From Candidatus Latescibacterota bacterium (GTDB lineage Bacteria; Latescibacterota; UBA2968; UBA8231), in assembly GCA_965200315.1 (NCBI GenBank), contig OZ241362.1:2112001-2176000 (forward strand): 64,000 bases of DNA, given 5' to 3'. Positions 1 through 64,000 of this stretch are shown here, piece after piece. A program made the position numbers and the translations under genes. Each line of letters starts with the position of its first letter. Position 1 is the first letter of the stretch. The notes beneath the pieces are model-generated. The model did no database searches, was not told the DNA's origin, and was given only the letters and a program-made list of their open reading frames with translations.

Positions 1-1
1 A

Positions 2-1300
2 TCGCTCATGACGCGCTTCGGCCAGCGCCGCGGCAGCATCCGCGCCTATCTCATCGATGCCGACGAGGGGCAGCTCTCGACCATGGAGGCCGGCAACGCG
101 ATCAAGCAGCTACTGCCCGAGAAGGTGGGGTACACGTACAAAATGGGCCGCTCGCGCAGTTGGTCGGGCAACCAACTCGGCGTCGAAGTCCAGCTTCACG
201 GCCGCGACCCAGAAGTCCTAGCCGTGCTAATGGAAGACGTCAAGGCCGGTCTCGAACAGCTACCCGGAGTCCAAGACGTCGATAGCAGCCTCGAAGACGG
301 CGAAGATGAAGTCCGCGTCGAAATCAACCGCGCTCAGGCACTCGGCTATGGGCTGTCGCCGCGCGAGGTCGCCCAAGGCATCTCCTCCGCCCTCGGCACT
401 CGCCGCACCAGCGGCTTCAAAAGCGACGACCGCGAAATCGACATCGTCATGCAGCTCAACGAGGGCGACCGCGCCACCCTCGATCAGCTCAAAAACAGCC
501 GCTACGAAACCCGCGACGGCACCTCGGTTCAGCTCGCGTCGTTGGCCGACTTCGAGCTTGGCCGCGGCCCCCGCGATCTCAGGCGCGAGAATCGGATGCT
601 CAACGTCACCGTCTTCGCCAACACCGAAAATCGCAACGCCGCCCGTGCGCTAATGGGACCGATCACCCAGATGATGGAAGGGATGCAGTTGCCCCCCGGC
701 TACACTTGGGATTTAGGCCGGGCGGCGCGCTGGGAGCGAGAGGAAACCAGCGACAACAACTTCACCGCGATTTTTGCCGTGCTGCTAATCTACCTCATCA
801 TGGCCTCGCTCTTTGAATCCCTGATCCATCCCTTCACCATCATCTTCGCCATCCCCTTCTCCCTGATCGGCGTGGCCTTGGGGCTGTATGTCCTCGACGT
901 GCCCTTTGACAACAACGGTGCCTTGGGGCTTTTGATCCTCTTTGGCATCGTCGTCAACAACGGCATCGTGCTGATCGCCCATATCAATCATCTGCGGGCG
1001 AGCGGGCTATCGCGGCGCGAGGCAATCTGCCTCGGCGGCCAGCACCGGCTCCGGCCCATCCTGATGACCGCCTTTACCACCATCCTCAACCTGATGCCAA
1101 TCGTGCTGCCGATGATCTACGGTACGTCCGAGGGCTTTGCCCGCCGCTGGGGGCCGGTGGGCTTGGTCGTCGCCAGCGGCTTGGCCACCTCGACGGTGCT
1201 GACCCTGATGCTGGCCCCAACTCTCTACTCGCTGTTGGACGATCTGGCGCTGTGGTGCAAGCGGGTAATGCGCGCATCGCACAGCACGGTCAACGCATGA
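2..1300 (+). CDS. AcrB/AcrD/AcrF-family RND efflux permease (5'-partial)
   Basis: C-terminal RND motifs 'FESLIHPFTII', 'GIVVNNGIVL', 'RLRPILMTAFTT'; frame open from the window edge. Confidence 0.92.
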   Translation, partial: SLMTRFGQRRGSIRAYLIDADEGQLSTMEAGNAIKQLLPEKVGYTYKMGRSRSWSGNQLGVEVQLHGRDPEVLAVLMEDVKAGLEQLPGVQDVDSSLEDGEDEVRVEINRAQALGYGLSPREVAQGISSALGTRRTSGFKSDDREIDIVMQLNEGDRATLDQLKNSRYETRDGTSVQLASLADFELGRGPRDLRRENRMLNVTVFANTENRNAARALMGPITQMMEGMQLPPGYTWDLGRAARWEREETSDNNFTAIFAVLLIYLIMASLFESLIHPFTIIFAIPFSLIGVALGLYVLDVPFDNNGALGLLILFGIVVNNGIVLIAHINHLRASGLSRREAICLGGQHRLRPILMTAFTTILNLMPIVLPMIYGTSEGFARRWGPVGLVVASGLATSTVLTLMLAPTLYSLLDDLALWCKRVMRASHSTVNA

Positions 1301-1344
1301 AGGTAGGGGCGGTGGACGCCCTAGGCTCTCAATAAGGGGTACGC

Positions 1345-3690
1345 ATGACGGACGCTGAACACAGCACAGCAGAAAACGCAGTGCCGCCTTTTCGCGCCCC
1401 GGTGCCAGCGCAGGTGCGGCGCGAACTAGCCGAGTTAGTAGGCCCCAACGAAGAACTTCGCTTAGCGGTAACCACGGACATTAAGCTCGACGGCCAGTAC
1501 GGCGAGGCGTGGCTCATGGCCACTGACGATCATTTAGTGGCCTTCAGTCCCGACAGCGGTGGACCGCCCGATGTGGTCTGCTTGCCTTTGAACGAAATAA
1601 AGGGCTTGGAAGTGCGCGAGGATTGGGGCACCGCGGCCCTCAAAGTCCGCACTGAAGAGCGGGGCGCGACCATGGCCGTATTCTCCAAGAGCTTGGTGCC
1701 GACGCTGTCCGAACTGCCCAATCAGCTCGAGCGCTTGGTCAAGCAAGCCCAGCCGAGCGAATCCGATGGACAAATGATCCACGGGCGGTTGGCCGGGGCG
1801 CGAGCCGGGCGCAAGCGCTGCGACCGCTGCGGCCAAGTTATCCCGCGCCACTACGGAGTATGCCCGGCCTGCCTAGAAAAGGGCAAGCTGCTGTTCCGGC
1901 TGTTGGGCTATGCCAAGCCGCATTGGAAGCTCATTACCTTTAGCCTGCTGCTCATGGTGGCGGCCACTACCATTGGCCTGAGCCAGCCATTGCTGCTGGG
2001 CATTCTCATCGACGATGTCTTGAATGTCGGTGCCGTTGCGTCTATGAGCGTTGGGACGAGCTTTGACCTGCTCGCCCTTTTGCCGGTGGCCGAGGACGAT
2101 CCGGTCGCGGCGTTGGCCTGGCTAGTGGGCTTGTTGATCGCGATGAACATAATCGTCAGCGGCTTATCGGGTCTGCGCAGCTATATCATGGCCCGCATCG
2201 GCCAGCGCGTCACCTACGGCCTGCGCAACGAGGTGTACACCCACCTCCACGCGCTATCGCTTAGTTATTACAACAAAAACGAGACCGGGCGCATCATGGC
2301 CAGCGTCACCCAAGACGTGGGCCGCTTGCAGGATTTTATCAGCGACGGCCTACAAGAAGCCATCCGCGATGTGCTTACTTTGGTCATCATTTGCATCATC
2401 CTCTTTGTGCTCAATCCCGGGCTGGCGGCCCTCGTGTTGCTGCCGACACCGCTGCTGGTGTGGGCGACGCTGCGCTTTGGTCGGCGGCTACACACCATCT
2501 ACCGGCCGTTGTGGCGTCGCTGGGCCGGCCTGAGTGCCCTGCTCGCCGATACCATCCCAGGGGTGCGCGTGGTCAAGGCATTTGCCCAAGAACAGCGGGA
2601 AGTGGGCAAATTCAAGGGCCGCAGCCTAGACCTGCTGCAAGGCGAACTGCGGGTGGCGTGGATGCGCAGCCTATTCGGCCCGGTCATGGCCTTTATAACC
2701 TCGGTCGGCACCATCATCATCTGGTGGGTCGGTGGGCGCGACATTTTGGCAGGTGAGCTAACATTGGGCGCCTTTGTCGCCTTTACCAGTTACATGTATC
2801 GCTTCTACGGACCAGTGGAGAGCTTGTGCCGCCTCAACCACCGCTTCCAGCGCGCCGCCACCTCGGCTGAGCGCGTCTTTGACGTGCTCGATACCCACCC
2901 AGAGATAATTGACCAGCCCGAAGCTATGATCATGCCGCCTATCGAAGGCCGAGTTGAATTTCGCGGCGTCCACTTTGGCTATGAGGAAGACAAGCCGGTC
3001 ATTGAGGATTTGGACTTCGCCGTGGAGCCGGGCGAGATGATCGGCTTGGCCGGTCACAGCGGCGCTGGCAAGAGCACCCTGATCAACCTCATCTGCCGCT
3101 TCTACGAGCCGCAAGAGGGCGCCATTTTCATCGACGGCCGCGACACCCGCCAAGTGAACCTCAAATCGCTGCGCGAACAGATTGGCGTGGTCTTGCAGGA
3201 CCCGTTCCTCTTCAACGGCACCGTAGCCGAGAACATCGCCTACGGCCATCCCGAATCTTCCCTCGAACAGACCATGGCCGCGGCCAAGGCCGCCAACGCC
3301 CACGACTTCATCATGAACATGCCCGACGGGTACGACACCATGGTCGGCGAGCGCGGCATCCGAGTATCTGGGGGCGAGCGGCAGCGGCTGTCCATTGCGC
3401 GGGCCATTTTGCGCGACCCGCGCATCCTCATCCTCGACGAAGCTACCTCCAACGTCGATACCCAGACCGAAGCGCAGATTCAGGAGGCCTTGGAGCGGCT
3501 GGTCCAAGGGCGCACCACCTTTGCCATTGCCCACCGCTTATCGACCCTCAAAAACGCCCACCGCCTGCTCATCCTCGACAAGGGCAAACTCGCCGAAATA
3601 GGCACCCACGACGAGCTGATTGCGCAGGACGGCATCTACGCCAACTTGTGCCGCCTACAGACTGAAATGTCCAAACTGAGGGCTTGGTAG
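1345..3690 (+). CDS. ABC exporter (TMD+NBD) with ~180-aa N-terminal extension ending in a CxxC-x10-CxxC Zn ribbon
   Basis: Walker A GHSGAGKST, signature VSGGERQ, Walker B ILILDEAT, H-loop IAHRLST; N-terminal CDRC...CPAC. Confidence 0.93.
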   Translation: MTDAEHSTAENAVPPFRAPVPAQVRRELAELVGPNEELRLAVTTDIKLDGQYGEAWLMATDDHLVAFSPDSGGPPDVVCLPLNEIKGLEVREDWGTAALKVRTEERGATMAVFSKSLVPTLSELPNQLERLVKQAQPSESDGQMIHGRLAGARAGRKRCDRCGQVIPRHYGVCPACLEKGKLLFRLLGYAKPHWKLITFSLLLMVAATTIGLSQPLLLGILIDDVLNVGAVASMSVGTSFDLLALLPVAEDDPVAALAWLVGLLIAMNIIVSGLSGLRSYIMARIGQRVTYGLRNEVYTHLHALSLSYYNKNETGRIMASVTQDVGRLQDFISDGLQEAIRDVLTLVIICIILFVLNPGLAALVLLPTPLLVWATLRFGRRLHTIYRPLWRRWAGLSALLADTIPGVRVVKAFAQEQREVGKFKGRSLDLLQGELRVAWMRSLFGPVMAFITSVGTIIIWWVGGRDILAGELTLGAFVAFTSYMYRFYGPVESLCRLNHRFQRAATSAERVFDVLDTHPEIIDQPEAMIMPPIEGRVEFRGVHFGYEEDKPVIEDLDFAVEPGEMIGLAGHSGAGKSTLINLICRFYEPQEGAIFIDGRDTRQVNLKSLREQIGVVLQDPFLFNGTVAENIAYGHPESSLEQTMAAAKAANAHDFIMNMPDGYDTMVGERGIRVSGGERQRLSIARAILRDPRILILDEATSNVDTQTEAQIQEALERLVQGRTTFAIAHRLSTLKNAHRLLILDKGKLAEIGTHDELIAQDGIYANLCRLQTEMSKLRAW

Positions 3691-3744
3691 CACCCCAAAA
3701 ATCCGACTATCCATGCCCGCAAGAGAGAGCTGGTTTTCAAATCT

Positions 3745-4257
3745 ATGCAGCAACGCCACAAATTAGCCGCTGAAGTCACTTATCTCGACCCGGACAAAGC
3801 GCGGTTTTTCGTCGATGCTTTCGAGGACTTGAACCTAGAGTTGGCCGGGGATCAAACCTATTCCAGAATCCGAGTCAAACGGGCTTTTCCCCTGACCTGC
3901 GACGACTGCTTCATCGTCGTCCAAGACCGCAAAGGCAAGGAGATTGGCTCGCTAGCCCGGCTCGACGCGCTCGACCGAGACAGCCGCCAAGCGGTGGAAG
4001 ACGAATTGGAACGGGCCTATTTCATCCCGCGCATCCAGCGCATCGCCAAGGGGACAACGGCCAACCGAGTGCCGCGCTGGGAGGTAGAGACTGACCGAGG
4101 ACCCCGCGCCTTTGAAATCTATTCCGGCCGCCGCGACGTGCGCCTTTTGGGCGATGGACGGATCCTAGTGCAAGACGCCGACGGCAACCGCTACGAGATT
4201 CCCGATTACCGGCGTCTAGATCCAGCGAGCCGAGCCTTGGTCGAGGAAATGGTGTGA
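3745..4257 (+). CDS. DUF1854-like protein
   Basis: Motifs 'KRAFPL', 'WEVETDRGPR', 'DADGNRYEIPD'; follows an ABC exporter; paralog at 41230-41760. Confidence 0.8.
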   Translation: MQQRHKLAAEVTYLDPDKARFFVDAFEDLNLELAGDQTYSRIRVKRAFPLTCDDCFIVVQDRKGKEIGSLARLDALDRDSRQAVEDELERAYFIPRIQRIAKGTTANRVPRWEVETDRGPRAFEIYSGRRDVRLLGDGRILVQDADGNRYEIPDYRRLDPASRALVEEMV

Positions 4258-4316
4258 GGAGCTATAGACGATAGCGAAATAGGTTCGCTAATTTAGGTAC
4301 CGTCAGAGCCAGCACC

Positions 4317-4342
4317 TGTCGTGCTGAGCGCAGCGAAGCATC
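4317..4342 (+). repeat. Short REP-like intergenic repeat
   Basis: tgtcgtgctgagcgcagcgaagcatc matches the reverse complement of 37603-37628 at 23/26 positions. Confidence 0.6.
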
Positions 4343-4388
4343 TTCTACCTAATAACACCTGCCTCACCACCCAGCGAAAGGAAAACCC

Positions 4389-5376
4389 ATGCGCCAAGGT
4401 ATATTCAAGTTGTCAATGACCCTAGGCAGAAGCCCGCGCGAGCAACCCGAGCGAGTGAAGATCTGCCGGAAAATGGGCGTCACCGGCTGCGTGACAAAAG
4501 CCGCCTCTCGAAGGGCTCGGCCGCGATCAATACGCCGCGGCCATGCGCCAGCAGCAGGAATGGGCCGAGGCTGGTTTTTCGATTCCCGTGTACGAGACCA
4601 TGACACCCACCCCCTCCCAGCACATCCGCCGAGGCACCCCAGGCCGCGATGAGGAACTATTGGACTTTATCGCCTCAGTAGAGGCCATGGGCCAAGTCGG
4701 CATTCCCGTGCTGTGCTACAACCTCGGCGCGGGCGGCGCACGCACCGATTGGGTGCCCACGCACGGCGGTGCCATCTCCTCGCAATTCGACTACGCGGAG
4801 TCGCACGAGGAGTCGCCTTTGGCCGAGCCTCAAACAGAGGAAGAGCTTTGGGACAACCTGACGTGGCTGCTCGAACGCATCATTCCCGTCGCCGAAAAGG
4901 CCCAAGTCCGCATGGGCTATCATCCCAACGATCCGCCGATTTCGCCCTATCGAGGGTCCGCCCAAATCATGGTCAGTGCCGACGCGTACCGCCGCCTGAT
5001 CAACATCGCGCCGAGTCCCAACAACGGCGTCACATTCTGCCAAGGCAACTTCAAGGCCATGGGCGAGGACATCTACTCGGTGGCGCGGGAGTTCACAGAG
5101 CAAGGCAAGGTTCACTTTATCCACTACCGAGACGTCGAGGGCACCGCGGGAACGCGGTTTACGGAAACCTTTCACGACGACGGTCCCACAGATATGGCGC
5201 GGATGCTGGAAATCTACGCCCGCGCCGGCTTCGTAGGCCCCATCCGCCCCGATCACGCGCCAACGATGGGGTCCGAGGACTCAGAGACGACCCGTGGCTA
5301 CGGCATGTTGGGGAAAATTTTCGCCTTCGGCTACATGATCGGCATGATGCAGGCGCAAAACTTGGCCTACGAATGA
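4389..5376 (+). pseudogene. uxuA: Mannonate dehydratase (UxuA-like), frameshifted near 4496-4499 (or assembly error)
   Basis: 'YHPNDPP', 'GVTFCQGNF', 'HFIHYRDV', 'IRPDHAPT'; removing one A from the A4 run joins the 4389 frame to the 4543 frame (…GCVTKPPLEGLGRDQYAAAMRQQ…). Confidence 0.75.
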
Positions 5377-5389
5377 GGAGGAGCCACGA

Positions 5390-6634
5390 ATGAAGATCGA
5401 CGATATCGATATCTATTGTATCGAACCAGAAGTTTTGCCAGCGGTCCCCGACTATCCACCATTCCTGTCGGCACTACACCAGCGCGTAGTTTTCAAAGTC
5501 AGCCTCGACAACGGAATCGTCGGCTACGGCGAGTACCGCTGCTACGCGCCCGACAAATCGGCCGTCGAGCCGCTGATCGGACGCAATCCCTTTGATTTTA
5601 TCAACCACGATCTCAATATCGGCCTCAGCCAGTGGTGCTTGGGATTGTCGGCGGCGCTCTACGACGCCATGGGCAAGTATCTCGAAATCCCCGCCTACAA
5701 GCTGATGGGGACGAAGGTGCGGGACCGGGTCGCAGTCGCCGCGTGGACGCGCCCCTCGCCCCCGGACGTGCTGAGCCGAGAGGTACAACGCGCCGTTGAT
5801 CAAGGCTACATGCTGTTCAAAATGCACACCTGCCACCACTACGACGTGTTTGAACAAAACGAGGCCGTGGAGCAAACCGCCCCCGATCGCTTTCGCATTC
5901 AGTACGACTTCAACCACAACCGCTCCCTCGGCGTAGTCCTGCCGATCCTCAAGCGGCTGGAAAAGTCGTGGGTAGTGGGTTGCGTGGAGGACCCTTTGGT
6001 CTTGTCCGACATCGACGGTTGGCGACGGTTGCGGGAGAAGACCCACCTCCCGCTCTACATGCACGTGCCGCCGCTCGGCGGCCTACAGGAGCTGCTGCAC
6101 GGGCTCGCCGATGGCTATATCATCGGCGAATACTGCGGCGGTTTCGGCGACGCCTTGCAGCGCGGCTTTGCTTACTCAAAGGCCAACATTCCCTCGGTCA
6201 TTCAGCTCACGGGTGGCACCTTAGTCACGGCCTTTGCCCTGCACTTGGGAGCGGTTCTGCCAAAGGTCGCCCATACCATCACGCTCGACGACAACTACGT
6301 CGAAGATCTCGCAGCAACGCGCATTCCCGTCATCGAAGGGTGTTCTCCCGTGCCAGAAGGACCAGGCCTAGGCGTCGATGTGCGGGCGGCGGAACTCGAG
6401 CGCTTGGCCAATAGGCCGCCGAGAGAAACGCCGCGGGTCCTCGGCGTCGCGACGCTGCCCGGAGGCGGCACCCTGTTCTCAGTAGGCTTTCCCAATCTGG
6501 AATCCCTGCTGGGATACCAAGAGGGAACGATTCGCGGCCTTCGCTTTGAGCTGCGCCAAGACGACGGCTCAGAGGAGTTCGCTCGCCTCTACGAACGCGC
6601 ACAACGCGAAGGCTCCATCCTCGAGGCTCGATGA
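5390..6634 (+). CDS. Mandelate racemase/muconate lactonizing (enolase superfamily) enzyme
   Basis: 'GIVGYGE', 'ALYDAMGK..PAYKLMG', 'FKMH', 'YDFN', 'VEDP', 'PEGPGLGV'. Confidence 0.85.
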   Translation: MKIDDIDIYCIEPEVLPAVPDYPPFLSALHQRVVFKVSLDNGIVGYGEYRCYAPDKSAVEPLIGRNPFDFINHDLNIGLSQWCLGLSAALYDAMGKYLEIPAYKLMGTKVRDRVAVAAWTRPSPPDVLSREVQRAVDQGYMLFKMHTCHHYDVFEQNEAVEQTAPDRFRIQYDFNHNRSLGVVLPILKRLEKSWVVGCVEDPLVLSDIDGWRRLREKTHLPLYMHVPPLGGLQELLHGLADGYIIGEYCGGFGDALQRGFAYSKANIPSVIQLTGGTLVTAFALHLGAVLPKVAHTITLDDNYVEDLAATRIPVIEGCSPVPEGPGLGVDVRAAELERLANRPPRETPRVLGVATLPGGGTLFSVGFPNLESLLGYQEGTIRGLRFELRQDDGSEEFARLYERAQREGSILEAR

Positions 6635-7245
6635 GAAAGGTCTCCGCCGAGTACCCCGTGCTGAGGTCGGCGCGGCTGTGGCTGCGTCCCTTTGCGCTGG
6701 CAGACTGTGCCGAGGTCAACCGCCTAGTCGGCGACTCGGCGGTATCCTCCACGCTGGTTGCCGTAGAGTATCCCTACAGCGAGGACATGGCCCGCCGCTG
6801 GATCGCCAAACACCAGCCGAGCTACGACGCCGGCGGGGCGCTGAACTTCGCCGTAGAAGAGCGAGCAAGCCGGGTGCTGATCGGCTTCATCGGGGTTGGC
6901 GGCGATGAGCGCCGGGCTGGCATGGGCTACTGGTATGGCCGGCCGTTCTGGGGTAAAGGCTATGCCACCGAGGCTGGCCGCACCACCGTGGCCTTTGGCT
7001 TTGAGGAACTCGGCCTCGAGCGGATGGAGGCGTCGCACCTGAAGGACAACCTAACTTCCGGTCGAGCACTGCAAAAAATGGGCATGTCTCACGAGGGCCG
7101 CCGGGCCCACTACGTCCCCAAGTGGGATGCCCATTGCGACAAGGAAGAGTACGCCATCGACCGAGCGGATTATTTGCGATTGCGCACTGAGAGGCCGGAG
7201 CGCTATCGCTACGAACGCTTGGTGCCTATGCCGTCTACGGGCTAA
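6631..7245 (+). CDS. RimJ/RimL-like GNAT N-acetyltransferase
   Basis: 'GYWYGRPFWGKGYATEA', 'N..S.R.LQKMGM..EG'. Confidence 0.9.
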   Translation: MRKVSAEYPVLRSARLWLRPFALADCAEVNRLVGDSAVSSTLVAVEYPYSEDMARRWIAKHQPSYDAGGALNFAVEERASRVLIGFIGVGGDERRAGMGYWYGRPFWGKGYATEAGRTTVAFGFEELGLERMEASHLKDNLTSGRALQKMGMSHEGRRAHYVPKWDAHCDKEEYAIDRADYLRLRTERPERYRYERLVPMPSTG

Positions 7246-7309
7246 CCATTCCAGCATTTCTAGGCTCCCCACATTGTGACAAGTCGCAGACAGTGCTTGC
7301 AATCAAACC

Positions 7310-7768
7310 ATGATGGCCGATAGTAAAAGAGACAGTGGAGCCATTCTGCGTCGGGGTGTCCTGCTGATATTTGTTCTAGGAACCGCAGGACTGGGCACCG
7401 AGTTGCTGCTGCTAGGGCATTTTGCAGAATGGCGTCAGCAGGTGCCCTTGGTGTTGCTAGCACTTGGGTTGGTCTTATTGGCAGTGCGGATGCTCTACCG
7501 GGCCGCGATTATTCTGCGTCTGTTCCGCTTGACCATGCTCGCTTTCGTCTTAGGCGGCATAGTCGGTCTCTGGTTTCATCTTAGTTCTAATATGGAATTT
7601 GAATTGGAAATGTACCCGACGCTGACTGGGTTGGAACTGCTATCTAAAGCGTTGGGCGGTGCCATGCCAGCGCTGGCACCTGGGGCACTGGTCCAGCTAG
7701 GACTGATCGGGTTTCTTTACACGCACCAACACCCGGCGCTAATCCGGGAGCGAACAAAGGAGAATTAA
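7310..7768 (+). CDS. Uncharacterised 4-TM membrane protein
   Basis: Four hydrophobic segments; stop 3 bp before the HhH gene. Confidence 0.7.
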   Translation: MMADSKRDSGAILRRGVLLIFVLGTAGLGTELLLLGHFAEWRQQVPLVLLALGLVLLAVRMLYRAAIILRLFRLTMLAFVLGGIVGLWFHLSSNMEFELEMYPTLTGLELLSKALGGAMPALAPGALVQLGLIGFLYTHQHPALIRERTKEN

Positions 7769-7771
7769 GTA

Positions 7772-8404
7772 ATGCAGCGCGTCATTTCAGCCGTGATTTT
7801 AACCATCTGCCTCTATGGTAGCAGCGCCCAAGGGCAGGTCGGCAAAAACGAAACGGTTCTCAACCCCAACCGAGCAGGAGTCGAACAACTGTTGGCCTTA
7901 GCCCAACTCGATTCGGCGTTAGTCGAGGGGATTGCGGCGCGGCGGCCTTTTATCGGCATGGAAGCGTTCAATGCCTATTTGGATTCGACCTTGGCGGACT
8001 CGGCCCAAGCCGAGCTGTATGTCAAGCTCTTCCTGCCGATCAACCTCAATACCGCCAGCGACGCCGAGATGAAACTAGTGCCGGGAGTGGGCAAGCGCAT
8101 GGCGCACGAGTTTGACGAATACAGACCCTACAAAAACATGGCCCAGTGGCGGCGAGAAATCGGAAAATACGTCGATGAACACGAACTGGCGCGGCTGGAG
8201 CAGTACGTCTTCGTGCCGCTCGAACTCAACAGCGCCAGCGAGGCAGACTTCCTCACGATCCCGGGAGTGGGCAAGCGCATGGCGCACGAGTTTGAGGAAT
8301 ACAGACCCTACAAAAACATGGCCCAGTGGCGGCGAGAAATCGGAAAATACGTCGATGAACACGAACTGACGCGACTGGAACGGTATGTGTTTCTTGAAGA
8401 ATAG
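7772..8404 (+). CDS. Secreted helix-hairpin-helix (ComEA-like) protein with internal 60-aa duplication
   Basis: Signal peptide; two 'LN.AS......PGVGKRMA' HhH units. Confidence 0.8.
   Translation: MQRVISAVILTICLYGSSAQGQVGKNETVLNPNRAGVEQLLALAQLDSALVEGIAARRPFIGMEAFNAYLDSTLADSAQAELYVKLFLPINLNTASDAEMKLVPGVGKRMAHEFDEYRPYKNMAQWRREIGKYVDEHELARLEQYVFVPLELNSASEADFLTIPGVGKRMAHEFEEYRPYKNMAQWRREIGKYVDEHELTRLERYVFLEE
8081..8368 (+). repeat. Intragenic direct repeat, 108 bp x2, 180-bp period
   Basis: 8081-8188 and 8261-8368 differ at one base. Confidence 0.95.
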
Positions 8405-8441
8405 GCCCTAGGAGCGCTTGCGATGGGAGACCTAGGAGCTG

Positions 8442-8842
8442 ATGGGACAACTCTTTGAAGTGATTCGACAACGGGTCCCAGAGCCAGCACACCTCCGAGC
8501 GGTTGGAAGAACGTGGTATCATGGAGTGGCAGGGATAGAGGGCGGCGAATGGATCGCCGAGCGGCCAGACGCGATGCCCAACCCGGCTGTCGAAATACGC
8601 GAATCATTGCCCGACGGTACGGAATACAAGGCCGTTTGGTCTCATCTGCGTCAGACAGGTGTCGCTAAGCTGATAACCGTATTTTTAATGGAGATTGGGC
8701 CATGCGCATTCCTATACAACGAATCAAGCGAACGCGGCTAATTCAGACTGATAGGTTTGTGGTTGCGGTAGAGGTCGAGATGGTCGTCCCAGCCGATTTG
8801 ACTAAAAAAGGCAAGGGGTACGCTGCCGTGGATGCAGCGTAA
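8442..8842 (+). pseudogene. Decayed two-gene module (DUF4258-like toxin plus short partner 8702-8842)
   Basis: 'QHTSERLEERGIMEWQ' (8485-8532) is out of frame with the flanking 'MGQLFEVIRQ' and 'KAVWSHLRQTGVAKLITV'; 46-aa partner ORF 'MRIPIQRIKRTRLIQTDRFVVAVEVEM…'. Confidence 0.5.
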
Positions 8843-8853
8843 AATTTCATACC

Positions 8854-9432
8854 ATGGCCAAGACCGACCGCAAAAAGCTCATCCTCGAAGAGGCGGCTCG
8901 TCTCTTCTCGGCCAAGCGCTTCGACGAAGTGCTCATGGACGACATTGCCCACCAAGCCGGCGTCGGCAAGGGGACGATCTACACGTACTTTGCCGACAAG
9001 GAAGAGCTGTACTTTGCAGTGGTTTTTGAAGGCATCCGGCGGCTCAACGAGCAACTCCGGCGCAAGGCCAATCGCCAGCAGGACCCCGAAGATGAACTCC
9101 GGCGGATCGTCCACGCCATCGTCTCCTTCTTCAGCCAGAACCGCTTCTTCTTTCGCTTGATGTCGCACGAGGACGGCAAGAGCGAGGACGGCAGGGGCGA
9201 AAACCGCAAGCGCTGGCGCGAGGAACGACGCATCCAACTCGCGGCAATCGAAACGGTCCTACAAAACGGCGCTGAGGATGGCGTCTTCTCAGTCGAGCAC
9301 CCGCAGGTCGAAGCCGCTATCCTCCGCGACATGGTGCGCTCGGTGATGATCCACTCAAGGAGCCTGAGCGCCGAAGCGATGGTCGATACCATCATGCGTA
9401 TCTTCCTCCAAGGCGTGCGCAAGAGGCCGTGA
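8854..9432 (+). CDS. TetR/AcrR-family transcriptional regulator
   Basis: HTH 'MDDIAHQAGVGKGTIYTYFADKEEL'. Confidence 0.95.
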   Translation: MAKTDRKKLILEEAARLFSAKRFDEVLMDDIAHQAGVGKGTIYTYFADKEELYFAVVFEGIRRLNEQLRRKANRQQDPEDELRRIVHAIVSFFSQNRFFFRLMSHEDGKSEDGRGENRKRWREERRIQLAAIETVLQNGAEDGVFSVEHPQVEAAILRDMVRSVMIHSRSLSAEAMVDTIMRIFLQGVRKRP

Positions 9433-9724
9433 GCCGCGCTCGCGCTATCTATGACCGTCATTAGTTGAGAGCGGGTCGATACCCTCACCAAGCTGCAACG
9501 CCTCGACCTCCTCTCGACCGTAATCAGCTAAGCGGCTGTATCCCATCAGCCTTATTTGACCTAGAAACGGAGCTACCCGTGGGTCGGCTGAGACCAAGCA
9601 GCCGGCGGCTGAGATGACGCCTGAAATCGTATATGTCATGCCGGTCTCCATTTTTGAGTATGTATCACCATAAGTATGTGGCAGATAACCCCATAGCCTC
9701 TCGCATCGTCGCTCTACAATCCCC

Positions 9725-11332
9725 TCAAAACTGCCGCTCACCATCAATGGCCGCATCCCAACGCTGCGAGTACAGGTAGTCCAGCGCGGCCTGCGTGGCT
9801 GTGGGCGAGCCAATCTGTTGCAGGGCATTGAGCGCGAACGCGCCCACGTGACCGCAGGAATCGTCGAGGGCCCTGAAGAGCTGGGGTTCCAACGGAGCCG
9901 CGGCTTGACCGAGCTGGGCGCACGCTATCGCCGCGTTGGTCCGCACCTGATCGCGCGGCACCCAGCGGCGGCCAGCTTCCTCCCGCCAATTTGGGTGATC
10001 GGCCGAGAGCATTCGCCCCAAGGCTTCTACCGGTATGTCTTGCGCGATATTGCCCAGCGCGACGAGGGCCGTGCGCACCAAGCGATGCGAGCCGTCTTCG
10101 AGGCTCCGCGTCAGCGCCGGGACCGCAGCCACTGCGTGCGAATCCATTTCGCCGAGGGCAAAGGCGGCGTTGACTTGCGTCCACTCGCTTTCGTCCGCCA
10201 ACAGCGCACAAAGCACCTCAACCGCCGGTTCGCCAACAGCCGCGAGGGCCTGCGCCGCGTCCTCCATGTTAGTCGCCCCCTCGTTCCAAGCAGGCGGTGC
10301 CTCGTGTTGGTCGGCCTCACGACCTGCTGAGCGCAACGCTTTGGCCAGTGGCGCGACCGCGGGCTCGCCGATCGCGCCCAGCGCGTAGGTCGCTGCCGTG
10401 CGCATGGCTTGGTGATCGGTGCCCAAGCACTCGACTAGCACGGGTACGGCTGCAGCCGCGTCAACGCCGAATCCAGCCAATTGCTGTGCCGCCGCCAGCC
10501 GCTGTGCCAAGTCCACCTCTGGATCGAGCTGAGCGATGAGTGCCGCCACGTCTCCAGTGGCCTGTGGCCAGCTATCGTAGCGATCCTGCTTGCCGCAGAG
10601 CCAGTCCCAAGTGTGCGCCCAAGCCAACTCCAGATCGTAGGGAGACTCAATCCGCTGGGGCTTTTGCCAGTGCATGCTTTTGCAGCCCCAAGTCGGTGCC
10701 GTCGGCTCGGAGGCTCGCATGTAGATGAACTTTATCATGTGCCGATGCCTCGGTAGCAGGCTGACGCCAGCCGCGTGGCCCACGTCAAAGTGCGTCAGGG
10801 ACACCGTGCCGGCCCGACCGGCCAATGGCAAGGCGCGTGCGCGGTCTTCGTCGGTCAGTCCGCGATTGAACTGCGTACCCGGAATCACGTGCGTCGGCCC
10901 CAACTCGACCGGCGCATCCTGAGGGTAGTACATGATCCGCGCATAGCGCAGATAGTGCTGGCGCGGGTGGCCCATCGGCGTGTACCCATCCTGATGGCAG
11001 TTGCGGCGCAGCCTTTCTTCGGCTTCGGCCGCAGGCACAGCTCCCTCCACCGGCTTGAGCGGATGGCAGTAGCGGTGCGGATGCTCCAAGTAGTTCGGGC
11101 CTAAGACGCTGATGAGTGCGCCGCGCACCTCGGGCGAGTTGAGCACGTGGCGCATGGCCGGTACACGCGGCAGAATGTTGTTGCCCGGGTTGAGCTCGGA
11201 ATCGATGATTTGGTTGAGCCGCTCATAGCACGCTTCGTGCGTCCCCGCGGGCACGGTCGGCTCAAAGACCAGATAGCCATTAGCAATAAACTCGCGCATC
11301 TGCTCGTCGGTGAGCAAAATCGGGTCGGTCAT
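9725..11332 (-). CDS. Phytanoyl-CoA dioxygenase-like (PhyH) domain fused to HEAT repeats
   Basis: 'LTDEQMREFIANGY', HxD 'HQD', 'GPTHVIPGT', distal His; C-terminal HEAT repeats 'AATYALGAIG', 'AAFALGEM'. Confidence 0.85.
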   Translation of the reverse strand: MTDPILLTDEQMREFIANGYLVFEPTVPAGTHEACYERLNQIIDSELNPGNNILPRVPAMRHVLNSPEVRGALISVLGPNYLEHPHRYCHPLKPVEGAVPAAEAEERLRRNCHQDGYTPMGHPRQHYLRYARIMYYPQDAPVELGPTHVIPGTQFNRGLTDEDRARALPLAGRAGTVSLTHFDVGHAAGVSLLPRHRHMIKFIYMRASEPTAPTWGCKSMHWQKPQRIESPYDLELAWAHTWDWLCGKQDRYDSWPQATGDVAALIAQLDPEVDLAQRLAAAQQLAGFGVDAAAAVPVLVECLGTDHQAMRTAATYALGAIGEPAVAPLAKALRSAGREADQHEAPPAWNEGATNMEDAAQALAAVGEPAVEVLCALLADESEWTQVNAAFALGEMDSHAVAAVPALTRSLEDGSHRLVRTALVALGNIAQDIPVEALGRMLSADHPNWREEAGRRWVPRDQVRTNAAIACAQLGQAAAPLEPQLFRALDDSCGHVGAFALNALQQIGSPTATQAALDYLYSQRWDAAIDGERQF

Positions 11333-11441
11333 TGAGAATTCTCCTTTGGAAACCGCCTACTTGTTTTGCAAAGCGGTGGGAAGTGGTTAGTGATTAGTGA
11401 TTAGTCCACCCCTCACTACTCCAAGAAGGGGTGCGGTGGAC

Positions 11442-13337
11442 TCAAATCCGCACCTTCAGGGCCGCGGCCTTTAGCTGTTCGCAGCGGCGCGGCGCGTAGG
11501 GGGGCTGTTGGGTCTCGCGCAAATCAAAGCCAAAGGCGCGCTTGCTCAAGACGATGATCGGCGGCGCTTGAATCCGTTTGAAGTAGTTGGTCCGCACTTG
11601 GTGCTCCACCCATTCGAGGTCTTCGATCCAACTACGCGCATCTGGGAAGTACGCGTGGAAACGCGCCTCGTCGTCCCATTCCAACTTCTCTAGTAGTACG
11701 CCCTCTATAAACCACTGCAACAAATCGCTGCTGTGCCGCCGGTATTCGATGAACTGCCGCAGCACCGCGTCGTGGTATCCGTACTTGATCGGGTCGCCCA
11801 ATCCCTGCGTCACGTCTTGGGCCTCAGACAGCTCGGCACTGGGCACCACCGAGCCGTCGAGCAAATTCTCCGGCACCACGGCGCGGCCATAGACGGCCTC
11901 GTTGAGAAAGCGCGCCAGCGCAAAGACCTGCACCTTGTACAGATCGGCAATCGGCGCCACCGCGCCGCTGACATCTCCGTAGAGCGTGGCGTAGCCCAAG
12001 GCGACCTCGGTCTTGTTGCCGTTGGACGTGAACACGAGTCCGTATTTGGCCGCTAAGCCGGAGAGCACATCGGCAAAGCGGATGCGCGCCTGCACGTTCT
12101 CGTCCACCAGCCGCGTGTACTCGCCCTGACCCACGGAAAATTCCGCGCCCTGTACGAGAGCGGCTACAGCCTCGTATAGCGATTCGATTGGGCAGCATAG
12201 ATAGTCGACGCCCAGCGCGGCGCACAGCGAGCGAGCATTGTCTTGGGTGACGGCCGCATTGAAGCGCGTCGGCATGTTGACCGCAAACACGCGCTCTGGG
12301 CCAAAGGCGCACTCTAGCAGACAGCAGACCACGCTGGAGTCCACGCCGCCGCTCGTCGCAATGAGGAATTTGCTCTTTGCGCCGCGCATGTCGTCGAGGT
12401 GCCGCAGCCCGGTGAGGATGCCCGCGTACTGGGCTTCGATCTCGCTTTGGAGCGGCGCGACCTCGCCGCAGCCCGTGAGCACGAGCTGTTCCCGCCACGG
12501 ACGCGCACGGCACACAATGTCCCCATGGGCCGCATACGCAGTGCTGTCGCCGTCAAACACGATGATGTTCTTGCCGTTGTTTTGCGCTCCAACTTGGTTG
12601 ACGTAGAAAAACGGCAGGGGCGAGCGCGCCAATATCTGGCGCACCACGCGGTTGCGCTTGTCGCTTTTTTGCCAAGTAAAGGGCGAGGACGAAAGGTTGA
12701 ATACGGCCTCGGCCCCGCGCCGGCGATACAGCGCGAGCGTGTCGAGGGGCTGGCCGCTGTGGGAGTAGTCCTCGCACCACATGTCCTCGCATAGCTGGAC
12801 GCCAAAGCTAAAGGGCCGCCCGTCCTTGAGCCACACCTTGTATGGATGCAGCCAGTCCTCCAGCGGCCGGCCCTCAGCCTCAGCCAAGTGACGCAGCGAA
12901 AAAAAGTGCCGGTCGTCGTCAAAAAATCGGTAGTTGGGATGCAGGGTCTTGGGCTGGACGCCGCAGGGCAGGCCGGCGGGCACCGCGGCGCGCACCGCGT
13001 ACTCGCCGTTGGCGCACACATAGACGGCATTGTACTTGCGCCGCCGTCCATCTTGCCCCTTGTGGACAGAGTCCACCGCCACATTGCCAAAAATCACAGT
13101 CAACCCAGTGCTGGCCCGGCAAATAGCGTCGCTGTACCCGGCAAAATCCTCGACGTAAGCATCCAGCTCCCACAAGTCGCCGAGGATATAGCCGCTGATG
13201 CACAGCTCGGAAAACACCACGACCTCAGCGCCAGCCTCCCGCGCCTGCTCGATAAAGGCCAGCATCCGCTCCGCATTCAGGTCGGGTCGCCCGGGCTTGA
13301 CCTCCATCTGCACCAAGGCGATTGCGGGCAGACCCAT
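11442..13337 (-). CDS. nadE: Glutamine-dependent NAD+ synthetase
   Basis: N-terminal nitrilase domain (FSEL, CEDMW); 'SGGVDSS', 'ENVQAR', 'GNKTEVALGYATLYGD', 'PSAEL'; ATG overlaps the upstream stop (TGATG). Confidence 0.95.
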   Translation of the reverse strand: MGLPAIALVQMEVKPGRPDLNAERMLAFIEQAREAGAEVVVFSELCISGYILGDLWELDAYVEDFAGYSDAICRASTGLTVIFGNVAVDSVHKGQDGRRRKYNAVYVCANGEYAVRAAVPAGLPCGVQPKTLHPNYRFFDDDRHFFSLRHLAEAEGRPLEDWLHPYKVWLKDGRPFSFGVQLCEDMWCEDYSHSGQPLDTLALYRRRGAEAVFNLSSSPFTWQKSDKRNRVVRQILARSPLPFFYVNQVGAQNNGKNIIVFDGDSTAYAAHGDIVCRARPWREQLVLTGCGEVAPLQSEIEAQYAGILTGLRHLDDMRGAKSKFLIATSGGVDSSVVCCLLECAFGPERVFAVNMPTRFNAAVTQDNARSLCAALGVDYLCCPIESLYEAVAALVQGAEFSVGQGEYTRLVDENVQARIRFADVLSGLAAKYGLVFTSNGNKTEVALGYATLYGDVSGAVAPIADLYKVQVFALARFLNEAVYGRAVVPENLLDGSVVPSAELSEAQDVTQGLGDPIKYGYHDAVLRQFIEYRRHSSDLLQWFIEGVLLEKLEWDDEARFHAYFPDARSWIEDLEWVEHQVRTNYFKRIQAPPIIVLSKRAFGFDLRETQQPPYAPRRCEQLKAAALKVRI

Positions 13338-14464
13338 CAGGCCATCACGGGAACCCGCGCCTCGTGGATGCACTCGGCCAACACCGGTACGCCCTCGCGG
13401 ATGGCCTCCAGCGAGGCGAAGCCAAAAGCGAGGCGTATGGCCGGCACGTCCTCGCGCCGGATGTGGAAGCCTTGCCCCCGCGCCACCACAACGCCGCGCT
13501 CGGCACACAGGGCCATGAGGTGCGCGCGGTCCACCTCTTCTGGGAACTCGATCCAGATGAACATGCCGCCCACCGGTCGCGACCACGTGCAGAGCTCGCC
13601 GGCGTTTTCTTCGAGGCCGGCGAAGACCGCGTCGCGCTTTTCTCTGAGGATGGCGTTGGTCTCGGCCAAGTGCTGCCACAGTCGGTCGCGGAACAGGGCC
13701 GCGCAGCTAGCGGCCGCCAGCAAGCTGTTGCCCCCGTCGTAGCGGCGATCGAGGATCCGCCCCAACATGGGCGGCCGGGCCAACAAATAGCCCAAGCGCA
13801 CGCCGGGGCCCAAAATTTTGGACAGCGAGCCGATGTACAGGACGTTGGGGCTGTCGTCGAGCGCGTAGAGCGCCGGCTCTTCCGGGCCTTCAAAATGCAC
13901 GTCTCCGTAGCAGTTGTCTTCCACCACAATGGCATCGTAGTAACGCGCTACTTCGAGCAGTTCGAGGCGGCGCTGCCGCGGCATGACTGAGCCGGTGGGA
14001 TTCTGATAGGTTGCCAAGGTATAAATAAAGCGCGGCCGGGTGCCCTTGCGGTGCAAATCCGCCAAAACGTCGGCCAGCGCATCGACGCGCATCCCCTGCT
14101 CGTCGAGCGGCACCCCGACTAGCTCGGCTCCCAGCCGCTTGTAAGCGCCAATCGTCCCGGAATACGTCAATTCCTCGGTGACGATCACGTCCCCCGGCCC
14201 TTCCATCAGTGCCTCGGCTATTAGGGTAACCGCCTGCATGGAGCCGTTCATCAGCGCGATGTGGTCCGCAGACACGTCTAGGCCCTCGCGCTTGGATTCG
14301 CGCATGGCCATGACCTCGCGCAAGCCCTGATGGCCCATGTCGCCGGGATAGCTCACTAGCGCTGCGCCCAACTCGCGCACGGCTTCACTAGCGGCCTCGG
14401 CCAGCGCCTCCGTGGGGAACGAGCCGGGATCTGTGCGTCCACTGCCGAAATCGTATGTGTTCAT
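13337..14464 (-). CDS. PLP-dependent class I/II aminotransferase (Aro8/LysN/MocR-like, no HTH)
   Basis: 'YQNPTG', 'EDNCYG', PLP lysine 'SLSKILGPGVRLG'. Confidence 0.9.
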   Translation of the reverse strand: MNTYDFGSGRTDPGSFPTEALAEAASEAVRELGAALVSYPGDMGHQGLREVMAMRESKREGLDVSADHIALMNGSMQAVTLIAEALMEGPGDVIVTEELTYSGTIGAYKRLGAELVGVPLDEQGMRVDALADVLADLHRKGTRPRFIYTLATYQNPTGSVMPRQRRLELLEVARYYDAIVVEDNCYGDVHFEGPEEPALYALDDSPNVLYIGSLSKILGPGVRLGYLLARPPMLGRILDRRYDGGNSLLAAASCAALFRDRLWQHLAETNAILREKRDAVFAGLEENAGELCTWSRPVGGMFIWIEFPEEVDRAHLMALCAERGVVVARGQGFHIRREDVPAIRLAFGFASLEAIREGVPVLAECIHEARVPVMA

Positions 14465-14476
14465 AACATGCTCCTT

Positions 14477-15478
14477 TTAGAGTTCCAATCGCTTGAGTCG
14501 AGGGTTTTCAGTAAGCCCCGGTATCCGCCCTCGCTTGGCCACGGGGCGGCCATCTACTTCCTTAATGTCCGCAGTGAAATCTATCGCCGCGGCCGCGCTA
14601 ATCGCGCTGCCGACCCCAAACGCATCCACCGGTGCCCCTGCCGCCCGGAAATAACCAATTCGCTCGGCGTCTAAGCCGCCGGAGACCGCGATCTTTACAT
14701 GGCTATGCCCGGCTTGGTCGAGCCGCGCTCGCACCTCCGCGACCAACTCAGCCGTGACGCGGCCGCGCTCGCCGGGGGTGTCCAGCCGCACACCCCACAG
14801 CTTCTCGCCTAGGGCTTCTGCCAGCCGCAGGCTTTCTTCCGCTTCGTCCTTAAAGGTATCAACCAGTGCAATGCGCTCGACCTCGGCGTCGATGTGGCGA
14901 TCAAAGGCCTCGGCGGCCTTGAGCGTGTCGCCGAGGCACAAAATCAGGGCGTGAGGCATGGTTCCGGTGGCCGCGATGCCAGCGAGGGCGGCCCCTTGGG
15001 GGGTGGCGCAGCCAGCGCACCCTCCGACGATGGCCGCGTATTCCATCCGCGCACTGACCTCTGGATGGATATGCCGGGCACCGAAGCTGATGATCGGCAC
15101 TCCGTCGGCTGCGGCCACGCACTCCGCCGCAGCCGTGGTCCACCCGGTCTCGCTGCTGAGCATCCCCAACAGCGCCGTCTCGTACAGCCCGAACTGCCGG
15201 TAGGGTGCGCGAATTCGCAAGACGACCTCGTGCGGCTCGATCCAATCCCCTTCGTCCAAGCTCCACACCTCGGCCCCCTCGTCGAGTACCTGCCGCAAGA
15301 GAGCCTGCGCCTCGCGCAAGCCGCAGAGCCGGGCGTGCCGCCGAGTGAACACTTCCATCGCCACCACCGGATTGAGTTGCTCAGCCTCTAGGATGTCGCA
15401 ACTGCGGCGGAAGTAAATATCCGCGTTGTCGCCCGCCAGCGTCGCCGCCGAAGGCGCATATAGGTCGCGCTCTACCAT
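14477..15478 (-). CDS. pncB: Nicotinate phosphoribosyltransferase
   Basis: 'DIYF', 'SFGARH', 'GTMPHA', 'LVDTF', 'VRLDTP', 'SGGLD', 'FGVGS'; TGATG coupling. Confidence 0.92.
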   Translation of the reverse strand: MVERDLYAPSAATLAGDNADIYFRRSCDILEAEQLNPVVAMEVFTRRHARLCGLREAQALLRQVLDEGAEVWSLDEGDWIEPHEVVLRIRAPYRQFGLYETALLGMLSSETGWTTAAAECVAAADGVPIISFGARHIHPEVSARMEYAAIVGGCAGCATPQGAALAGIAATGTMPHALILCLGDTLKAAEAFDRHIDAEVERIALVDTFKDEAEESLRLAEALGEKLWGVRLDTPGERGRVTAELVAEVRARLDQAGHSHVKIAVSGGLDAERIGYFRAAGAPVDAFGVGSAISAAAAIDFTADIKEVDGRPVAKRGRIPGLTENPRLKRLEL

Positions 15479-16005
15479 CAGCGGTTGGTGACCTGTGCCC
15501 CGAGGATTTTTTCTATATGCCCCAAGGCCCATTCGTGTTGTTGGGGATCAAAGCTGGCGACGCAATCGGCCGGGACCTCGACCGGATAGTCGCGGTTGCG
15601 CAGCCCGGCTACCGTGTGCAGAACGCAAATATCCGTGCAATCGCCCATCACTACGACCTTGTCCGGCGCTAACTCATCCAACATCGCGGCCAACTCGGTC
15701 TCGAAAAAGGCACTGTAGCGCCGCTTTTTGACGATCTGCGCGTGTTGGGCCAACGGTGCCAGCTCGGCGATGATTTGCTCCTCCTCGCTGCCTTCGATGC
15801 AGTGAGGAGGAAACATCTCGAACTCGCGGTCATTTGCGCTGTGGCTGTCTTGCGTAAAGACCAGAAAGGCCCCAGCGGCTTTTTCGCGCTCGGCTCGTGC
15901 GGCGATTCGCGGGATAATGGCCCGCGCCTGATCCCCGCAGTAGAGCGTCCCGTCTGGCCGCATAAAGCCGTTCTGCATATCGACGACAATCACGGCATTA
16001 GCCAT
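15478..16005 (-). CDS. pncA: Nicotinamidase/isochorismatase-family cysteine hydrolase
   Basis: 'VVDMQNGF', 'DSH', 'PPHC', 'KRRYSAF', 'CTDICV'; adjacent to pncB. Confidence 0.88.
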   Translation of the reverse strand: MANAVIVVDMQNGFMRPDGTLYCGDQARAIIPRIAARAEREKAAGAFLVFTQDSHSANDREFEMFPPHCIEGSEEEQIIAELAPLAQHAQIVKKRRYSAFFETELAAMLDELAPDKVVVMGDCTDICVLHTVAGLRNRDYPVEVPADCVASFDPQQHEWALGHIEKILGAQVTNR

Positions 16006-16028
16006 CGCCTAATCCTCCGGTTTTAAGG

Positions 16029-16133
16029 TGCCGGCCTCACTACACGACAATCATCCAATGGATGTTACGAATGAGTATCTAGGTACACCGCGCCTTTAGG
16101 CGAGACAGCATCGTCGTGTACGTAGGTGCCGGC
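16029..16133 (-). ncRNA. Candidate structured leader RNA upstream of pncA
   Basis: Long closing stem (UACACGACGAU/AUUGUCGUGUA, extendable) enclosing CGCC-UAAA-GGCG and CAUCC-AUU-GGAUG hairpins; ends ~10 nt before the GGAGG SD. Confidence 0.4.
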
Positions 16134-16167
16134 TCTATGCGCAAAAATACAATCCCAACAGAGCGAT

Positions 16168-16593
16168 TCAAACCGGCTCAAGCCGATCCCCCACGATCCG
16201 CCGGTAGTAACAGCCCAACCGCGCCCGACCATCTACGTCCAATGTGTGGCAGGCCCCTTCTCCTTTGAGCCGCACGCGATACAGCAGCGAATTTTGCTCG
16301 CAGTTGACGCGGATTTCGACCAGTTCGAGCACATTGCCCGAGGTCGCGCCTTTGACCCACAACTCGTTGCGCGACGTGCTCCAAAACGCAGCCACGCCCT
16401 CGCGCCGCGTATAGTTCAGAGCCTCTTCATTGGCGTACCCCACGATCAGCACTTCGCCGCTATCCACATCCTGCACCGCCACCGGCACCAAGCCCTCACC
16501 ACAGGCCGCGGCCTGCTGCAACTTGCCAAAATCCAAGGCCAACCGCTGCCCTTCCTCCACTTCCTCGTGCGTCATATTCGCTCGTTCAACCAC
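16168..16593 (-). CDS. hisI: Phosphoribosyl-AMP cyclohydrolase
   Basis: 'FWSTSRNELWVKGATSGN', 'NCEQNSL', 'ACHT...CYYR'. Confidence 0.93.
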   Translation of the reverse strand: MVERANMTHEEVEEGQRLALDFGKLQQAAACGEGLVPVAVQDVDSGEVLIVGYANEEALNYTRREGVAAFWSTSRNELWVKGATSGNVLELVEIRVNCEQNSLLYRVRLKGEGACHTLDVDGRARLGCYYRRIVGDRLEPV

Positions 16594-16828
16594 GGCGATC
16601 TCCCCTAGTAAAAGCTCTTTTAACTAGACCTTGCCCGGCCTTCTAAGTCAACCCTATTTTACTAGTCCCCTTCCTACGAGGCTAGGGGTAGACGTTTAGA
16701 TGGATTGGTATGGATTTTCGGGATCGGCGGGGAACTCGGAAGGCGCGGAGACGTTTTTTAAGGCTTGGGCCGTACGCGGCCCGCCTAGAATTTTTCACGC
16801 TGTGAACCATCAAACAGGAGGCAGGAGC

Positions 16829-17104
16829 GTGAGCGAGCAACTTCCATCGCCGGAGCGGCCGTATCCGTTAGACCACGAAGGGCGCATCGCCCGGCTAGAG
16901 GGCATTGTCGAGCAAATCGACGCCCGGCTGGGCCGCATCGAAACCAAAATTGACGCCAACCGCGAGTCCCTCGAAACCAAAATTGACGCCAACCGCGAGT
17001 CCCTCGAAACCAAAATTGACCGGCTATACCGCTGGGCGATACCCCTCCAGCTAACGACGATCTTGGCAATCGCCGGGCTAGCGTTCAAGGCGTTTAGCGG
17101 CTAG
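16829..17104 (+). CDS. Small coiled-coil protein with C-terminal TM helix (DUF1640-like)
   Basis: SD GGAG then GTG; 11-aa repeats ETKIDANRESL; hydrophobic tail. Confidence 0.7.
   Translation: MSEQLPSPERPYPLDHEGRIARLEGIVEQIDARLGRIETKIDANRESLETKIDANRESLETKIDRLYRWAIPLQLTTILAIAGLAFKAFSG
16938..17020 (+). repeat. 33-bp tandem repeat, ~2.5 copies
   Basis: tcgaaaccaaaattgacgccaaccgcgagtccc repeated exactly. Confidence 0.95.
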
Positions 17105-17213
17105 CGTCGTCTAGTCGGTCAAGGACGAGCACAGATGGCGCAGATAGCCATCGTAGCGTATTAACCAGCGGTACACAATGCACATTTTTTCAGTCATTTA
17201 GGATTGCTATATC

Positions 17214-18488
17214 ATGCTTCTCGACACGGCCTACGAAATCGCCACCTCCAACATCCGCTTCGGCCCGGGCACCACCCAGGAGATCGGCATGGATCTGAAG
17301 GACCGGGGGCTGAAGCGGGTCATGGTATTGACCGACCCGAACTTGCGGGAGCAAGCACCTGTGCAGACGGCCTTGGCCGCCATTGCGGCGGCGGGCGTCG
17401 AGTATGCCCTGTTCGACCAAGTGCGCGTCGAGCCGACCGACGCCTCGTTCAAAGCGGCGATCGCGTACGCCCAACAAGGGTTTGACGGGTTCGTCGCCGT
17501 CGGCGGCGGGTCGGTGATGGACACAGCCAAAGCCGCCAACGTGTACACCACCTATCCGGCCGATTTCCTTACCTACGTCAACGCGCCCATTGGCCGGGGG
17601 GAGCCTGTGCCCGGCCCGCTCAAGCCGCTGATCGCCGTTCCCACCACCGCCGGCACCGGCAGTGAGACCACGGGCGTGGCGATTTTCGATTTTGTCGAGA
17701 TGAAGGCCAAGACCGGCATGGCCCACCGCTACATGCGCCCGACCTTGGGGATCGTCGATCCAGACAACATGCGCTCCATGCCGCCGCAGGTGGCCGCTTC
17801 AACCGGCCTCGACGTGCTCTCACACGCCTTGGAGTCCTACACGGCCCTGCCGTTTAACCAGCGGCCCCGACCCGACCGCCCCCAACTGCGACCGGCCTAC
17901 CAAGGCTCAAACCCCATCAGCGACTTGTGGGCGCTGGAGGCGTTGCGGCTGGTGGCGCAATTTTTGCCCCGTGCCGTGGCCGACCCCAGCGACGACGAGG
18001 CCCGCAGCGCGATGAGTTTGGCCGCAGCCCTCGCCGGCATTGGCTTTGGCAACGCCGGTGTCCACCTCCCGCACGGCATGTCCTATCCGGTGGCTGGCAT
18101 GGTGGAAAGCTATGTGCCCGCGGGATACGCCATCGATTACCCGCTGGTGCCGCACGGGTTTGCCGTGATCGTCAACTCGCCTGCCGTCTTTCGCTTCACC
18201 GCACCGACTTGTCCCCAGCGGCATCTGCGGGCGGCCGAAGTCTTGGGGGCCGATTGCAGCGGAGCTAAAGACGAGGACGCGGGCGCGATCTTGGCCGACC
18301 GCATCGTCTCCCTGATGCGCCAACTCGGCGCACCCAACGGCCTCAGCGCCCTCGGCTACGGGAGCCGGCACATCCCGTCCCTCGTCGAGGGCACACTGCC
18401 GCAGCACCGAGTGACCAAGCTCTCGCCGCGAGCAGCCGACGCCGAGGCACTGGCGGGGATTTTTGCAGACGCGCTGCGCTACTGGTAG
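17214..18488 (+). CDS. Hydroxyacid-oxoacid transhydrogenase (Fe-ADH family)
   Basis: 'GGGSVMDTAKA', 'PTTAGTGSETT', 'RPAYQGSNPISD', 'HLPHGMSYPV', 'VPHG'. Confidence 0.9.
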   Translation: MLLDTAYEIATSNIRFGPGTTQEIGMDLKDRGLKRVMVLTDPNLREQAPVQTALAAIAAAGVEYALFDQVRVEPTDASFKAAIAYAQQGFDGFVAVGGGSVMDTAKAANVYTTYPADFLTYVNAPIGRGEPVPGPLKPLIAVPTTAGTGSETTGVAIFDFVEMKAKTGMAHRYMRPTLGIVDPDNMRSMPPQVAASTGLDVLSHALESYTALPFNQRPRPDRPQLRPAYQGSNPISDLWALEALRLVAQFLPRAVADPSDDEARSAMSLAAALAGIGFGNAGVHLPHGMSYPVAGMVESYVPAGYAIDYPLVPHGFAVIVNSPAVFRFTAPTCPQRHLRAAEVLGADCSGAKDEDAGAILADRIVSLMRQLGAPNGLSALGYGSRHIPSLVEGTLPQHRVTKLSPRAADAEALAGIFADALRYW

Positions 18489-18500
18489 GAAGCCCCCCAA

Positions 18501-18635
18501 GAAGCTGTCTGAAAACCCCTGTCGTGTCGCGTTGCGGAACGGCCGAGTGCCGGTTGCATCCCGCGTGTTTCGAGGACAAGATGCCCTCGATCCCAGCGGC
18601 TGGAGAGACCTAACCCGGAATTTTCGGAGAGCTTC
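18501..18635. mobile_element. MITE, 135 bp
   Basis: Terminal inverted repeats gaagctgtctgaaaa / ttttcggagagcttc (13/15) flanked by CAA on both sides. Confidence 0.7.
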
Positions 18636-18731
18636 CAAGCAGAGGTCTCCCACATTCTGTTCATTGTCGAGTTTCCTCGGCATGTTAGTATATTGTGAAA
18701 AATTCGATTTAAGGCTAGGAGGCAATCCGGC

Positions 18732-19346
18732 ATGGACCGCGTTTTCATTTATTGGGACAACTCCAATATCTTCCACGAGGCACAACGGCTGGCGGAAGAA
18801 CGACGCGAAGGGGCCCGCGTACGCGTCAACTTTGACAATATACTGCGCCTAGCGCACGCCGACCGCCCACTGAAAAAGGCACTTGCCACCGGCTCCGTGC
18901 CGCCAGAAATGCGCCAGTTGTGGAATCGAATGGAGGGCAAGGGGGTAGAAGTCCAACTGTTCGACCGAGGCAGCTCCGGGCGTGGCGAACAGGAAATGCC
19001 CGACCGGGTATTGCAGTTGCGTATGCTGGAAGATGCGCTGGATTACAACGGCAATCCCGGCATCGTGGTGTTGCTGACAGGTGACGGTGCTGGCTATCTC
19101 GAAGGTGCGGGTTTTCACAGCACGTTGGAGCGCATGCACAAGCGCGGTTGGCGGATAGAAATCCTGTCATGGGCGCATTCTTGCAACCAGCGGATGCGCA
19201 AATGGGCGCAAGAAAACGGCATATTTGTCGCGTTAGACGACTTCTACGAGGCCATTACGTTCATGGAACCGTCCAGATCGGGAGCGGAGCTTGCCTCCGC
19301 ACGTGATTCCGCGGAATTGGACCTGTCGCAGAGGCCGATGGCCTGA
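18732..19346 (+). CDS. NYN (LabA/DUF88, PIN-like) domain protein
   Basis: 'FIYWDNSNI', 'EQEMPD', 'LLTGDG'. Confidence 0.85.
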   Translation: MDRVFIYWDNSNIFHEAQRLAEERREGARVRVNFDNILRLAHADRPLKKALATGSVPPEMRQLWNRMEGKGVEVQLFDRGSSGRGEQEMPDRVLQLRMLEDALDYNGNPGIVVLLTGDGAGYLEGAGFHSTLERMHKRGWRIEILSWAHSCNQRMRKWAQENGIFVALDDFYEAITFMEPSRSGAELASARDSAELDLSQRPMA

Positions 19347-19519
19347 TTGGGGAAGCGATGGCGGCACTTCCTCTCGCCGCGCTCCATTCGTGTCGTCCTG
19401 CGATTTCTCAACAAATCCGTTGACAATAATTTTGTTGAATAGTGCTTTACCTCTCCTCGACAACTCTGCTGACAAACGGATATATGGTGGCCTGAAGTTG
19501 AGGACGCAAAGTTATAGCC

Positions 19520-19815
19520 ATGTCTGATCTATACCCAATCGTCGAAGTGACACGAGAATCGGTCAGTGAGTCCGAGGAGATGGGGAGCAAAGATAAGTTC
19601 TGGTATCTCCATCCGAAGACGGAAGAAGGATGGCTCTTCAAATATCCCCGCTGTAATACAGGGGAACACTGGGCTGAGAAAATTGCCGCCGAGCTCGCGA
19701 ACCTACTGGAAATTTCACATGCTAAGGTAGAATTTGTAGAATGTCTCCTTCAGCCAGAAAGTTTGTAATTGCGTTGGTGTGCTATACTCTTGAACAATTG
19801 CAGGAGCTTACGTAA
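19520..19815 (+). pseudogene. HipA-like kinase with large internal deletion
   Basis: N-lobe 'EEMGSKDKFW…WLFKYPR..TGEHWAEKIA' runs directly into an out-of-frame tail 19741-19815 whose TAA overlaps the next ATG. Confidence 0.75.
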
Positions 19816-20561
19816 TGAGCACGAGAACCTTATTTCTAGCTTGGCAGGACAAAAAGCCCAGCAGGGCATGGTTTCCGGTGGGGCGGCTAGATGCTGATGT
19901 CGAACGTTCGCTCTATCGCTTCCGTTACATCGGCGGCGCAAGGCGAGCACAAGAAGAGGTGGGGTTTCCTCTGTTGATCGATTTTCCCGATTTAAACCAA
20001 GATTATCAGTCTGCGGAGTTGTTCCCGCTATTCCAAAACCGGGTTATGAATCGGGCAAGGCCGGACTTCGCCGACTACCTTCACAGGCTTGCTCTGACCG
20101 AAGGAGCGGACCCCATTGAGATTTTGTCCACCAACGGAGGCCGCCGCGTAACGGACGCTTACGAGGTTTTTCCAAAGCTCGAGAAAGACGACGCCGGGCA
20201 CTTTTCTTGCCGGTTCTTCCTGCACGGATGGCGACACATCAATGAAGCGACCAAAGATCGAATTGACCGCCTTGAGCAAGAAGAAGAACTGTATGTCACA
20301 CTGGAATTGGCCAATCCGGTGACCGGGTTGGCCGTGCAAATGCAGACGACTGACTACTGTATGATCGGGTGGGCACCGCGTTACTTGGTGGCAGATCTGG
20401 TTGCGGCGATGGCCGAAGGGCTTGGTAAATTCGGGGCGAAAGTGGTGCGGATTAATCGTCAAACCATCCTGTTGAAGCAGCGCGTATTGATTGAGATGCG
20501 TGGCTGCTGGGATAAACACGAACCAATGAGCGGCGAGGATTTTAAGCCCTTGGTCAATTGA
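19815..20561 (+). CDS. HIRAN-domain protein (partner of HipA-like kinase)
   Basis: 'LFLAWQ…WFPVGRL', 'LFPLFQNRVM..RPDF', 'FFLHG.RH', 'IGWAPRYL'. Confidence 0.8.
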   Translation: MSTRTLFLAWQDKKPSRAWFPVGRLDADVERSLYRFRYIGGARRAQEEVGFPLLIDFPDLNQDYQSAELFPLFQNRVMNRARPDFADYLHRLALTEGADPIEILSTNGGRRVTDAYEVFPKLEKDDAGHFSCRFFLHGWRHINEATKDRIDRLEQEEELYVTLELANPVTGLAVQMQTTDYCMIGWAPRYLVADLVAAMAEGLGKFGAKVVRINRQTILLKQRVLIEMRGCWDKHEPMSGEDFKPLVN

Positions 20562-20606
20562 TTGTCCAGCGGAGCTTCCGACTGATTCCGTCCTTCCTGT
20601 GGTCGC

Positions 20607-21229
20607 TCACGGAGCAGTTGCAGCTATCATTTGTAGAAAATCGCGGATCGTGCTGAAGACGCTGTGGTCCAGATTCCAGTAGTCTTTTTTGCTGCCACGC
20701 CTACGGAAAAATGAGGGTTGGGCTTTGTCGTCAGATAGGCATGGGCACGGGCCTTGGTGGGTTTCTCGATGGACACGTCCGGCAGGGATTCGACACACTT
20801 GAAAAAGCCGTCAATACAGTCCTCCACCGGGTTATCCGCAAAGCTCTCGCACAGTAGCGTCTCAAGCATTCCTTGACGATTATCGCCGGGCAGTATCAGC
20901 ACCGTCACCGCCGGCCTAGTATCAGTGCTTTCTACAGGGCTGCCCGGCACTGGCAGTGCGGCATTGCTCAGCGCCGACTGAACGCTTTGGAACGCTCCTC
21001 CGGCGGACGTTTCCGCATCCCGAACAATGCCAATACTCTGAACGGCTTGGAAGCCCGGCGCGTTCACAAGATCCCGCAGAAAACTACCCAACTCATTCAC
21101 GCCGCCGAAGTTTTGAATCTGGATATTCTCAAGCGATAGATGATCGACAAACGCTTCAAAGAAGTTGCGCTGATCATTGCCCTCAACGAGAAGCTGAATT
21201 TTCGATTTGATTTTTTCTGCTCTTGGCAT
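20607..21229 (-). CDS. DUF3226-like (TOPRIM-like) protein; 3' end frameshifted at the T6 run 20685-20690
   Basis: 'LLVEGND', 'GIVRDAE', 'GMLETL'; natural tail 'KKDYWNLDHSVF…' lies in the adjacent frame. Confidence 0.7.
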
Positions 21230-21231
21230 AC

Positions 21232-22272
21232 CTAGCGAACCTCAAGATTGTGTCGGATTGCAGCGTAGATTGCATCCGGTTCGTAGGTGACACAGCGGCT
21301 CGTCTTGTCATCGACTTCAAGCCAGTGTAGGAGGAAGCCGTCAGAGCCAAGAGCTTGATGAGCCGATTCTATACATTCAAAACTATGCGTGGTCGCAAAT
21401 ATCTGCGTGTGGAATTGCTTAGCTGCTTCATCAATGGCCCGCCAGACATCGGACAGCACTGAGTGGTGAATGCCGTTTTCGACTTCATCTATCAGAACGA
21501 CGCCATTCGGCATAGAAGCTATGGCCAAAACAATCCGGGCAACCTGAGCCATGCCTTCGCCCATTGCTACTAGGGGCACCAGTTCCGACAACCCGATGTC
21601 TCCCCAGATCATGGGGGTGCCGCTGGAGGAATTGTCTTCGATGCTCTGTAGCTTCGGTTCTATGGTCTGTAGTGTTTTTAAGATCAGATCGCCTTGCTTC
21701 TGTCTCCTCAACTGTCCTAGCTGCATAGCATCTTCACGGGGATTCCGGGTCCGAGATAAGACAATTGCCGCAGGCAAAAAGACATGTATAGAAGATTGAT
21801 GGACCTCAAATTCCTGTCCATTAAAGTGTATATGACTTTTAATTTTTTTATGTACAGGATCGTCATATTGGAATACAAGCGAACGTTCGTCGAAAAGATT
21901 CGTCGCCGAAATTCCGTCCGTCCGCTCAAGGGGAATCTCAGTGGTGGGCTGTCGCTCCGAGGTGATCTTCAAAGCTAATTCACCACGCGATTTATAATAT
22001 CCTTTAATCTCAATATGACCTCCCATGTCCAAATTGTAGAAGAGCTGTTTCCAGAAGGGATCTTTCATTGGAGCACCTGATTCTATGCCCCGAATAACAT
22101 TGGTATTTACGGCCAGTTGCGCGTTTCCGCCTCCAGACAGCAGAAACATTGCCTCAAGTAAACTGGTCTTGCCAGAATTATTCTTTCCGGCGATAAGATT
22201 AATGCTGCTCAACGGATCGATTTTAAGCGCGTTGAAGCCGCGAAAATTTTGTATCTGCAAGCGTTTCAACAT
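21232..22272 (-). CDS. ABC-type (AAA_15/AAA_21-like) ATPase
   Basis: 'IQNFRGF', Walker A GKNNSGKT, 'MGEG', 'LIDEVENGIH', 'ATTHS'. Confidence 0.9.
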   Translation of the reverse strand: MLKRLQIQNFRGFNALKIDPLSSINLIAGKNNSGKTSLLEAMFLLSGGGNAQLAVNTNVIRGIESGAPMKDPFWKQLFYNLDMGGHIEIKGYYKSRGELALKITSERQPTTEIPLERTDGISATNLFDERSLVFQYDDPVHKKIKSHIHFNGQEFEVHQSSIHVFLPAAIVLSRTRNPREDAMQLGQLRRQKQGDLILKTLQTIEPKLQSIEDNSSSGTPMIWGDIGLSELVPLVAMGEGMAQVARIVLAIASMPNGVVLIDEVENGIHHSVLSDVWRAIDEAAKQFHTQIFATTHSFECIESAHQALGSDGFLLHWLEVDDKTSRCVTYEPDAIYAAIRHNLEVR

Positions 22273-22289
22273 GGCCTTGGCTCCTTACT

Positions 22290-22462
22290 TATATTGGATT
22301 CTCTAGATTTTTTACGATAACTTACGATGGTCGCCACATCAAGATAGCTAATACCCAGAACCTTGGGAATGTTTATACAGCCAATTCGATAAGGTCTTCT
22401 ACGACGCTGGGATACTCTCGGATGGCGGCTTCAAAATTAGCGAGGGCCTCTTCTTCTGTTTT
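22290..22462 (-). pseudogene. hicB/hicA relic
   Basis: 22462-22373 reads 'KTEEEALANFEAAIREYPSVVEDLIELAV*' (HicB-like), followed by 'IPKVLGISYLD' (HicA-like start). Confidence 0.5.
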
Positions 22463-23665
22463 TCAGGTCCTATCCCGTTTATCAATGGTACTCGTTCCCC
22501 ACACCCGCCCAATCGCCGCCCGAATCTTTGCTTCCATTTGCTCCACCAATTCCCGCGCCCCGTCTATCACCCGCTGATAGCTCTCTATTTCGGCGACGAT
22601 TTCTCGCTGCACTTCGAGCGGTGGTAGGGGAATTTGAATTTCTGATAATTGTCTTTTGGTGACGCCTTGTATAGTTGAACCTTGACTAACGTTCTTGAAA
22701 TTTTCGACTCTATCCTTGAGCACATATACAAGATAATCTGCATTGACCACATCTTTCAGAATTAGTCCTTGAGAATCTTGGCTTATGCAAACGTCAAAAT
22801 CATTCTTGAATAATTTCCCCAGTCCGACTCTCGTTACGACTATAACACTTCCTTTTTTGATTAAGTTAGTAGTCGATTCCCTGATAGCTTTTTTTGTAAT
22901 ATGTTTTCGCGGCTTCGCCGTCTTAATATTTACGATATCTGCACTTGTAATCCAAGGAATATCGCCGTTCCAATAGGTTTCCTTTTTTGTTGAAGGCGTA
23001 CCACCACTTAAAATATCATCGCAGACATCTCTTAATTCTACCATAGGCCATTTTGTTTTCGTACGATCCTCACTCTCCCGATACCGCTCCCCACTCAAAT
23101 TATACTCCCCCCCGCAATCTTCTCCTTCTCAGCAATCACCCCAAGCGTAGTAGTGTATTCCACTTTAGGTTCCGCCACACCATCGCTCAGCATCGACTCC
23201 CCCGCCCGCAGCCGCCCCAAATACTCCCCCAATTCCTCCCGCACCCTCGGCAAATCATTCTCCGCAATTTTCCGCCGCTGCGCCCCCAAATCAAACCCAT
23301 CATTTTCTACCTTAAAAAAGGCAATGCGATCCGTCTTTTGCGCCAGCGCCTTGTCCAGCAGCAAAATGGACGTCTTGACCCCCGAATAGGGCTGGAACAC
23401 GCCCGCCGGCAGCGAAATAACAGCTACCAGATAATTCTCCACCAGCATCTTGCGTAGCTGCTTATGAGCAGTCTGGCTCTGAAAGATAACGCCCTCTGGC
23501 ACAATGATACCGGCGCACCCAGCAGGCGTCAGATGCTCGGCCATGTAATCGACAAACAGCACTTCGCTGCGTTTGGATTGCACTGAAAAGCGGCGATGCG
23601 GACGGATGCCGCCCTTCGGCGACATAAACGGCGGATTGGCCAAAATCACGTCGGCATGGTTCCAT
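22463..23665 (-). pseudogene. Type I R-M methyltransferase-specificity fusion, 5'-deleted and frameshifted at a G7 run (23107-23113)
   Basis: 'DVILANPPF' begins ~60 bp after the hsdR stop; one extra G gives '…IAGGEYNLSGERYRE…' into a single TRD ('GGTPST', 'IPLPPLEVQREIV'). Confidence 0.8.
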
Positions 23666-23717
23666 TCACTGTTTTTTCGGATAAATGCGTTAATCGCGGA
23701 TAAAAAAAGCTGATTTT

Positions 23718-26225
23718 CTAAGCGGCAAACTGGTTCAGGGACACGTAATCCTTGACATACTCGGGAACGAGCGTCCGATATGGTTCCGGCACCGCGCGAA
23801 AGTCGCGGGAGGAAAAGGCCGGATTGGTCGCCAATGCAGCAAAGCGTCGATTCTCAATAATGTCTCGGGTCTGGCCGCTGGTCAGGTACGCCTTGAAGTA
23901 CGCCCTAATCGCCGCAATGGATTCAGCCTCGTCGGGTTTGTGATCAACGACGAATTTGGCGAACTCCTCTTCGAGCAACTCGTCTATCGACTTAAAACGC
24001 GGAATGAGGTCAAAAACCTTCTCCAGTATCTCGCGCAAGGTTAGGCGGCGGTCCACCGCAGCGGCTTGGCGCAGCTTGGCGAGGGTGTAGTACTCCTCGG
24101 GTTTGTCGAAGACTTCTTGGTTCACATAGTCGATGGCGCGATCCCATTGGCCCGCCTCAATGGCTCGGGCAATGAAGTCGTTTTCGCGCACCTCGTCGGC
24201 AAAGCGGTCGAAAAACATCCGATCAATTCTCATCCCCTCGGAGCCGATTTGCTCTTGCTCAATTGTCGAGAGGAAGTCGCTTCCCAAGTGCTCGTAGAGG
24301 CTGGCATATACAACCGGCCTTGGGCCGTCGCCATCGCCTTTGTCTCGCAGCCGAGGCAGTTCCAATACCTCGTCGTAGTTGAACTCGCTCTCGAAGTATT
24401 GGCAGTTGCCGAAGAAGTCGAACAGCTTGAAGGTGGTCTTTTCCGGCTCAGGGGCCACGTCTGTGGCGCGGCGACCTATCATCTGGTCGAGGAAGTTGTG
24501 CTTTCTGGTGCCGCGCCCCTTGATCTGGACGAAATCCGTCGGCGAGAATATCGGCCTGAACAGACCCAAGTTGAGAATGTCGGTACAGTCGTAGCCAGTG
24601 GTCATCATGCCGACGGTTACGCATATCCGCGCCTTGCTCGTCCGGTACTCGCGCATGAAGTTGCCGGAGCCCAAGAGGTTGTTGTTGGCAAAGTTGACCG
24701 CGAATTGCTGGGCGTCCGCCACGTGCGACGTAACTTGCACCGCAAAGTCCGACTGGTACTTGTCCGGAAACATGCGGTCGGCGATCTCGTTGAATAGCTG
24801 CGTTAGCTTGGCCGCGTGAGTCTGGCTCACTGCAAAGGCGATAGACTTCCCAATTTCCCCGCTGATCGGATCGCGGAGCGCATTCTCCAAGAAGGTTCGG
24901 CAGAAGACCGCGTTCGTAGCTTCCGAGAAAAACTCCCGCTCAAAGTCGCGCTTTTTGAACGCCTCCTGCTGCTCTCCCTCATCATCGGAGAAAGACACCA
25001 CAAAGCCCTTGTCAGCGAGAAGCTGAGTGGTCACCTCGGTGCGTACATCCACAACTCGAGGATTGATCAGATACCCATCGCGAACCCCGTCGAGCAGGGA
25101 GTAGCGGAACGTCGGATCGCCACTTTCGCAGCCAAAGGTGCGGTACGTGTCGAGCAGCAACCGGCGCTCCACCTCGCGCGGATCGGTCGCATGAGTGCCT
25201 CTGAGGTAATCGCGAGGCGTCGCGGTCAGCCCCAGCTTGTACCCGACGAAGTAATCGAATACAGCGCGGGCGTTGCCGCTGATAGACCGGTGCGCCTCGT
25301 CCGAAATCACCAAGTCGAAGTCGGTCGGCGAAAACAGCGACTGGTACTTGTTGTTGAACAGCAGCGACTGAACAGTCGTGACCACAATGTGCGCCCGCCA
25401 ATCGTCGCGTTTTTCCTTGTAGATGACCGCGTCGAAGTCGTTCGCCAAGTACGGGACGAAGGACTTGTTCGCCGCTTGGGCTTCCAACTCCAGCCGATCG
25501 ACCAAGAAGAGAACGCGGCGAGCGTTGCCAGTGCGGAGAAATAGCTTGATAACAGCGGCGGCCACTAGCGTCTTGCCAGTGCCGGTGGCCATCTCGAACA
25601 GAAATCGGTCGCGTCCGTCGCGGACGGCCCGCTGCAAACGGTGGATCGCTCGCACCTGGTAATCGCGCAAAAAGCGCAAGCCGTGCGTCTGAATGTATCC
25701 AGAACGCTCGGCCTCGTTGCGCCACCCGGCCTCGGCCGCATAGTTGGGTCGCTGCGTGAGCGCGATGTAGTCGTGGCCAACCCGTTCATCAATCAGGCGC
25801 TGCGGGTTGGGCGCAACCTGTCTGTACCCTTCCACCGAGTCCGGCGATGGGAACGCCGTAATGATATGCGGATTGCCGCGCTCTAGATCCCAGAAGTAAT
25901 GCAGATTGCCGTTGGAGAGGATGACGAAGCGGCAGTTCAGCGAGCGGGCGTAGCGGCGGGCCTGCTCTTTGCCGACCAGTGGGTCTTTGTCCTCGGACTT
26001 GGCTTCCAACACGACCAGTGGGAACCCTCGGTCGTCAATGAGCAGAAAATCGACAAACCCCCGGCCGGACTCAAAATTGTTGCCTAAGCTATCGAGATCG
26101 TCGCGCTTGAGGGCGATGTGCGCCTCCAAGCGGATATTGGCCGGTCCCTTGTCGTCGTCGAAGAATCGCCAACCCGCGTTTGCGAGCAACTGGTCGATTT
26201 TGCGCCGAGCAGCAGCCTCGCTCAT
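23718..26225 (-). CDS. hsdR: Type I restriction enzyme R subunit (EcoEI-like)
   Basis: Nuclease 'DFLL…VLEAK', 'MATGTGKT', 'DEAH', 'GLTATP', 'QIKGRGTR'; ATGA overlap with murB stop. Confidence 0.9.
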   Translation of the reverse strand: MSEAAARRKIDQLLANAGWRFFDDDKGPANIRLEAHIALKRDDLDSLGNNFESGRGFVDFLLIDDRGFPLVVLEAKSEDKDPLVGKEQARRYARSLNCRFVILSNGNLHYFWDLERGNPHIITAFPSPDSVEGYRQVAPNPQRLIDERVGHDYIALTQRPNYAAEAGWRNEAERSGYIQTHGLRFLRDYQVRAIHRLQRAVRDGRDRFLFEMATGTGKTLVAAAVIKLFLRTGNARRVLFLVDRLELEAQAANKSFVPYLANDFDAVIYKEKRDDWRAHIVVTTVQSLLFNNKYQSLFSPTDFDLVISDEAHRSISGNARAVFDYFVGYKLGLTATPRDYLRGTHATDPREVERRLLLDTYRTFGCESGDPTFRYSLLDGVRDGYLINPRVVDVRTEVTTQLLADKGFVVSFSDDEGEQQEAFKKRDFEREFFSEATNAVFCRTFLENALRDPISGEIGKSIAFAVSQTHAAKLTQLFNEIADRMFPDKYQSDFAVQVTSHVADAQQFAVNFANNNLLGSGNFMREYRTSKARICVTVGMMTTGYDCTDILNLGLFRPIFSPTDFVQIKGRGTRKHNFLDQMIGRRATDVAPEPEKTTFKLFDFFGNCQYFESEFNYDEVLELPRLRDKGDGDGPRPVVYASLYEHLGSDFLSTIEQEQIGSEGMRIDRMFFDRFADEVRENDFIARAIEAGQWDRAIDYVNQEVFDKPEEYYTLAKLRQAAAVDRRLTLREILEKVFDLIPRFKSIDELLEEEFAKFVVDHKPDEAESIAAIRAYFKAYLTSGQTRDIIENRRFAALATNPAFSSRDFRAVPEPYRTLVPEYVKDYVSLNQFAA

Positions 26226-27253
26226 CCCCCCTCCGCCACCAACACCGGCTCCCGCTCTAAGCGAATCCCAAAAGCCTGCTGCACCCCCTCTCGTATCTCA
26301 CCGGCCAAGGCGAGTACCTCGCGAGTCGTGCCGCTGCGATTGACCAAAGCCAGCGCGTGTCGCTGTGAGATGCCAACGCCGCCCCTTTGCAGCCCCTTGT
26401 GAAACCCCGCTTGCTCAACGAGCCAAGCGGCGGGCACTTTGACGCCAGCCGAATCGGGAAAGTGCGGAACGCTCGGATAGCGGTCCTTTAACGCAGCAAA
26501 GGCTTCCGCGTCGATGACTGGATTTAAGAAGAAGGAGCCGACCGAGCGCGAATTTGGGTCTTGCCGGTCAATGACCATGGACTTACCGCGGCGGAGCGCC
26601 AGCACCGCGTCGCGCACAGTAGCTAAGGTCGGGCGGGCGTCGTTCAGATGCCGACGCAGCTCCGGGTAGCGAATTTGCGGCTGGCCGCTGGCATCTAAGC
26701 GATACGTCACCGAGGTCACAATAAAGAGGTCGCGGTCGGCGCCCTTAAAGCGGCTCTGGCGGTAGGCAAAGCCGCATTCGGCCGGGGCAAACGCGATCTC
26801 CTCCAAGGTCTGGCGGTCGAGCACCCGCACTTCTACGATGGTGTCTTTTACTTCTTGGCCATACGCGCCCACGTTTTGGATAGGCGTCGCACCCACCGAT
26901 CCGGGGATGCCCGAAAGACACTCCACCCCGGCCAAACCGCGCTTTACACAGCACTGGACAAAGCCATCCCAATCCTCGCCAGCCGCTACCTCAGCAGTCG
27001 CGCCATTGAACTCCAAGCCACTGAGTGCCACTTTGAGCACCAAGCCGCTGTACCCAGCATCGGCAAAGAGCACGTTGCTGCCGCCGCCGAGCACTTGCAC
27101 GGGCAGGCCCTCGGCCACCGCCCATGTCAAGCAGGTGCGCATCTGGTCTAGGGAAGTGCATTCGGCCAAGTAGCGCGCCGGACCGCCGAGGCCGAGGGTG
27201 GTGAGGGGAGCGAGTGGGATATGCTCGCGGAGGATAGGGGACGGCTTTGCCAT
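26222..27253 (-). CDS. murB: UDP-N-acetylenolpyruvoylglucosamine reductase
   Basis: 'LGGGSN', 'GIPGSVGATPIQNVGAYG', 'SVGSFFLNP', 'HALALVN', 'LEREP'. Confidence 0.96.
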   Translation of the reverse strand: MAKPSPILREHIPLAPLTTLGLGGPARYLAECTSLDQMRTCLTWAVAEGLPVQVLGGGSNVLFADAGYSGLVLKVALSGLEFNGATAEVAAGEDWDGFVQCCVKRGLAGVECLSGIPGSVGATPIQNVGAYGQEVKDTIVEVRVLDRQTLEEIAFAPAECGFAYRQSRFKGADRDLFIVTSVTYRLDASGQPQIRYPELRRHLNDARPTLATVRDAVLALRRGKSMVIDRQDPNSRSVGSFFLNPVIDAEAFAALKDRYPSVPHFPDSAGVKVPAAWLVEQAGFHKGLQRGGVGISQRHALALVNRSGTTREVLALAGEIREGVQQAFGIRLEREPVLVAEGG

Positions 27254-27346
27254 GAAGTGACGCCTCGTTTTGCATGTATGGGCATTTGCGTTGCACTGTC
27301 TATATAGAGAATATAGGGCGTATAATGCACAACGCCGGAGCACGCG

Positions 27347-27817
27347 ATGAAAAAGACCCTCTATCTCGCCAGCCCGTATGGATTCTCGCCCCAATGGAAG
27401 GAGCAACTGCTGCCCCAGTTCGTCTCGGCCTTAGAGGCATTGGGAGCTGAGGTCTGGGAGCCTTTTGCCCGCAACAACCAAGTCGATTTTTCCGCGCCGG
27501 GCTGGGCCTACCAAGTCGGCCAAGCTGACTTGCGCGACGTGGTCGCGGCCGACGCGATCTTCGCCATTGTCAATGGGACGCCGCCGGATGAGGGGGTGAT
27601 GGTCGAGTTGGGGGCGGCCATTGCCCTCGGCAAGCCGACCTTTCTCTTCCGCGACGACTTCCGCCGCTGCACGGATTCAGAAAACTACCCCCTGAACCTG
27701 ATGCTGTTCACCGGCCTGCCGGAAGACGGCTGGGAAGCCTACTACTACACATCGCTCGCAGAAATTAGCGCACCCGACAAGGCCCTCGCGCGCTGGCTGC
27801 GGGACGAACGGACCTGA
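27347..27817 (+). CDS. Nucleoside 2-deoxyribosyltransferase-family protein
   Basis: 'LYLASP', 'PDEGVMVELG.AIALGKP', 'NLM'. Confidence 0.88.
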   Translation: MKKTLYLASPYGFSPQWKEQLLPQFVSALEALGAEVWEPFARNNQVDFSAPGWAYQVGQADLRDVVAADAIFAIVNGTPPDEGVMVELGAAIALGKPTFLFRDDFRRCTDSENYPLNLMLFTGLPEDGWEAYYYTSLAEISAPDKALARWLRDERT

Positions 27818-27818
27818 C

Positions 27819-29099
27819 ATGCGCACGAGCATTCCCCCCCACTTGCTGCAAGACCCAGAGGTTGAGGCGTCCGAAAAGGTCTTGCGCGCCTGCGTCCACT
27901 GCGGCTTTTGCAATGCCACTTGCCCCACCTACCTGCTCACCGGCAACGAACTCGAAGGGCCGCGCGGCCGCATCTACCTCATCAAAAGCGTTCTCGAAGA
28001 GGACATCCCCCCGACCCGCCAAACGGTCGAACACATTGACAACTGCCTCGGCTGCCTCGCGTGTGAGACCACCTGCCCAAGCGGCGTGGATTATTCGCTC
28101 CTCTTAGAAACGGCCCGGCCGCGGCTGGATCAGCTCGTCAAGCGTCCCTTGGCCGACCGCCTGCTGCGCGCCCTGCTGACGCGGCTGCTGCCCTACCCCG
28201 GCCGCACGCGCTTGGCACTCAGAATGGCTGGCGTGGGCCGCACGTTTTCCTTCCTGATGCCCCGCGCCATGCGGCCCCTGTTGGCGATGGCACCCAAGCG
28301 ATTGCCGCGACCCGCTTCTGTCGCCCGGCCCGGCGTCGTGCCTGCCGAAGGCGAGCGTCGGCTGCGCGTGGCCCTGCTCACCGGGTGCGTCCAACAAGTG
28401 CTGGGGCCGCAGATCAACGACGCGACCGTGCGGCTGCTGACGCGGCTGGGGGCTGAGGTGGTCATCCCGCCGGATATGGGCTGTTGCGGCGCGCTGACTT
28501 TCCACATGGGCGAGCGTCCGCGCAGCCGCAAGCTAATGCAGCGCGCTATTGCGGTTTGGCAGCGCGAGTTGGACGTGGGTTTGGACGCGATTGTGCTCAA
28601 CACGTCTGGGTGCGGCACGGCCATCAAAGAATACGATCACATCTTCGGCCACGATCCCCAGTGGGCCGACAAGGCTAGGGCGGTGGTGGAGCGGGTGCGG
28701 GATGTCTCCGAGGTGGTGGCGCAATTGGGGTTGGGCAAGGCCAATCACGCGCCGGCCCTAAAGGTGGCGTATCACGACGCCTGTTCCCTCCAACACGGCC
28801 TGCACGTCACCGATCCACCAAGGCAACTGCTACAGGCCGCGGGCTTTGAGGTCGTCGAGGTGCCCGAGGGCCATATCTGCTGCGGCAGCGCGGGCACCTA
28901 CAACATGCTGCGCCCCGACTTGGCGCAAAAGCTACAAGCGCGCAAAGTAGAGCACATAGCCAGCGTCACGCCACAGATCGTAGCGGCGGGCAACATCGGC
29001 TGCATGGAACAAATCGCCGCTCGCGCCGAGGTGCCGGTCGTTCACACGGTCGAGCTGCTCGACTGGGCGACGGGCGGGCCCGCGCCGGTGGGGGTGTAA
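27819..29099 (+). CDS. glcF: Glycolate oxidase iron-sulfur subunit
   Basis: 'CVHCGFCNATCPTY', 'CLGCLACETTCPSGV', CCG domains 'CCGA', 'CCGSAGTYN'. Confidence 0.92.
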   Translation: MRTSIPPHLLQDPEVEASEKVLRACVHCGFCNATCPTYLLTGNELEGPRGRIYLIKSVLEEDIPPTRQTVEHIDNCLGCLACETTCPSGVDYSLLLETARPRLDQLVKRPLADRLLRALLTRLLPYPGRTRLALRMAGVGRTFSFLMPRAMRPLLAMAPKRLPRPASVARPGVVPAEGERRLRVALLTGCVQQVLGPQINDATVRLLTRLGAEVVIPPDMGCCGALTFHMGERPRSRKLMQRAIAVWQRELDVGLDAIVLNTSGCGTAIKEYDHIFGHDPQWADKARAVVERVRDVSEVVAQLGLGKANHAPALKVAYHDACSLQHGLHVTDPPRQLLQAAGFEVVEVPEGHICCGSAGTYNMLRPDLAQKLQARKVEHIASVTPQIVAAGNIGCMEQIAARAEVPVVHTVELLDWATGGPAPVGV

Positions 29100-29112
29100 G
29101 GGGTTGCTGCGC

Positions 29113-29577
29113 TTACGACGCCAAGGCTGCCAGTATCTCTTCTGGAGTTCGGGCGGGCGAGGCAAACGGATTGACCACCTGAACTGCGCCGAACTCTTGG
29201 CCGTGTTGCAGGTCCTCGGTCAGCAGAACTTTGCACTCGCAGGTCTGGGCGGCGGCGATGATGAGCGCGTCCCACCAAGACAAGGGAAAGCGGTCCTGCA
29301 AGACCCAAGCTCGGTTCAGCATCGCTAGGTCAGCGGCTACCGGCTGCCACGTTGCGAGCACCTTGATGATCTCTTGGGCCTCCGACCGGCTGAAGTTCAG
29401 CCGTTGCTCGTGCGTGAGAGTTACGTAGAGTTCTTGAAGAACCTGAAAGCTCAGACGACCGGAGCGGCTGTGTGCGAGCAGCCTGATCCATTGCTCGGCG
29501 CAAGCCTGCTTTGACGGCTCCGAGCTATCGTGGCGATAGACGAAGACATTGGTGTCAACGAAGACCGGGCCGGTCAT
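29113..29577 (-). CDS. VapC-type PIN toxin
   Basis: 'FVDTNVFVY', 'QVLQE', 'SWWDALI', 'LTEDL'. Confidence 0.92.
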   Translation of the reverse strand: MTGPVFVDTNVFVYRHDSSEPSKQACAEQWIRLLAHSRSGRLSFQVLQELYVTLTHEQRLNFSRSEAQEIIKVLATWQPVAADLAMLNRAWVLQDRFPLSWWDALIIAAAQTCECKVLLTEDLQHGQEFGAVQVVNPFASPARTPEEILAALAS

Positions 29578-29797
29578 ACAATTCCTCGCGTGTCGGCCTG
29601 CGACCGTTTAGCCAGGTCATCTTGCGTGGCTTCATCGCCAAGTAACGCTTCATTGCGACCTCGTACTCATCTTCTTGACGCTGCATACTTTCGAGCAGTT
29701 CGGCCAGCCACTTGGAGACGCTGCGCTCGTTTTCAGCGGCCTTGACCCGCAGCCACCGGGCGACATCCTCCGGCAGGGTGATGGTGATGTTCTTCAT
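29555..29797 (-). CDS. Ribbon-helix-helix antitoxin
   Basis: 'MKNITITLPEDVARWLRVKAAE…SVS'; overlaps the PIN gene. Confidence 0.85.
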   Translation of the reverse strand: MKNITITLPEDVARWLRVKAAENERSVSKWLAELLESMQRQEDEYEVAMKRYLAMKPRKMTWLNGRRPTREELYDRPGLR

Positions 29798-29900
29798 ACG
29801 AAGACCTCCAATATCCGCAAAATAGTCCGTGATGATCTATATAACATGAGAATAGTGGAACACAGAAACTGTGTCAATGAAGCCGAGATTATTACTCAAC

Positions 29901-30345
29901 CTATTCGGCAAACTTTTGCTTGAGTGCTCCCCAGCTCTCGGCAGCTATCGCGCTGGCCGGGCTATATATCTCGGTGAGGCGGGCGATTTGGGTGGCCGTA
30001 GGCGGCGGGAGGGTGCCGCTGGCGAAAGTCTGCTTCGTCTCTACAACCGAGACGACGGCCCCAATCCCACGGGCATACCAAACATAGGCATCTATCTCGG
30101 CGGTCACTTCGCCCAAAGACGCGAGTTGATCGTTGCCGGTGAAGGTAACGACGCCGGTGCCGGTCTGGTGGAGGCGCAGGCACTCAAAGGTGCCCGCGGG
30201 TAGCCGAATCTCGCCCCACGCATCAATCGCGTACTGATAGTTGTACAGGCCGGAGCTTATCACCCGAGGTGCTAGGGTCTGGTCCAAGGAGAAATTTTCG
30301 ATCATCCAGCTTTTGCCGAATTCCAGAGGCCAAGGACATGGTGGT
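29901..30345 (-). pseudogene. C-terminal part of a secreted protein with 'SWGALK' tail
   Basis: Frame extends upstream as 'PWPLEFGKSW'; 'LPAGTFECLR', 'WYARGIG.V'; no signal peptide present. Confidence 0.5.
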
Positions 30346-30386
30346 ACTCCTTCTGGTGATGATGATGAAGATAGGGAGGCGTACGC

Positions 30387-30570
30387 TCACGACGCCAAGG
30401 CCGCCAGTGTCTCCTCCGGCGTTCGGTCCGGCGAGGCAAACGGATTGACCACCTCAACTGCGCCGAATCCTTGGCCGGGTTGCCGGTCCTCAGTCCGCAG
30501 AACCTGCGCGGCGGCGATGCGGAGCGCATCCCACCAAGACGAGGGGACGCGGCCCAAGCTCGATTTAGGG
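30387..30570 (-). pseudogene. Degenerate duplicate of the 3' half of the PIN toxin gene
   Basis: Aligns to 29113-29320 ('SWWDAL.IAAAQ', 'VVNPFASP.RTPEE.LAALAS') with deletions. Confidence 0.85.
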
Positions 30571-30648
30571 TGGCCTTTTGCACGGCAGACTCTCCTCGGT
30601 TGAGGTCCAAGGTCGAGCATGGGGTTTACTCCTTTGCCATTGCTTTCG

Positions 30649-31152
30649 TCAATGGTTGATCGGCACCTTTTCGCCAGTTTCCGCGCTCGCGTAAATCGCG
30701 TCCAGCAGCTTCATGAAGGTCAGCGCCTCGTCGGGAGAGACATCGGGCGCCTGGGCACCGCGAATCGCACCGGCAAAATCGCGGATCTCCGCGTTGAAAT
30801 CACCGTCTCCGTGTTCCACAAAGTCCCCAGTGGAATCGTCGCCCTCAGTGTAGATGGCACCCAGCAACCGGCGCGTCCCCGCACGTTTCTTGCCCGCGGG
30901 CAGAGAAGTGGACTCCACCTCAATCGTGCCATTCGTACCCAAGATGCGCAAGCGCAAATCCCACGCCCGGTCCGCCCAGGTGGGAATGACCGCGGAAGTA
31001 TCCATCTGAATTGTCACACCGCCGGCGCACCCCACCAGAAAGCTCATATAATCCTCGGAGTGCCGCTCTACGCTTAGGGTCGTTGGAAACGCGCTATGGC
31101 TGACGGCAAAGGCCCATTCGGGTTGCGGACAACCGAGTAAAAACCAGGCCAC
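30649..31152 (-). pseudogene. Gfo/Idh/MocA oxidoreductase C-terminal fragment
   Basis: 'LRILGTNGTI', 'EIRDFAGAIR', 'LLDAIYASAETGEKV'; no Rossmann domain. Confidence 0.7.
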
Positions 31153-31394
31153 AAAGGGTGGTGCGGCACGATCGCGGACGAGCCGCTGTGGATGGCCTGG
31201 TGCCGACCTCGGTACTCGCCGCTGATCGAAGATGCGAGCGCTTCGATTTTGCAGCCGGGACCTTGGGGGTTGGCGTCTGTGTGCCGCAGGCGTACCAGTT
31301 GGGCGCGGTACGCGGGCGCTTCGCTGCTGACCATAAAGCGTATGGTCTGCCCGGGCCGTACGCTGAAACGGTCGCTGTACCCGACGATTTTCAT
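31074..31394 (-). pseudogene. N,N-dimethylformamidase large-subunit N-terminal fragment
   Basis: 'IVGYSDRFSVRPGQTIRFMVS', 'LVRL…DANPQGPG', 'GRHQ.IHSGS'. Confidence 0.7.
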
Positions 31395-31492
31395 TGATTT
31401 CTCCGCGCCACTAGGGCCGTGTAACGCCCCTGCAACTGGTCCGCAATAGCCTCTATAGTTGAACGCGGAAATTGTGTCAATGACGGAGATTG

Positions 31493-31539
31493 TTGACAAC
31501 AAGAGGTGTGCGGTTTAATATGGTCATGTAAAATGACTA
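31493..31539 (+). promoter_or_regulatory. Sigma70-type promoter plus palindromic operator of the phd/vapC operon
   Basis: TTGACA-17 bp-TAATAT, then inverted repeat tggtcat-gtaaa-atgacta. Confidence 0.55.
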
Positions 31540-31559
31540 TATAGTCAGGAGTTGAGACC

Positions 31560-31799
31560 ATGCAGATGTCTATCAGCGAGTTCAAAGCCAAATGCACCCA
31601 AGTCGTGCGCGAAGTCGGCACCAAATACCAAGCCGTGGAGTTGACCAATCGCGGCAAGGTCGTAGCGCGCATCGTCCCTCCTGAGCCGGAGACCAAACCC
31701 GACCCCCAATCTTTCTTCGGCTCGCTCCGCGGTACGGTCGCGTACCAGCCCGGTTGGGATGAGCCGCTCGGCGAGGATGATTGGGAAGCCTGCCAGTGA
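31560..31799 (+). CDS. Phd/YefM antitoxin
   Basis: 'SISEFKAKC', 'LTNRGKVVARIVP'. Confidence 0.9.
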   Translation: MQMSISEFKAKCTQVVREVGTKYQAVELTNRGKVVARIVPPEPETKPDPQSFFGSLRGTVAYQPGWDEPLGEDDWEACQ

Positions 31800-32194
31800 A
31801 GTACTTGCTCGACACCCATGCGTGGATCTGGGCTTTGGAGGCACCGGAAAAACTGCCCGCCCCAATAAGAGCGATGCTGCTGGAGCCGGATCACCTGCCC
31901 TTTGGGCTAGCGGCGATTAGTCCTTGGGAAGTGGCAAAAAAAGCGTCCCAGGGGCTTCTGCATTTATCTATGCCTGTGCGCCAGTGGGTAGCCCACGCCA
32001 CCCAAGCCCCGTTTATAGAGCTGCTGCCCCTTTCGGTGGATATAGCCCTCGAATCGGCGCATTTGCCTGGTTCCTTCCACAAAGACCCGGCCGACCAAAT
32101 GATCGTCGCCACAGCGCGGCTGCACAGTCTGGTGCTAATCAGTGCCGACCAACGGCTGTGCGCCTATCCACACGTGCAAACAAAGTGGCGATAG
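31796..32194 (+). CDS. VapC PIN toxin
   Basis: 'LLDTHAWIW', 'ISPWEVA', 'HKDPADQMIVATA', 'SAD'; GTGA overlap. Confidence 0.92.
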   Translation: MKYLLDTHAWIWALEAPEKLPAPIRAMLLEPDHLPFGLAAISPWEVAKKASQGLLHLSMPVRQWVAHATQAPFIELLPLSVDIALESAHLPGSFHKDPADQMIVATARLHSLVLISADQRLCAYPHVQTKWR

Positions 32195-32362
32195 CAAATC
32201 AATGGGGCTTATATACGTGAGTGACCAACAGTTGGTGAAGATCTGATAGCTGGGAAACCGACGGACTTTGCGGCTCCACAAATTTGCTTACTGCTGGATA
32301 TTAGTCAAGATACCCGGTCTTGTTTCTACTATTCTGCGGCCATCTGCGGATACCAAACGCAA

Positions 32363-33043
32363 CTACGCCAGTTGCTCGTCCGAAGCGATGCGACCGTCGT
32401 GGATGCGGATCAGCCGCTTGGCCTGTAAGGCAATAGCGGGATCGTGGGTCACCAACAGCACGGTGTTGCCCTCCTCGTGCAGGGCGTCGAAGAGGATCAT
32501 AATATCCTCGCCCGTTTGCGAATCGAGGTTGCCGGTCGGCTCGTCGGCCAATAGCAGCGAAGGCCCGTTAGCTAAGGCGCGGGCAATGGCCACCCGCTGA
32601 CATTGCCCGCCGGACAGCTCGGCTGGACGGTGCGTCATGCGGTCGGCCAAGCCAACCCGCTCCAACGCCTGAATCGCCCGGGTGCGGCGCACCTTGCGAC
32701 GCTGGCCGTTGTAGATCAGCGGCAGCTCGACGTTTTGCAGCGCCGACGCACGCGGCAGCAAGTTGAAGGTCTGGAAGATGAAGCCGACGCGGCTGTTGCG
32801 CACTTCGGCCAGCTCGTTGGCATTCATGCGCGACACATCTGCGCCGGCCAAGCGATACGTTCCGTCCGTGGGCGAATCGAGGCAGCCGAGGATGTTCATC
32901 AGCGTGGACTTGCCCGAGCCAGAAGGCCCCATCAGCGCGACGTATTCGTTGGCGTCAATTGCCAAATCCACCGAGCGCAGCGCATGCACCTCTTCGGCAC
33001 CGCGCACGTAAACCTTGCTAACACCATTCAGTTCGATCAGCAC
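32363..33043 (-). CDS. MacB/LolD-type ABC ATP-binding protein
   Basis: GPSGSGKST, 'LSGGQCQR', '[11 protein letters not shown]'. Confidence 0.95.
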
Positions 33044-33047
33044 GAAA

Positions 33048-34271
33048 TCACTCCGAGCGCAACGCATCCACCGGATCGAGCCGCGAGGCGCGGGCCGCCG
33101 GATAGATGCCAAAGAAAAGGCCAATCGCGATAGACAAGGCCAGCACCAGCAGCGTGGCCTCCGGCGAAACAATGCTGGGAAAGTCCAATTCGCTGTAATG
33201 GGAAATGACGCGCGTAATGCCCTCGCCCAACCCATAGCCCGCAGCCACCCCGAGCGCTCCCCCCGTCCAACTCAGAGCCATCGCCTCTATCACGAACTGC
33301 CACAACAGCGTCACCGGCTTGGCACCGAGAGCCTTGCGGATGCCAATTTCGCGGGTGCGCTCGGCGACCGATACCAGCAGGATGTTCATAATGCCAATGC
33401 CGCCGACCAACAGCGAAATCCCCGCAATCCCACCCACGACCAACTTCAACAGCAAAATGGTCTGCTCGACCTGCTCCAAGATGCTGCGACCGCTGACGAT
33501 CTGATAGCTAGCCTCTGGGCCGTGGCGCTTTTTGAGCGCCTTTTCAATGGCCTCGGTAATGTGGGGCACGTCTTCGCTCTCCTTGGCGTGAGCGACCAAG
33601 GCTTGGATGTACTTGTTGCCGGCGAGCCGTCGCTGGGCCGTGGTCACTGGCACCAACACTTGGTCTCCCCAGTCTCGGCCGAAAGTCTGGCGCTCTTCCA
33701 TCAGGCCGACAACGGTAAAGCGCTGGCCGTTGAGCTTGAGCTCGCGGCCCAAGAAGGGGGCCAAGCCAAACACCTCCTCGCGCACCTTCTGCCCAATCAC
33801 GCAGACCCGGCGCAGCTTGTCCAAGTCGGCGTTGATGAGGAAGCGACCCTCGGCGACCTTCCAGTTGTACACCTCGGCGAACTCGGGCAGGGTACCATCC
33901 GCACTGCTCTGGTAGCTGGCCTTGCGATAGCGCAGCTTGGCCCCATGCGTCATAGAGGGCAGGACCGCGGCTAAACGATCAGAGGCTTGCTCGACTACGC
34001 GCAGGTCATCCATGGTCAAGGGCTTGTAGTGAGGGTTGGGGACCCAGCGGCCGTCCTTGAGCTGCATGTATTGCGGCGTAATCATCACGAACTGCGCCCC
34101 GCCTAACTTGCCGAACTCGTCAATGACAAACTGCCGCATCCCCTCGCCAATCGACACGATGCCGACGACCGCGCCGACCCCAATCATCATGCCCAGCAGG
34201 GTCAGCGCCGTGCGCAGCTTGTTGACCCATATTTGCCCGAGGGCAATGCGGATGGCTTCGAGGAAGATCAT
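33048..34271 (-). CDS. MacB/FtsX-type ABC permease
   Basis: '[11 protein letters not shown]', '[28 protein letters not shown]'. Confidence 0.93.
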
Positions 34272-35497
34272 GTGCGGCGCAGCGCTTCTACCGGATCGAG
34301 CCGGGCCGCGCGAAAGGCGGGATAGACGCCAAAAAAGATGCCGACCACCGATGAAAAGCCGACGGCCCACAGCACGGACTCAGCCGAGACAATGCTGGTA
34401 AAAGGCGCGCCGGGCGCGAGCTGCTGAATGATGAAAGCGGCCCCCAAGCCAAAGCCGAAGCCGCAGAGGATCCCCAACAGGCCGCCGACCATGCTCAACA
34501 CCACGGCCTCGGCGAGGAACTGGCCGAGGATGTGGCGCGGCTTGGCGCCGAGAGCCTTGCGGATGCCAATCTCGCGGGTGCGTTCGGCCACCGACACCAG
34601 CAAGATATTCATAATGCCAATGCCGCCGACCAACAGCGAAATCCCCGCAATCCCACCGCCCACTTGCTGCAAGACGCGGAAGAACTCATTGGCGTCATCG
34701 ATCTGTCCCTCGCTGGTTTCCACTTCAAAGGCGTCACCGTGCTCGTGGTGTCGCCGGAGGATGCGGCGCACCGCTTCAACGACCCGCTCAACGGTGTCTA
34801 AATCCTCGACGAAGAGCGTGAGTTCCGAGAAGTGATCCTCGCCTTGCAGCCGCTTTTGGGCTGTGGTGTACGGGACCAATACGCGGTTGCCCCTGCTCTG
34901 ACCAAAGCGGACGCGCTCGGCGAGCACGCCAATCACCACGTAGCGGTCGCCGTTGAGCAGGATCTCCGCGCCCAGCGGGTCGGCCCTCTGAAAGAGGTCT
35001 TTATGCACATCACCGCCGAGCAGGCAGACCTTGCGGGCGAGGCGCAAGTCGTCCGCACTCAGGGGCCGGCCGCTGGTCACAGGCCAGTTGAAGCCTTCGT
35101 TGAACGCCCCGGAAGTGCCCGTATAGCTCGCCTGCACGGTGGTCTTGCCGCGCTGTAGGGCGGCACTGCCCTCGACGCTAGGCACGAGGGCGTGTAACTC
35201 GTCTATTTCTCGCTGCATGGCCGCCATGTCGGCCGCAGTCAGATGCTCCTGCCACGGGCGGCGCACCCAGCGGCCATCCTTGCGCACCCACTGGCGCGGC
35301 GGCTCCACCTCTATCATGCCCGCCCCACCGCTGAAAATGAACTGCGAGATCACCTCGCGGCGCAGTCCCTCCCCCAGCGACACCACGGCAATGATCGCCG
35401 CCACGCCAATGACAATCCCTAGCAGCGTCAGCAGCGAGCGCAGCTTATGCGCCCGGAGCTGACCTAGGCCGGCAAAGAGGGGTTCGAGAACGGTCAT
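34268..35497 (-). CDS. MacB/FtsX-type ABC permease
   Basis: Same motifs as its neighbour; 'GVYPA.RAARLDPVEALR'. Confidence 0.93.
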   Translation of the reverse strand: MTVLEPLFAGLGQLRAHKLRSLLTLLGIVIGVAAIIAVVSLGEGLRREVISQFIFSGGAGMIEVEPPRQWVRKDGRWVRRPWQEHLTAADMAAMQREIDELHALVPSVEGSAALQRGKTTVQASYTGTSGAFNEGFNWPVTSGRPLSADDLRLARKVCLLGGDVHKDLFQRADPLGAEILLNGDRYVVIGVLAERVRFGQSRGNRVLVPYTTAQKRLQGEDHFSELTLFVEDLDTVERVVEAVRRILRRHHEHGDAFEVETSEGQIDDANEFFRVLQQVGGGIAGISLLVGGIGIMNILLVSVAERTREIGIRKALGAKPRHILGQFLAEAVVLSMVGGLLGILCGFGFGLGAAFIIQQLAPGAPFTSIVSAESVLWAVGFSSVVGIFFGVYPAFRAARLDPVEALRRT

Positions 35498-35649
35498 CGG
35501 CGTTTTTCGTCCTTTAGCTTTAGGTCGAAGACGCAGCAATTAAAGCGTTGAAGATAAGCCATATAACTACAAGCCCAAAACGGCACCGAGAATTCCACTC
35601 CCGTTAATTTGGCCAACGACGATCAGCCCTATCTTGCACCGCCGATATG

Positions 35650-35687
35650 TATTGACTAAATTTATTCATTACCTATTGACTAAATTT
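35650..35687 (+). promoter_or_regulatory. 14-bp direct repeat containing TTGACT in an AT-rich promoter region
   Basis: tattgactaaattt at 35650 and 35674. Confidence 0.5.
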
Positions 35688-35715
35688 TTATAATAAACGT
35701 AACTACAATATATCA

Positions 35716-37101
35716 ATGAATTTAGAAGAATTCCAAATTCACAATAGTCATCTTGAAGGTGCCTTTTCCGACCTCGACCCGCACCTCAGACGCCTGCGCA
35801 ATCAGCCCCTAATCTATCGCTTTCCCCTCCTCGACCGCCTGCCGCGCAACCAGCCGGGCATTTACACGGTGGGCGGGGGCCGCCAGATTGGCAAAACTAC
35901 CCTGCTCAAACAGTGGATGGCCGACCTCCTTGCAACCGGCGTTGACCCAGCTCGTCTGCGCTTTTTCACCGGCGAACTCATCGACGATCACCACGCGCTA
36001 GTGCGCTTGGTATCAACTCTACTGCGAGAAATGCCCACCGAGGGCCGGCGCTATATCCTGCTTGACGAAGTAACCTATATCGCCGGTTGGGACAAGGGGA
36101 TCAAGTACCTCGCCGACGCCGGCTTGCTCGAAGGCGTCGTGCTCATTGCGACCGGCTCGGACATGGCGGTCATCCAAGAGGCCCGCATGCGTTTTCCTGG
36201 CCGCAGAGGGCAAGCCGCAGAGGTTGACTTTCACCTCTATCCCCTGAGCTTTGCCGCGGCCGTGGGTCTAAAGCGCTCGCTGAGCAGCCAAGAGTTGCTA
36301 CAATTGGCACAGCCTAAATCGCCGCTACCCGAAGAGATAGAGCAAGTCCTGCGCGAGGAATTTCTCGCCTATCTAGTCCACGGCGGCTTTCTCACCGCCA
36401 TCAACGATATGGCTCGCCACGACTGCATCCTTCCGGCCACATTCGCCACGTACAGCGACTGGATACGCGGAGATATGCTCAAGCGCGGCAAACAGGAGCA
36501 CTATTTGGGCGAAGTGCTGGCCGCCATTGTCCGCTGCTGCGGCACCCAGACCACGTATAACGCCTTGGCCCGCACACTTAGCATCGACCATCCCGCTACC
36601 GTGAGCGACTATATCGCCCTGCTCACCTCTATGGATGTCCTCCGCATGCAGCCGGCCTTGCGCGAGGACAAGCTGACCGGTGCGCCGAAAAAGGCACGCA
36701 GAATCAGCTTTTGCGATCCCTTCATTTTCCACGCCGTGCAAAGCTGGCTACACGCGGCGCAGGACCCTTTCGCCACCGAGGTGCGCCCCCTCCTCGCCGA
36801 CCCCGAGCTCACCGCCACCCTAGTAGAAGCCTGCGCCGTTGCCCATTATAGCCGTCGCTATCCCACCTACTATATCAAAGGCGAGGGCGAAGTGGATATC
36901 GCTTATGTAAAAGACGGTCGTTTTTGGCCCGTGGAAATCAATTGGACGGACCAGTTGCGGCCTAAGACGCTCAAGCAGATCAGCAAGTACGCCAACAGCC
37001 GCATCCTCACCCGCCGGAGTGCGCCAGCGAAAATAGGAGGTATTCCCGTCGAGTTCCTGCCCCAGGCCCTGCTGCGCCTAGACCTAGAGGAGCGGACTTA
37101 A
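35716..37101 (+). CDS. AAA_14-like ATPase with DUF4143-like C-terminus
   Basis: 'GGRQIGKTT', 'LLDEV', 'ATGS', degenerate nuclease 'EVDI…PVEI'. Confidence 0.85.
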   Translation: MNLEEFQIHNSHLEGAFSDLDPHLRRLRNQPLIYRFPLLDRLPRNQPGIYTVGGGRQIGKTTLLKQWMADLLATGVDPARLRFFTGELIDDHHALVRLVSTLLREMPTEGRRYILLDEVTYIAGWDKGIKYLADAGLLEGVVLIATGSDMAVIQEARMRFPGRRGQAAEVDFHLYPLSFAAAVGLKRSLSSQELLQLAQPKSPLPEEIEQVLREEFLAYLVHGGFLTAINDMARHDCILPATFATYSDWIRGDMLKRGKQEHYLGEVLAAIVRCCGTQTTYNALARTLSIDHPATVSDYIALLTSMDVLRMQPALREDKLTGAPKKARRISFCDPFIFHAVQSWLHAAQDPFATEVRPLLADPELTATLVEACAVAHYSRRYPTYYIKGEGEVDIAYVKDGRFWPVEINWTDQLRPKTLKQISKYANSRILTRRSAPAKIGGIPVEFLPQALLRLDLEERT

Positions 37102-37297
37102 AACGTCATCCCTTTCAGCCGACCGCAACCTCGGTCTCCTCCTCATCTTCCAGGACTTGGAACAAGACGCCTCGATCAAAGCAAGACTGCCCGGGCAGGA
37201 TGGTCTCCCTGTATGCACTCCGCAAGCAGGCATCCGGAACGCACCGCACAGCCGTCGGCCGGAGCCGGCCCCTAGCCCACGGGCCGATAGGTTAGGC

Positions 37298-37350
37298 TGG
37301 ATTCCCGCCCCGTGTCGGGGCACGGGGTGACGTTCTTGCGCGGGAATGAC
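37298..37350. repeat. REP-like palindromic element
   Basis: attcccgc…gcgggaat enclosing ccccgtgtc-gg-ggcacgggg. Confidence 0.65.
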
Positions 37351-37437
37351 AACGGGGGAACGGCAGGAAGCAGCACAGGCTATATGAAGACCGCGTAACG
37401 GCAGTTATCTAACTGACGTTACACAAGCCCTAGGTCA

Positions 37438-37597
37438 GAAGCTGTTGAGTTATCCGGCGGTGGTTTCGATTCTCTTCGCAAGCCCTATCCCCCCGGCCCC
37501 CTTTCCGACGCGGAAAGGGGGACAACAGCCGGTTCGCCCTGCCTCGCAGGAAGGGGGGCTAAGGGGTAGGTCTCACGAAGAATAGCTCAACAGCTTC
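37438..37597. mobile_element. MITE, 160 bp
   Basis: TIR gaagctgttgagttat / atagctcaacagcttc (15/16) flanked by TCA on both sides. Confidence 0.8.
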
Positions 37598-37659
37598 TCA
37601 GGGATGCTTCCCTTCGCTCAGCATGACAAGCGTCGGCGCGTTCCCTTGCTCTGTCGGGC

Positions 37660-38937
37660 TCAGCGTTCCTCGTCCTCCTCGTCCTTCTCCGCATCTTCGT
37701 TCCCCTCCAACTTGCTGCGAATGAGGCTGGGGTCTTCGGCAACGCGGTCGCCGCTGGCAAGGCCGGAGAGAATTTCAAAGCGCGTCGAAGTCTCAATGCC
37801 GATGGCCAATTCCACCTCGGCGAAAGCACTGAGCGGCAGGTGCAGCGCACTGTCTGGGCGCGTGCTGTCCGCCGCTGCGGCGAGCGAATCCGGCGACTCG
37901 GCCATATAGGCGACAAAACGGCCGTGCTCGTCTTCTTCGTCCTCGTCGTCAAACACTTCCAGCACCCGCTCCACCGGCAGGTACACCGCGCTGTCGCGCC
38001 GCGCAAACAGAATGTCGATGTCGCACGACATGCCCTGGCGCAGGCGCGGCGCGTGGTCGGTAATCTCGATCTCGGTGTCAAAGGTGACGATGGTGCTGCC
38101 CTGCCGCTGCTGACCCACCGGAGCGATCCAGCGCACCCGACCGCCATACGTGGTGTCGGGATACGCATCCACGACAATGTCCACGGCTTGGCCAACCTCC
38201 ACCCGGCCAATGTCGATTTCCGCGATGTCGCCGCGCACGATGAGCTGGCTGGGGTCGCCGATCTGGAACAGTACCGTCCCGCCAGAATACGACGACAGCC
38301 CAGAGGCCACCACCTCGCCGATTTCCACGTTGCGGCGGATGACAATGCCGTCAATCGGGGCGAGGACGCGCATCTCGTCGAGCGCGACTTGATCTTCTGA
38401 GAGTTGGTCGCGCTGTAGGTTGGCCTTGGCTTCGAGCATGTCGAGTTCGAGTTGGGCTAAGCGCAGGCCGGTGCGCGCGCGCGTCAGGCGCACCTCGGCT
38501 TCCTCAAACTGCTTGGCCGGTATCATCTTGCGGTCGAACAGGGCCTTCTGACGCTCAAAGTTCCGCTCCTGCTCCGCTAGGTCAATTTTGCCCTGCTCCA
38601 CGCTGGAACGCTTCTGATACAATTGCAGCGATTGATTGGGGTCTGGCTCGATGACGGCCATCAGTTCGCCCGTCTCCACCCACTCGCCAGCCTCTATGGG
38701 CAAGTCGCGGATTTCGCCGGCAATGGTGGATTTGACCTCCACGGTCCGCACCAGCTTGATGCGGCCGGTTTCAGCCAGCTTATCGACGACCGCGCCCCGC
38801 TCGACGAGTGCCGTGGGATAGGTTGCTTCGGCCTTTTCCTGCCGCAGGTTGAAATAGACCGCCGCTCCGACCGAGCCGGCCAACAGCAAGAAGACGAGGA
38901 GCTTTACGAGGCGACGTCTTTGAGTCGTTGGGGACAC
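37660..38937 (-). CDS. MacA-like efflux periplasmic adaptor (MFP)
   Basis: N-terminal TM, 'APIDGIV', 'EIDIGRV..GQ', 'LRQGMS'. Confidence 0.9.
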   Translation of the reverse strand: MSPTTQRRRLVKLLVFLLLAGSVGAAVYFNLRQEKAEATYPTALVERGAVVDKLAETGRIKLVRTVEVKSTIAGEIRDLPIEAGEWVETGELMAVIEPDPNQSLQLYQKRSSVEQGKIDLAEQERNFERQKALFDRKMIPAKQFEEAEVRLTRARTGLRLAQLELDMLEAKANLQRDQLSEDQVALDEMRVLAPIDGIVIRRNVEIGEVVASGLSSYSGGTVLFQIGDPSQLIVRGDIAEIDIGRVEVGQAVDIVVDAYPDTTYGGRVRWIAPVGQQRQGSTIVTFDTEIEITDHAPRLRQGMSCDIDILFARRDSAVYLPVERVLEVFDDEDEEDEHGRFVAYMAESPDSLAAAADSTRPDSALHLPLSAFAEVELAIGIETSTRFEILSGLASGDRVAEDPSLIRSKLEGNEDAEKDEEDEER

Positions 38938-38941
38938 CAGA

Positions 38942-39658
38942 TTAGCCTTGGGGGGCAAAGGCTGCACCGAGCGAAGCGAACCCGGCGATCCAACCTATCC
39001 AAAGGAGCGACAGCACAATGGCCCCAATGTAAGCCCGGCTGCGATCTACCTGCCCGACGATGGACAGACCAAGCCCGACGAGCACGGTCCACCAAATTAA
39101 AAATGGGTCCATTTCGGCCAGAAAGCGCCCGCCGAAACTTTGCAGGGCCTCCTCGGACAGGAAAAGCCCTAGCCCCATTTGGATTTCCGTCGTCTTACTG
39201 GCCGAAATGAGCAGCGCAGCGACTATTTGTTGGGGAAGGATGACCAGCCCGGCGTAGGCCATTATGGCGAGGGCTTGGCCGTAGGAGAGCAAGCCGCCGA
39301 ATAATTTGCCCAGCACTAGGCAAAGCACAGCGGAGATGAAGAGGTAAATGAACATCACAATCGGCGTAGCGATCAGGGTCGCCACTTGGCCCGCGCCTTG
39401 GGATTGGAACTTCTCCACCATTTCGCGCTCATCGGCGGACATGTCTTTCATCTGCTGCATGTTCTCTTGGTGGGCCTCGGTTGCGATGGGTAGGACGAGC
39501 AGGGCGGCTGCCGTCGTCACTGCGGCAAGTAACGCGGTCGGCACCAGCCAGTCGGCGACACTGCGCTGCTCGCTTACAGCCTCAAAGGTCTCGGATGGAG
39601 CGTAGAAGACGCGCAATATGCGGCCGACGATGCTCATTTCTGCTTGGGGACTTTCCAT
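38942..39658 (-). CDS. Yip1-family membrane protein
   Basis: 'RVFYAPSETFE', several TMs, 'DPFLIW'; upstream of MFP. Confidence 0.8.
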   Translation of the reverse strand: MESPQAEMSIVGRILRVFYAPSETFEAVSEQRSVADWLVPTALLAAVTTAAALLVLPIATEAHQENMQQMKDMSADEREMVEKFQSQGAGQVATLIATPIVMFIYLFISAVLCLVLGKLFGGLLSYGQALAIMAYAGLVILPQQIVAALLISASKTTEIQMGLGLFLSEEALQSFGGRFLAEMDPFLIWWTVLVGLGLSIVGQVDRSRAYIGAIVLSLLWIGWIAGFASLGAAFAPQG

Positions 39659-39811
39659 GGCAGTTCCTTTGTGTGGGAGGTTTTCGCCGACAGCGGCGAA
39701 TGTTCCGGTTATAAGCAAACTAACGATTGCCTAGCACATATCCAAACAAAGAGGCCAAGGTCGTCTAGGGCTCCAATCAGGGCCAATGCCAATAGAGAGG
39801 AGACTGAATGT

Positions 39812-40801
39812 TCACAACCACTGCAACAAGAACCGAGCCTGTGCCTCCTCTAGGCTTAGCAGGCCCTCGACGCACTCGCGGATGCGCTTGAGCATGGCCG
39901 CCGGGTCGTTGTACGCTCCCTTGCAGAACAAATCGCTCGTCGTCTCCCAACGCTGGCCTATGTCCCCAAAGGCATCGGCCGACGCCGACAGAGCACCCAA
40001 GCCGGTTGCCGCCGCCAGCCGCCGCAGGTTGTCGTCCAGCCGCCGGCGCTGTGGGCCGAGTAGGGCCATCTCGCTGAACACCTCCCGCATCCAAGCGCGC
40101 ATACTCTCTGCGTCCCGCTCAGTCTGACGCTCCAGCTCCTCGACAAAGCGCTGCGCGGCCGGCAGGCCCGTCTCTACCCGGCCGACCTTGCTACCCGCGA
40201 GCATCTCCCGCACATCATCCAACAGCACCTGCTCCATCCTTTCGACAGGATAGGGATCGAGGCCCTCGGGCACTGCGTAGTCGTACAACAACAATTCGGG
40301 TAACATGTCGGGCAGACGCGAAATCGGCACCTGCCCCACAAAGCCCTGCGGATTGACCAAGATCATCAACACGTCCGCCACTCGATCGTACCCATAGATG
40401 AGCATGGCTTCACTCGCGCCGGGTACGCGATTGTAGCGAAAGGCCGCATCTTTCACATCGCGGGCATCCACCCAAGCGAGCAGCACTCGATCTGCGGCAA
40501 GCGACTCTTCAATCGCCTGCCATAGATCGGCAAAATTATCGCGGCGCACCTCGCGACGCTCAATTCCGTAGAGATAGTACAAGTTGCGATGGAGCAACTC
40601 ATCGGCAGGCAGACCGACCGGCATTCGCTCCTCGGCGTCAAAAAAGAACGACCAACCCATCAAGGCTCCGTAGTACGCTCGCTCGTCGGCGAGTTGGGGG
40701 CTGTAGTATTGGAGCGCGGCCATAATAGTCTCTCCAGAGGCGAACAACGTGGGATGCCCCTCGACTCGGTAGAGATCAACAGGATGAAGTACCTTCTTCA
40801 C
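39812..40801 (-). CDS. BtrH-N/DUF4872-like protein, catalytic residues apparently lost
   Basis: Papain-like pattern 'VLLAWVD…MLIYGYD', 'TGLPA..RF..EL', helical C-terminus 'IGQRW'. Confidence 0.6.
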   Translation of the reverse strand: MKKVLHPVDLYRVEGHPTLFASGETIMAALQYYSPQLADERAYYGALMGWSFFFDAEERMPVGLPADELLHRNLYYLYGIERREVRRDNFADLWQAIEESLAADRVLLAWVDARDVKDAAFRYNRVPGASEAMLIYGYDRVADVLMILVNPQGFVGQVPISRLPDMLPELLLYDYAVPEGLDPYPVERMEQVLLDDVREMLAGSKVGRVETGLPAAQRFVEELERQTERDAESMRAWMREVFSEMALLGPQRRRLDDNLRRLAAATGLGALSASADAFGDIGQRWETTSDLFCKGAYNDPAAMLKRIRECVEGLLSLEEAQARFLLQWL

Positions 40802-40899
40802 GGTATCCTCAATTGGTTAGAAGGTGAGTTGCCAAAATCAGGGCAAGGCACACGTCTAAAAAGGACTTCTGCTCTAGACAATGGATGGGATGGTAATGA

Positions 40900-41117
40900 C
40901 AAGTCGCCTTGGGTCAGGGCGGATATGACCCATCTCCTTCGGAGAAGGGGAACAGGCGGCCCCCTCGGGGGCCGGGCCACGTTCAACATTCCCTGCAGAG
41001 TGCAGCGATGTCTCTACCTATTCGCCAAGGCGGAGGGAGCGACCCTTCGCCGGGTCTCGGCTATTGTATTCAGCAGATGACCCGACTACGGCGGGATCTG
41101 CAAGGAATGCTGAACAC
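40900..41117 (-). ncRNA. Candidate structured leader/ncRNA
   Basis: 19-bp stem 41115-41097/40999-40981 with two G-U pairs on the minus strand only; several further hairpins; promoter-like TTGTCG-18-TATCTT just upstream. Confidence 0.45.
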
Positions 41118-41174
41118 TCTGAAGATAGGAGAAGATGGCCGCTGGCGACAAGGCCAACTTGTTTTGTGCTGGGC

Positions 41175-41202
41175 AAAAAAATCAGCCCCTTGCGGAGCTG
41201 AT
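41175..41202 (-). terminator. Rho-independent terminator after the DUF1854 gene
   Basis: atcagctcc-gcaa-ggggctgat followed by a T run. Confidence 0.8.
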
Positions 41203-41229
41203 CGGCAGGACGGCAACGGCGAGGACTAA

Positions 41230-41760
41230 TCAGACGACTTGTTCAACCGCGGCCAAGCTCTTCTTATCCAATTCGTCGAGGCGCGGAATTTCAAAGCGGT
41301 TGCCATCCACATCGGTGATCAGCAGCCGGTGGTCGCCGAGCCATTGGGCGTTTTCCGAGACGTTCTGAACGACGAACTCGCGCGGGCCGCGATCGGTCTG
41401 CACGTCCCAATACGAGGTGCCGTATTCGTTGCGCACCGCATTGACCTGCTGAATCGCCGCCGTCAAGTAGCGGCGGTCCAGCTCTTCCTCAATCAAGGCG
41501 CACGCTTCTAAATCGAGCTGTTTGAGATCGTCAATCATACAGATCTCCTCGTCTTTGGCGTCGAGGAGGCAGATATAGCGGGTCGGATGCGACAGCGGCG
41601 CGGCGCGGACGACCTTCACCTTCAGGTATGAGCGGTCGCCTTCAATGGTCAAGCGCAATATCCAAGCCGGCGCCCGGAAGAGGCGCAGCTTGTCAATTTC
41701 TACGTGCTCGGGGTGAGTCACGGAAATCGGGGTGATCGCTAATTTTGCGTTATCTGTCAT
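41230..41760 (-). CDS. DUF1854-like protein
   Basis: 'VRAAPLSHP', 'WDVQTDRGPREF', 'DVDGNRFEIP'. Confidence 0.8.
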   Translation of the reverse strand: MTDNAKLAITPISVTHPEHVEIDKLRLFRAPAWILRLTIEGDRSYLKVKVVRAAPLSHPTRYICLLDAKDEEICMIDDLKQLDLEACALIEEELDRRYLTAAIQQVNAVRNEYGTSYWDVQTDRGPREFVVQNVSENAQWLGDHRLLITDVDGNRFEIPRLDELDKKSLAAVEQVV

Positions 41761-41773
41761 TGCATCTTCCTCG

Positions 41774-43984
41774 CTAGCCACTGGTGGCCATGACCGCGGA
41801 TGTCTCGCGTTGGGTCTTTACTAGATTGTAGAAAATGCCCTCGCACGCCATCAGTTCCTCGTGCGTGCCAACTTCGGCTATTTTACCTGCGTCGAGGACT
41901 ACGAGTCGATCCGCGCTACGCAGGGTTGAAAGCCGGTGGGCAATGGCAAAAGTCGTGCGGCCTTGGACCAGCCGCTGAATGGCCTCTTGGATTTTCTTCT
42001 CAGTCGGCGTGTCCAGCGACGAAGTAGCCTCGTCCAAGATCAGGATCCGCGGGTCGTGGAGAATGGCCCGCGCAATCGCGATGCGCTGCTTCTCGCCGCC
42101 GGCGAGTTTGTCGCCCTGCTCCCCGACGACCATGTCATATCCGTCCGGCTTTTTGACGACAAACTCGTGGGCGTTGGCCGCACGGGCCGCACGCAAAATC
42201 TCGCCGAACGTGGCACCGGGCTTGCCATAGGCGATGTTTTCGGCAATCGTGCCGTTGAACAAAAATGACTGCTGGGCCACCAAACCAATCTGCGAACGCA
42301 GGTCGCGTAGGCGGATTTTGCGGATATCGACCCCGTCAATGGCGAGGCGGCCGTGCGAGACATCGTAAAAGCGCGTGATTAGGTTGATCAGCGTGCTCTT
42401 GCCCGCCCCAGACTTGCCGACTAGACCGATCATCTCGCCCGGCTGCACCACCAAGTCGAGGTCGCGCAGGACTATCTTGCCCGGGTCATAGCCAAAGGCC
42501 GCGCCTTCAAAGGAGACCGCGCCTTTAAGCGCGGGCGCACGCTGGGCACTGGGGTTGTCAAAAGGCTCGGAGGGCGCATCGACGATCTCAAAGATGCGCT
42601 CGGCACCGGCAAAGGCCCGCACCATGAAGCTATAGAAATCGCCAAACCACTTGAGCGGATGGTAGAGCATCCACAGATAGGCGATAAAGGCCATCAGCTC
42701 CCCCAGCGACAGGTCGCCGCCAACGATCTGCTGACCGCCGAAATACCACACGAAGAACCCACCAAAGCTCATGAAAAAGTTGGTCACCATGAAGAAGACC
42801 AACCAAGAGCGCTCGGCGCTGACGCTGATTTGGCGCAAGGCGTGGTTGCGCTGATCAAAGCGCTCGGACTCGCGGTGTTCTTGCGCGAACGCCTTGACCA
42901 CGCGGATGCCGGAGATCGATTCGTTGAGATGCGTCGTCAGCCGCGACCAGCGCGCCGACCAACGGCCCCAGAAGCGTTGCAGGCGATTCCAGATGAGGCT
43001 TGAGCCAATGACAATTGGCGGCACCGGAGCCAGCACGTAGAGGGTCAGCTCCCAGTTCATGTAGAACAGCAGCCCCAAGATGCCGACGATCATCGCGGCA
43101 TTGGAGACGATATAGGGCATGTCAAAGAGCAGAAAGTCTTCGACCATTTCCGAGTCGTTGTTCATGCGCGAGATCAAGGCGCCGACCTTGCGCTTGTCGT
43201 AAAAGCGCAGGGGCAGGTACTGGAGAGCCTTGAACAAATCCGTGCGCAAGTGCTCGATGGCGCGGAAGCCGACCCGGACGTTGAGCCAGCGGCGCACCAC
43301 GCCGATGCCCCACTCGACGACGCCAATCAGGAACAGGCCGCCAACTAGCCAGTAGAGCATGTCGGCGGCGGTCCCGGGGACGAGCACATCGTCAATGAGA
43401 TGCTTGATGATATAGGGAGGTGCCAACTCCAGCAGCGAGGATGCCACCGTAAGGCCCAGCAACAAGGCTAGCTGGAGCCGATAGGGCAGCATGTAGCCGA
43501 TGAGGCGCTTGAAGGTGTCGAATTTGGCGATGCAGACCGGGCATATCCCGCCTATTTCGGGCAGGCGACGCCCGCATTGCTCGCAGTGCGTCCGGTCCAG
43601 CTCGTGGGGCAGGTTGAGGTCTTGGCCTTCTTTGAGCTGTTCGATGCCCTCGGCCACCTCGGCGAATTTGGGTGCCAGCGAGTTGGAGTAGTACAGATGC
43701 GTCGGTGCGCCTTCTGCGCACTCCAGCTCCAAGCGCCCGCCGCCGACTAGCGCCTCAATGCGGGCGGACTTGACCGCTTGCAGCGAAAACTCCACGTCGC
43801 CGTGCGCACCGTTGGGCGCGAGGACCATCAAGCGCTTCGACGTTACGACCAACCAGCGCTGCTCAAAGCGGTCCTCGCCGGCCATATCCGTGGCGACCTG
43901 GATCAGGACTTGCTCCGCACGGCCCTTGCGCGATTCGACTTTGGCTTCGACCGTGCGCGGCAGATTTTCCAAAAAGGTGGACAT
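41774..43984 (-). CDS. ABC exporter with N-terminal Zn-ribbon extension; signature LAGGE
   Basis: CEQC…CPVC; GKSGAGKST; ILILDEAT. Confidence 0.93.
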   Translation of the reverse strand: MSTFLENLPRTVEAKVESRKGRAEQVLIQVATDMAGEDRFEQRWLVVTSKRLMVLAPNGAHGDVEFSLQAVKSARIEALVGGGRLELECAEGAPTHLYYSNSLAPKFAEVAEGIEQLKEGQDLNLPHELDRTHCEQCGRRLPEIGGICPVCIAKFDTFKRLIGYMLPYRLQLALLLGLTVASSLLELAPPYIIKHLIDDVLVPGTAADMLYWLVGGLFLIGVVEWGIGVVRRWLNVRVGFRAIEHLRTDLFKALQYLPLRFYDKRKVGALISRMNNDSEMVEDFLLFDMPYIVSNAAMIVGILGLLFYMNWELTLYVLAPVPPIVIGSSLIWNRLQRFWGRWSARWSRLTTHLNESISGIRVVKAFAQEHRESERFDQRNHALRQISVSAERSWLVFFMVTNFFMSFGGFFVWYFGGQQIVGGDLSLGELMAFIAYLWMLYHPLKWFGDFYSFMVRAFAGAERIFEIVDAPSEPFDNPSAQRAPALKGAVSFEGAAFGYDPGKIVLRDLDLVVQPGEMIGLVGKSGAGKSTLINLITRFYDVSHGRLAIDGVDIRKIRLRDLRSQIGLVAQQSFLFNGTIAENIAYGKPGATFGEILRAARAANAHEFVVKKPDGYDMVVGEQGDKLAGGEKQRIAIARAILHDPRILILDEATSSLDTPTEKKIQEAIQRLVQGRTTFAIAHRLSTLRSADRLVVLDAGKIAEVGTHEELMACEGIFYNLVKTQRETSAVMATSG

Positions 43985-43991
43985 GGATGGT

Positions 43992-46220
43992 CTAGTCCTT
44001 AATGGCGATGATCTCGGCCACCTCTTTTTGCAAATTGACCAACTCGCAAAAGGTCCCCTGCTTGTCCATAAGCTCTGCGTGCGTCCCCTGCTCGACGATG
44101 CGGCCGTCGTCGAGGACCATCAGACGGTCGGCGTTGCGCAACGTCGAAAGCCGGTGGGCAATGGCCACGGTGGTGCGGCCCTCAATGAGCCGCTGAATCG
44201 CCTCTTGGATCTGCAGCTCGGTCTCCACATCGACCGAGGCGGTGGCTTCGTCGAGGATCAGGATGCGTGGGTTGTGGAGAATGGCGCGGGCGATGGAGAC
44301 GCGCTGGCGCTCCCCGCCCGAAAGCCCGGCCCCCTTCTCCCCGACTTGGGTCTCATAGCCATCGGGCTTAGCCATGATGAAGTTGTGGGCGTTGGCCGCA
44401 CGGGCGGCCGCCATGATGTCCGCAAAGGAGGAACCGGGCCGGCCGTAGCCGATGTTTTCGGCAATGGTGCCGGAAAAGAGCACCGGCTCCTGCAGCACGA
44501 TGCCGATCTGCGAGCGCAAGTCGCGCAGAGCGATGCGGCGGATGTCGATCCCGTCGATCTCAATGGTCCCGTAATCGACGTCGTAGAAGCGGGCTATGAG
44601 ATTGATGGTCGTCGTCTTGCCGACCCCGGACTTACCCACCAAGCCGATCATCTCGCCCGGCTGGATGTCCAAGTCAAAACCCTTCAGCACGGGCTTGCTC
44701 TTGTCGTAGCCAAAGGTGACGCCCCGGAAGCAAATGCCCCCCTGCATTCGCGGCAGCCGCTCGGCGGTTGGGTCCTCGTAGGCCTCGGGCTGGGTGTCGA
44801 TAACCTCGAAGATACGCTCGGCTCCGGCAAAGGCCCGCGACATCCAAGCATTGACTTGGCCGAACCACTCCAAGGGGCCGTAAAACAGCCACATATACGA
44901 GTAAAAGGCCAACAGCGTACCCAAGGTCATTTTTCCGCCGAGGACTTGCAGCCCGCCGAGAAGCCAGATGACCAAGACTCCCAAACCCGTCAGGAACGTG
45001 ATGGTAGCGAAGAACACGCCGCGATTTATCGCGGTCTTTTCGGCAACTTCGCGCAGCCGGCCGTTGGGCTTGGCAAAAGCCGCTATTTCCCGGCCCTCTT
45101 GGGCAAACGCCTTGACCACGCGGATGCCGGAAAGCGTCTCCACCGTGCGCTCCGTCAGGCCAGACCAGACCTCGCCCCACTTGACGAAAAAGCCGCGCAG
45201 CCGCCGCCAAAAAACCACCCCCCACAGCATGATCAGCGGCACGGGCACCAACACGTATAAGCTCAACGACCAACTCATCCAGAACAAAAACCCGAGGATG
45301 CCGAAAACCATCAGGCCGTTGATGACGATATAGGGCAGGCCATCGACGAGGAAGTCCTGCAACATGCCGGCGTCGCGGGTGGCCCGCGAGATGAGAGAGC
45401 CGACCCTGCGCTTGTCGTAAAACTGCAAGGACAGCATCTCCAAGCGGCGGTAGAGGAGCGAGCGAATATCCGCGGTGAGCTGCGCGCCGAGCCAAGTCGC
45501 AATCCAGCCGTGGGTCCATTCGGCGACCCACGCCGAGAAGCGGACGCCGACCAAGGCCACGACGAACAGACCCAAGAGGTGGATGCGCTCGTCAGCCCCG
45601 GTGGCTTGGCCCTCTACCGGGACCAACACCTCATCGACGATGCGCTTGATAATCAGCGGCGGGGCCAACTCCGCAGCCGTGGTGGCAATGGAAGCGAAGG
45701 CCAAGACGCCTGCCTTGAGTTTGTACGGGCCGAGATAGCTGGCAATGCGCTTGAGGGTCGCCAGTTTTTTGATACACGCCGGACAGATGCCGTCTTTCTC
45801 CGGCAAGAGCCGCTCGCAGCGCTCGCAGCGGGTCCGCTCCAAGTGCCCATTGACGACAAAGGGCTGGCCTTGACGCAGCTGCTCCAAACCTCGCACCACC
45901 TCGGACATCTTGTCAGCTTCAGAGCTGGTGTAGCCCAGCACCAAGGTTGGCGCATCCACGCGCTCGATTTCCAACTGGCCGCCGCCGACAATCGCGTCGG
46001 TGCGCACCTCGGCCAGCGCGGCGAGGGGAATATCGACGACAGCACCCTGAGTGGGCACGACGAGGACCCGGCGCGGGGTGGCCACCAGCCACTGGCGGCC
46101 AAAGCGCCCGTCGGCGGCCAAATCCGTAGAGACGCGGATTAGCACCTCCTCCTCAGCGGGCAGGGCGGCGGCGATCCGCACGGCCGCGGTCGCGTCGGCT
46201 GGCTCTAGCAGTTTTTGCAC
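43992..46220 (-). CDS. ABC exporter with N-terminal Zn-ribbon extension
   Basis: CERC…CPAC; GKSGVGKTT; LSGGERQ. Confidence 0.93.
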   Translation of the reverse strand: MQKLLEPADATAAVRIAAALPAEEEVLIRVSTDLAADGRFGRQWLVATPRRVLVVPTQGAVVDIPLAALAEVRTDAIVGGGQLEIERVDAPTLVLGYTSSEADKMSEVVRGLEQLRQGQPFVVNGHLERTRCERCERLLPEKDGICPACIKKLATLKRIASYLGPYKLKAGVLAFASIATTAAELAPPLIIKRIVDEVLVPVEGQATGADERIHLLGLFVVALVGVRFSAWVAEWTHGWIATWLGAQLTADIRSLLYRRLEMLSLQFYDKRRVGSLISRATRDAGMLQDFLVDGLPYIVINGLMVFGILGFLFWMSWSLSLYVLVPVPLIMLWGVVFWRRLRGFFVKWGEVWSGLTERTVETLSGIRVVKAFAQEGREIAAFAKPNGRLREVAEKTAINRGVFFATITFLTGLGVLVIWLLGGLQVLGGKMTLGTLLAFYSYMWLFYGPLEWFGQVNAWMSRAFAGAERIFEVIDTQPEAYEDPTAERLPRMQGGICFRGVTFGYDKSKPVLKGFDLDIQPGEMIGLVGKSGVGKTTTINLIARFYDVDYGTIEIDGIDIRRIALRDLRSQIGIVLQEPVLFSGTIAENIGYGRPGSSFADIMAAARAANAHNFIMAKPDGYETQVGEKGAGLSGGERQRVSIARAILHNPRILILDEATASVDVETELQIQEAIQRLIEGRTTVAIAHRLSTLRNADRLMVLDDGRIVEQGTHAELMDKQGTFCELVNLQKEVAEIIAIKD

Positions 46221-46388
46221 GCTCAGGCCTCAAAAAAAACTGCGGGGGTAGCCCCGCAAAACAGGTTGACTCAACCCTGAAAAAGCTACTCTTGGCGTTT
46301 GGACAATGGCAAGGGAAAATTGGAAAAGGGTGCTCGGTCGTGGACAATCGCTTTGCCAATTCGCCCTTATCCTTACATTATAGGGTCT

Positions 46389-47186
46389 ATGACCGCTATG
46401 ACCGCAGACCAAAAGACACGGGTGTTCTCGTCCTGTGAAGAGCGCAACCAGCAGCTAGCCCACTGCCTCCGCGACCTAGTCCTAGAGCAGATGCCCGCCG
46501 CGGATCTCTTGCGCTGGGCCAGCGAGACCTTCCCCGGCCGGGCCGTGCTCAACACCAGCTTCCAGTACACAGGCGTCGCGATGATCCACATGGCGACGTC
46601 CATGGGGCTGAATTTGCGCTTTGCCACCATCGACACCCTCCGGCTCCACCCCGAGACGTACGCCTTTATGGAGGAAGTCAAAGTGCGCTACGGCTGCCAC
46701 TTCGAGGTCGTTCAGCCCAAAAGCGGCGATGTTGAGCGGATGGTCGCACACCACGGCGAGTACTTGTTTTTCGACTCCAAGGAAAAACAGGAGCACTGCT
46801 GCCAAGTGCGGAAGGAATGGCCCAACAACGCGCTGTTACAGACCGCGGACTGCTGGATTTCGGGGCAGCGCTGGGACCAGTCCGCGCATCGTCAGCAGAC
46901 CGCGAAGAAGGCGGCCCTGATCGACGAGTACAGCACCCGGCGCAAAATACTCAAGCTCAATCCATTGGTCGATTGGAGCGAAGAAGCACTGATGGAGTTT
47001 ACGCGGGCAAACGACTTGCCGGTGCATCCGCTCTACGGCCAAGGCTACCCGAGCTTTGGCTGCATCATCTGCTCCACTCCGATCCGGCCCGACGAACCCA
47101 AGCGCAACGGTCGCTGGCGTTGGTTCAACGAACAAGCCGACGGCCCAGACGACCACAAAGAGTGCGGGCTACACTACAACATCTGA
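46389..47186 (+). CDS. cysH: Adenylyl-sulfate (APS/PAPS) reductase, [4Fe-4S] type
   Basis: 'IDT', 'CCQVRK', 'GYPSFGCIICS', 'RNGRW', 'ECGLH'. Confidence 0.92.
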   Translation: MTAMTADQKTRVFSSCEERNQQLAHCLRDLVLEQMPAADLLRWASETFPGRAVLNTSFQYTGVAMIHMATSMGLNLRFATIDTLRLHPETYAFMEEVKVRYGCHFEVVQPKSGDVERMVAHHGEYLFFDSKEKQEHCCQVRKEWPNNALLQTADCWISGQRWDQSAHRQQTAKKAALIDEYSTRRKILKLNPLVDWSEEALMEFTRANDLPVHPLYGQGYPSFGCIICSTPIRPDEPKRNGRWRWFNEQADGPDDHKECGLHYNI

Positions 47187-47199
47187 AGGAACCTGAGCA

Positions 47200-47550
47200 A
47201 TGGTCCAAGCCTTGGAATGGCGCTACCACCGCCCCGGCTGAACGAGCTGCAAGCGCGCACAAGAGTTTCTTGTGCAAAACAGCATTGCCGACGGCATCGT
47301 GCAGAGTGCGACCAAAGAACCGGTCGCAGGTACGGCCGCCCTCACTCTGCTCGAGGACGCGACCGAGCTGTTCGTCGCCCAAGGGCAGCAAATCCTCCGC
47401 TTCGACTTGGTGGCGCAACGGCCGGCGGACGAGGAATTGCTCCCGCTTCTGTTGGGGCGTTCTGGCAAGCTGCGGGCACCCGCGTTCCGCTGCGGTACGC
47501 GCCTGATCGTCGGCTATAATCAGGCGCTGCTGCCGACGGCGTTGAGCTGA
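47200..47550 (+). CDS. ArsC-like thioredoxin-fold selenoprotein (UxxC), UGA at 47239-47241
   Basis: 'YHRPG-U-TSC', 'LLGRSGKLRAP', 'LIVGYN'; hairpin gcacaaga-gtt-tcttgtgc 15 nt after UGA. Confidence 0.85.
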
Positions 47551-47729
47551 GCACATATGGTAGAGATCGGCTTCACTCGTCCCGCAGTTAAAGTTGCAAA
47601 TCTCAATAAGGCGAAAGACCTAGAGCAAAATGACTTGCGAGTTATATTTCCTTACAAAAAATAAAAGGGAAATATCGTCTAATACATCGAATGGAAACCG
47701 CGATTTATCTTTCCCGAGTACCAATGCCC

Positions 47730-49199
47730 TCACTGATTCGAGGAATGCGGATAGACCCGCTCCCACCCCGCCGCACCGAACACCTTATCGGCCCACAGAG
47801 GGCCACTTGCAGAGGCGTCCACCAAATTGTAGTCGTGCGAGGATTGCACGGAGCGCATGACCTCGCGCCAAAGTGCAGCGTCTAAGTGCCGGTATTCGGC
47901 CGCGTGCGACGCGGATTCGGCGAGATTGTGCTGTTCTTGAGGATCTTCCTGCAAATCGAAAAGCCCGGTCGCGCCGTTGCCGTACTTCACTAGCTTGTGC
48001 CGCCCGTCGTAGGCCATCCAGCCAGATTGCAAGCCGCCGATGAGCATGTCGCGCGGTGTATCGCCGGCCAAGCCCAAGCCGGGCAAGGGCCTAGCGTCCA
48101 TGTACTCCGGTACACCGTGCCCAGATGCGGCTAACAGGGTAGCGGTGACGTCCGTGAGACAAACGAGATCGTCGCGCACCGCGCCGACGGCACCGCCCGG
48201 CTGGCGCACTAGCATGGGCACGTGGCAGCTACCCTCGTAGAAGTTGCCCTTGGCGTTTACGCCGTGATCTCCGACCAAGTCGCCGTGGTCGGAGGCGAAG
48301 ATGACGATGGTGTTGTCGAGACGGCCGCTTTCCTCCAAGGCCGCGAGGATTTGGCCGACCTCGTGGTCTATCTGCAAGATGAGCGCGGAGTAGTGGGCGC
48401 GCACCTTGCGCTTCTGCTCCTCGGTGTAGGGACCTTCGGCCTCTGGAGTCCATATCGGCACGCCCGGCCGAGGCCGAGGATGGATGCCCTCGCGGACATC
48501 CCGGTGAATGGGATCGCCGGGGGCAGGATCGGGAATGTTATCGACATCTACTTTAGCCAGAAATTCAGGCGTGGGATCGTAGGGGTCGTGGGGGCCGGGG
48601 AAGCCGACCATGCAGGCGAAGGGCCGCTCGTCGTCGTACTCGCGGATGAAGCGCGCAGCCTCCTCGCCGACGAAGTAATCCCAGTAGCAATCCCAAGGCA
48701 AAAGCGACACGCAGGCACCGCGATTTTCGTCGTATCCTTCGTGCTCCTTGCCCATGTACTTGCGGTGGCCGCGCTGTTGCAGATAGTGCCAGTAATCATC
48801 TTGGATGTTGACCCACACCTTGTCTTCGCAGGCGATGCGATGTTGGAAGCCAAAAGAGGCTTCCCACGGGTAGAAGTGCATCTTGCCGATGGCCGAGGTG
48901 AGGTAGCCGTGGTCGGTCAACATCTCCGCCCAAGTGCGGATGCCACACGCAGCGTGGTCCGGTCGCAGGTGGTTGCCGTTGGTCAGCACGTGATTGCGCC
49001 AAGCATTGAGGCCAGTCAGCAGCGAACAACGCGCCGGTACGCAGACCGGATGCAGGCTGTAGGCGCGGTCGTAGCGGATTCCCTCGGCGGCAATGCGGTC
49101 GATGTGGGGCGTGGAAATGTGGGGAGCACCGTAACAACTGAGAAAGTCGTGGCGCATCTGGTCGGGCATGATGAACAACAAATTGGGTCGGTCGCTCAT
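47730..49199 (-). CDS. Formylglycine-dependent sulfatase
   Basis: 'PNLLFIMPDQ', CxPxR 'CVPAR', 'GKMH', 'PHDPY', 'SDHGD'. Confidence 0.93.
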   Translation of the reverse strand: MSDRPNLLFIMPDQMRHDFLSCYGAPHISTPHIDRIAAEGIRYDRAYSLHPVCVPARCSLLTGLNAWRNHVLTNGNHLRPDHAACGIRTWAEMLTDHGYLTSAIGKMHFYPWEASFGFQHRIACEDKVWVNIQDDYWHYLQQRGHRKYMGKEHEGYDENRGACVSLLPWDCYWDYFVGEEAARFIREYDDERPFACMVGFPGPHDPYDPTPEFLAKVDVDNIPDPAPGDPIHRDVREGIHPRPRPGVPIWTPEAEGPYTEEQKRKVRAHYSALILQIDHEVGQILAALEESGRLDNTIVIFASDHGDLVGDHGVNAKGNFYEGSCHVPMLVRQPGGAVGAVRDDLVCLTDVTATLLAASGHGVPEYMDARPLPGLGLAGDTPRDMLIGGLQSGWMAYDGRHKLVKYGNGATGLFDLQEDPQEQHNLAESASHAAEYRHLDAALWREVMRSVQSSHDYNLVDASASGPLWADKVFGAAGWERVYPHSSNQ

Positions 49200-49315
49200 G
49201 GTTCTATTCCATTCGTTAGGGTGTTTTCGCACTCGTCCGCGCTTTGGCCCAATCGTCGGCGCATCCTTGGTCAGCTACTAATTGCTAGGGGACGGCCTTC
49301 GTTGGTGCGCTCATA

Positions 49316-50710
49316 CTAATTCTCTTGGCTACGAGCGGCAAGGACCAGCTCCTTGAACTGATCTCCGCGTGCAGCGTAACTGGGAAACTGATCGAAGCTA
49401 GCGCAGGCCGGCGAAAGCAGCACCACGTCGCCAGTCTGCGCTAGGCGACGAGCAGCGTCTAGGGCTTCAGGTAGGCCGGGGCAGCGGTGGATAATCCCAC
49501 CAGCACCCGCCTGCCGTACAGCAGCGGCAATGCGCCGGGCCTCTTGACCGATGAGCAGCACGGCGCGGACATTGGCCGCGGCAATAGCAGTGCCCAAGGC
49601 ACTGAAATCGGCCCCTTTTGAAGCGCCGCCAGCGATCAGCAGCAGGGGCGCGTCAAAGGCCCGGATGGCAGCACAGCTAGCATCGACGGTCGTGGCCAGT
49701 GAGTCGTTGTAATAAGTAACGCCGTCGCACTCGGCAACGTATTCGAGGCGGTGGGGAAGGCCCGCAAAGGAGCGAATGGCCGCGGCAAAATGGGTCGGCG
49801 GCGCACCAAAGGCCAAAGCACCAGCTACGGCAGCGGCGACATTGCTCCAATTGTGTTGTCCCCGCAGAGGAATGTCGTCCACCGGACAAATAGCGGTCGG
49901 TTGCGCCCCTGGGCAGCAGGCCCACAACTGGCCAGCGGCAATCCACGCACCCGGAGCACTCGGGGTGGTTGTGCTAAAGGCCCACAGGGTAGCTAAACTC
50001 TCATCGGCAAAGGTTCGAGCCGTGGGACAGTCCCGATTGACGACGAGGATATCGCCGGGCGTTTGGTAGCGACAGATGGGTTTTTTAGCAGCGACGTACT
50101 CGGCGCGGTCAGCGTGATAGTCGAGGTGGTCCTCGGTGACGGAAAGAACCACGGCGATGTGCGGGCTTTGGTCGAGGTCTTGCAATTGGAAGCTGGACAG
50201 CTCTAGAACGACTCGGTCGGTCGGCTGCAACTCGTCAAGGAATTCGAGCGGCGGCCGGCCGATGTTGCCGCCGCTAAACACCCGTACCGACGGATCGGTT
50301 GCCAGCAAGGCATGCAGCAGCGCGGTCGTAGTGCCCTTGCCCTTGGTGCCGGTAATGCCGAGCACGGGCGCGGGGCATAGCTGTAAAAAGAGGCGCGTCT
50401 GGCTCGATACTTCGACGCCGCAACGGCGCGCCGCGCACAGGCGCGGGTCCAGCATCGGCAAGCCCGGCGTGCGGAACAGCAAGTCGAAGTCGGTCAGGTC
50501 ATCGAGGTAGCGGTCGCCGATGCGCCACCGTCGTACGCCCTCCACCGGCGTGGCCGGGGCACGGACATCGCACACGGCAAAGGGAATCTGGCGCACGTGG
50601 AGAAAGCGAGCCAGCGCGCGGTTTTCTATGCCGAGGCCAAGGAGGGCAATGCGCCGCTGGTGCAGAGCCGCGCTTGACTCTTTGGGGCCGGAGGATTTTT
50701 TTAGCGCCAT
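49316..50710 (-). CDS. murD: UDP-N-acetylmuramoyl-L-alanine--D-glutamate ligase
   Basis: 'GITGTKGK', 'ELSSFQL', 'DHLDYH', 'NDS.AT', 'SPACASFDQF'. Confidence 0.96.
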   Translation of the reverse strand: MALKKSSGPKESSAALHQRRIALLGLGIENRALARFLHVRQIPFAVCDVRAPATPVEGVRRWRIGDRYLDDLTDFDLLFRTPGLPMLDPRLCAARRCGVEVSSQTRLFLQLCPAPVLGITGTKGKGTTTALLHALLATDPSVRVFSGGNIGRPPLEFLDELQPTDRVVLELSSFQLQDLDQSPHIAVVLSVTEDHLDYHADRAEYVAAKKPICRYQTPGDILVVNRDCPTARTFADESLATLWAFSTTTPSAPGAWIAAGQLWACCPGAQPTAICPVDDIPLRGQHNWSNVAAAVAGALAFGAPPTHFAAAIRSFAGLPHRLEYVAECDGVTYYNDSLATTVDASCAAIRAFDAPLLLIAGGASKGADFSALGTAIAAANVRAVLLIGQEARRIAAAVRQAGAGGIIHRCPGLPEALDAARRLAQTGDVVLLSPACASFDQFPSYAARGDQFKELVLAARSQEN

Positions 50711-50758
50711 TGAATCGCAATACGCGCTTTAACTTAAATTAGATAGCGAGAAGGTGCT

Positions 50759-51136
50759 GTGGCTGTAACAATTATGCGTACGGTGCGGCCTAGTCCGCAA
50801 TGGCAAGACAGCTTGATCCGGCTAGAGAGCGGCCAGCGGGTCGTTATCGACGCCGAGGAAACTTGGTCGCCGGACATGCGCAACCAAATCGCCTGGTGCG
50901 GCGCCGATGGCTTGTACAACTTGCCGGCAGAATCGGGCTACCTACTGCCTGGAGCCAATGTCGGTACCCTCGTGGCGCGCATTGGCGACAGCGGGCCAAT
51001 CTTTGCCGTGGGCAGCCGCTGCGACTTTATCGCCGATCGCGCAGGCATCCTGTATTTGGCCATGAACGAAAACCCGGATTTCAACAACCAAGCCGGCAAA
51101 ATCGTCGCTCAAATCATCGTCTTCAGCCAACCATGA
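50759..51136 (+). CDS. Small beta-rich protein, LecA/PA-IL-like
   Basis: 'WQDS.I.L..GQ', 'G.LVARIG', 'G.LYLAMNE'; no signal peptide. Confidence 0.6.
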   Translation: MAVTIMRTVRPSPQWQDSLIRLESGQRVVIDAEETWSPDMRNQIAWCGADGLYNLPAESGYLLPGANVGTLVARIGDSGPIFAVGSRCDFIADRAGILYLAMNENPDFNNQAGKIVAQIIVFSQP

Positions 51137-52170
51137 GCCTCGCCGACAGTGCGGCGACCGCAGCCTATGCGCGCGCAGGTCATCCGCCCATCCGCGCGTT
51201 CGCTCCACTCGCCGAAGGGGTCTGGCGCATCGAAGACGCAGACGGCCGCAAGGTCGTGGTCAAACATCAACTCTTCGGGAGACTGACGCAGGGCACGGCT
51301 TACGACCTGTTGGAGGTCGAGCGCGACGTGCTCGGCTTCTTGCACACAGCGGGTTGTCCGGTGCCGGCCGTGCTGGGTATCGATAAGGAGGCCCACTGCA
51401 TCTTCTTGCAATGGGTCGGCGATCGCACCCTCGACGACGCCATTCAGGACGGGGACCGTGCGACGACGATTCAGGCCATACGCGGGCTGTGCGCCATTGA
51501 GAGAGCGTGCGCCCAACGCGCCGACCAGCTAAAGCCGAGGGTAGTGCCAAGCGCCAACCGCACAGCCCTCAACGTCGCCTGGGACGAGGCCGGAGCGCGA
51601 GCGCATACTGGCATCGAGCAGCTAGGCAGCCGTCTCCAGCGGCCGCTGGACGCTGGGGTCCAGCCGCTGCTCAAAGCCATGCACGATTGGCTGGCAGCAC
51701 GGCCAGCTTCGCTGGGCAGCGTAGATTACAACGCGTACAACGCAGTGGTCGAGCCGGGGGGAACGCACGTTTATTTTCTCGAATTTGCCAAAATTGGCTG
51801 GGACTGGACGGAACGGCGCTTGACTCAGTATACTTCTAGTATGGGTAGCGGGCGACAGGATGGGCGCATGCGCTCGCTGCTGGACGCATCCGCAGCGCGT
51901 TTATACGCCGAGGCGTCCGGGCGCAGCGACGGCGCGCGGGCGCTCGATTATCACCGCATCTTTTTTCTTTTAAACAGCGCAGCCCTGTTGTGCGCGGCCC
52001 TCGACGGCGAGCCGCACGCGCTGGCCCTGCGCCAACGCTGGAAAAGGCCCTATGCGAGGCTTAGGCAATGCGCGGCCATGCTGGCCGAGGGCCTGAGCAC
52101 AGACCCAAGCGCGGCCGAGTTCAGAAGCCGGTTGCAATTTTGTATATCACCACGCGGAGGTACCCTATGA
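51133..52170 (+). CDS. APH/choline-kinase-like phosphotransferase with variant motifs
   Basis: 'VVVK', 'E..VL.FL...GCPVP', 'VDYNAYN', 'FLEFAK'; ATGA overlaps at both ends. Confidence 0.65.
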   Translation: MSLADSAATAAYARAGHPPIRAFAPLAEGVWRIEDADGRKVVVKHQLFGRLTQGTAYDLLEVERDVLGFLHTAGCPVPAVLGIDKEAHCIFLQWVGDRTLDDAIQDGDRATTIQAIRGLCAIERACAQRADQLKPRVVPSANRTALNVAWDEAGARAHTGIEQLGSRLQRPLDAGVQPLLKAMHDWLAARPASLGSVDYNAYNAVVEPGGTHVYFLEFAKIGWDWTERRLTQYTSSMGSGRQDGRMRSLLDASAARLYAEASGRSDGARALDYHRIFFLLNSAALLCAALDGEPHALALRQRWKRPYARLRQCAAMLAEGLSTDPSAAEFRSRLQFCISPRGGTL

Positions 52171-52433
52171 GCGAGTGGAATACTCTCGATTTTAAGCCCC
52201 GGGCCCGAGGAATGATCATCGGCGATATTCCCTGGCTGGCGCGGATAGCCGACAAGGCGCGGGCGCGCCAACAGCACCGCATCGGCGACTACGTATTTCC
52301 CTGACCGGCCGACAAGCGCTTCCTGGAGGAAGTGGAGCTAACAGCCGAAGCATTCGAGGAGATGGTGGCCTCGTCCGCAGACGACGATGCCCTGATCGAA
52401 AAGATGAAAGCGCACTTGGACAGAAAGCACTAG
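52167..52433 (+). CDS. DUF5069-like putative selenoprotein, UGA at 52302-52304
   Basis: SD GGAGG; 'WLARIADKARA…IGDYVFP-U-PADKRFL'; frame continues 42 codons to TAG 1 nt before the next ATG; hairpin cgcttcc-tgga-ggaagtg 12 nt after UGA. Confidence 0.8.
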
Positions 52434-52434
52434 C

Positions 52435-53322
52435 ATGAGCACTTCAGCGCAAACCGTGCGCGCGCCAAGGCGGAGAGTCCGGGAGATGGAGGTGGAGGTC
52501 GTCCACGTGCGCCGCGACACCCCAGACACCACCACGCTCTTTATGTCGACTGGCGACGAGCCAATCGAATACCAAGCCGGCCACTTCTGCACCATTGATC
52601 CGCATCAGTTCGGTGAGCTAGAGCACTTCACCGCCTATTTAGAAGATCAAAAGGGGCAGCGGGAAAAGCCGCGGGCTTATTCCATGGCTTCTGCACCGCA
52701 CGAAGAGCACCTCGCCATCACGATCAAAGAAGAGCGCTACGAGAGCGGCGAGACGCCGTACCCGCCGCTATTGTCGCCGCTCTTGACTTACTACATCCAA
52801 GAGGGCAGGCGGCTGGTCATCAGCGGTTTTACCGGGGCGTACACCTTTCCCGCCGATGTCTGCGAGCGCACTGATCACATTATCCACTTGTGCGCCGGCA
52901 GCGGCATCGTGCCCAACCGGAGCCTGATCAAGGAAAGCCTGCACCGCGGCGACCCGCTTAGGCACACCTTGCTGTTTAGCAACAAGACGCGCGGCGACGT
53001 CATTTACTTCGAGGAATTCGAGGCATTGCGGGCGCAGTACCCCGACAAACTCAAAGTCATCCACTGCATCACCCGCGAGGACCCAAGCGGCATCCGCGGG
53101 GCCCACGAGGGGCGCATCTCTGGGGAACTCTTGTGCCAAGTCGCGCCCGATCCCGCCAAGGTGATGGCTTATAGCTGCGGCCCGGGCATCACGCCCTACG
53201 AGCGCCGGGCGGCTCGGGCCAAGGGAGAGACTCCCGAGCCGCGCTTCGTCGAAAACATGGTCGCGCTCTTGCAGGAGCATGGGCTGGACAAAAAGCAGAT
53301 CCGGCAGGAGAGCTGGGGCTGA
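52435..53322 (+). CDS. Ferredoxin-NADP reductase-like FAD/NAD(P)-binding oxidoreductase
   Basis: 'RAYSMAS', 'AGSGIVP', 'SCGP', C-terminal 'ESWG'. Confidence 0.85.
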   Translation: MSTSAQTVRAPRRRVREMEVEVVHVRRDTPDTTTLFMSTGDEPIEYQAGHFCTIDPHQFGELEHFTAYLEDQKGQREKPRAYSMASAPHEEHLAITIKEERYESGETPYPPLLSPLLTYYIQEGRRLVISGFTGAYTFPADVCERTDHIIHLCAGSGIVPNRSLIKESLHRGDPLRHTLLFSNKTRGDVIYFEEFEALRAQYPDKLKVIHCITREDPSGIRGAHEGRISGELLCQVAPDPAKVMAYSCGPGITPYERRAARAKGETPEPRFVENMVALLQEHGLDKKQIRQESWG

Positions 53323-54279
53323 ATGAAGTTAATCGTGCAGATTCCCTGCTTTGACGAAGAGCAGACCCTGCCCGCTGTAATCCGCGACATCCCGCGCCAA
53401 GTGCCCGGCATCGATCAAGTCGAAATTTTGGTCATCGACGACGGCTCCAGCGACCTCACCAGCGCGGTGGCGCGCGAGTGCGGCGCGGATCACGTAATTC
53501 GCTTCTCGCGCAACCGCGGGCTGGGCCAAGCCTTTAAGGCTGGTTTTGACGCTTGCCTACAGCTAGGGGCCGACATCATCGTCAATACCGACGGCGACAA
53601 CCAGTACTACGGCGGCGATATTGACAAGTTAGTCGCGCCCATCCTCGGCGGCCGCGCCGACATGGTCATCGGCGACCGGCGGACGCAGGCCATTGCCCAC
53701 TTCTCCGCCCTCAAGCGCTGCCTACAAAGCTTGGGCAGCCGGGTGATTAGCCGCCTCGCCGGCTTGCAGGTGCCGGATGTGGCCAGCGGCTTTCGCGCCT
53801 TTAGCCGCGAGTGCGCGATCCAGCTTTCGACCTTTACCAATTTCGACCACACGGCCGAACACGTGATCGAGGCCGGATACAAAAATTTGGCCGTGACTTC
53901 TGTTGCGGTGCGCACCAATCCCAAGACGCGCGAGTCGCGCCTCTTTTCCAACATCGGCAAGTTCGTCTTCAAATCCGCGGAGATCAGCTTGCGCACCTAT
54001 GCGCGCTACGCCGCGCTCAAGATATTCGCCCTGTGCGGCATCTTGACCTTTGCCGCGGGCTTTTGCCTCGGTGTGCGCTTTCTCTACTTCTTCTTTTTTA
54101 CCGACGAAGGAATGCTACACGTGCAGTCGCTGATTCTGGCGGCGATCTTGCTGTTGGCCGGGTTTCAGATGTTTCTCACCGGCGTCATAGCCGATCTGAT
54201 CGCCACCAATAGGGACTTGCTCGAAGATGCGTTGCAGCGAGTCAAGAAGTTGGAATTGCGCGATACGGGCAAAAGATAA
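53323..54279 (+). CDS. GT2 glycosyltransferase (DPM synthase-like) with two C-terminal TMs
   Basis: 'IPCFDEE', 'DDGSSD', 'NTDGDNQY', 'SGFRA'. Confidence 0.92.
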   Translation: MKLIVQIPCFDEEQTLPAVIRDIPRQVPGIDQVEILVIDDGSSDLTSAVARECGADHVIRFSRNRGLGQAFKAGFDACLQLGADIIVNTDGDNQYYGGDIDKLVAPILGGRADMVIGDRRTQAIAHFSALKRCLQSLGSRVISRLAGLQVPDVASGFRAFSRECAIQLSTFTNFDHTAEHVIEAGYKNLAVTSVAVRTNPKTRESRLFSNIGKFVFKSAEISLRTYARYAALKIFALCGILTFAAGFCLGVRFLYFFFFTDEGMLHVQSLILAAILLLAGFQMFLTGVIADLIATNRDLLEDALQRVKKLELRDTGKR

Positions 54280-54287
54280 TTTCCCAC

Positions 54288-55235
54288 ATGAAAAAACCTG
54301 CGGTTTACATCGACGGCCAAGAGGGGACCACCGGGCTGCGCATTCGCCAGATGCTAGCCGGGCACGAGGATGTGGAGGTGTTGCTCATTCCACCAGAGCA
54401 TCGCCGGGACCAGCACGCACGGGCCGAGTTTCTCAACCGAGCGGACTTGTGCGTACTCTGCCTGCCCGACGACGCGGCAGCCGAGGCCCTCGCCTTGCTC
54501 AAAAACCCACAGACCAAGGTCATCGATACGAGCACAGCGCGCCGAGTCCACCCCGAGTGGGTCTATGGATTGCCCGAGATTTCACCCGCGCACAAAGAGC
54601 GGATTCGCCGCGCACAGAAGGTCGCCAATTGCGGTTGTTATCCGGTCGGCTTCATCCTCGCGGTGCGGCCCCTCATTGCACAGGGGCTGCTCCTGCCCAC
54701 CGCGCCACTGGCCATCAACGCGGTGTCCGGCTATTCCGGCGGGGGACGCAAGCTGATTGCCGAATACGAGGGGGCAGGCGAGCACAAGCCTTTCTGTCTG
54801 TATGGCCTCGACGGCGCACACAAGCACTTGCCCGAGCTGTGGAAATTCAGCGGGTGCCAAAAGCAGCCGCTCTTTGTGCCGTCCGTCGATCATTCGTTCT
54901 GCGGCATGGTCGTCAGCACACCGGTCCCCACGGAATTTTTCGCCCGTCCTCGCGTCAATCGCGCAGCCGTGTACGAGGCTTGGCGCGCTTACTACGAAGA
55001 CTGTCCCTTTGTGAAGGTGGTCGCGCCCCAAGACGCTGTACTCCGCGACGACAAATTCCTCGAGCTAACGGGATTGAGCCATACCAACTTCGTCGAACTA
55101 TCGGTCTGGGGTGATCCTCGGCAGGGGTTGGTTTTGGTCGGGCGGCTCGACAATCTCGGCAAAGGAGCGTCGGGCAATGCCGTGCAATGTCTCAACTTGA
55201 TGCTCGACTGCGACGAGACCGCAGGGCTGGTCTAG
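54288..55235 (+). CDS. argC: N-acetyl-gamma-glutamyl-phosphate reductase (type 2)
   Basis: 'IDGQEGTTG', 'NCGCYP', 'SGYSGGG', 'LDNLGKGASG.AVQ'. Confidence 0.95.
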   Translation: MKKPAVYIDGQEGTTGLRIRQMLAGHEDVEVLLIPPEHRRDQHARAEFLNRADLCVLCLPDDAAAEALALLKNPQTKVIDTSTARRVHPEWVYGLPEISPAHKERIRRAQKVANCGCYPVGFILAVRPLIAQGLLLPTAPLAINAVSGYSGGGRKLIAEYEGAGEHKPFCLYGLDGAHKHLPELWKFSGCQKQPLFVPSVDHSFCGMVVSTPVPTEFFARPRVNRAAVYEAWRAYYEDCPFVKVVAPQDAVLRDDKFLELTGLSHTNFVELSVWGDPRQGLVLVGRLDNLGKGASGNAVQCLNLMLDCDETAGLV

Positions 55236-55985
55236 ATGCTCGTCGATAGCCACTGTCATCTCGACCAATTCGCCGATGCCGACGCCGTGCTCGCAGCAGC
55301 CGCCCAAGCCGGGGTCGGGCAGATAGTCGCCGTCAGCGAAAGTGCCAGTTCCATGCGGGCGGTGCTCGCGCTCAAGCAGCGGCACCCGGATCAAGTGCTA
55401 GCCGGGCTTGGCTTGCATCCAGCATGGATCACCCAAGCCACAGACGCCGAGATCGCAGACGCGCTCGCCTATCTGGCCGCGCATCTGCCCGAGGCCGAGG
55501 TCCTCGGCGAGGTCGGCCTCGACTACAAATGGGCGACTAGCCCGGCACAGCAGGCTCAGCAACAGGACGTCCTCGCACAGCAGCTCGACCTAGCGGCACA
55601 GTGCGGCAAGCCGATCAATCTGCACTCGCGTCGCGCCCAGCGGCAGACCTTGGAGCGGGCCGTGGAATTTCGCCGCCGCACCCAGCTCAACGCCCAGCTA
55701 CACTGGTTCACCCAATCCAAAAAACTCGTGCGGATCTGCCGTGCGGAGCGGATCTACGTGTCCGTCGGTCCGTCGGTCCTGTGCGATCCGCAGACCCAAG
55801 CCGTGGCCGCGGAGATCGACCGCGAGTTGCTACTGTTGGAAACGGACGCGCCCGTGCCCATTGGCGGGGCCGCGGGCCATCCAGCGCAGGTGGCAGCAGT
55901 CGCCGCAAAACTAGCCGAACTCATCGGATTCACCGAAGAGGAGGCCGCCGCCAATTGGGCGCGCTATTTGGGCAGGCTATCGTGA
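55236..55985 (+). CDS. TatD-family hydrolase
   Basis: 'DSHCHL', 'GLHP', 'GEVGLD', 'LHSR', 'ETDAP'. Confidence 0.93.
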   Translation: MLVDSHCHLDQFADADAVLAAAAQAGVGQIVAVSESASSMRAVLALKQRHPDQVLAGLGLHPAWITQATDAEIADALAYLAAHLPEAEVLGEVGLDYKWATSPAQQAQQQDVLAQQLDLAAQCGKPINLHSRRAQRQTLERAVEFRRRTQLNAQLHWFTQSKKLVRICRAERIYVSVGPSVLCDPQTQAVAAEIDRELLLLETDAPVPIGGAAGHPAQVAAVAAKLAELIGFTEEEAAANWARYLGRLS

Positions 55986-56108
55986 AAACATCCGCAGATG
56001 GGCGCAGATAGACGCAGAAAAGTAGAACAGATCCGCAGTTTGAATCGTTCAAGTCATTCAGGGTTGCTATATCAGCGCAATTACAGCAATCGGTAAACAG
56101 GAGGAACT

Positions 56109-57854
56109 ATGCCAACGAGTATTTTTGTCCTTGCTTGCGCCCTCATCTTTTGCGAGCTAGCAGGGCCAGCGAGCGCCCAACAAGGCCTAGGCAGCTTGGA
56201 AAGTCTGATCAAGCAAGGCGAAGAAGAAGTCAAACTACCGGCCTTGTCCGCGTCCGACCTGCCGGCCCTAAATCAGGATTTGATCTCCGATAAGGCGCGC
56301 CTGCCCGGCGGCTTGAGCGCGGATAAGACGCGCATCGGTCAGGATCGCGATATAGACCCAGACGCATACATCGTCGGTCCCAACGACGTCCTGCAGCTCT
56401 ACATCTGGGGCGAATTCGACAAGCCCTACACCTTGCAGATCGATCCAGAGGGCTACGTTCTCATCCCCACCGTCGGCTCGTTCCACATTTCGGGCCTGTC
56501 GCTGACCGCGGCCAAAGAGCGCCTCTCGACCGCAGTCCAAAACAAGTATCCCGGTGTAAAAATCAGCATTTCCCTCGTGAGTATGCGCCTCTTCACTGCG
56601 TACGTCACCGGCGCGGTGCTGAACGAGGGCAGCTTCACCATCCATCCGACCACGCGAGTTGCAGATATAATCAATCGGGCCGGCGGCTTTAGGGACCGGT
56701 TACAACGGATCGCGTTGCCGGGTCAGGATGCTACTACTCAGGCCACGGGCCGGCGCTCCATTGAGCTGATCCACCGCGACGACACTACTGAGCGCGTGGA
56801 TCTCGACATGTTCCTCGCCACCGGCGACCTCGCGCACAATCCCTACGTGCGCATGGGCGACGTGGTCCACGTATCGTTTCGCAAGCATTCGGTGTCCATC
56901 TTCGGCGCGGTCAACGAAGAGGGCGAATACGAATTCCTACCCGGGGACACCCTCGGCGACCTCGTGACATTGGCCAAGGGCTTGAACCGCTCCAAACCGC
57001 TGATCAGCGCCGAACTCTGGCGCTTTCAGGAGGGAGCCGAACAGGCCGAAGTCACTGAGCTGGGCGGCGACAAAGAGACGCTGGAGGAACTGGACTACGA
57101 GAACATCCGCCACGTTGAGCTACGTCCCAACGACGCGGTCTTCATCCGCGCGCGGTCGCTGTGGCAGTCCACGCACACGGTGGTGATCTCTGGCGAGGTC
57201 AGGTTCCAAGGCCGCTACCGCATCGAACCCGGAGTCACCCGTATCAAGGACGTGGTAGCCGCGGCCGGCGGCCTAACCGACGAGGCGTCTCTCATCGGTG
57301 CCCGAGTAATCCGCACTAGGGTACGAGCCGAAAGCGACCCGCAGCTAGAGCAGCTAAAGAGACAGAGCGAGGTGGCGGGCCTCACCTATATGAACATGGA
57401 GGATCGAGCTTATCTCAAGACCAAAACCCGCGAGGAAAAGGGGCGGGTCGCGGTCGATTTCGAGCGGTTGTTTGTCGATGGCGACGCACAGCAGAACATC
57501 CTGCTCGCCAGCGGCGATGTGATCTTTTTTCCCATGCAGCGGCACACCATCAGCGTCAGTGGCCAAGTGCAACGAGCCGGGCTGATCGACTACGAGGTAG
57601 GCCGCAAAGTGCGCTACTACGTAACCAAGGCCGGCGGCTACTTGTACGACGCTGACAGACGCAATGCCCGCCTAGTCCGGGCGCGCACGGGCGTCCGCGA
57701 GAAGCTCAAAGACAACCTGATAGTCGAGGTCGGCGACGAAATATGGGTGCCCCAGAAGGAGCGCATCAACTATTGGGTATTCTTCCAAGAGACTGTGGGC
57801 ACCGCCGCTAGGGTCCTCGCCCTCGTAATCGCGGTGCAGACGGTGTCGCGGTAG
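56109..57854 (+). CDS. Polysaccharide export protein (Wza/KpsD-like, SLBB repeats)
   Basis: Signal peptide, 'YIVGPNDVL', repeated 'V.G.V…AGG'. Confidence 0.9.
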   Translation: MPTSIFVLACALIFCELAGPASAQQGLGSLESLIKQGEEEVKLPALSASDLPALNQDLISDKARLPGGLSADKTRIGQDRDIDPDAYIVGPNDVLQLYIWGEFDKPYTLQIDPEGYVLIPTVGSFHISGLSLTAAKERLSTAVQNKYPGVKISISLVSMRLFTAYVTGAVLNEGSFTIHPTTRVADIINRAGGFRDRLQRIALPGQDATTQATGRRSIELIHRDDTTERVDLDMFLATGDLAHNPYVRMGDVVHVSFRKHSVSIFGAVNEEGEYEFLPGDTLGDLVTLAKGLNRSKPLISAELWRFQEGAEQAEVTELGGDKETLEELDYENIRHVELRPNDAVFIRARSLWQSTHTVVISGEVRFQGRYRIEPGVTRIKDVVAAAGGLTDEASLIGARVIRTRVRAESDPQLEQLKRQSEVAGLTYMNMEDRAYLKTKTREEKGRVAVDFERLFVDGDAQQNILLASGDVIFFPMQRHTISVSGQVQRAGLIDYEVGRKVRYYVTKAGGYLYDADRRNARLVRARTGVREKLKDNLIVEVGDEIWVPQKERINYWVFFQETVGTAARVLALVIAVQTVSR

Positions 57855-57942
57855 CAATGGACCAGGCCAAGCCCGACGCATCCTAGCTTTCGTGCTCGCG
57901 GTGCGGTCTCTTTAGACAAATAATTTCAAGGAGCACTACTGA

Positions 57943-59145
57943 ATGAATACCCCAAAAAAAGAAATCGACATCATCGATCTGCTAACGGCACTGTACGCTG
58001 GCCGATGGCTAATTATCGGCGGCACCTTGGCCATCTGCGTCTTGGCTGGTGGCCTCAGCTTCCTCTTGCCAAAGGAATACGAGGCCACCGTGCAAATTCT
58101 GCCCCCCCGAGATGAGAAGCAGAGTTTCGGCTTTTCCAGCCTGCTCTCGTCCTTACCCATACCCTCCTTGCGCCTCGGGGAAAGGGGCACACCGTCTGAC
58201 ATTTCTCTCGCGACTATTAGGAGCACGACGGCGCGGCGGCTGATGGTCGAGAAATTCGGTTTGATGCAGCGCTACGAGGCGCGCACCATGACCGACGCGA
58301 TTGAGGCCCTCGCCGACAAAACTACGGCCGACATGACCGAAGAGGGCATGCTCGGAGTCTCAGTAATTGACCAAGACCCGCAAACGGCTGCCGACATGGC
58401 CAATTACTACATCGTCCTGCTCGATAGCACCAACAAGCGGTTCGCGCACAAGACCGCCTCCGAGCGCTTGAGTTTTATTCGCGGGCTTTTGCAAGAAGAG
58501 GATAAAAAGCTAGAGGACAAGATGAAGCGGCTAGAGCAGTTCCAGTCCGAACACAATGCCATCTCGATTGCGGACCAAGCCCGCGCGGCGATTCTGACGG
58601 CCACCTCGATGCACACCGCCGCAATGGAACTCGCAATTGAGCGCCAGCGGCTCATCCTATCGGGGCTAGGTCCCAACCACGACAAGGTCAAACAGCTCGA
58701 GCGCGAAATCCTACTGCGGCAGGGGACCATAGCTTTCTTGCGCGACGGCCTCAAGCCTGCCGACAACACCATGCTGCACAACAAAGCGCTGCAACTACAG
58801 CTAGACGAAAACCTCTTCCTACCGCTGAATCAGATCCCAGGCGTGGCCCAAGAGTACGCAACCCTCGAAAAGGATGTGCTCGTGCAGACGTCCCTTATGC
58901 TGGTTCTGCTGCAACAGGAGGCCCAAGCCCTGATCGAGGCCAAGGACGCCACTTCGACCGTACAGATACTCGATCCGGCCACGCCGCCCGAAATCAAGGC
59001 AAGGCCCCAGCGCGTACTGATCGTATTTATCGCCGGCTTACTCAGCCTCATCGCCTCGACTTCCTATGTGCTGGGAGCGGTGTACATGCGAGACCTTCAA
59101 CAGCGCTGGCGCAACCGGAACCAGACGACGCCTGAGGTTTTATGA
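57943..59145 (+). CDS. Wzz/GumC-type polysaccharide co-polymerase
   Basis: 'EIDIIDLL', TM, 'Y.A...ILPP', coiled coil, 'LDPA.PP..KARP', TM. Confidence 0.88.
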
Positions 59146-59582
59146 CTATTCAAGTGAAAGTGATCAATAATGGGGGCCAATCGCTGCCTACCTATGAGAC
59201 GGCGCACAGCGCGGGCCTCGACTTGCGCGCCGCGTTGTCAGAGGCCGTGATTTTAGCACCCGGCGAGCGCGGCCTCATTCCCACCGGCCTGTTCCTCGAA
59301 ATTCCCCCAGGCTACGAGGCACAGGTCAGGCCGCGCAGTGGTTTGGCCCTCAAGCGCGGCCTGACGCTACTCAACGCCCCGGGTACGATTGACGCCGACT
59401 ACCGGGGCGAAGTCGGCGTCATCCTGGTCAACCTTTCGGCTGAGGAGCAGTGCGTCGGTCCGGGCGACCGCATCGCCCAGCTCATTTTCGCGCCGGTGAC
59501 GCGCGGCGAGTGGGTCGAGGTCGAGGCACTCGCGGAAACGGAGCGCGGCAGTGGCGGCTTTGGCTCGACCGGGAGGCACTGA
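59142..59582 (+). CDS. dut: dUTP diphosphatase
   Basis: 'AGLDL', 'RPRSGLA', '[10 protein letters not shown]', 'RG.GGFGSTG'. Confidence 0.97.
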
Positions 59583-59697
59583 AACCGTCGCAAGCTAGAA
59601 ACCGCGATGCGTTTTTTTAATACGAGAGGGTCGGTGGTGGCCGCAGATCACTACTGCATTCGCAGGCTTTTGACGACAATGGTGCCCAGAAGCATTG

Positions 59698-60057
59698 TCA
59701 AGAAGAATTACGCTTTGGTTTTGGAAACAGATAATTTACTATAATGGCGAGCAATCCAATGACTTTGACGGTCGTACCTGTAATTAAAGCAATAAGCACT
59801 CCATCCGGGAGGGTAAAATCGCCTACGTTGAATCCATGAAAAAAGAGAATTGTGGATAGTATCACGAGCCAGCCGAGAACGAGTAAGTATATTAAATATC
59901 CGTATTTCTTGCGATTTTCTATATTTTGCTCATCGCTTCGATTATTCAATTTTATACGTTCAAGTTCAGCCTCGGCAATCTGTTGTTTGATGTTATCCTC
60001 GCCTACGCTCTCTCACGGAGGGATACGCTTTAATTTATTTTCTTCCTCGTCTGTCAT
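59698..60057 (-). pseudogene. 2-TM putative toxin partner of the Panacea protein, in-frame TGA at codon 15
   Basis: ATGA-coupled start; 'MTDEEENKLKRIPP*ESVGEDNIK…' continues in frame; low GC. Confidence 0.6.
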
Positions 60058-60554
60058 AGAAGGCGATCCTTATAGTATTTTTCTATAAGAGCATTATCTA
60101 TATTAGCATTTTTTATTGGCCCCACCTTTTCGCGTATTTGACTCCAAGGGCTACCTTCTTCATGCGTCGTAGCAGATAGCTCACCGGCACTAAAGTGACC
60201 ATATAGCTCCCATATCCGGTTGAGAAAAGCAATGGTACGCTTATCATCAGGTTTGATGCGGGGTACGTGGCTACCCCATTCTTCAAGAAAAGAATTGTAA
60301 GTCCACGCTAATGCCAGTTCAAGGATCGGTCCTGAACCAAACTGCTTGAATTCGTGGTAGATAAAGGGAAAGACCGGTCCATATTCCCATGCTTCAGCCA
60401 ACTCATCTTGGACAAGGGGTTCCTCATAAAGGGCCAAATGCCAACCATGAGCAATATAGACCAACTTTTGAATCTTTAACGGCGAAATATCTTTTTTGGC
60501 CGACAATTCAAGGAAGTAGTTGGCGATCTCCTTTGCTGAGTATGAGTATTCCAT
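60054..60554 (-). CDS. Panacea (DUF4065/SocA/GepA-like) antitoxin
   Basis: 'IANYFL', 'LKIQKLVY', 'EAWEYGPV', 'LS..TH..GSPW'. Confidence 0.92.
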   Translation of the reverse strand: MEYSYSAKEIANYFLELSAKKDISPLKIQKLVYIAHGWHLALYEEPLVQDELAEAWEYGPVFPFIYHEFKQFGSGPILELALAWTYNSFLEEWGSHVPRIKPDDKRTIAFLNRIWELYGHFSAGELSATTHEEGSPWSQIREKVGPIKNANIDNALIEKYYKDRLL

Positions 60555-60746
60555 GTCCTTTCTCCTGTTCAAAGGATTATATACTGAACAAATGAATACC
60601 TTTTAACCGCGTCAATACGTTTCGTTCGTATGTATCTATTTTGCATATATGTCTATAAATGATTAGCTACATTCGGAAACGCAAATCGATAGAATTCTGT
60701 CCCCGGATAATATCCTTTTTGCTTTGTTCACTCGGGTTACAGTTCC

Positions 60747-60789
60747 CCAAAAGAGGCCGATGCTCCTTTTTGGAGGGCCGCCTCTTTTG
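60747..60789. terminator. Inverted repeat, probable terminator after moaD-like gene
   Basis: caaaagaggc…gcctcttttg. Confidence 0.55.
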
Positions 60790-60796
60790 CTTAAGG

Positions 60797-61066
60797 CTAA
60801 CTCGCGCCCCCCGATATGGCGGGCAGGAAATGGACCTCACTTTGCGGCCCCACCTTGGCCCTAAGCCCGGCGGAGACCACTTCGCCATCCACCGCGACGG
60901 CAATCTCGGTCTTGATGCGGTCGCCATCGAGAACCCGCTCCTTGAAGCCAGGGTAGCGGGCGTCGAGCGCGGCCACGACCTCGCGCACGGTCGCGCCCTC
61001 CACCTCTACTTGCTGCTGGCCAGCAGTCAGCTTCTGCATCAGCGAGGGAATCCAAGCTACAGGCAT
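60797..61066 (-). CDS. MoaD/ThiS-family sulfur carrier
   Basis: 'EGATVREVV..LD..YPG', 'V.FLPAISGG'. Confidence 0.9.
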   Translation of the reverse strand: MPVAWIPSLMQKLTAGQQQVEVEGATVREVVAALDARYPGFKERVLDGDRIKTEIAVAVDGEVVSAGLRAKVGPQSEVHFLPAISGGAS

Positions 61067-61072
61067 AATGGG

Positions 61073-63355
61073 CTAACCACCGGCAGCCTGTGCAGCCCGT
61101 TCCTCGTGCGCCTGCAACGCGGCGACAATGCGGCTGGGCTTCATGGGCAATTCCTGCGGACGTACGCCAACGGCATCCTCAATGGCCGCAGCTACAGCCG
61201 CGGGCGGCGGGGCGATGTTGGCCTCGCCAACGCCGCGCACACCATAGGGATGGCCTGGGTTGGGAACCTCGACGATGATGGTCTCAATCATCGGCAGATC
61301 GAGGCTAGTCGGAATCCGGTAGTCGAGAAAGCTGGAGTTGTCGAGGTGACCGTCTCCACTGTAGAAGTACTCCTCGTTGAGCGCCCAACCAATGCCTTGG
61401 GCCGAGCCGCCCTGCATCTGGCCCTCGACGTACGCCGGGTGAATGGCCCGGCCCGCGTCTTGGACGACTGTGAAGCGCACAATCTCGACCTTGCCGGTCT
61501 CGGGATCGACCTCCACATCGGCGATATTGGCCGCAAAGGAGCCGCCGACGCCCGAGTCTGGATCCACAGAGGCGCGGCCAATGACCGGGCCGCCGGTCTC
61601 TTCGAGGCGGCCAGCTAGTTCCTTAAAGGTCAGCGCGTTATCGCCGGAACGGAAGACGCCGTCGTCAAACTCGACTTGGCTTACTTCGACCTCCCAGAGC
61701 TGGGCCGCGCGCTCGCAGAGCTGGTCCCGCACGTCGAGGGCGGCCTTGTACGCGGCCCAGCCCGTGGCATACGTCACGCGGCTGCCGCCGGTTACGTCCG
61801 TGTGGCCAATCGAGTCGGTGTCGGCCACCTGCGGTTTGACGTCTTCGGCCTTAAGGCCCAAAGTTTCGGCAAACTGCATGGCGATCGATGTGCGCGTACC
61901 GCCGATGTCGGTCGAACCCTCGACTAAGCTGACCGTGCCGTCAGAGTTGACGCTGGCCGTGCAGGAGGATTTAAGCCCGACGTTGAACCAATAGCCGACC
62001 GAGATGCCGCGCCCTCCGTTGGGGCCAGCAGGCGCTGGACTCTGGTAGTGCTCCGAGTTGGCGATGGCCTCCAACACCTCCTTGCAGCCCATCTTTGGAT
62101 ACACCACGCCGTCGATACGGCGGGTGCCGGTCGTCGCGGTGTTTTTGAGCCGGAGATCCAGCGACTCCATCCCCAATTCGGCAGCTAGCAGCTCAACCAC
62201 GTGCTCGGTGGCAAAGGCCACCTGCGTCGAACCTGGGGCGCGATAGGCAAAACTCCGCGGCTTGTTGACCACTACGTCATAGCAGTCGATCCGGCCATCG
62301 GGTATGTCGTAGCACGAAAACACGCACATCGCGGCCGCGCCGACCAAGCCGCCGGGATACGCCCCGGACTCAAAGGCGATATAGGCGTCGGCGGCCACGA
62401 TCTTGCCGCTGTTGTCAGCTCCCATCTTGATTTTGATATACGACCCAGGCGTCGGCCCGGTGCTCTCAAAGACGGCTGGCCGGGTCATAATCATTTTGAC
62501 GGGTTGGCCGCTCGCCTTGGAGAGCAGGGCGGCGACCGGCTCCAAGTAAACCGGGATTTTGCCGCCAAAACCGCCGCCAATTTCCTGGGGCACGACCTTG
62601 ATCTTGGAAATGGGTATGTCCAAGACCGCGCCAACTTGGGCGCGTGCGGTGAACGAACCCTGTGTGCTGGTCCAGATCGTCAGTTGGCCATCGGCGTTCC
62701 AGCTCGCCGTGGCGTTATGCGGCTCGATGTATCCTTGATGCACGGTGGCGGTCTGAAACGCGCGCTCCACGACCACGTCGGCCTCGGCAAAAGCCTTATC
62801 CGGGTCGCCGAGCTTGTGCTCGAAGTGGGTGGCGAGGTTGCTCTTGCGACCAGTGTCTTCCCCAAACTCTTGGGTGGTCATGTCGTCGTGGAGCTGGGGT
62901 GCGCCCTCCTGCATGGCCTCGCGTACATCGAGCACGGCCTCTAGGACTTCGTACTCGACCTCGATCAGGTCGAGGGCCTCTTCGGCAATGTGGACGTTGG
63001 TGGCGGCGACCGCGGCGACTGGATGCCCGCTGTACAGGGCCTTATCCGTGGCCAGCACGTTGTCGCGCAGGTATTTGAGCCGGGCCGGGCCTTCGCCGAG
63101 ATCGACTATTTGGTCGCCGGCATCGGGCAGATCCACGCCCGTGAGGACGGCCTTGACCCCGGGCAGGGCCACAGCTTTGGCAGTGTCTATGGACTTGATG
63201 CGCGCATGGGCGTGGGGCGAGCGCAGGACCTGCCCGTAGAGCAAGCCGGCCAACCGGGTGTCGGCACCGTAAATGGCGCGCCCCGTGACTTTGTCGACGC
63301 CGTCGTGGCGGATGGGACGGGTGCCGATGACTTTGTAGCCGTTAGTGGCAGACAT
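61073..63355 (-). CDS. Xanthine dehydrogenase-family molybdopterin-binding subunit (CoxL-like)
   Basis: 'KVTGRA.Y', 'GGGFGGK', 'AYRAPG', 'EGQMQGG', 'RGVGE'. Confidence 0.93.
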   Translation of the reverse strand: MSATNGYKVIGTRPIRHDGVDKVTGRAIYGADTRLAGLLYGQVLRSPHAHARIKSIDTAKAVALPGVKAVLTGVDLPDAGDQIVDLGEGPARLKYLRDNVLATDKALYSGHPVAAVAATNVHIAEEALDLIEVEYEVLEAVLDVREAMQEGAPQLHDDMTTQEFGEDTGRKSNLATHFEHKLGDPDKAFAEADVVVERAFQTATVHQGYIEPHNATASWNADGQLTIWTSTQGSFTARAQVGAVLDIPISKIKVVPQEIGGGFGGKIPVYLEPVAALLSKASGQPVKMIMTRPAVFESTGPTPGSYIKIKMGADNSGKIVAADAYIAFESGAYPGGLVGAAAMCVFSCYDIPDGRIDCYDVVVNKPRSFAYRAPGSTQVAFATEHVVELLAAELGMESLDLRLKNTATTGTRRIDGVVYPKMGCKEVLEAIANSEHYQSPAPAGPNGGRGISVGYWFNVGLKSSCTASVNSDGTVSLVEGSTDIGGTRTSIAMQFAETLGLKAEDVKPQVADTDSIGHTDVTGGSRVTYATGWAAYKAALDVRDQLCERAAQLWEVEVSQVEFDDGVFRSGDNALTFKELAGRLEETGGPVIGRASVDPDSGVGGSFAANIADVEVDPETGKVEIVRFTVVQDAGRAIHPAYVEGQMQGGSAQGIGWALNEEYFYSGDGHLDNSSFLDYRIPTSLDLPMIETIIVEVPNPGHPYGVRGVGEANIAPPPAAVAAAIEDAVGVRPQELPMKPSRIVAALQAHEERAAQAAGG

Positions 63356-63375
63356 GGCGTTCCTCCTCGTTGGGT

Positions 63376-63855
63376 TCAGGCGCTTTGGCGCACTTCCTCA
63401 GCCGCGTCGAGGACGGCGCGGACGATCTTGTCGTAGCCCGTGCAGCGGCACAGGTTGCCGGCCAGCCAGTGCCGCACTTCGTGCTCGGAAGGATTGGGGT
63501 TGCGGTCGAGCAGAGCCTTGGAGGCCACCAAAAAGCCCGGGGTGCAGATGCCGCATTGCAGCGCGGCGTGTTCGAGGAACTTCTGCTGCACCGGGTGCAG
63601 GCTATCCGGGCTGGCAAGGCCCTCGACCGTGCCGATCTCCTTGCCCTCGGCCTCAACGGCCAGCATCAGACAAGAATCGACGAGGACGCCGTCGACGGCG
63701 ATGGAACACGCGCCGCAGTTGCCGTCGTTGCAGCCTTCCTTGGTGCCGGTGAAGCCGAGCGTCTCGCGCAATACTTCGAGCAGGCTTTGGCGCGGCTCGC
63801 AGAGAAATTCGGTCGACTCCCCGTTGATTGTGGTTTGGACATGTGTTTTGCTCAT
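63376..63855 (-). CDS. Xanthine dehydrogenase-family [2Fe-2S] subunit (CoxS-like)
   Basis: 'GC..G.CGAC', 'QCGICTPG', 'NLCRCTGY'. Confidence 0.95.
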   Translation of the reverse strand: MSKTHVQTTINGESTEFLCEPRQSLLEVLRETLGFTGTKEGCNDGNCGACSIAVDGVLVDSCLMLAVEAEGKEIGTVEGLASPDSLHPVQQKFLEHAALQCGICTPGFLVASKALLDRNPNPSEHEVRHWLAGNLCRCTGYDKIVRAVLDAAEEVRQSA

Positions 63856-63938
63856 GTACTTAACTCCGAAATTTGGGCCGCTTGTTGCGGCGAGTGAGAC
63901 GCTTCTATCGCCGACCGGATGGTCGGTGCATTTTAACT

Positions 63939-64000
63939 TTAGCCAGCCGCTTCCTGCACGGCGTTGGCGACGAACTGACCGCGGGCCCGAGCCACAGCAC
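63939..64000 (-). CDS. 3' end of the upstream gene (probably the FAD subunit, CoxM-like)
   Basis: 'AVARARGQFVANAVQEAAG*'; call rests on position only. Confidence 0.4.
   Translation of the reverse strand, partial: AVARARGQFVANAVQEAAG

Follow-up and report, generated by a model that had tools for sequence, protein, structure and literature searches.

A short DUF5069 gene with an in-frame UGA in Latescibacterota as a probable member of a previously unlisted selenoprotein family

The window analysed in this study is a stretch of 64,000 nt of Latescibacterota DNA; all coordinates are positions within it, and all features described here lie on the + strand. At 52167–52433 it carries a short gene of the DUF5069 family, which codes for 88 residues when the UGA at codon 46 (52302–52304) is read as selenocysteine (U46). 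The assignment of this coding sequence is based on its translation, the Pfam family PF16798, orthologs and pN/pS values, and that of the UGA on its alignment with the Cys of homologs. As a preceding sequence-only reading had pointed out, a strong Shine-Dalgarno sequence (GGAGG, 52156–52160, read from the sequence) precedes the ATG at 52167 with a spacing of 6 nt, and this ATG overlaps the stop codon TGA of a kinase-like gene (ATGA, 52167–52170). The UGA was found in the context 'GDYVFP-U-PADKRFL', followed by the 42 further sense codons that had been counted, by the stop codon TAG (52431–52433) and, after a gap of 1 nt, by the ATG of a reductase gene (52435). Translation with table 11 stops at 52304. 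A putative bacterial SECIS hairpin (52317–52334) begins 12 nt past the UGA and was assigned from its fold, its conservation in Sec sequences, covariation and low synonymous diversity.

The upstream gene (51133–52170) encodes an APH/protein-kinase-like phosphotransferase of 345 amino acids. The start at 50800 assumed in the sequence-only reading, which opens an ORF of 456 amino acids (50800–52170), had to be abandoned for an internal start at 51133, since relatives possess in-frame stops upstream of this position and public gene calls give 345 amino acids. The AF2 model of the 345-residue protein (pLDDT 92.3) yielded 114 PDB matches at E ≤ 0.001 in Foldseek, which were APH-like kinases throughout among the matches listed, and the residues K44, E63, D198, N203, E217 and D224 are invariant. 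A Pfam search with this protein gave no match even at E ≤ 1; its kinase nature was assigned because of its fold, its motifs and a look-alike found with a language model. The downstream gene (52435–53322) encodes an FNR-like flavoprotein reductase of 295 amino acids, which was identified by the Pfam domain NAD_binding_1 and the motifs RxYS, GSGIVP and CGP. It showed partial NCBIfam matches to PaaE, Hcr and FNR, and no ferredoxin domain was found in it.

The DUF5069-like nature of the short protein was borne out by a match to PF16798 that runs across the UGA (residues 11–86 against profile positions 4–79 of 133; 50.5 bits, E 3.1e-13) and exceeds the gathering cut-off of 27. An AF2 model (pLDDT 84) consists of a beta-hairpin and four helices, with U46 directly before the helix 47–55 and behind a conserved Pro. 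In a Foldseek search of this model against the PDB, 3omd was the sole match at E < 1 (TM 0.78, query-normalised; rmsd 1.1 Å; 73 columns; 32% identity), so that the protein shares the fold of the first approximately 80 residues of 3omd; no functional analogue besides 3omd was detected in the PDB. This entry is the only solved member of PF16798, an 'uncharacterized protein' from Leptospirillum rubarum according to the entry title, released in 2010. The motif G(D/E)Y..xCP.D, which had been claimed for DUF5069 proteins in general, occurs in 79 of the best 150 representatives and in 3omd, but it is not family-wide: a triple-domain DUF5069 paralog of the same genome has GxDS in place of the Cys motif, and the Cys is not conserved across all DUF5069 subfamilies.

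In the short form, the charged residues R12, R14, R26, K30, D29 and D49 are invariant. No second invariant Cys was present in 77 sequences, and the motif is P-U-P-x-D. A Cys near position 70 was considered as a resolving residue and rejected; it is common in Cys forms, not invariant, and missing in the protein of the window. Neither a CxxC/UxxC motif nor a thioredoxin-like PDB match was found; 3omd itself does not have a thioredoxin-like structure. Elsewhere, DUF5069 domains are fused to heterogeneous partners (cupin, methyltransferase, CO-DH flavoprotein C, DUF2249 and DLH).

The residue aligned with U46 in homologs is Cys, as had been claimed. When 168 genomes of the phylum were scanned, orthologs turned up in 119 of them; 104 of the 119 carried TGA at the same codon, spread over four families of one class, and the other 15 had TGC or TGT. 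The best 80 of 178 relatives from species-representative genomes showed TGA (67 loci), TGC (nine) or TGT (four) at codon 46, and 17 of the TGA-bearing loci among them are titled Poribacteria. Among the orthologs found in 61 related genomes, a single TGA was present in 51 of 54 and Cys in the other three. Beside the 13 of 80 loci with a Cys codon, full-length metagenome homologs (36 of 37) and PDB 3omd have Cys at this position, so that the in-frame UGA is paired with a conserved Cys. The 37th metagenome homolog has W; its sequence type is encoded with TGA in Poribacteria loci. In all, two public protein records show W at the site of codon 46 (P0037, P0121); the simplest account, which we infer, is that they were translated automatically with a different code.

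The stem of the hairpin is formed by 52317–52323 and 52328–52334, and its apical loop UGGA occupies 52324–52327; the element lies within codons 51–56 (R-F-L-E-E-V) of the gene. The 7 bp, the loop and the distance of 12 nt from the UGA were found as first described. In the bSECIS model the loop comprises 3–9 nt with a G among its first two nucleotides and the upper stem 4–16 bp, at a UGA-to-loop distance of 16–37 nt and an MFE ≤ −7.5 kcal/mol (PMC13188914). The hairpin of the window lies within these limits (loop UGGA, in which a G occupies position 2 and another G comes next; 7 bp; 19 nt; −8.0 kcal/mol for the isolated hairpin 52317–52334). The limit of −7.5 kcal/mol is reached by 31 of 71 Sec hairpins, calculated for the 18-nt core only.

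Of the 71 distinct Sec sequences compared among the relatives, 70 possess a hairpin with at least 5 contiguous bp, and of the 15 Cys sequences none does. The core TTCCTGGAGGAA was found in 64 of the Sec and in one of the Cys sequences, and the stem length in Sec forms is 6–7 bp. At the hairpin pair 18–31, 41 Sec sequences have CG and 30 have GC, and none is unpaired; the pair 17–32 is AU, GU, UA or GC in 70 of 71. Altogether, 94.4% of the hairpin alignment cells are paired, and the covariation score, which rests on few deep lineages with related sequences that are not independent, was reached by none of 500 shuffles. Furthermore, pS amounts to 0.063 in the hairpin codons 51–56 and is approximately five-fold lower than in codons 57–88 (0.35). 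A part of this conservation could be due to protein constraint, because the hairpin overlaps the conserved residues F-L-E-E.

Taken alone, the hairpin is no better than chance, and its significance comes solely from the comparison with relatives. The 70-nt fold gave z = 0.08 against shuffles, and 32 in-frame cases of TGA plus hairpin were found in the window with a lax scan rule. For the 45 nt that follow the UGA, the median total folding energies (Sec −14.6, Cys −17.3 kcal/mol) did not separate the two forms; only the local hairpin distinguishes Sec from Cys forms. An Rfam scan of 52100–52500 at E ≤ 1 identified no family, and Rfam may lack a model for such an element.

All genes required by the sequence-only reading for selenocysteine usage are present in the genome: tRNA-Sec (selC), SelA (478 bits), SelB, which was found via its wing domain, and SelD, which carries an in-frame TGA of its own and is thus itself Sec-containing. 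The second gene with UGA and hairpin noticed in the window (47200–47550), 5 kb away, belongs to the ArsC-family selenoproteins (NF041106) and has a hairpin of 8 bp with the loop GUU, 15 nt past the UGA. Together with SelD, this makes two more Sec genes from curated families in the genome. SelA was also detected in five of five further Sec-form genomes tested, one of them from Poribacteria. TGA orthologs with a conserved downstream frame occur in other Sec users as well. SelA was likewise found in seven of ten Cys-form genomes; loss of the Sec trait was rejected as the cause of all Cys forms, since the SelA match is missing in only three of ten (86–93% complete).

It might be assumed that near-cognate or suppressor decoding inserts Trp, Cys or Gly at the UGA, and that the hairpin is a generic stimulator of read-through; the two public records with W would agree with this. 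Such decoding is nevertheless very improbable, because the relatives without TGA all encode Cys (TGC/TGT loci) and never Trp or Gly, and because TGA serves as a normal stop codon in this genome. The complete Sec machinery, the two curated-family Sec genes and the fit of the hairpin to the spacing and the loop G of bSECIS elements likewise speak for selenocysteine.

The codons following the UGA are evidently translated and under purifying selection. Within the genus, pN/pS was 0.26 (pS 0.29) for codons 47–88 and 0.10 (pS 0.32) for codons 1–45. Four residues past the UGA (D49, L53, F63 and D73) do not vary among 77 sequences. If the TGA were a true stop, a peptide of 45 residues would be formed, and the downstream part would be a separate small ORF or an RNA or regulatory element. 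Beside the end of the ORF at 52304 under table 11, this would be in line with the upstream kinase-like gene, which itself stops with TGA, and with public gene callers, which record fragments of 45–90 amino acids, 12 of the best 150 representatives ending exactly before the TGA. However, D49, three codons past the TGA, is the same in 77 of 77 sequences, the frame is kept, and the matches of Pfam and 3omd span the TGA. No conserved in-frame start follows it either, proteins of the genus g8 being without Met past position 46, and relatives with TGC or TGT encode the same protein of 88–91 amino acids in one piece. A true stop is therefore extremely unlikely.

That a nonsense mutation has broken a DUF5069 gene, as might be suggested by a family member that is intact except for one in-frame stop, is practically negligible, because the same TGA recurs in 104 of 119 orthologs over four families and also in Poribacteria, at identities down to 43–44% and with neither frameshifts nor additional stops. 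The ortholog comparison by which the sequence-only reading could have failed thus came out in its favour: orthologs have either TGA or TGC/TGT at this codon, and the frame beyond it is conserved. The support for Sec decoding is comparative and strong, and 52167–52433 very probably represents a genuine selenoprotein gene.

During translation, SelB and Sec-tRNA(Sec) would read the UGA at 52302–52304 via the hairpin, because a stem of 6–7 bp with the loop UGGA is located 12 nt downstream; this SECIS element would be made of the codons R/H/K-F-L-E-E-V/L/A/H. Sec/Cys pairs are one of the few means by which sequence alone can indicate a catalytic or redox residue. In the short DUF5069 protein, Sec appears to replace the conserved Cys and would thus point to the working centre of the DUF5069 family, and by analogy with the usual meaning of such pairs U46 may be regarded as redox-catalytic. 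The lack of a second conserved Cys and of CxxC/UxxC, the position of U46 at a helix and the invariant charged residues suggest a single-selenol nucleophilic or redox centre, which would act on, or take electrons for, an anionic substrate or partner. We consider the chances of such a single-selenol redox role to be evenly balanced.

The genomic neighbourhood offers two candidates for partners. In the 80 best loci out of 178 relatives, the kinase-like gene is located immediately 5' of the DUF5069 gene in 58 cases and the FNR-like gene immediately 3' in 40, the latter in Sec and Cys forms alike. The ends of the kinase-like and DUF5069 genes overlap or abut even at 33–45% identity, and in most Latescibacterota-type lineages the DUF5069 start overlaps the stop of the APH-like kinase. 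Both neighbours are missing at the 17 Poribacteria loci, at five Latescibacterota loci and in the families f2–f4; where they are lacking, genes for an ABC transporter, RsmD-like, GlyS, HDOD, UPF0182, PheA and QueG were found. GT2, ArgC and TatD were rejected as parts of the system, since only some of the loci have them downstream, and ArgC is an ordinary equivalog (TIGR01851, 340 bits). In four RNA libraries from one study there are contigs that cover all three genes without a break and retain the TGA. Support from these contigs is weak because DNA carry-over is possible; they show at most transcription, and transcript ends, strand and level are not readable from them.

Gene order makes the kinase and the reductase the likeliest working partners of the short DUF5069 protein, a proposal that we put forward tentatively and consider rather doubtful. 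The role of the kinase would be to provide or retain a phosphorylated substrate, that of the FNR-like NAD(P)H reductase to recycle the oxidised selenol. It is a good deal more speculative, and improbable on balance, that kinase, DUF5069 selenoprotein and flavoreductase form an undescribed three-part system for phospho-activated, selenium-dependent reduction. In such a system the kinase would phosphorylate a small molecule, the selenol of U46 would attack or reduce the activated substrate, and NAD(P)H would regenerate the selenol through the flavoprotein. U46 sits at the N-terminus of a helix in the model, and that the conserved Arg/Lys residues surround it is a guess from the sequence. If the three-part system existed, it would represent chemistry on a fold that has no known catalytic relative.

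If confirmed, the short DUF5069 proteins would add a selenoprotein family outside the thioredoxin fold. In one class of Latescibacterota its Sec form outnumbers the Cys form (104 of 119 orthologs), and the Sec form occurs in Poribacteria as well; both are candidate phyla for which, to our knowledge, there are no cultured model organisms. For DUF5069, with a structure since 2010 but no known function, the Sec/Cys pair would be the first functional handle, naming a residue to mutate (U46) and two candidate partners. In public protein sets the DUF5069 Sec genes either break off at the UGA or show W at this site, so that annotation pipelines currently miss them.

The view that no Sec form of DUF5069 had been described held in the literature, where none was found under the family name or PF16798. 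Computational searches yield bacterial selenoprotein families that are new in batches, nine of them in PMC12013277. PF16798 is absent from Table 1 of the 2026 inventory of 119 selenoprotein families and subfamilies (PMC13188914), and the read-through protein matched no family and no selenoprotein model of NCBIfam release 20.0 at E ≤ 0.01; it therefore belongs to none of the prokaryotic selenoprotein families listed in these two sources. For the hypothetical protein GOS_A (PMC2398784), PMC9312934 gives no domain, motif or accession. As far as families with a listed domain or model go, the short DUF5069 protein almost certainly represents a previously unlisted selenoprotein family.

With PF16798 and 3omd the short DUF5069 protein shares the fold and the motif G-[DE]-Y-x-[YF]-x-C-P-x-D; however, 3omd has Cys where the short protein has Sec, and the latter (88 amino acids) lacks the C-terminal third of the 145-residue chain of 3omd. 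The ArsC-family protein NF041106 of the same genome is likewise small, with a single Sec and a hairpin shortly after the UGA, but it belongs to a curated family with UxxC and is related to DUF5069 neither in sequence nor in fold; presumably it adopts the ArsC/Spx thioredoxin-like fold. The sequence of the DUF5069 hairpin is, as we assume, unlike that of the fdhF SECIS. Common to this hairpin and the E. coli fdhF-type bSECIS (consensus model, PMC13188914 Fig. 2) is a stem-loop in the coding region after the UGA, whereas the DUF5069 element is very short (6–7 bp, 4-nt loop) and has no bulge. Most characterised selenoproteins possess a thioredoxin-like fold (PMC13188914), from which the short DUF5069 protein differs, as it does in having no UxxC/CxxU motif. 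It is supported by the same type of evidence as predicted Sec/Cys-pair families such as DUF523, DUF166, DUF1573 and DUF3179 (PMC13188914), namely the alignment of TGA with Cys, TGA orthologs in Sec users, a bSECIS after the UGA and records truncated at the UGA.

The gene at 52167–52433 (+) codes for 88 residues if its in-frame TGA (codon 46, 52302–52304, +) is read as selenocysteine (U46). A Shine-Dalgarno sequence GGAGG (52156–52160, +) precedes it, its ATG at 52167 overlaps the stop codon of the upstream gene as ATGA, the stop codon TAG (52431–52433, +) follows after 42 further sense codons, and the ATG of the next gene is located just past it at 52435; all of these elements lie where the sequence-only reading had placed them. 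As proposed there, the read-through protein belongs to the Pfam family DUF5069 (PF16798; 50.5 bits, cut-off 27 bits), and since the match covers residues 11–86, it spans the UGA. The protein is a short form: of the 133 positions of the domain, it covers roughly the first 80.

When 61 related genomes were searched with the read-through protein in six frames, stops being counted, an ortholog was found in 54, with exactly one internal TGA in 51 and none in three. The TGA codon occupies the identical position in all TGA loci among the 54 excised (...G-[DE]-Y-x-[YF]-[PF]-*-...), and the three others have Cys there. Among 168 scanned genomes of the phylum, orthologs occur in 119, all from four families of one class (104 with and 15 without TGA), and in none of 36 genomes from ten other families. 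A pattern scan with one genome per species yielded 178 relatives, and the best 80 of these carry TGA (67), TGC (9) or TGT (4) at the codon. By title, most of these 80 are Candidatus Latescibacterota; 17 are Poribacteria, some are MAGs under the label Gemmatimonadota, and Planctomycetota, Opitutales and Handelsmanbacteria are represented once each. Among 37 full-length short-form homologs in a collection of 5.8 billion proteins, 36 have Cys at the site and one has W; the latter is a Poribacteria-type sequence, and DNA of that type has TGA. A recurrence of TGA or TGC at this codon had been set as a check, and a conserved Cys at the aligned residue had been proposed. A tree calculated from 94 distinct proteins, in which the trait column was masked, requires about four changes of the Sec/Cys label, two of them forced by well-supported branches.

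In public protein collections, Sec forms are either cut exactly before the UGA (12 fragments: P0125, P0145, P0154, P0157, P0158, P0163, P0166, P0174, P0195, P0199, P0206 and P0214) or show W at the site (proteins P0037 and P0121), which looks like translation under a code with TGA as W.

The frame past the UGA is conserved, in line with the earlier proposal. Across 77 aligned Sec and Cys forms, D49, L53, F63 and D73 never vary, and D49 is only three codons past the UGA. For 29 distinct genus-level sequences, pN/pS was 0.10 in codons 1–45 and 0.26 in codons 47–88, at similar synonymous diversity (0.32 and 0.29), and the relatives' sequences have no conserved start codon after the UGA. Both a true stop followed by a second ORF and a pseudogene are at odds with these observations.

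Folding confirmed the 7-bp hairpin with the loop UGGA at 52317–52334 (+). By itself this hairpin is ordinary (70-nt fold, z = 0.08 relative to shuffled sequences), and under lax rules 32 cases of an in-frame TGA with a hairpin turned up in the window; the evidence for Sec therefore rests on the comparison with relatives. Both locus sets were pooled (133 loci), and distinct sequences were counted because some genomes occur in both sets. At least five contiguous pairs in the same register are formed by 70 of the 71 distinct Sec sequences (seven pairs in 44, six in 25, five in one), and the remaining one forms six of the seven pairs, with the closing pair open. In the 15 distinct Cys sequences the number of contiguous pairs at this position never exceeds four, and the core TTCCTGGAGGAA is present in 64/71 Sec versus 1/15 Cys sequences. 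When the 71 Sec sequences are aligned, 94.4% of the cells are paired; pair 18–31 is always formed, by C-G in 41 sequences and by G-C in 30, and pair 17–32 occurs as four pair types and is paired in 70. The covariation score was reached by none of 500 shuffles and slid registers scored far lower, the sequences being kin whose changes go back to a few deep lineages. At 0.063, synonymous diversity is much lower in codons 51–56 than in codons 57–88 (0.35), which is an independent sign of a SECIS; in the Cys forms, synonymous sites and residues (FLRE, FLQK, FLEQ, FLDE) of this region are unconstrained. Its loop has 4 nt, with G in second place and another G after it, its stem has 7 bp, and 19 nt separate the UGA from the loop; with these values and −8.0 kcal/mol, the hairpin agrees with the consensus bSECIS constraints quoted in PMC13188914. 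An Rfam scan around it gave no match.

The sel genes are all present in the host genome (5.36 Mb, single contig), which encodes tRNA-Sec, SelA (478 bits), a SelB wing domain within a 637-codon frame and, as found by the genome search, selD (C1:2481770–2482693, +, outside the window). The latter has an in-frame TGA of its own ('...VACGGU-ASK'), so the selenophosphate synthetase of the host is itself a selenoprotein. The second UGA and hairpin gene noticed earlier in the window (47200–47550, +), 5 kb upstream of the DUF5069 gene, proved to be an ArsC family (seleno)protein gene (NF041106, 108 bits, cut-off 85). Its UGA (47239–47241) is codon 14 ('RPGUTSCK'), and a hairpin of 8 bp with the loop GUU lies 15 nt past it. 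Calling with Table 11 would give only the post-UGA part of this gene. SelA was detected in all five further Sec-form genomes examined, one of them from Poribacteria, and in seven of ten genomes with the Cys form; no match at E ≤ 1e-30 was obtained in the other three (G036, G129 (genus g7) and G155), whose completeness is 86–93%. In genus g7, the Sec trait may have been lost. It is very likely from these comparisons that 52167–52433 encodes a selenoprotein.

The AF2 model from 77 aligned sequences (pLDDT 84, pTM 0.69) consists of a beta-hairpin (17–22) and helices 24–35, 47–55, 60–69 and 73–87, with U46 directly preceding helix 47–55 in the motif P-U-P-x-D. The sole Foldseek match in the PDB was 3omd (TM 0.78, rmsd 1.1 Å, 32% identity), an 'uncharacterized protein' of 145 residues, beyond which nothing appeared at E < 1; by sequence, its Cys aligns with U46. 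In the wider DUF5069 family, the Cys motif is present in 79 of the best 150 representatives. A paralog in the host genome with three tandem DUF5069 domains (C1:4133672–4135129, −, outside the window; similar loci L036–L044) is conserved across the class and has G-x-D-S-x-x-D (GxDS) instead of the Cys motif, so that no shared Cys- or Sec-based chemistry is possible there. Fusions elsewhere include cupin (3 of 10 proteins scanned), methyltransferase, CO-dehydrogenase flavoprotein C domain, DUF2249 and dienelactone hydrolase; these varied partners indicate no single chemistry.

The upstream gene codes for a kinase-like protein of 345 aa (51133–52170, +). The 456-codon ORF 50800–52170 is over-called, because close relatives have in-frame stops within its first 111 codons and the gene as called publicly starts at 51133 and has 345 aa. 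The protein model (pLDDT 92.3) matched 114 PDB chains at E ≤ 0.001, and every match listed is an APH-type small-molecule kinase: phosphotransferases for corramycin, aminoglycosides and macrolides, kinases for homoserine, choline and methylthioribose, and PsiK. Although its fold is APH/protein-kinase-like, the protein has no match in Pfam or NCBIfam. Its invariant Lys, Glu, Asp...Asn and Glu/Asp positions are presumably the kinase catalytic set. Among the best 80 of 178 relatives, 58 loci have this gene immediately before the DUF5069 gene, and the gene ends overlap or abut even at 33–45% identity, in Sec and Cys forms alike. The FNR-like reductase gene (52435–53322, +), with RxYS, GSGIVP and CGP motifs and without a ferredoxin domain, lies directly downstream in 40 of these 80 loci. 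Both neighbours are absent in Poribacteria, five Latescibacterota loci and families f2–f4. Contigs from four RNA libraries of one study, for which DNA carry-over is possible, contain all three genes uninterrupted and show the TGA unaltered. In locus L148 (record titled Opitutales MAG), the kinase-like gene upstream of position 3001 adjoins a Cys-form DUF5069 gene and has a stop within the automatically chosen frame, which may reflect a break in the sequencing, a wrongly set start or a further recoded codon. Upstream of the kinase-like gene, murD (49316–50710, −) and an arylsulfatase-family gene (47730–49232, −) are located; in most of the related loci, the kinase-like gene has murD as its divergent neighbour.

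The comparison with relatives supports a SelB-dependent insertion of Sec at codon 46, which would be directed by the minimal UGGA-loop hairpin within codons 51–56. The lone selenol at the helix N-terminus would then serve as a nucleophilic or redox centre, a role to which we give an even chance. As the alignment of the 77 forms has no invariant second Cys, an outside partner would have to resolve the selenol intermediate. Where the three genes form a block, the flavoreductase would be the natural choice of reductant, and an anionic (phosphorylated) substrate would most readily be supplied or held by the kinase, but such a partnership is a tentative and rather improbable suggestion.

The 2026 inventory in Table 1 of PMC13188914 comprises 119 selenoprotein families and subfamilies, and DUF5069/PF16798 is not one of them; no NCBIfam model matches the read-through protein, and full-text searching found no paper under 'DUF5069' or 'PF16798'. 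The 15 matches listed first for selenoproteins in connection with Latescibacteria and Poribacteria held nothing relevant. 'Hypothetical protein GOS_A' of PMC2398784, with 2 Sec and 155 Cys sequences and no domain, is given neither domain, motif nor accession in PMC9312934. Compared by description only, its identity with the DUF5069 family is mildly disfavoured, because it was still without a domain assignment in 2022. The selenoprotein prediction for 52167–52433 is solid: by standard criteria, the gene would be of the same well-known kind as the bacterial Sec/Cys-pair selenoproteins with a SECIS inside the ORF.
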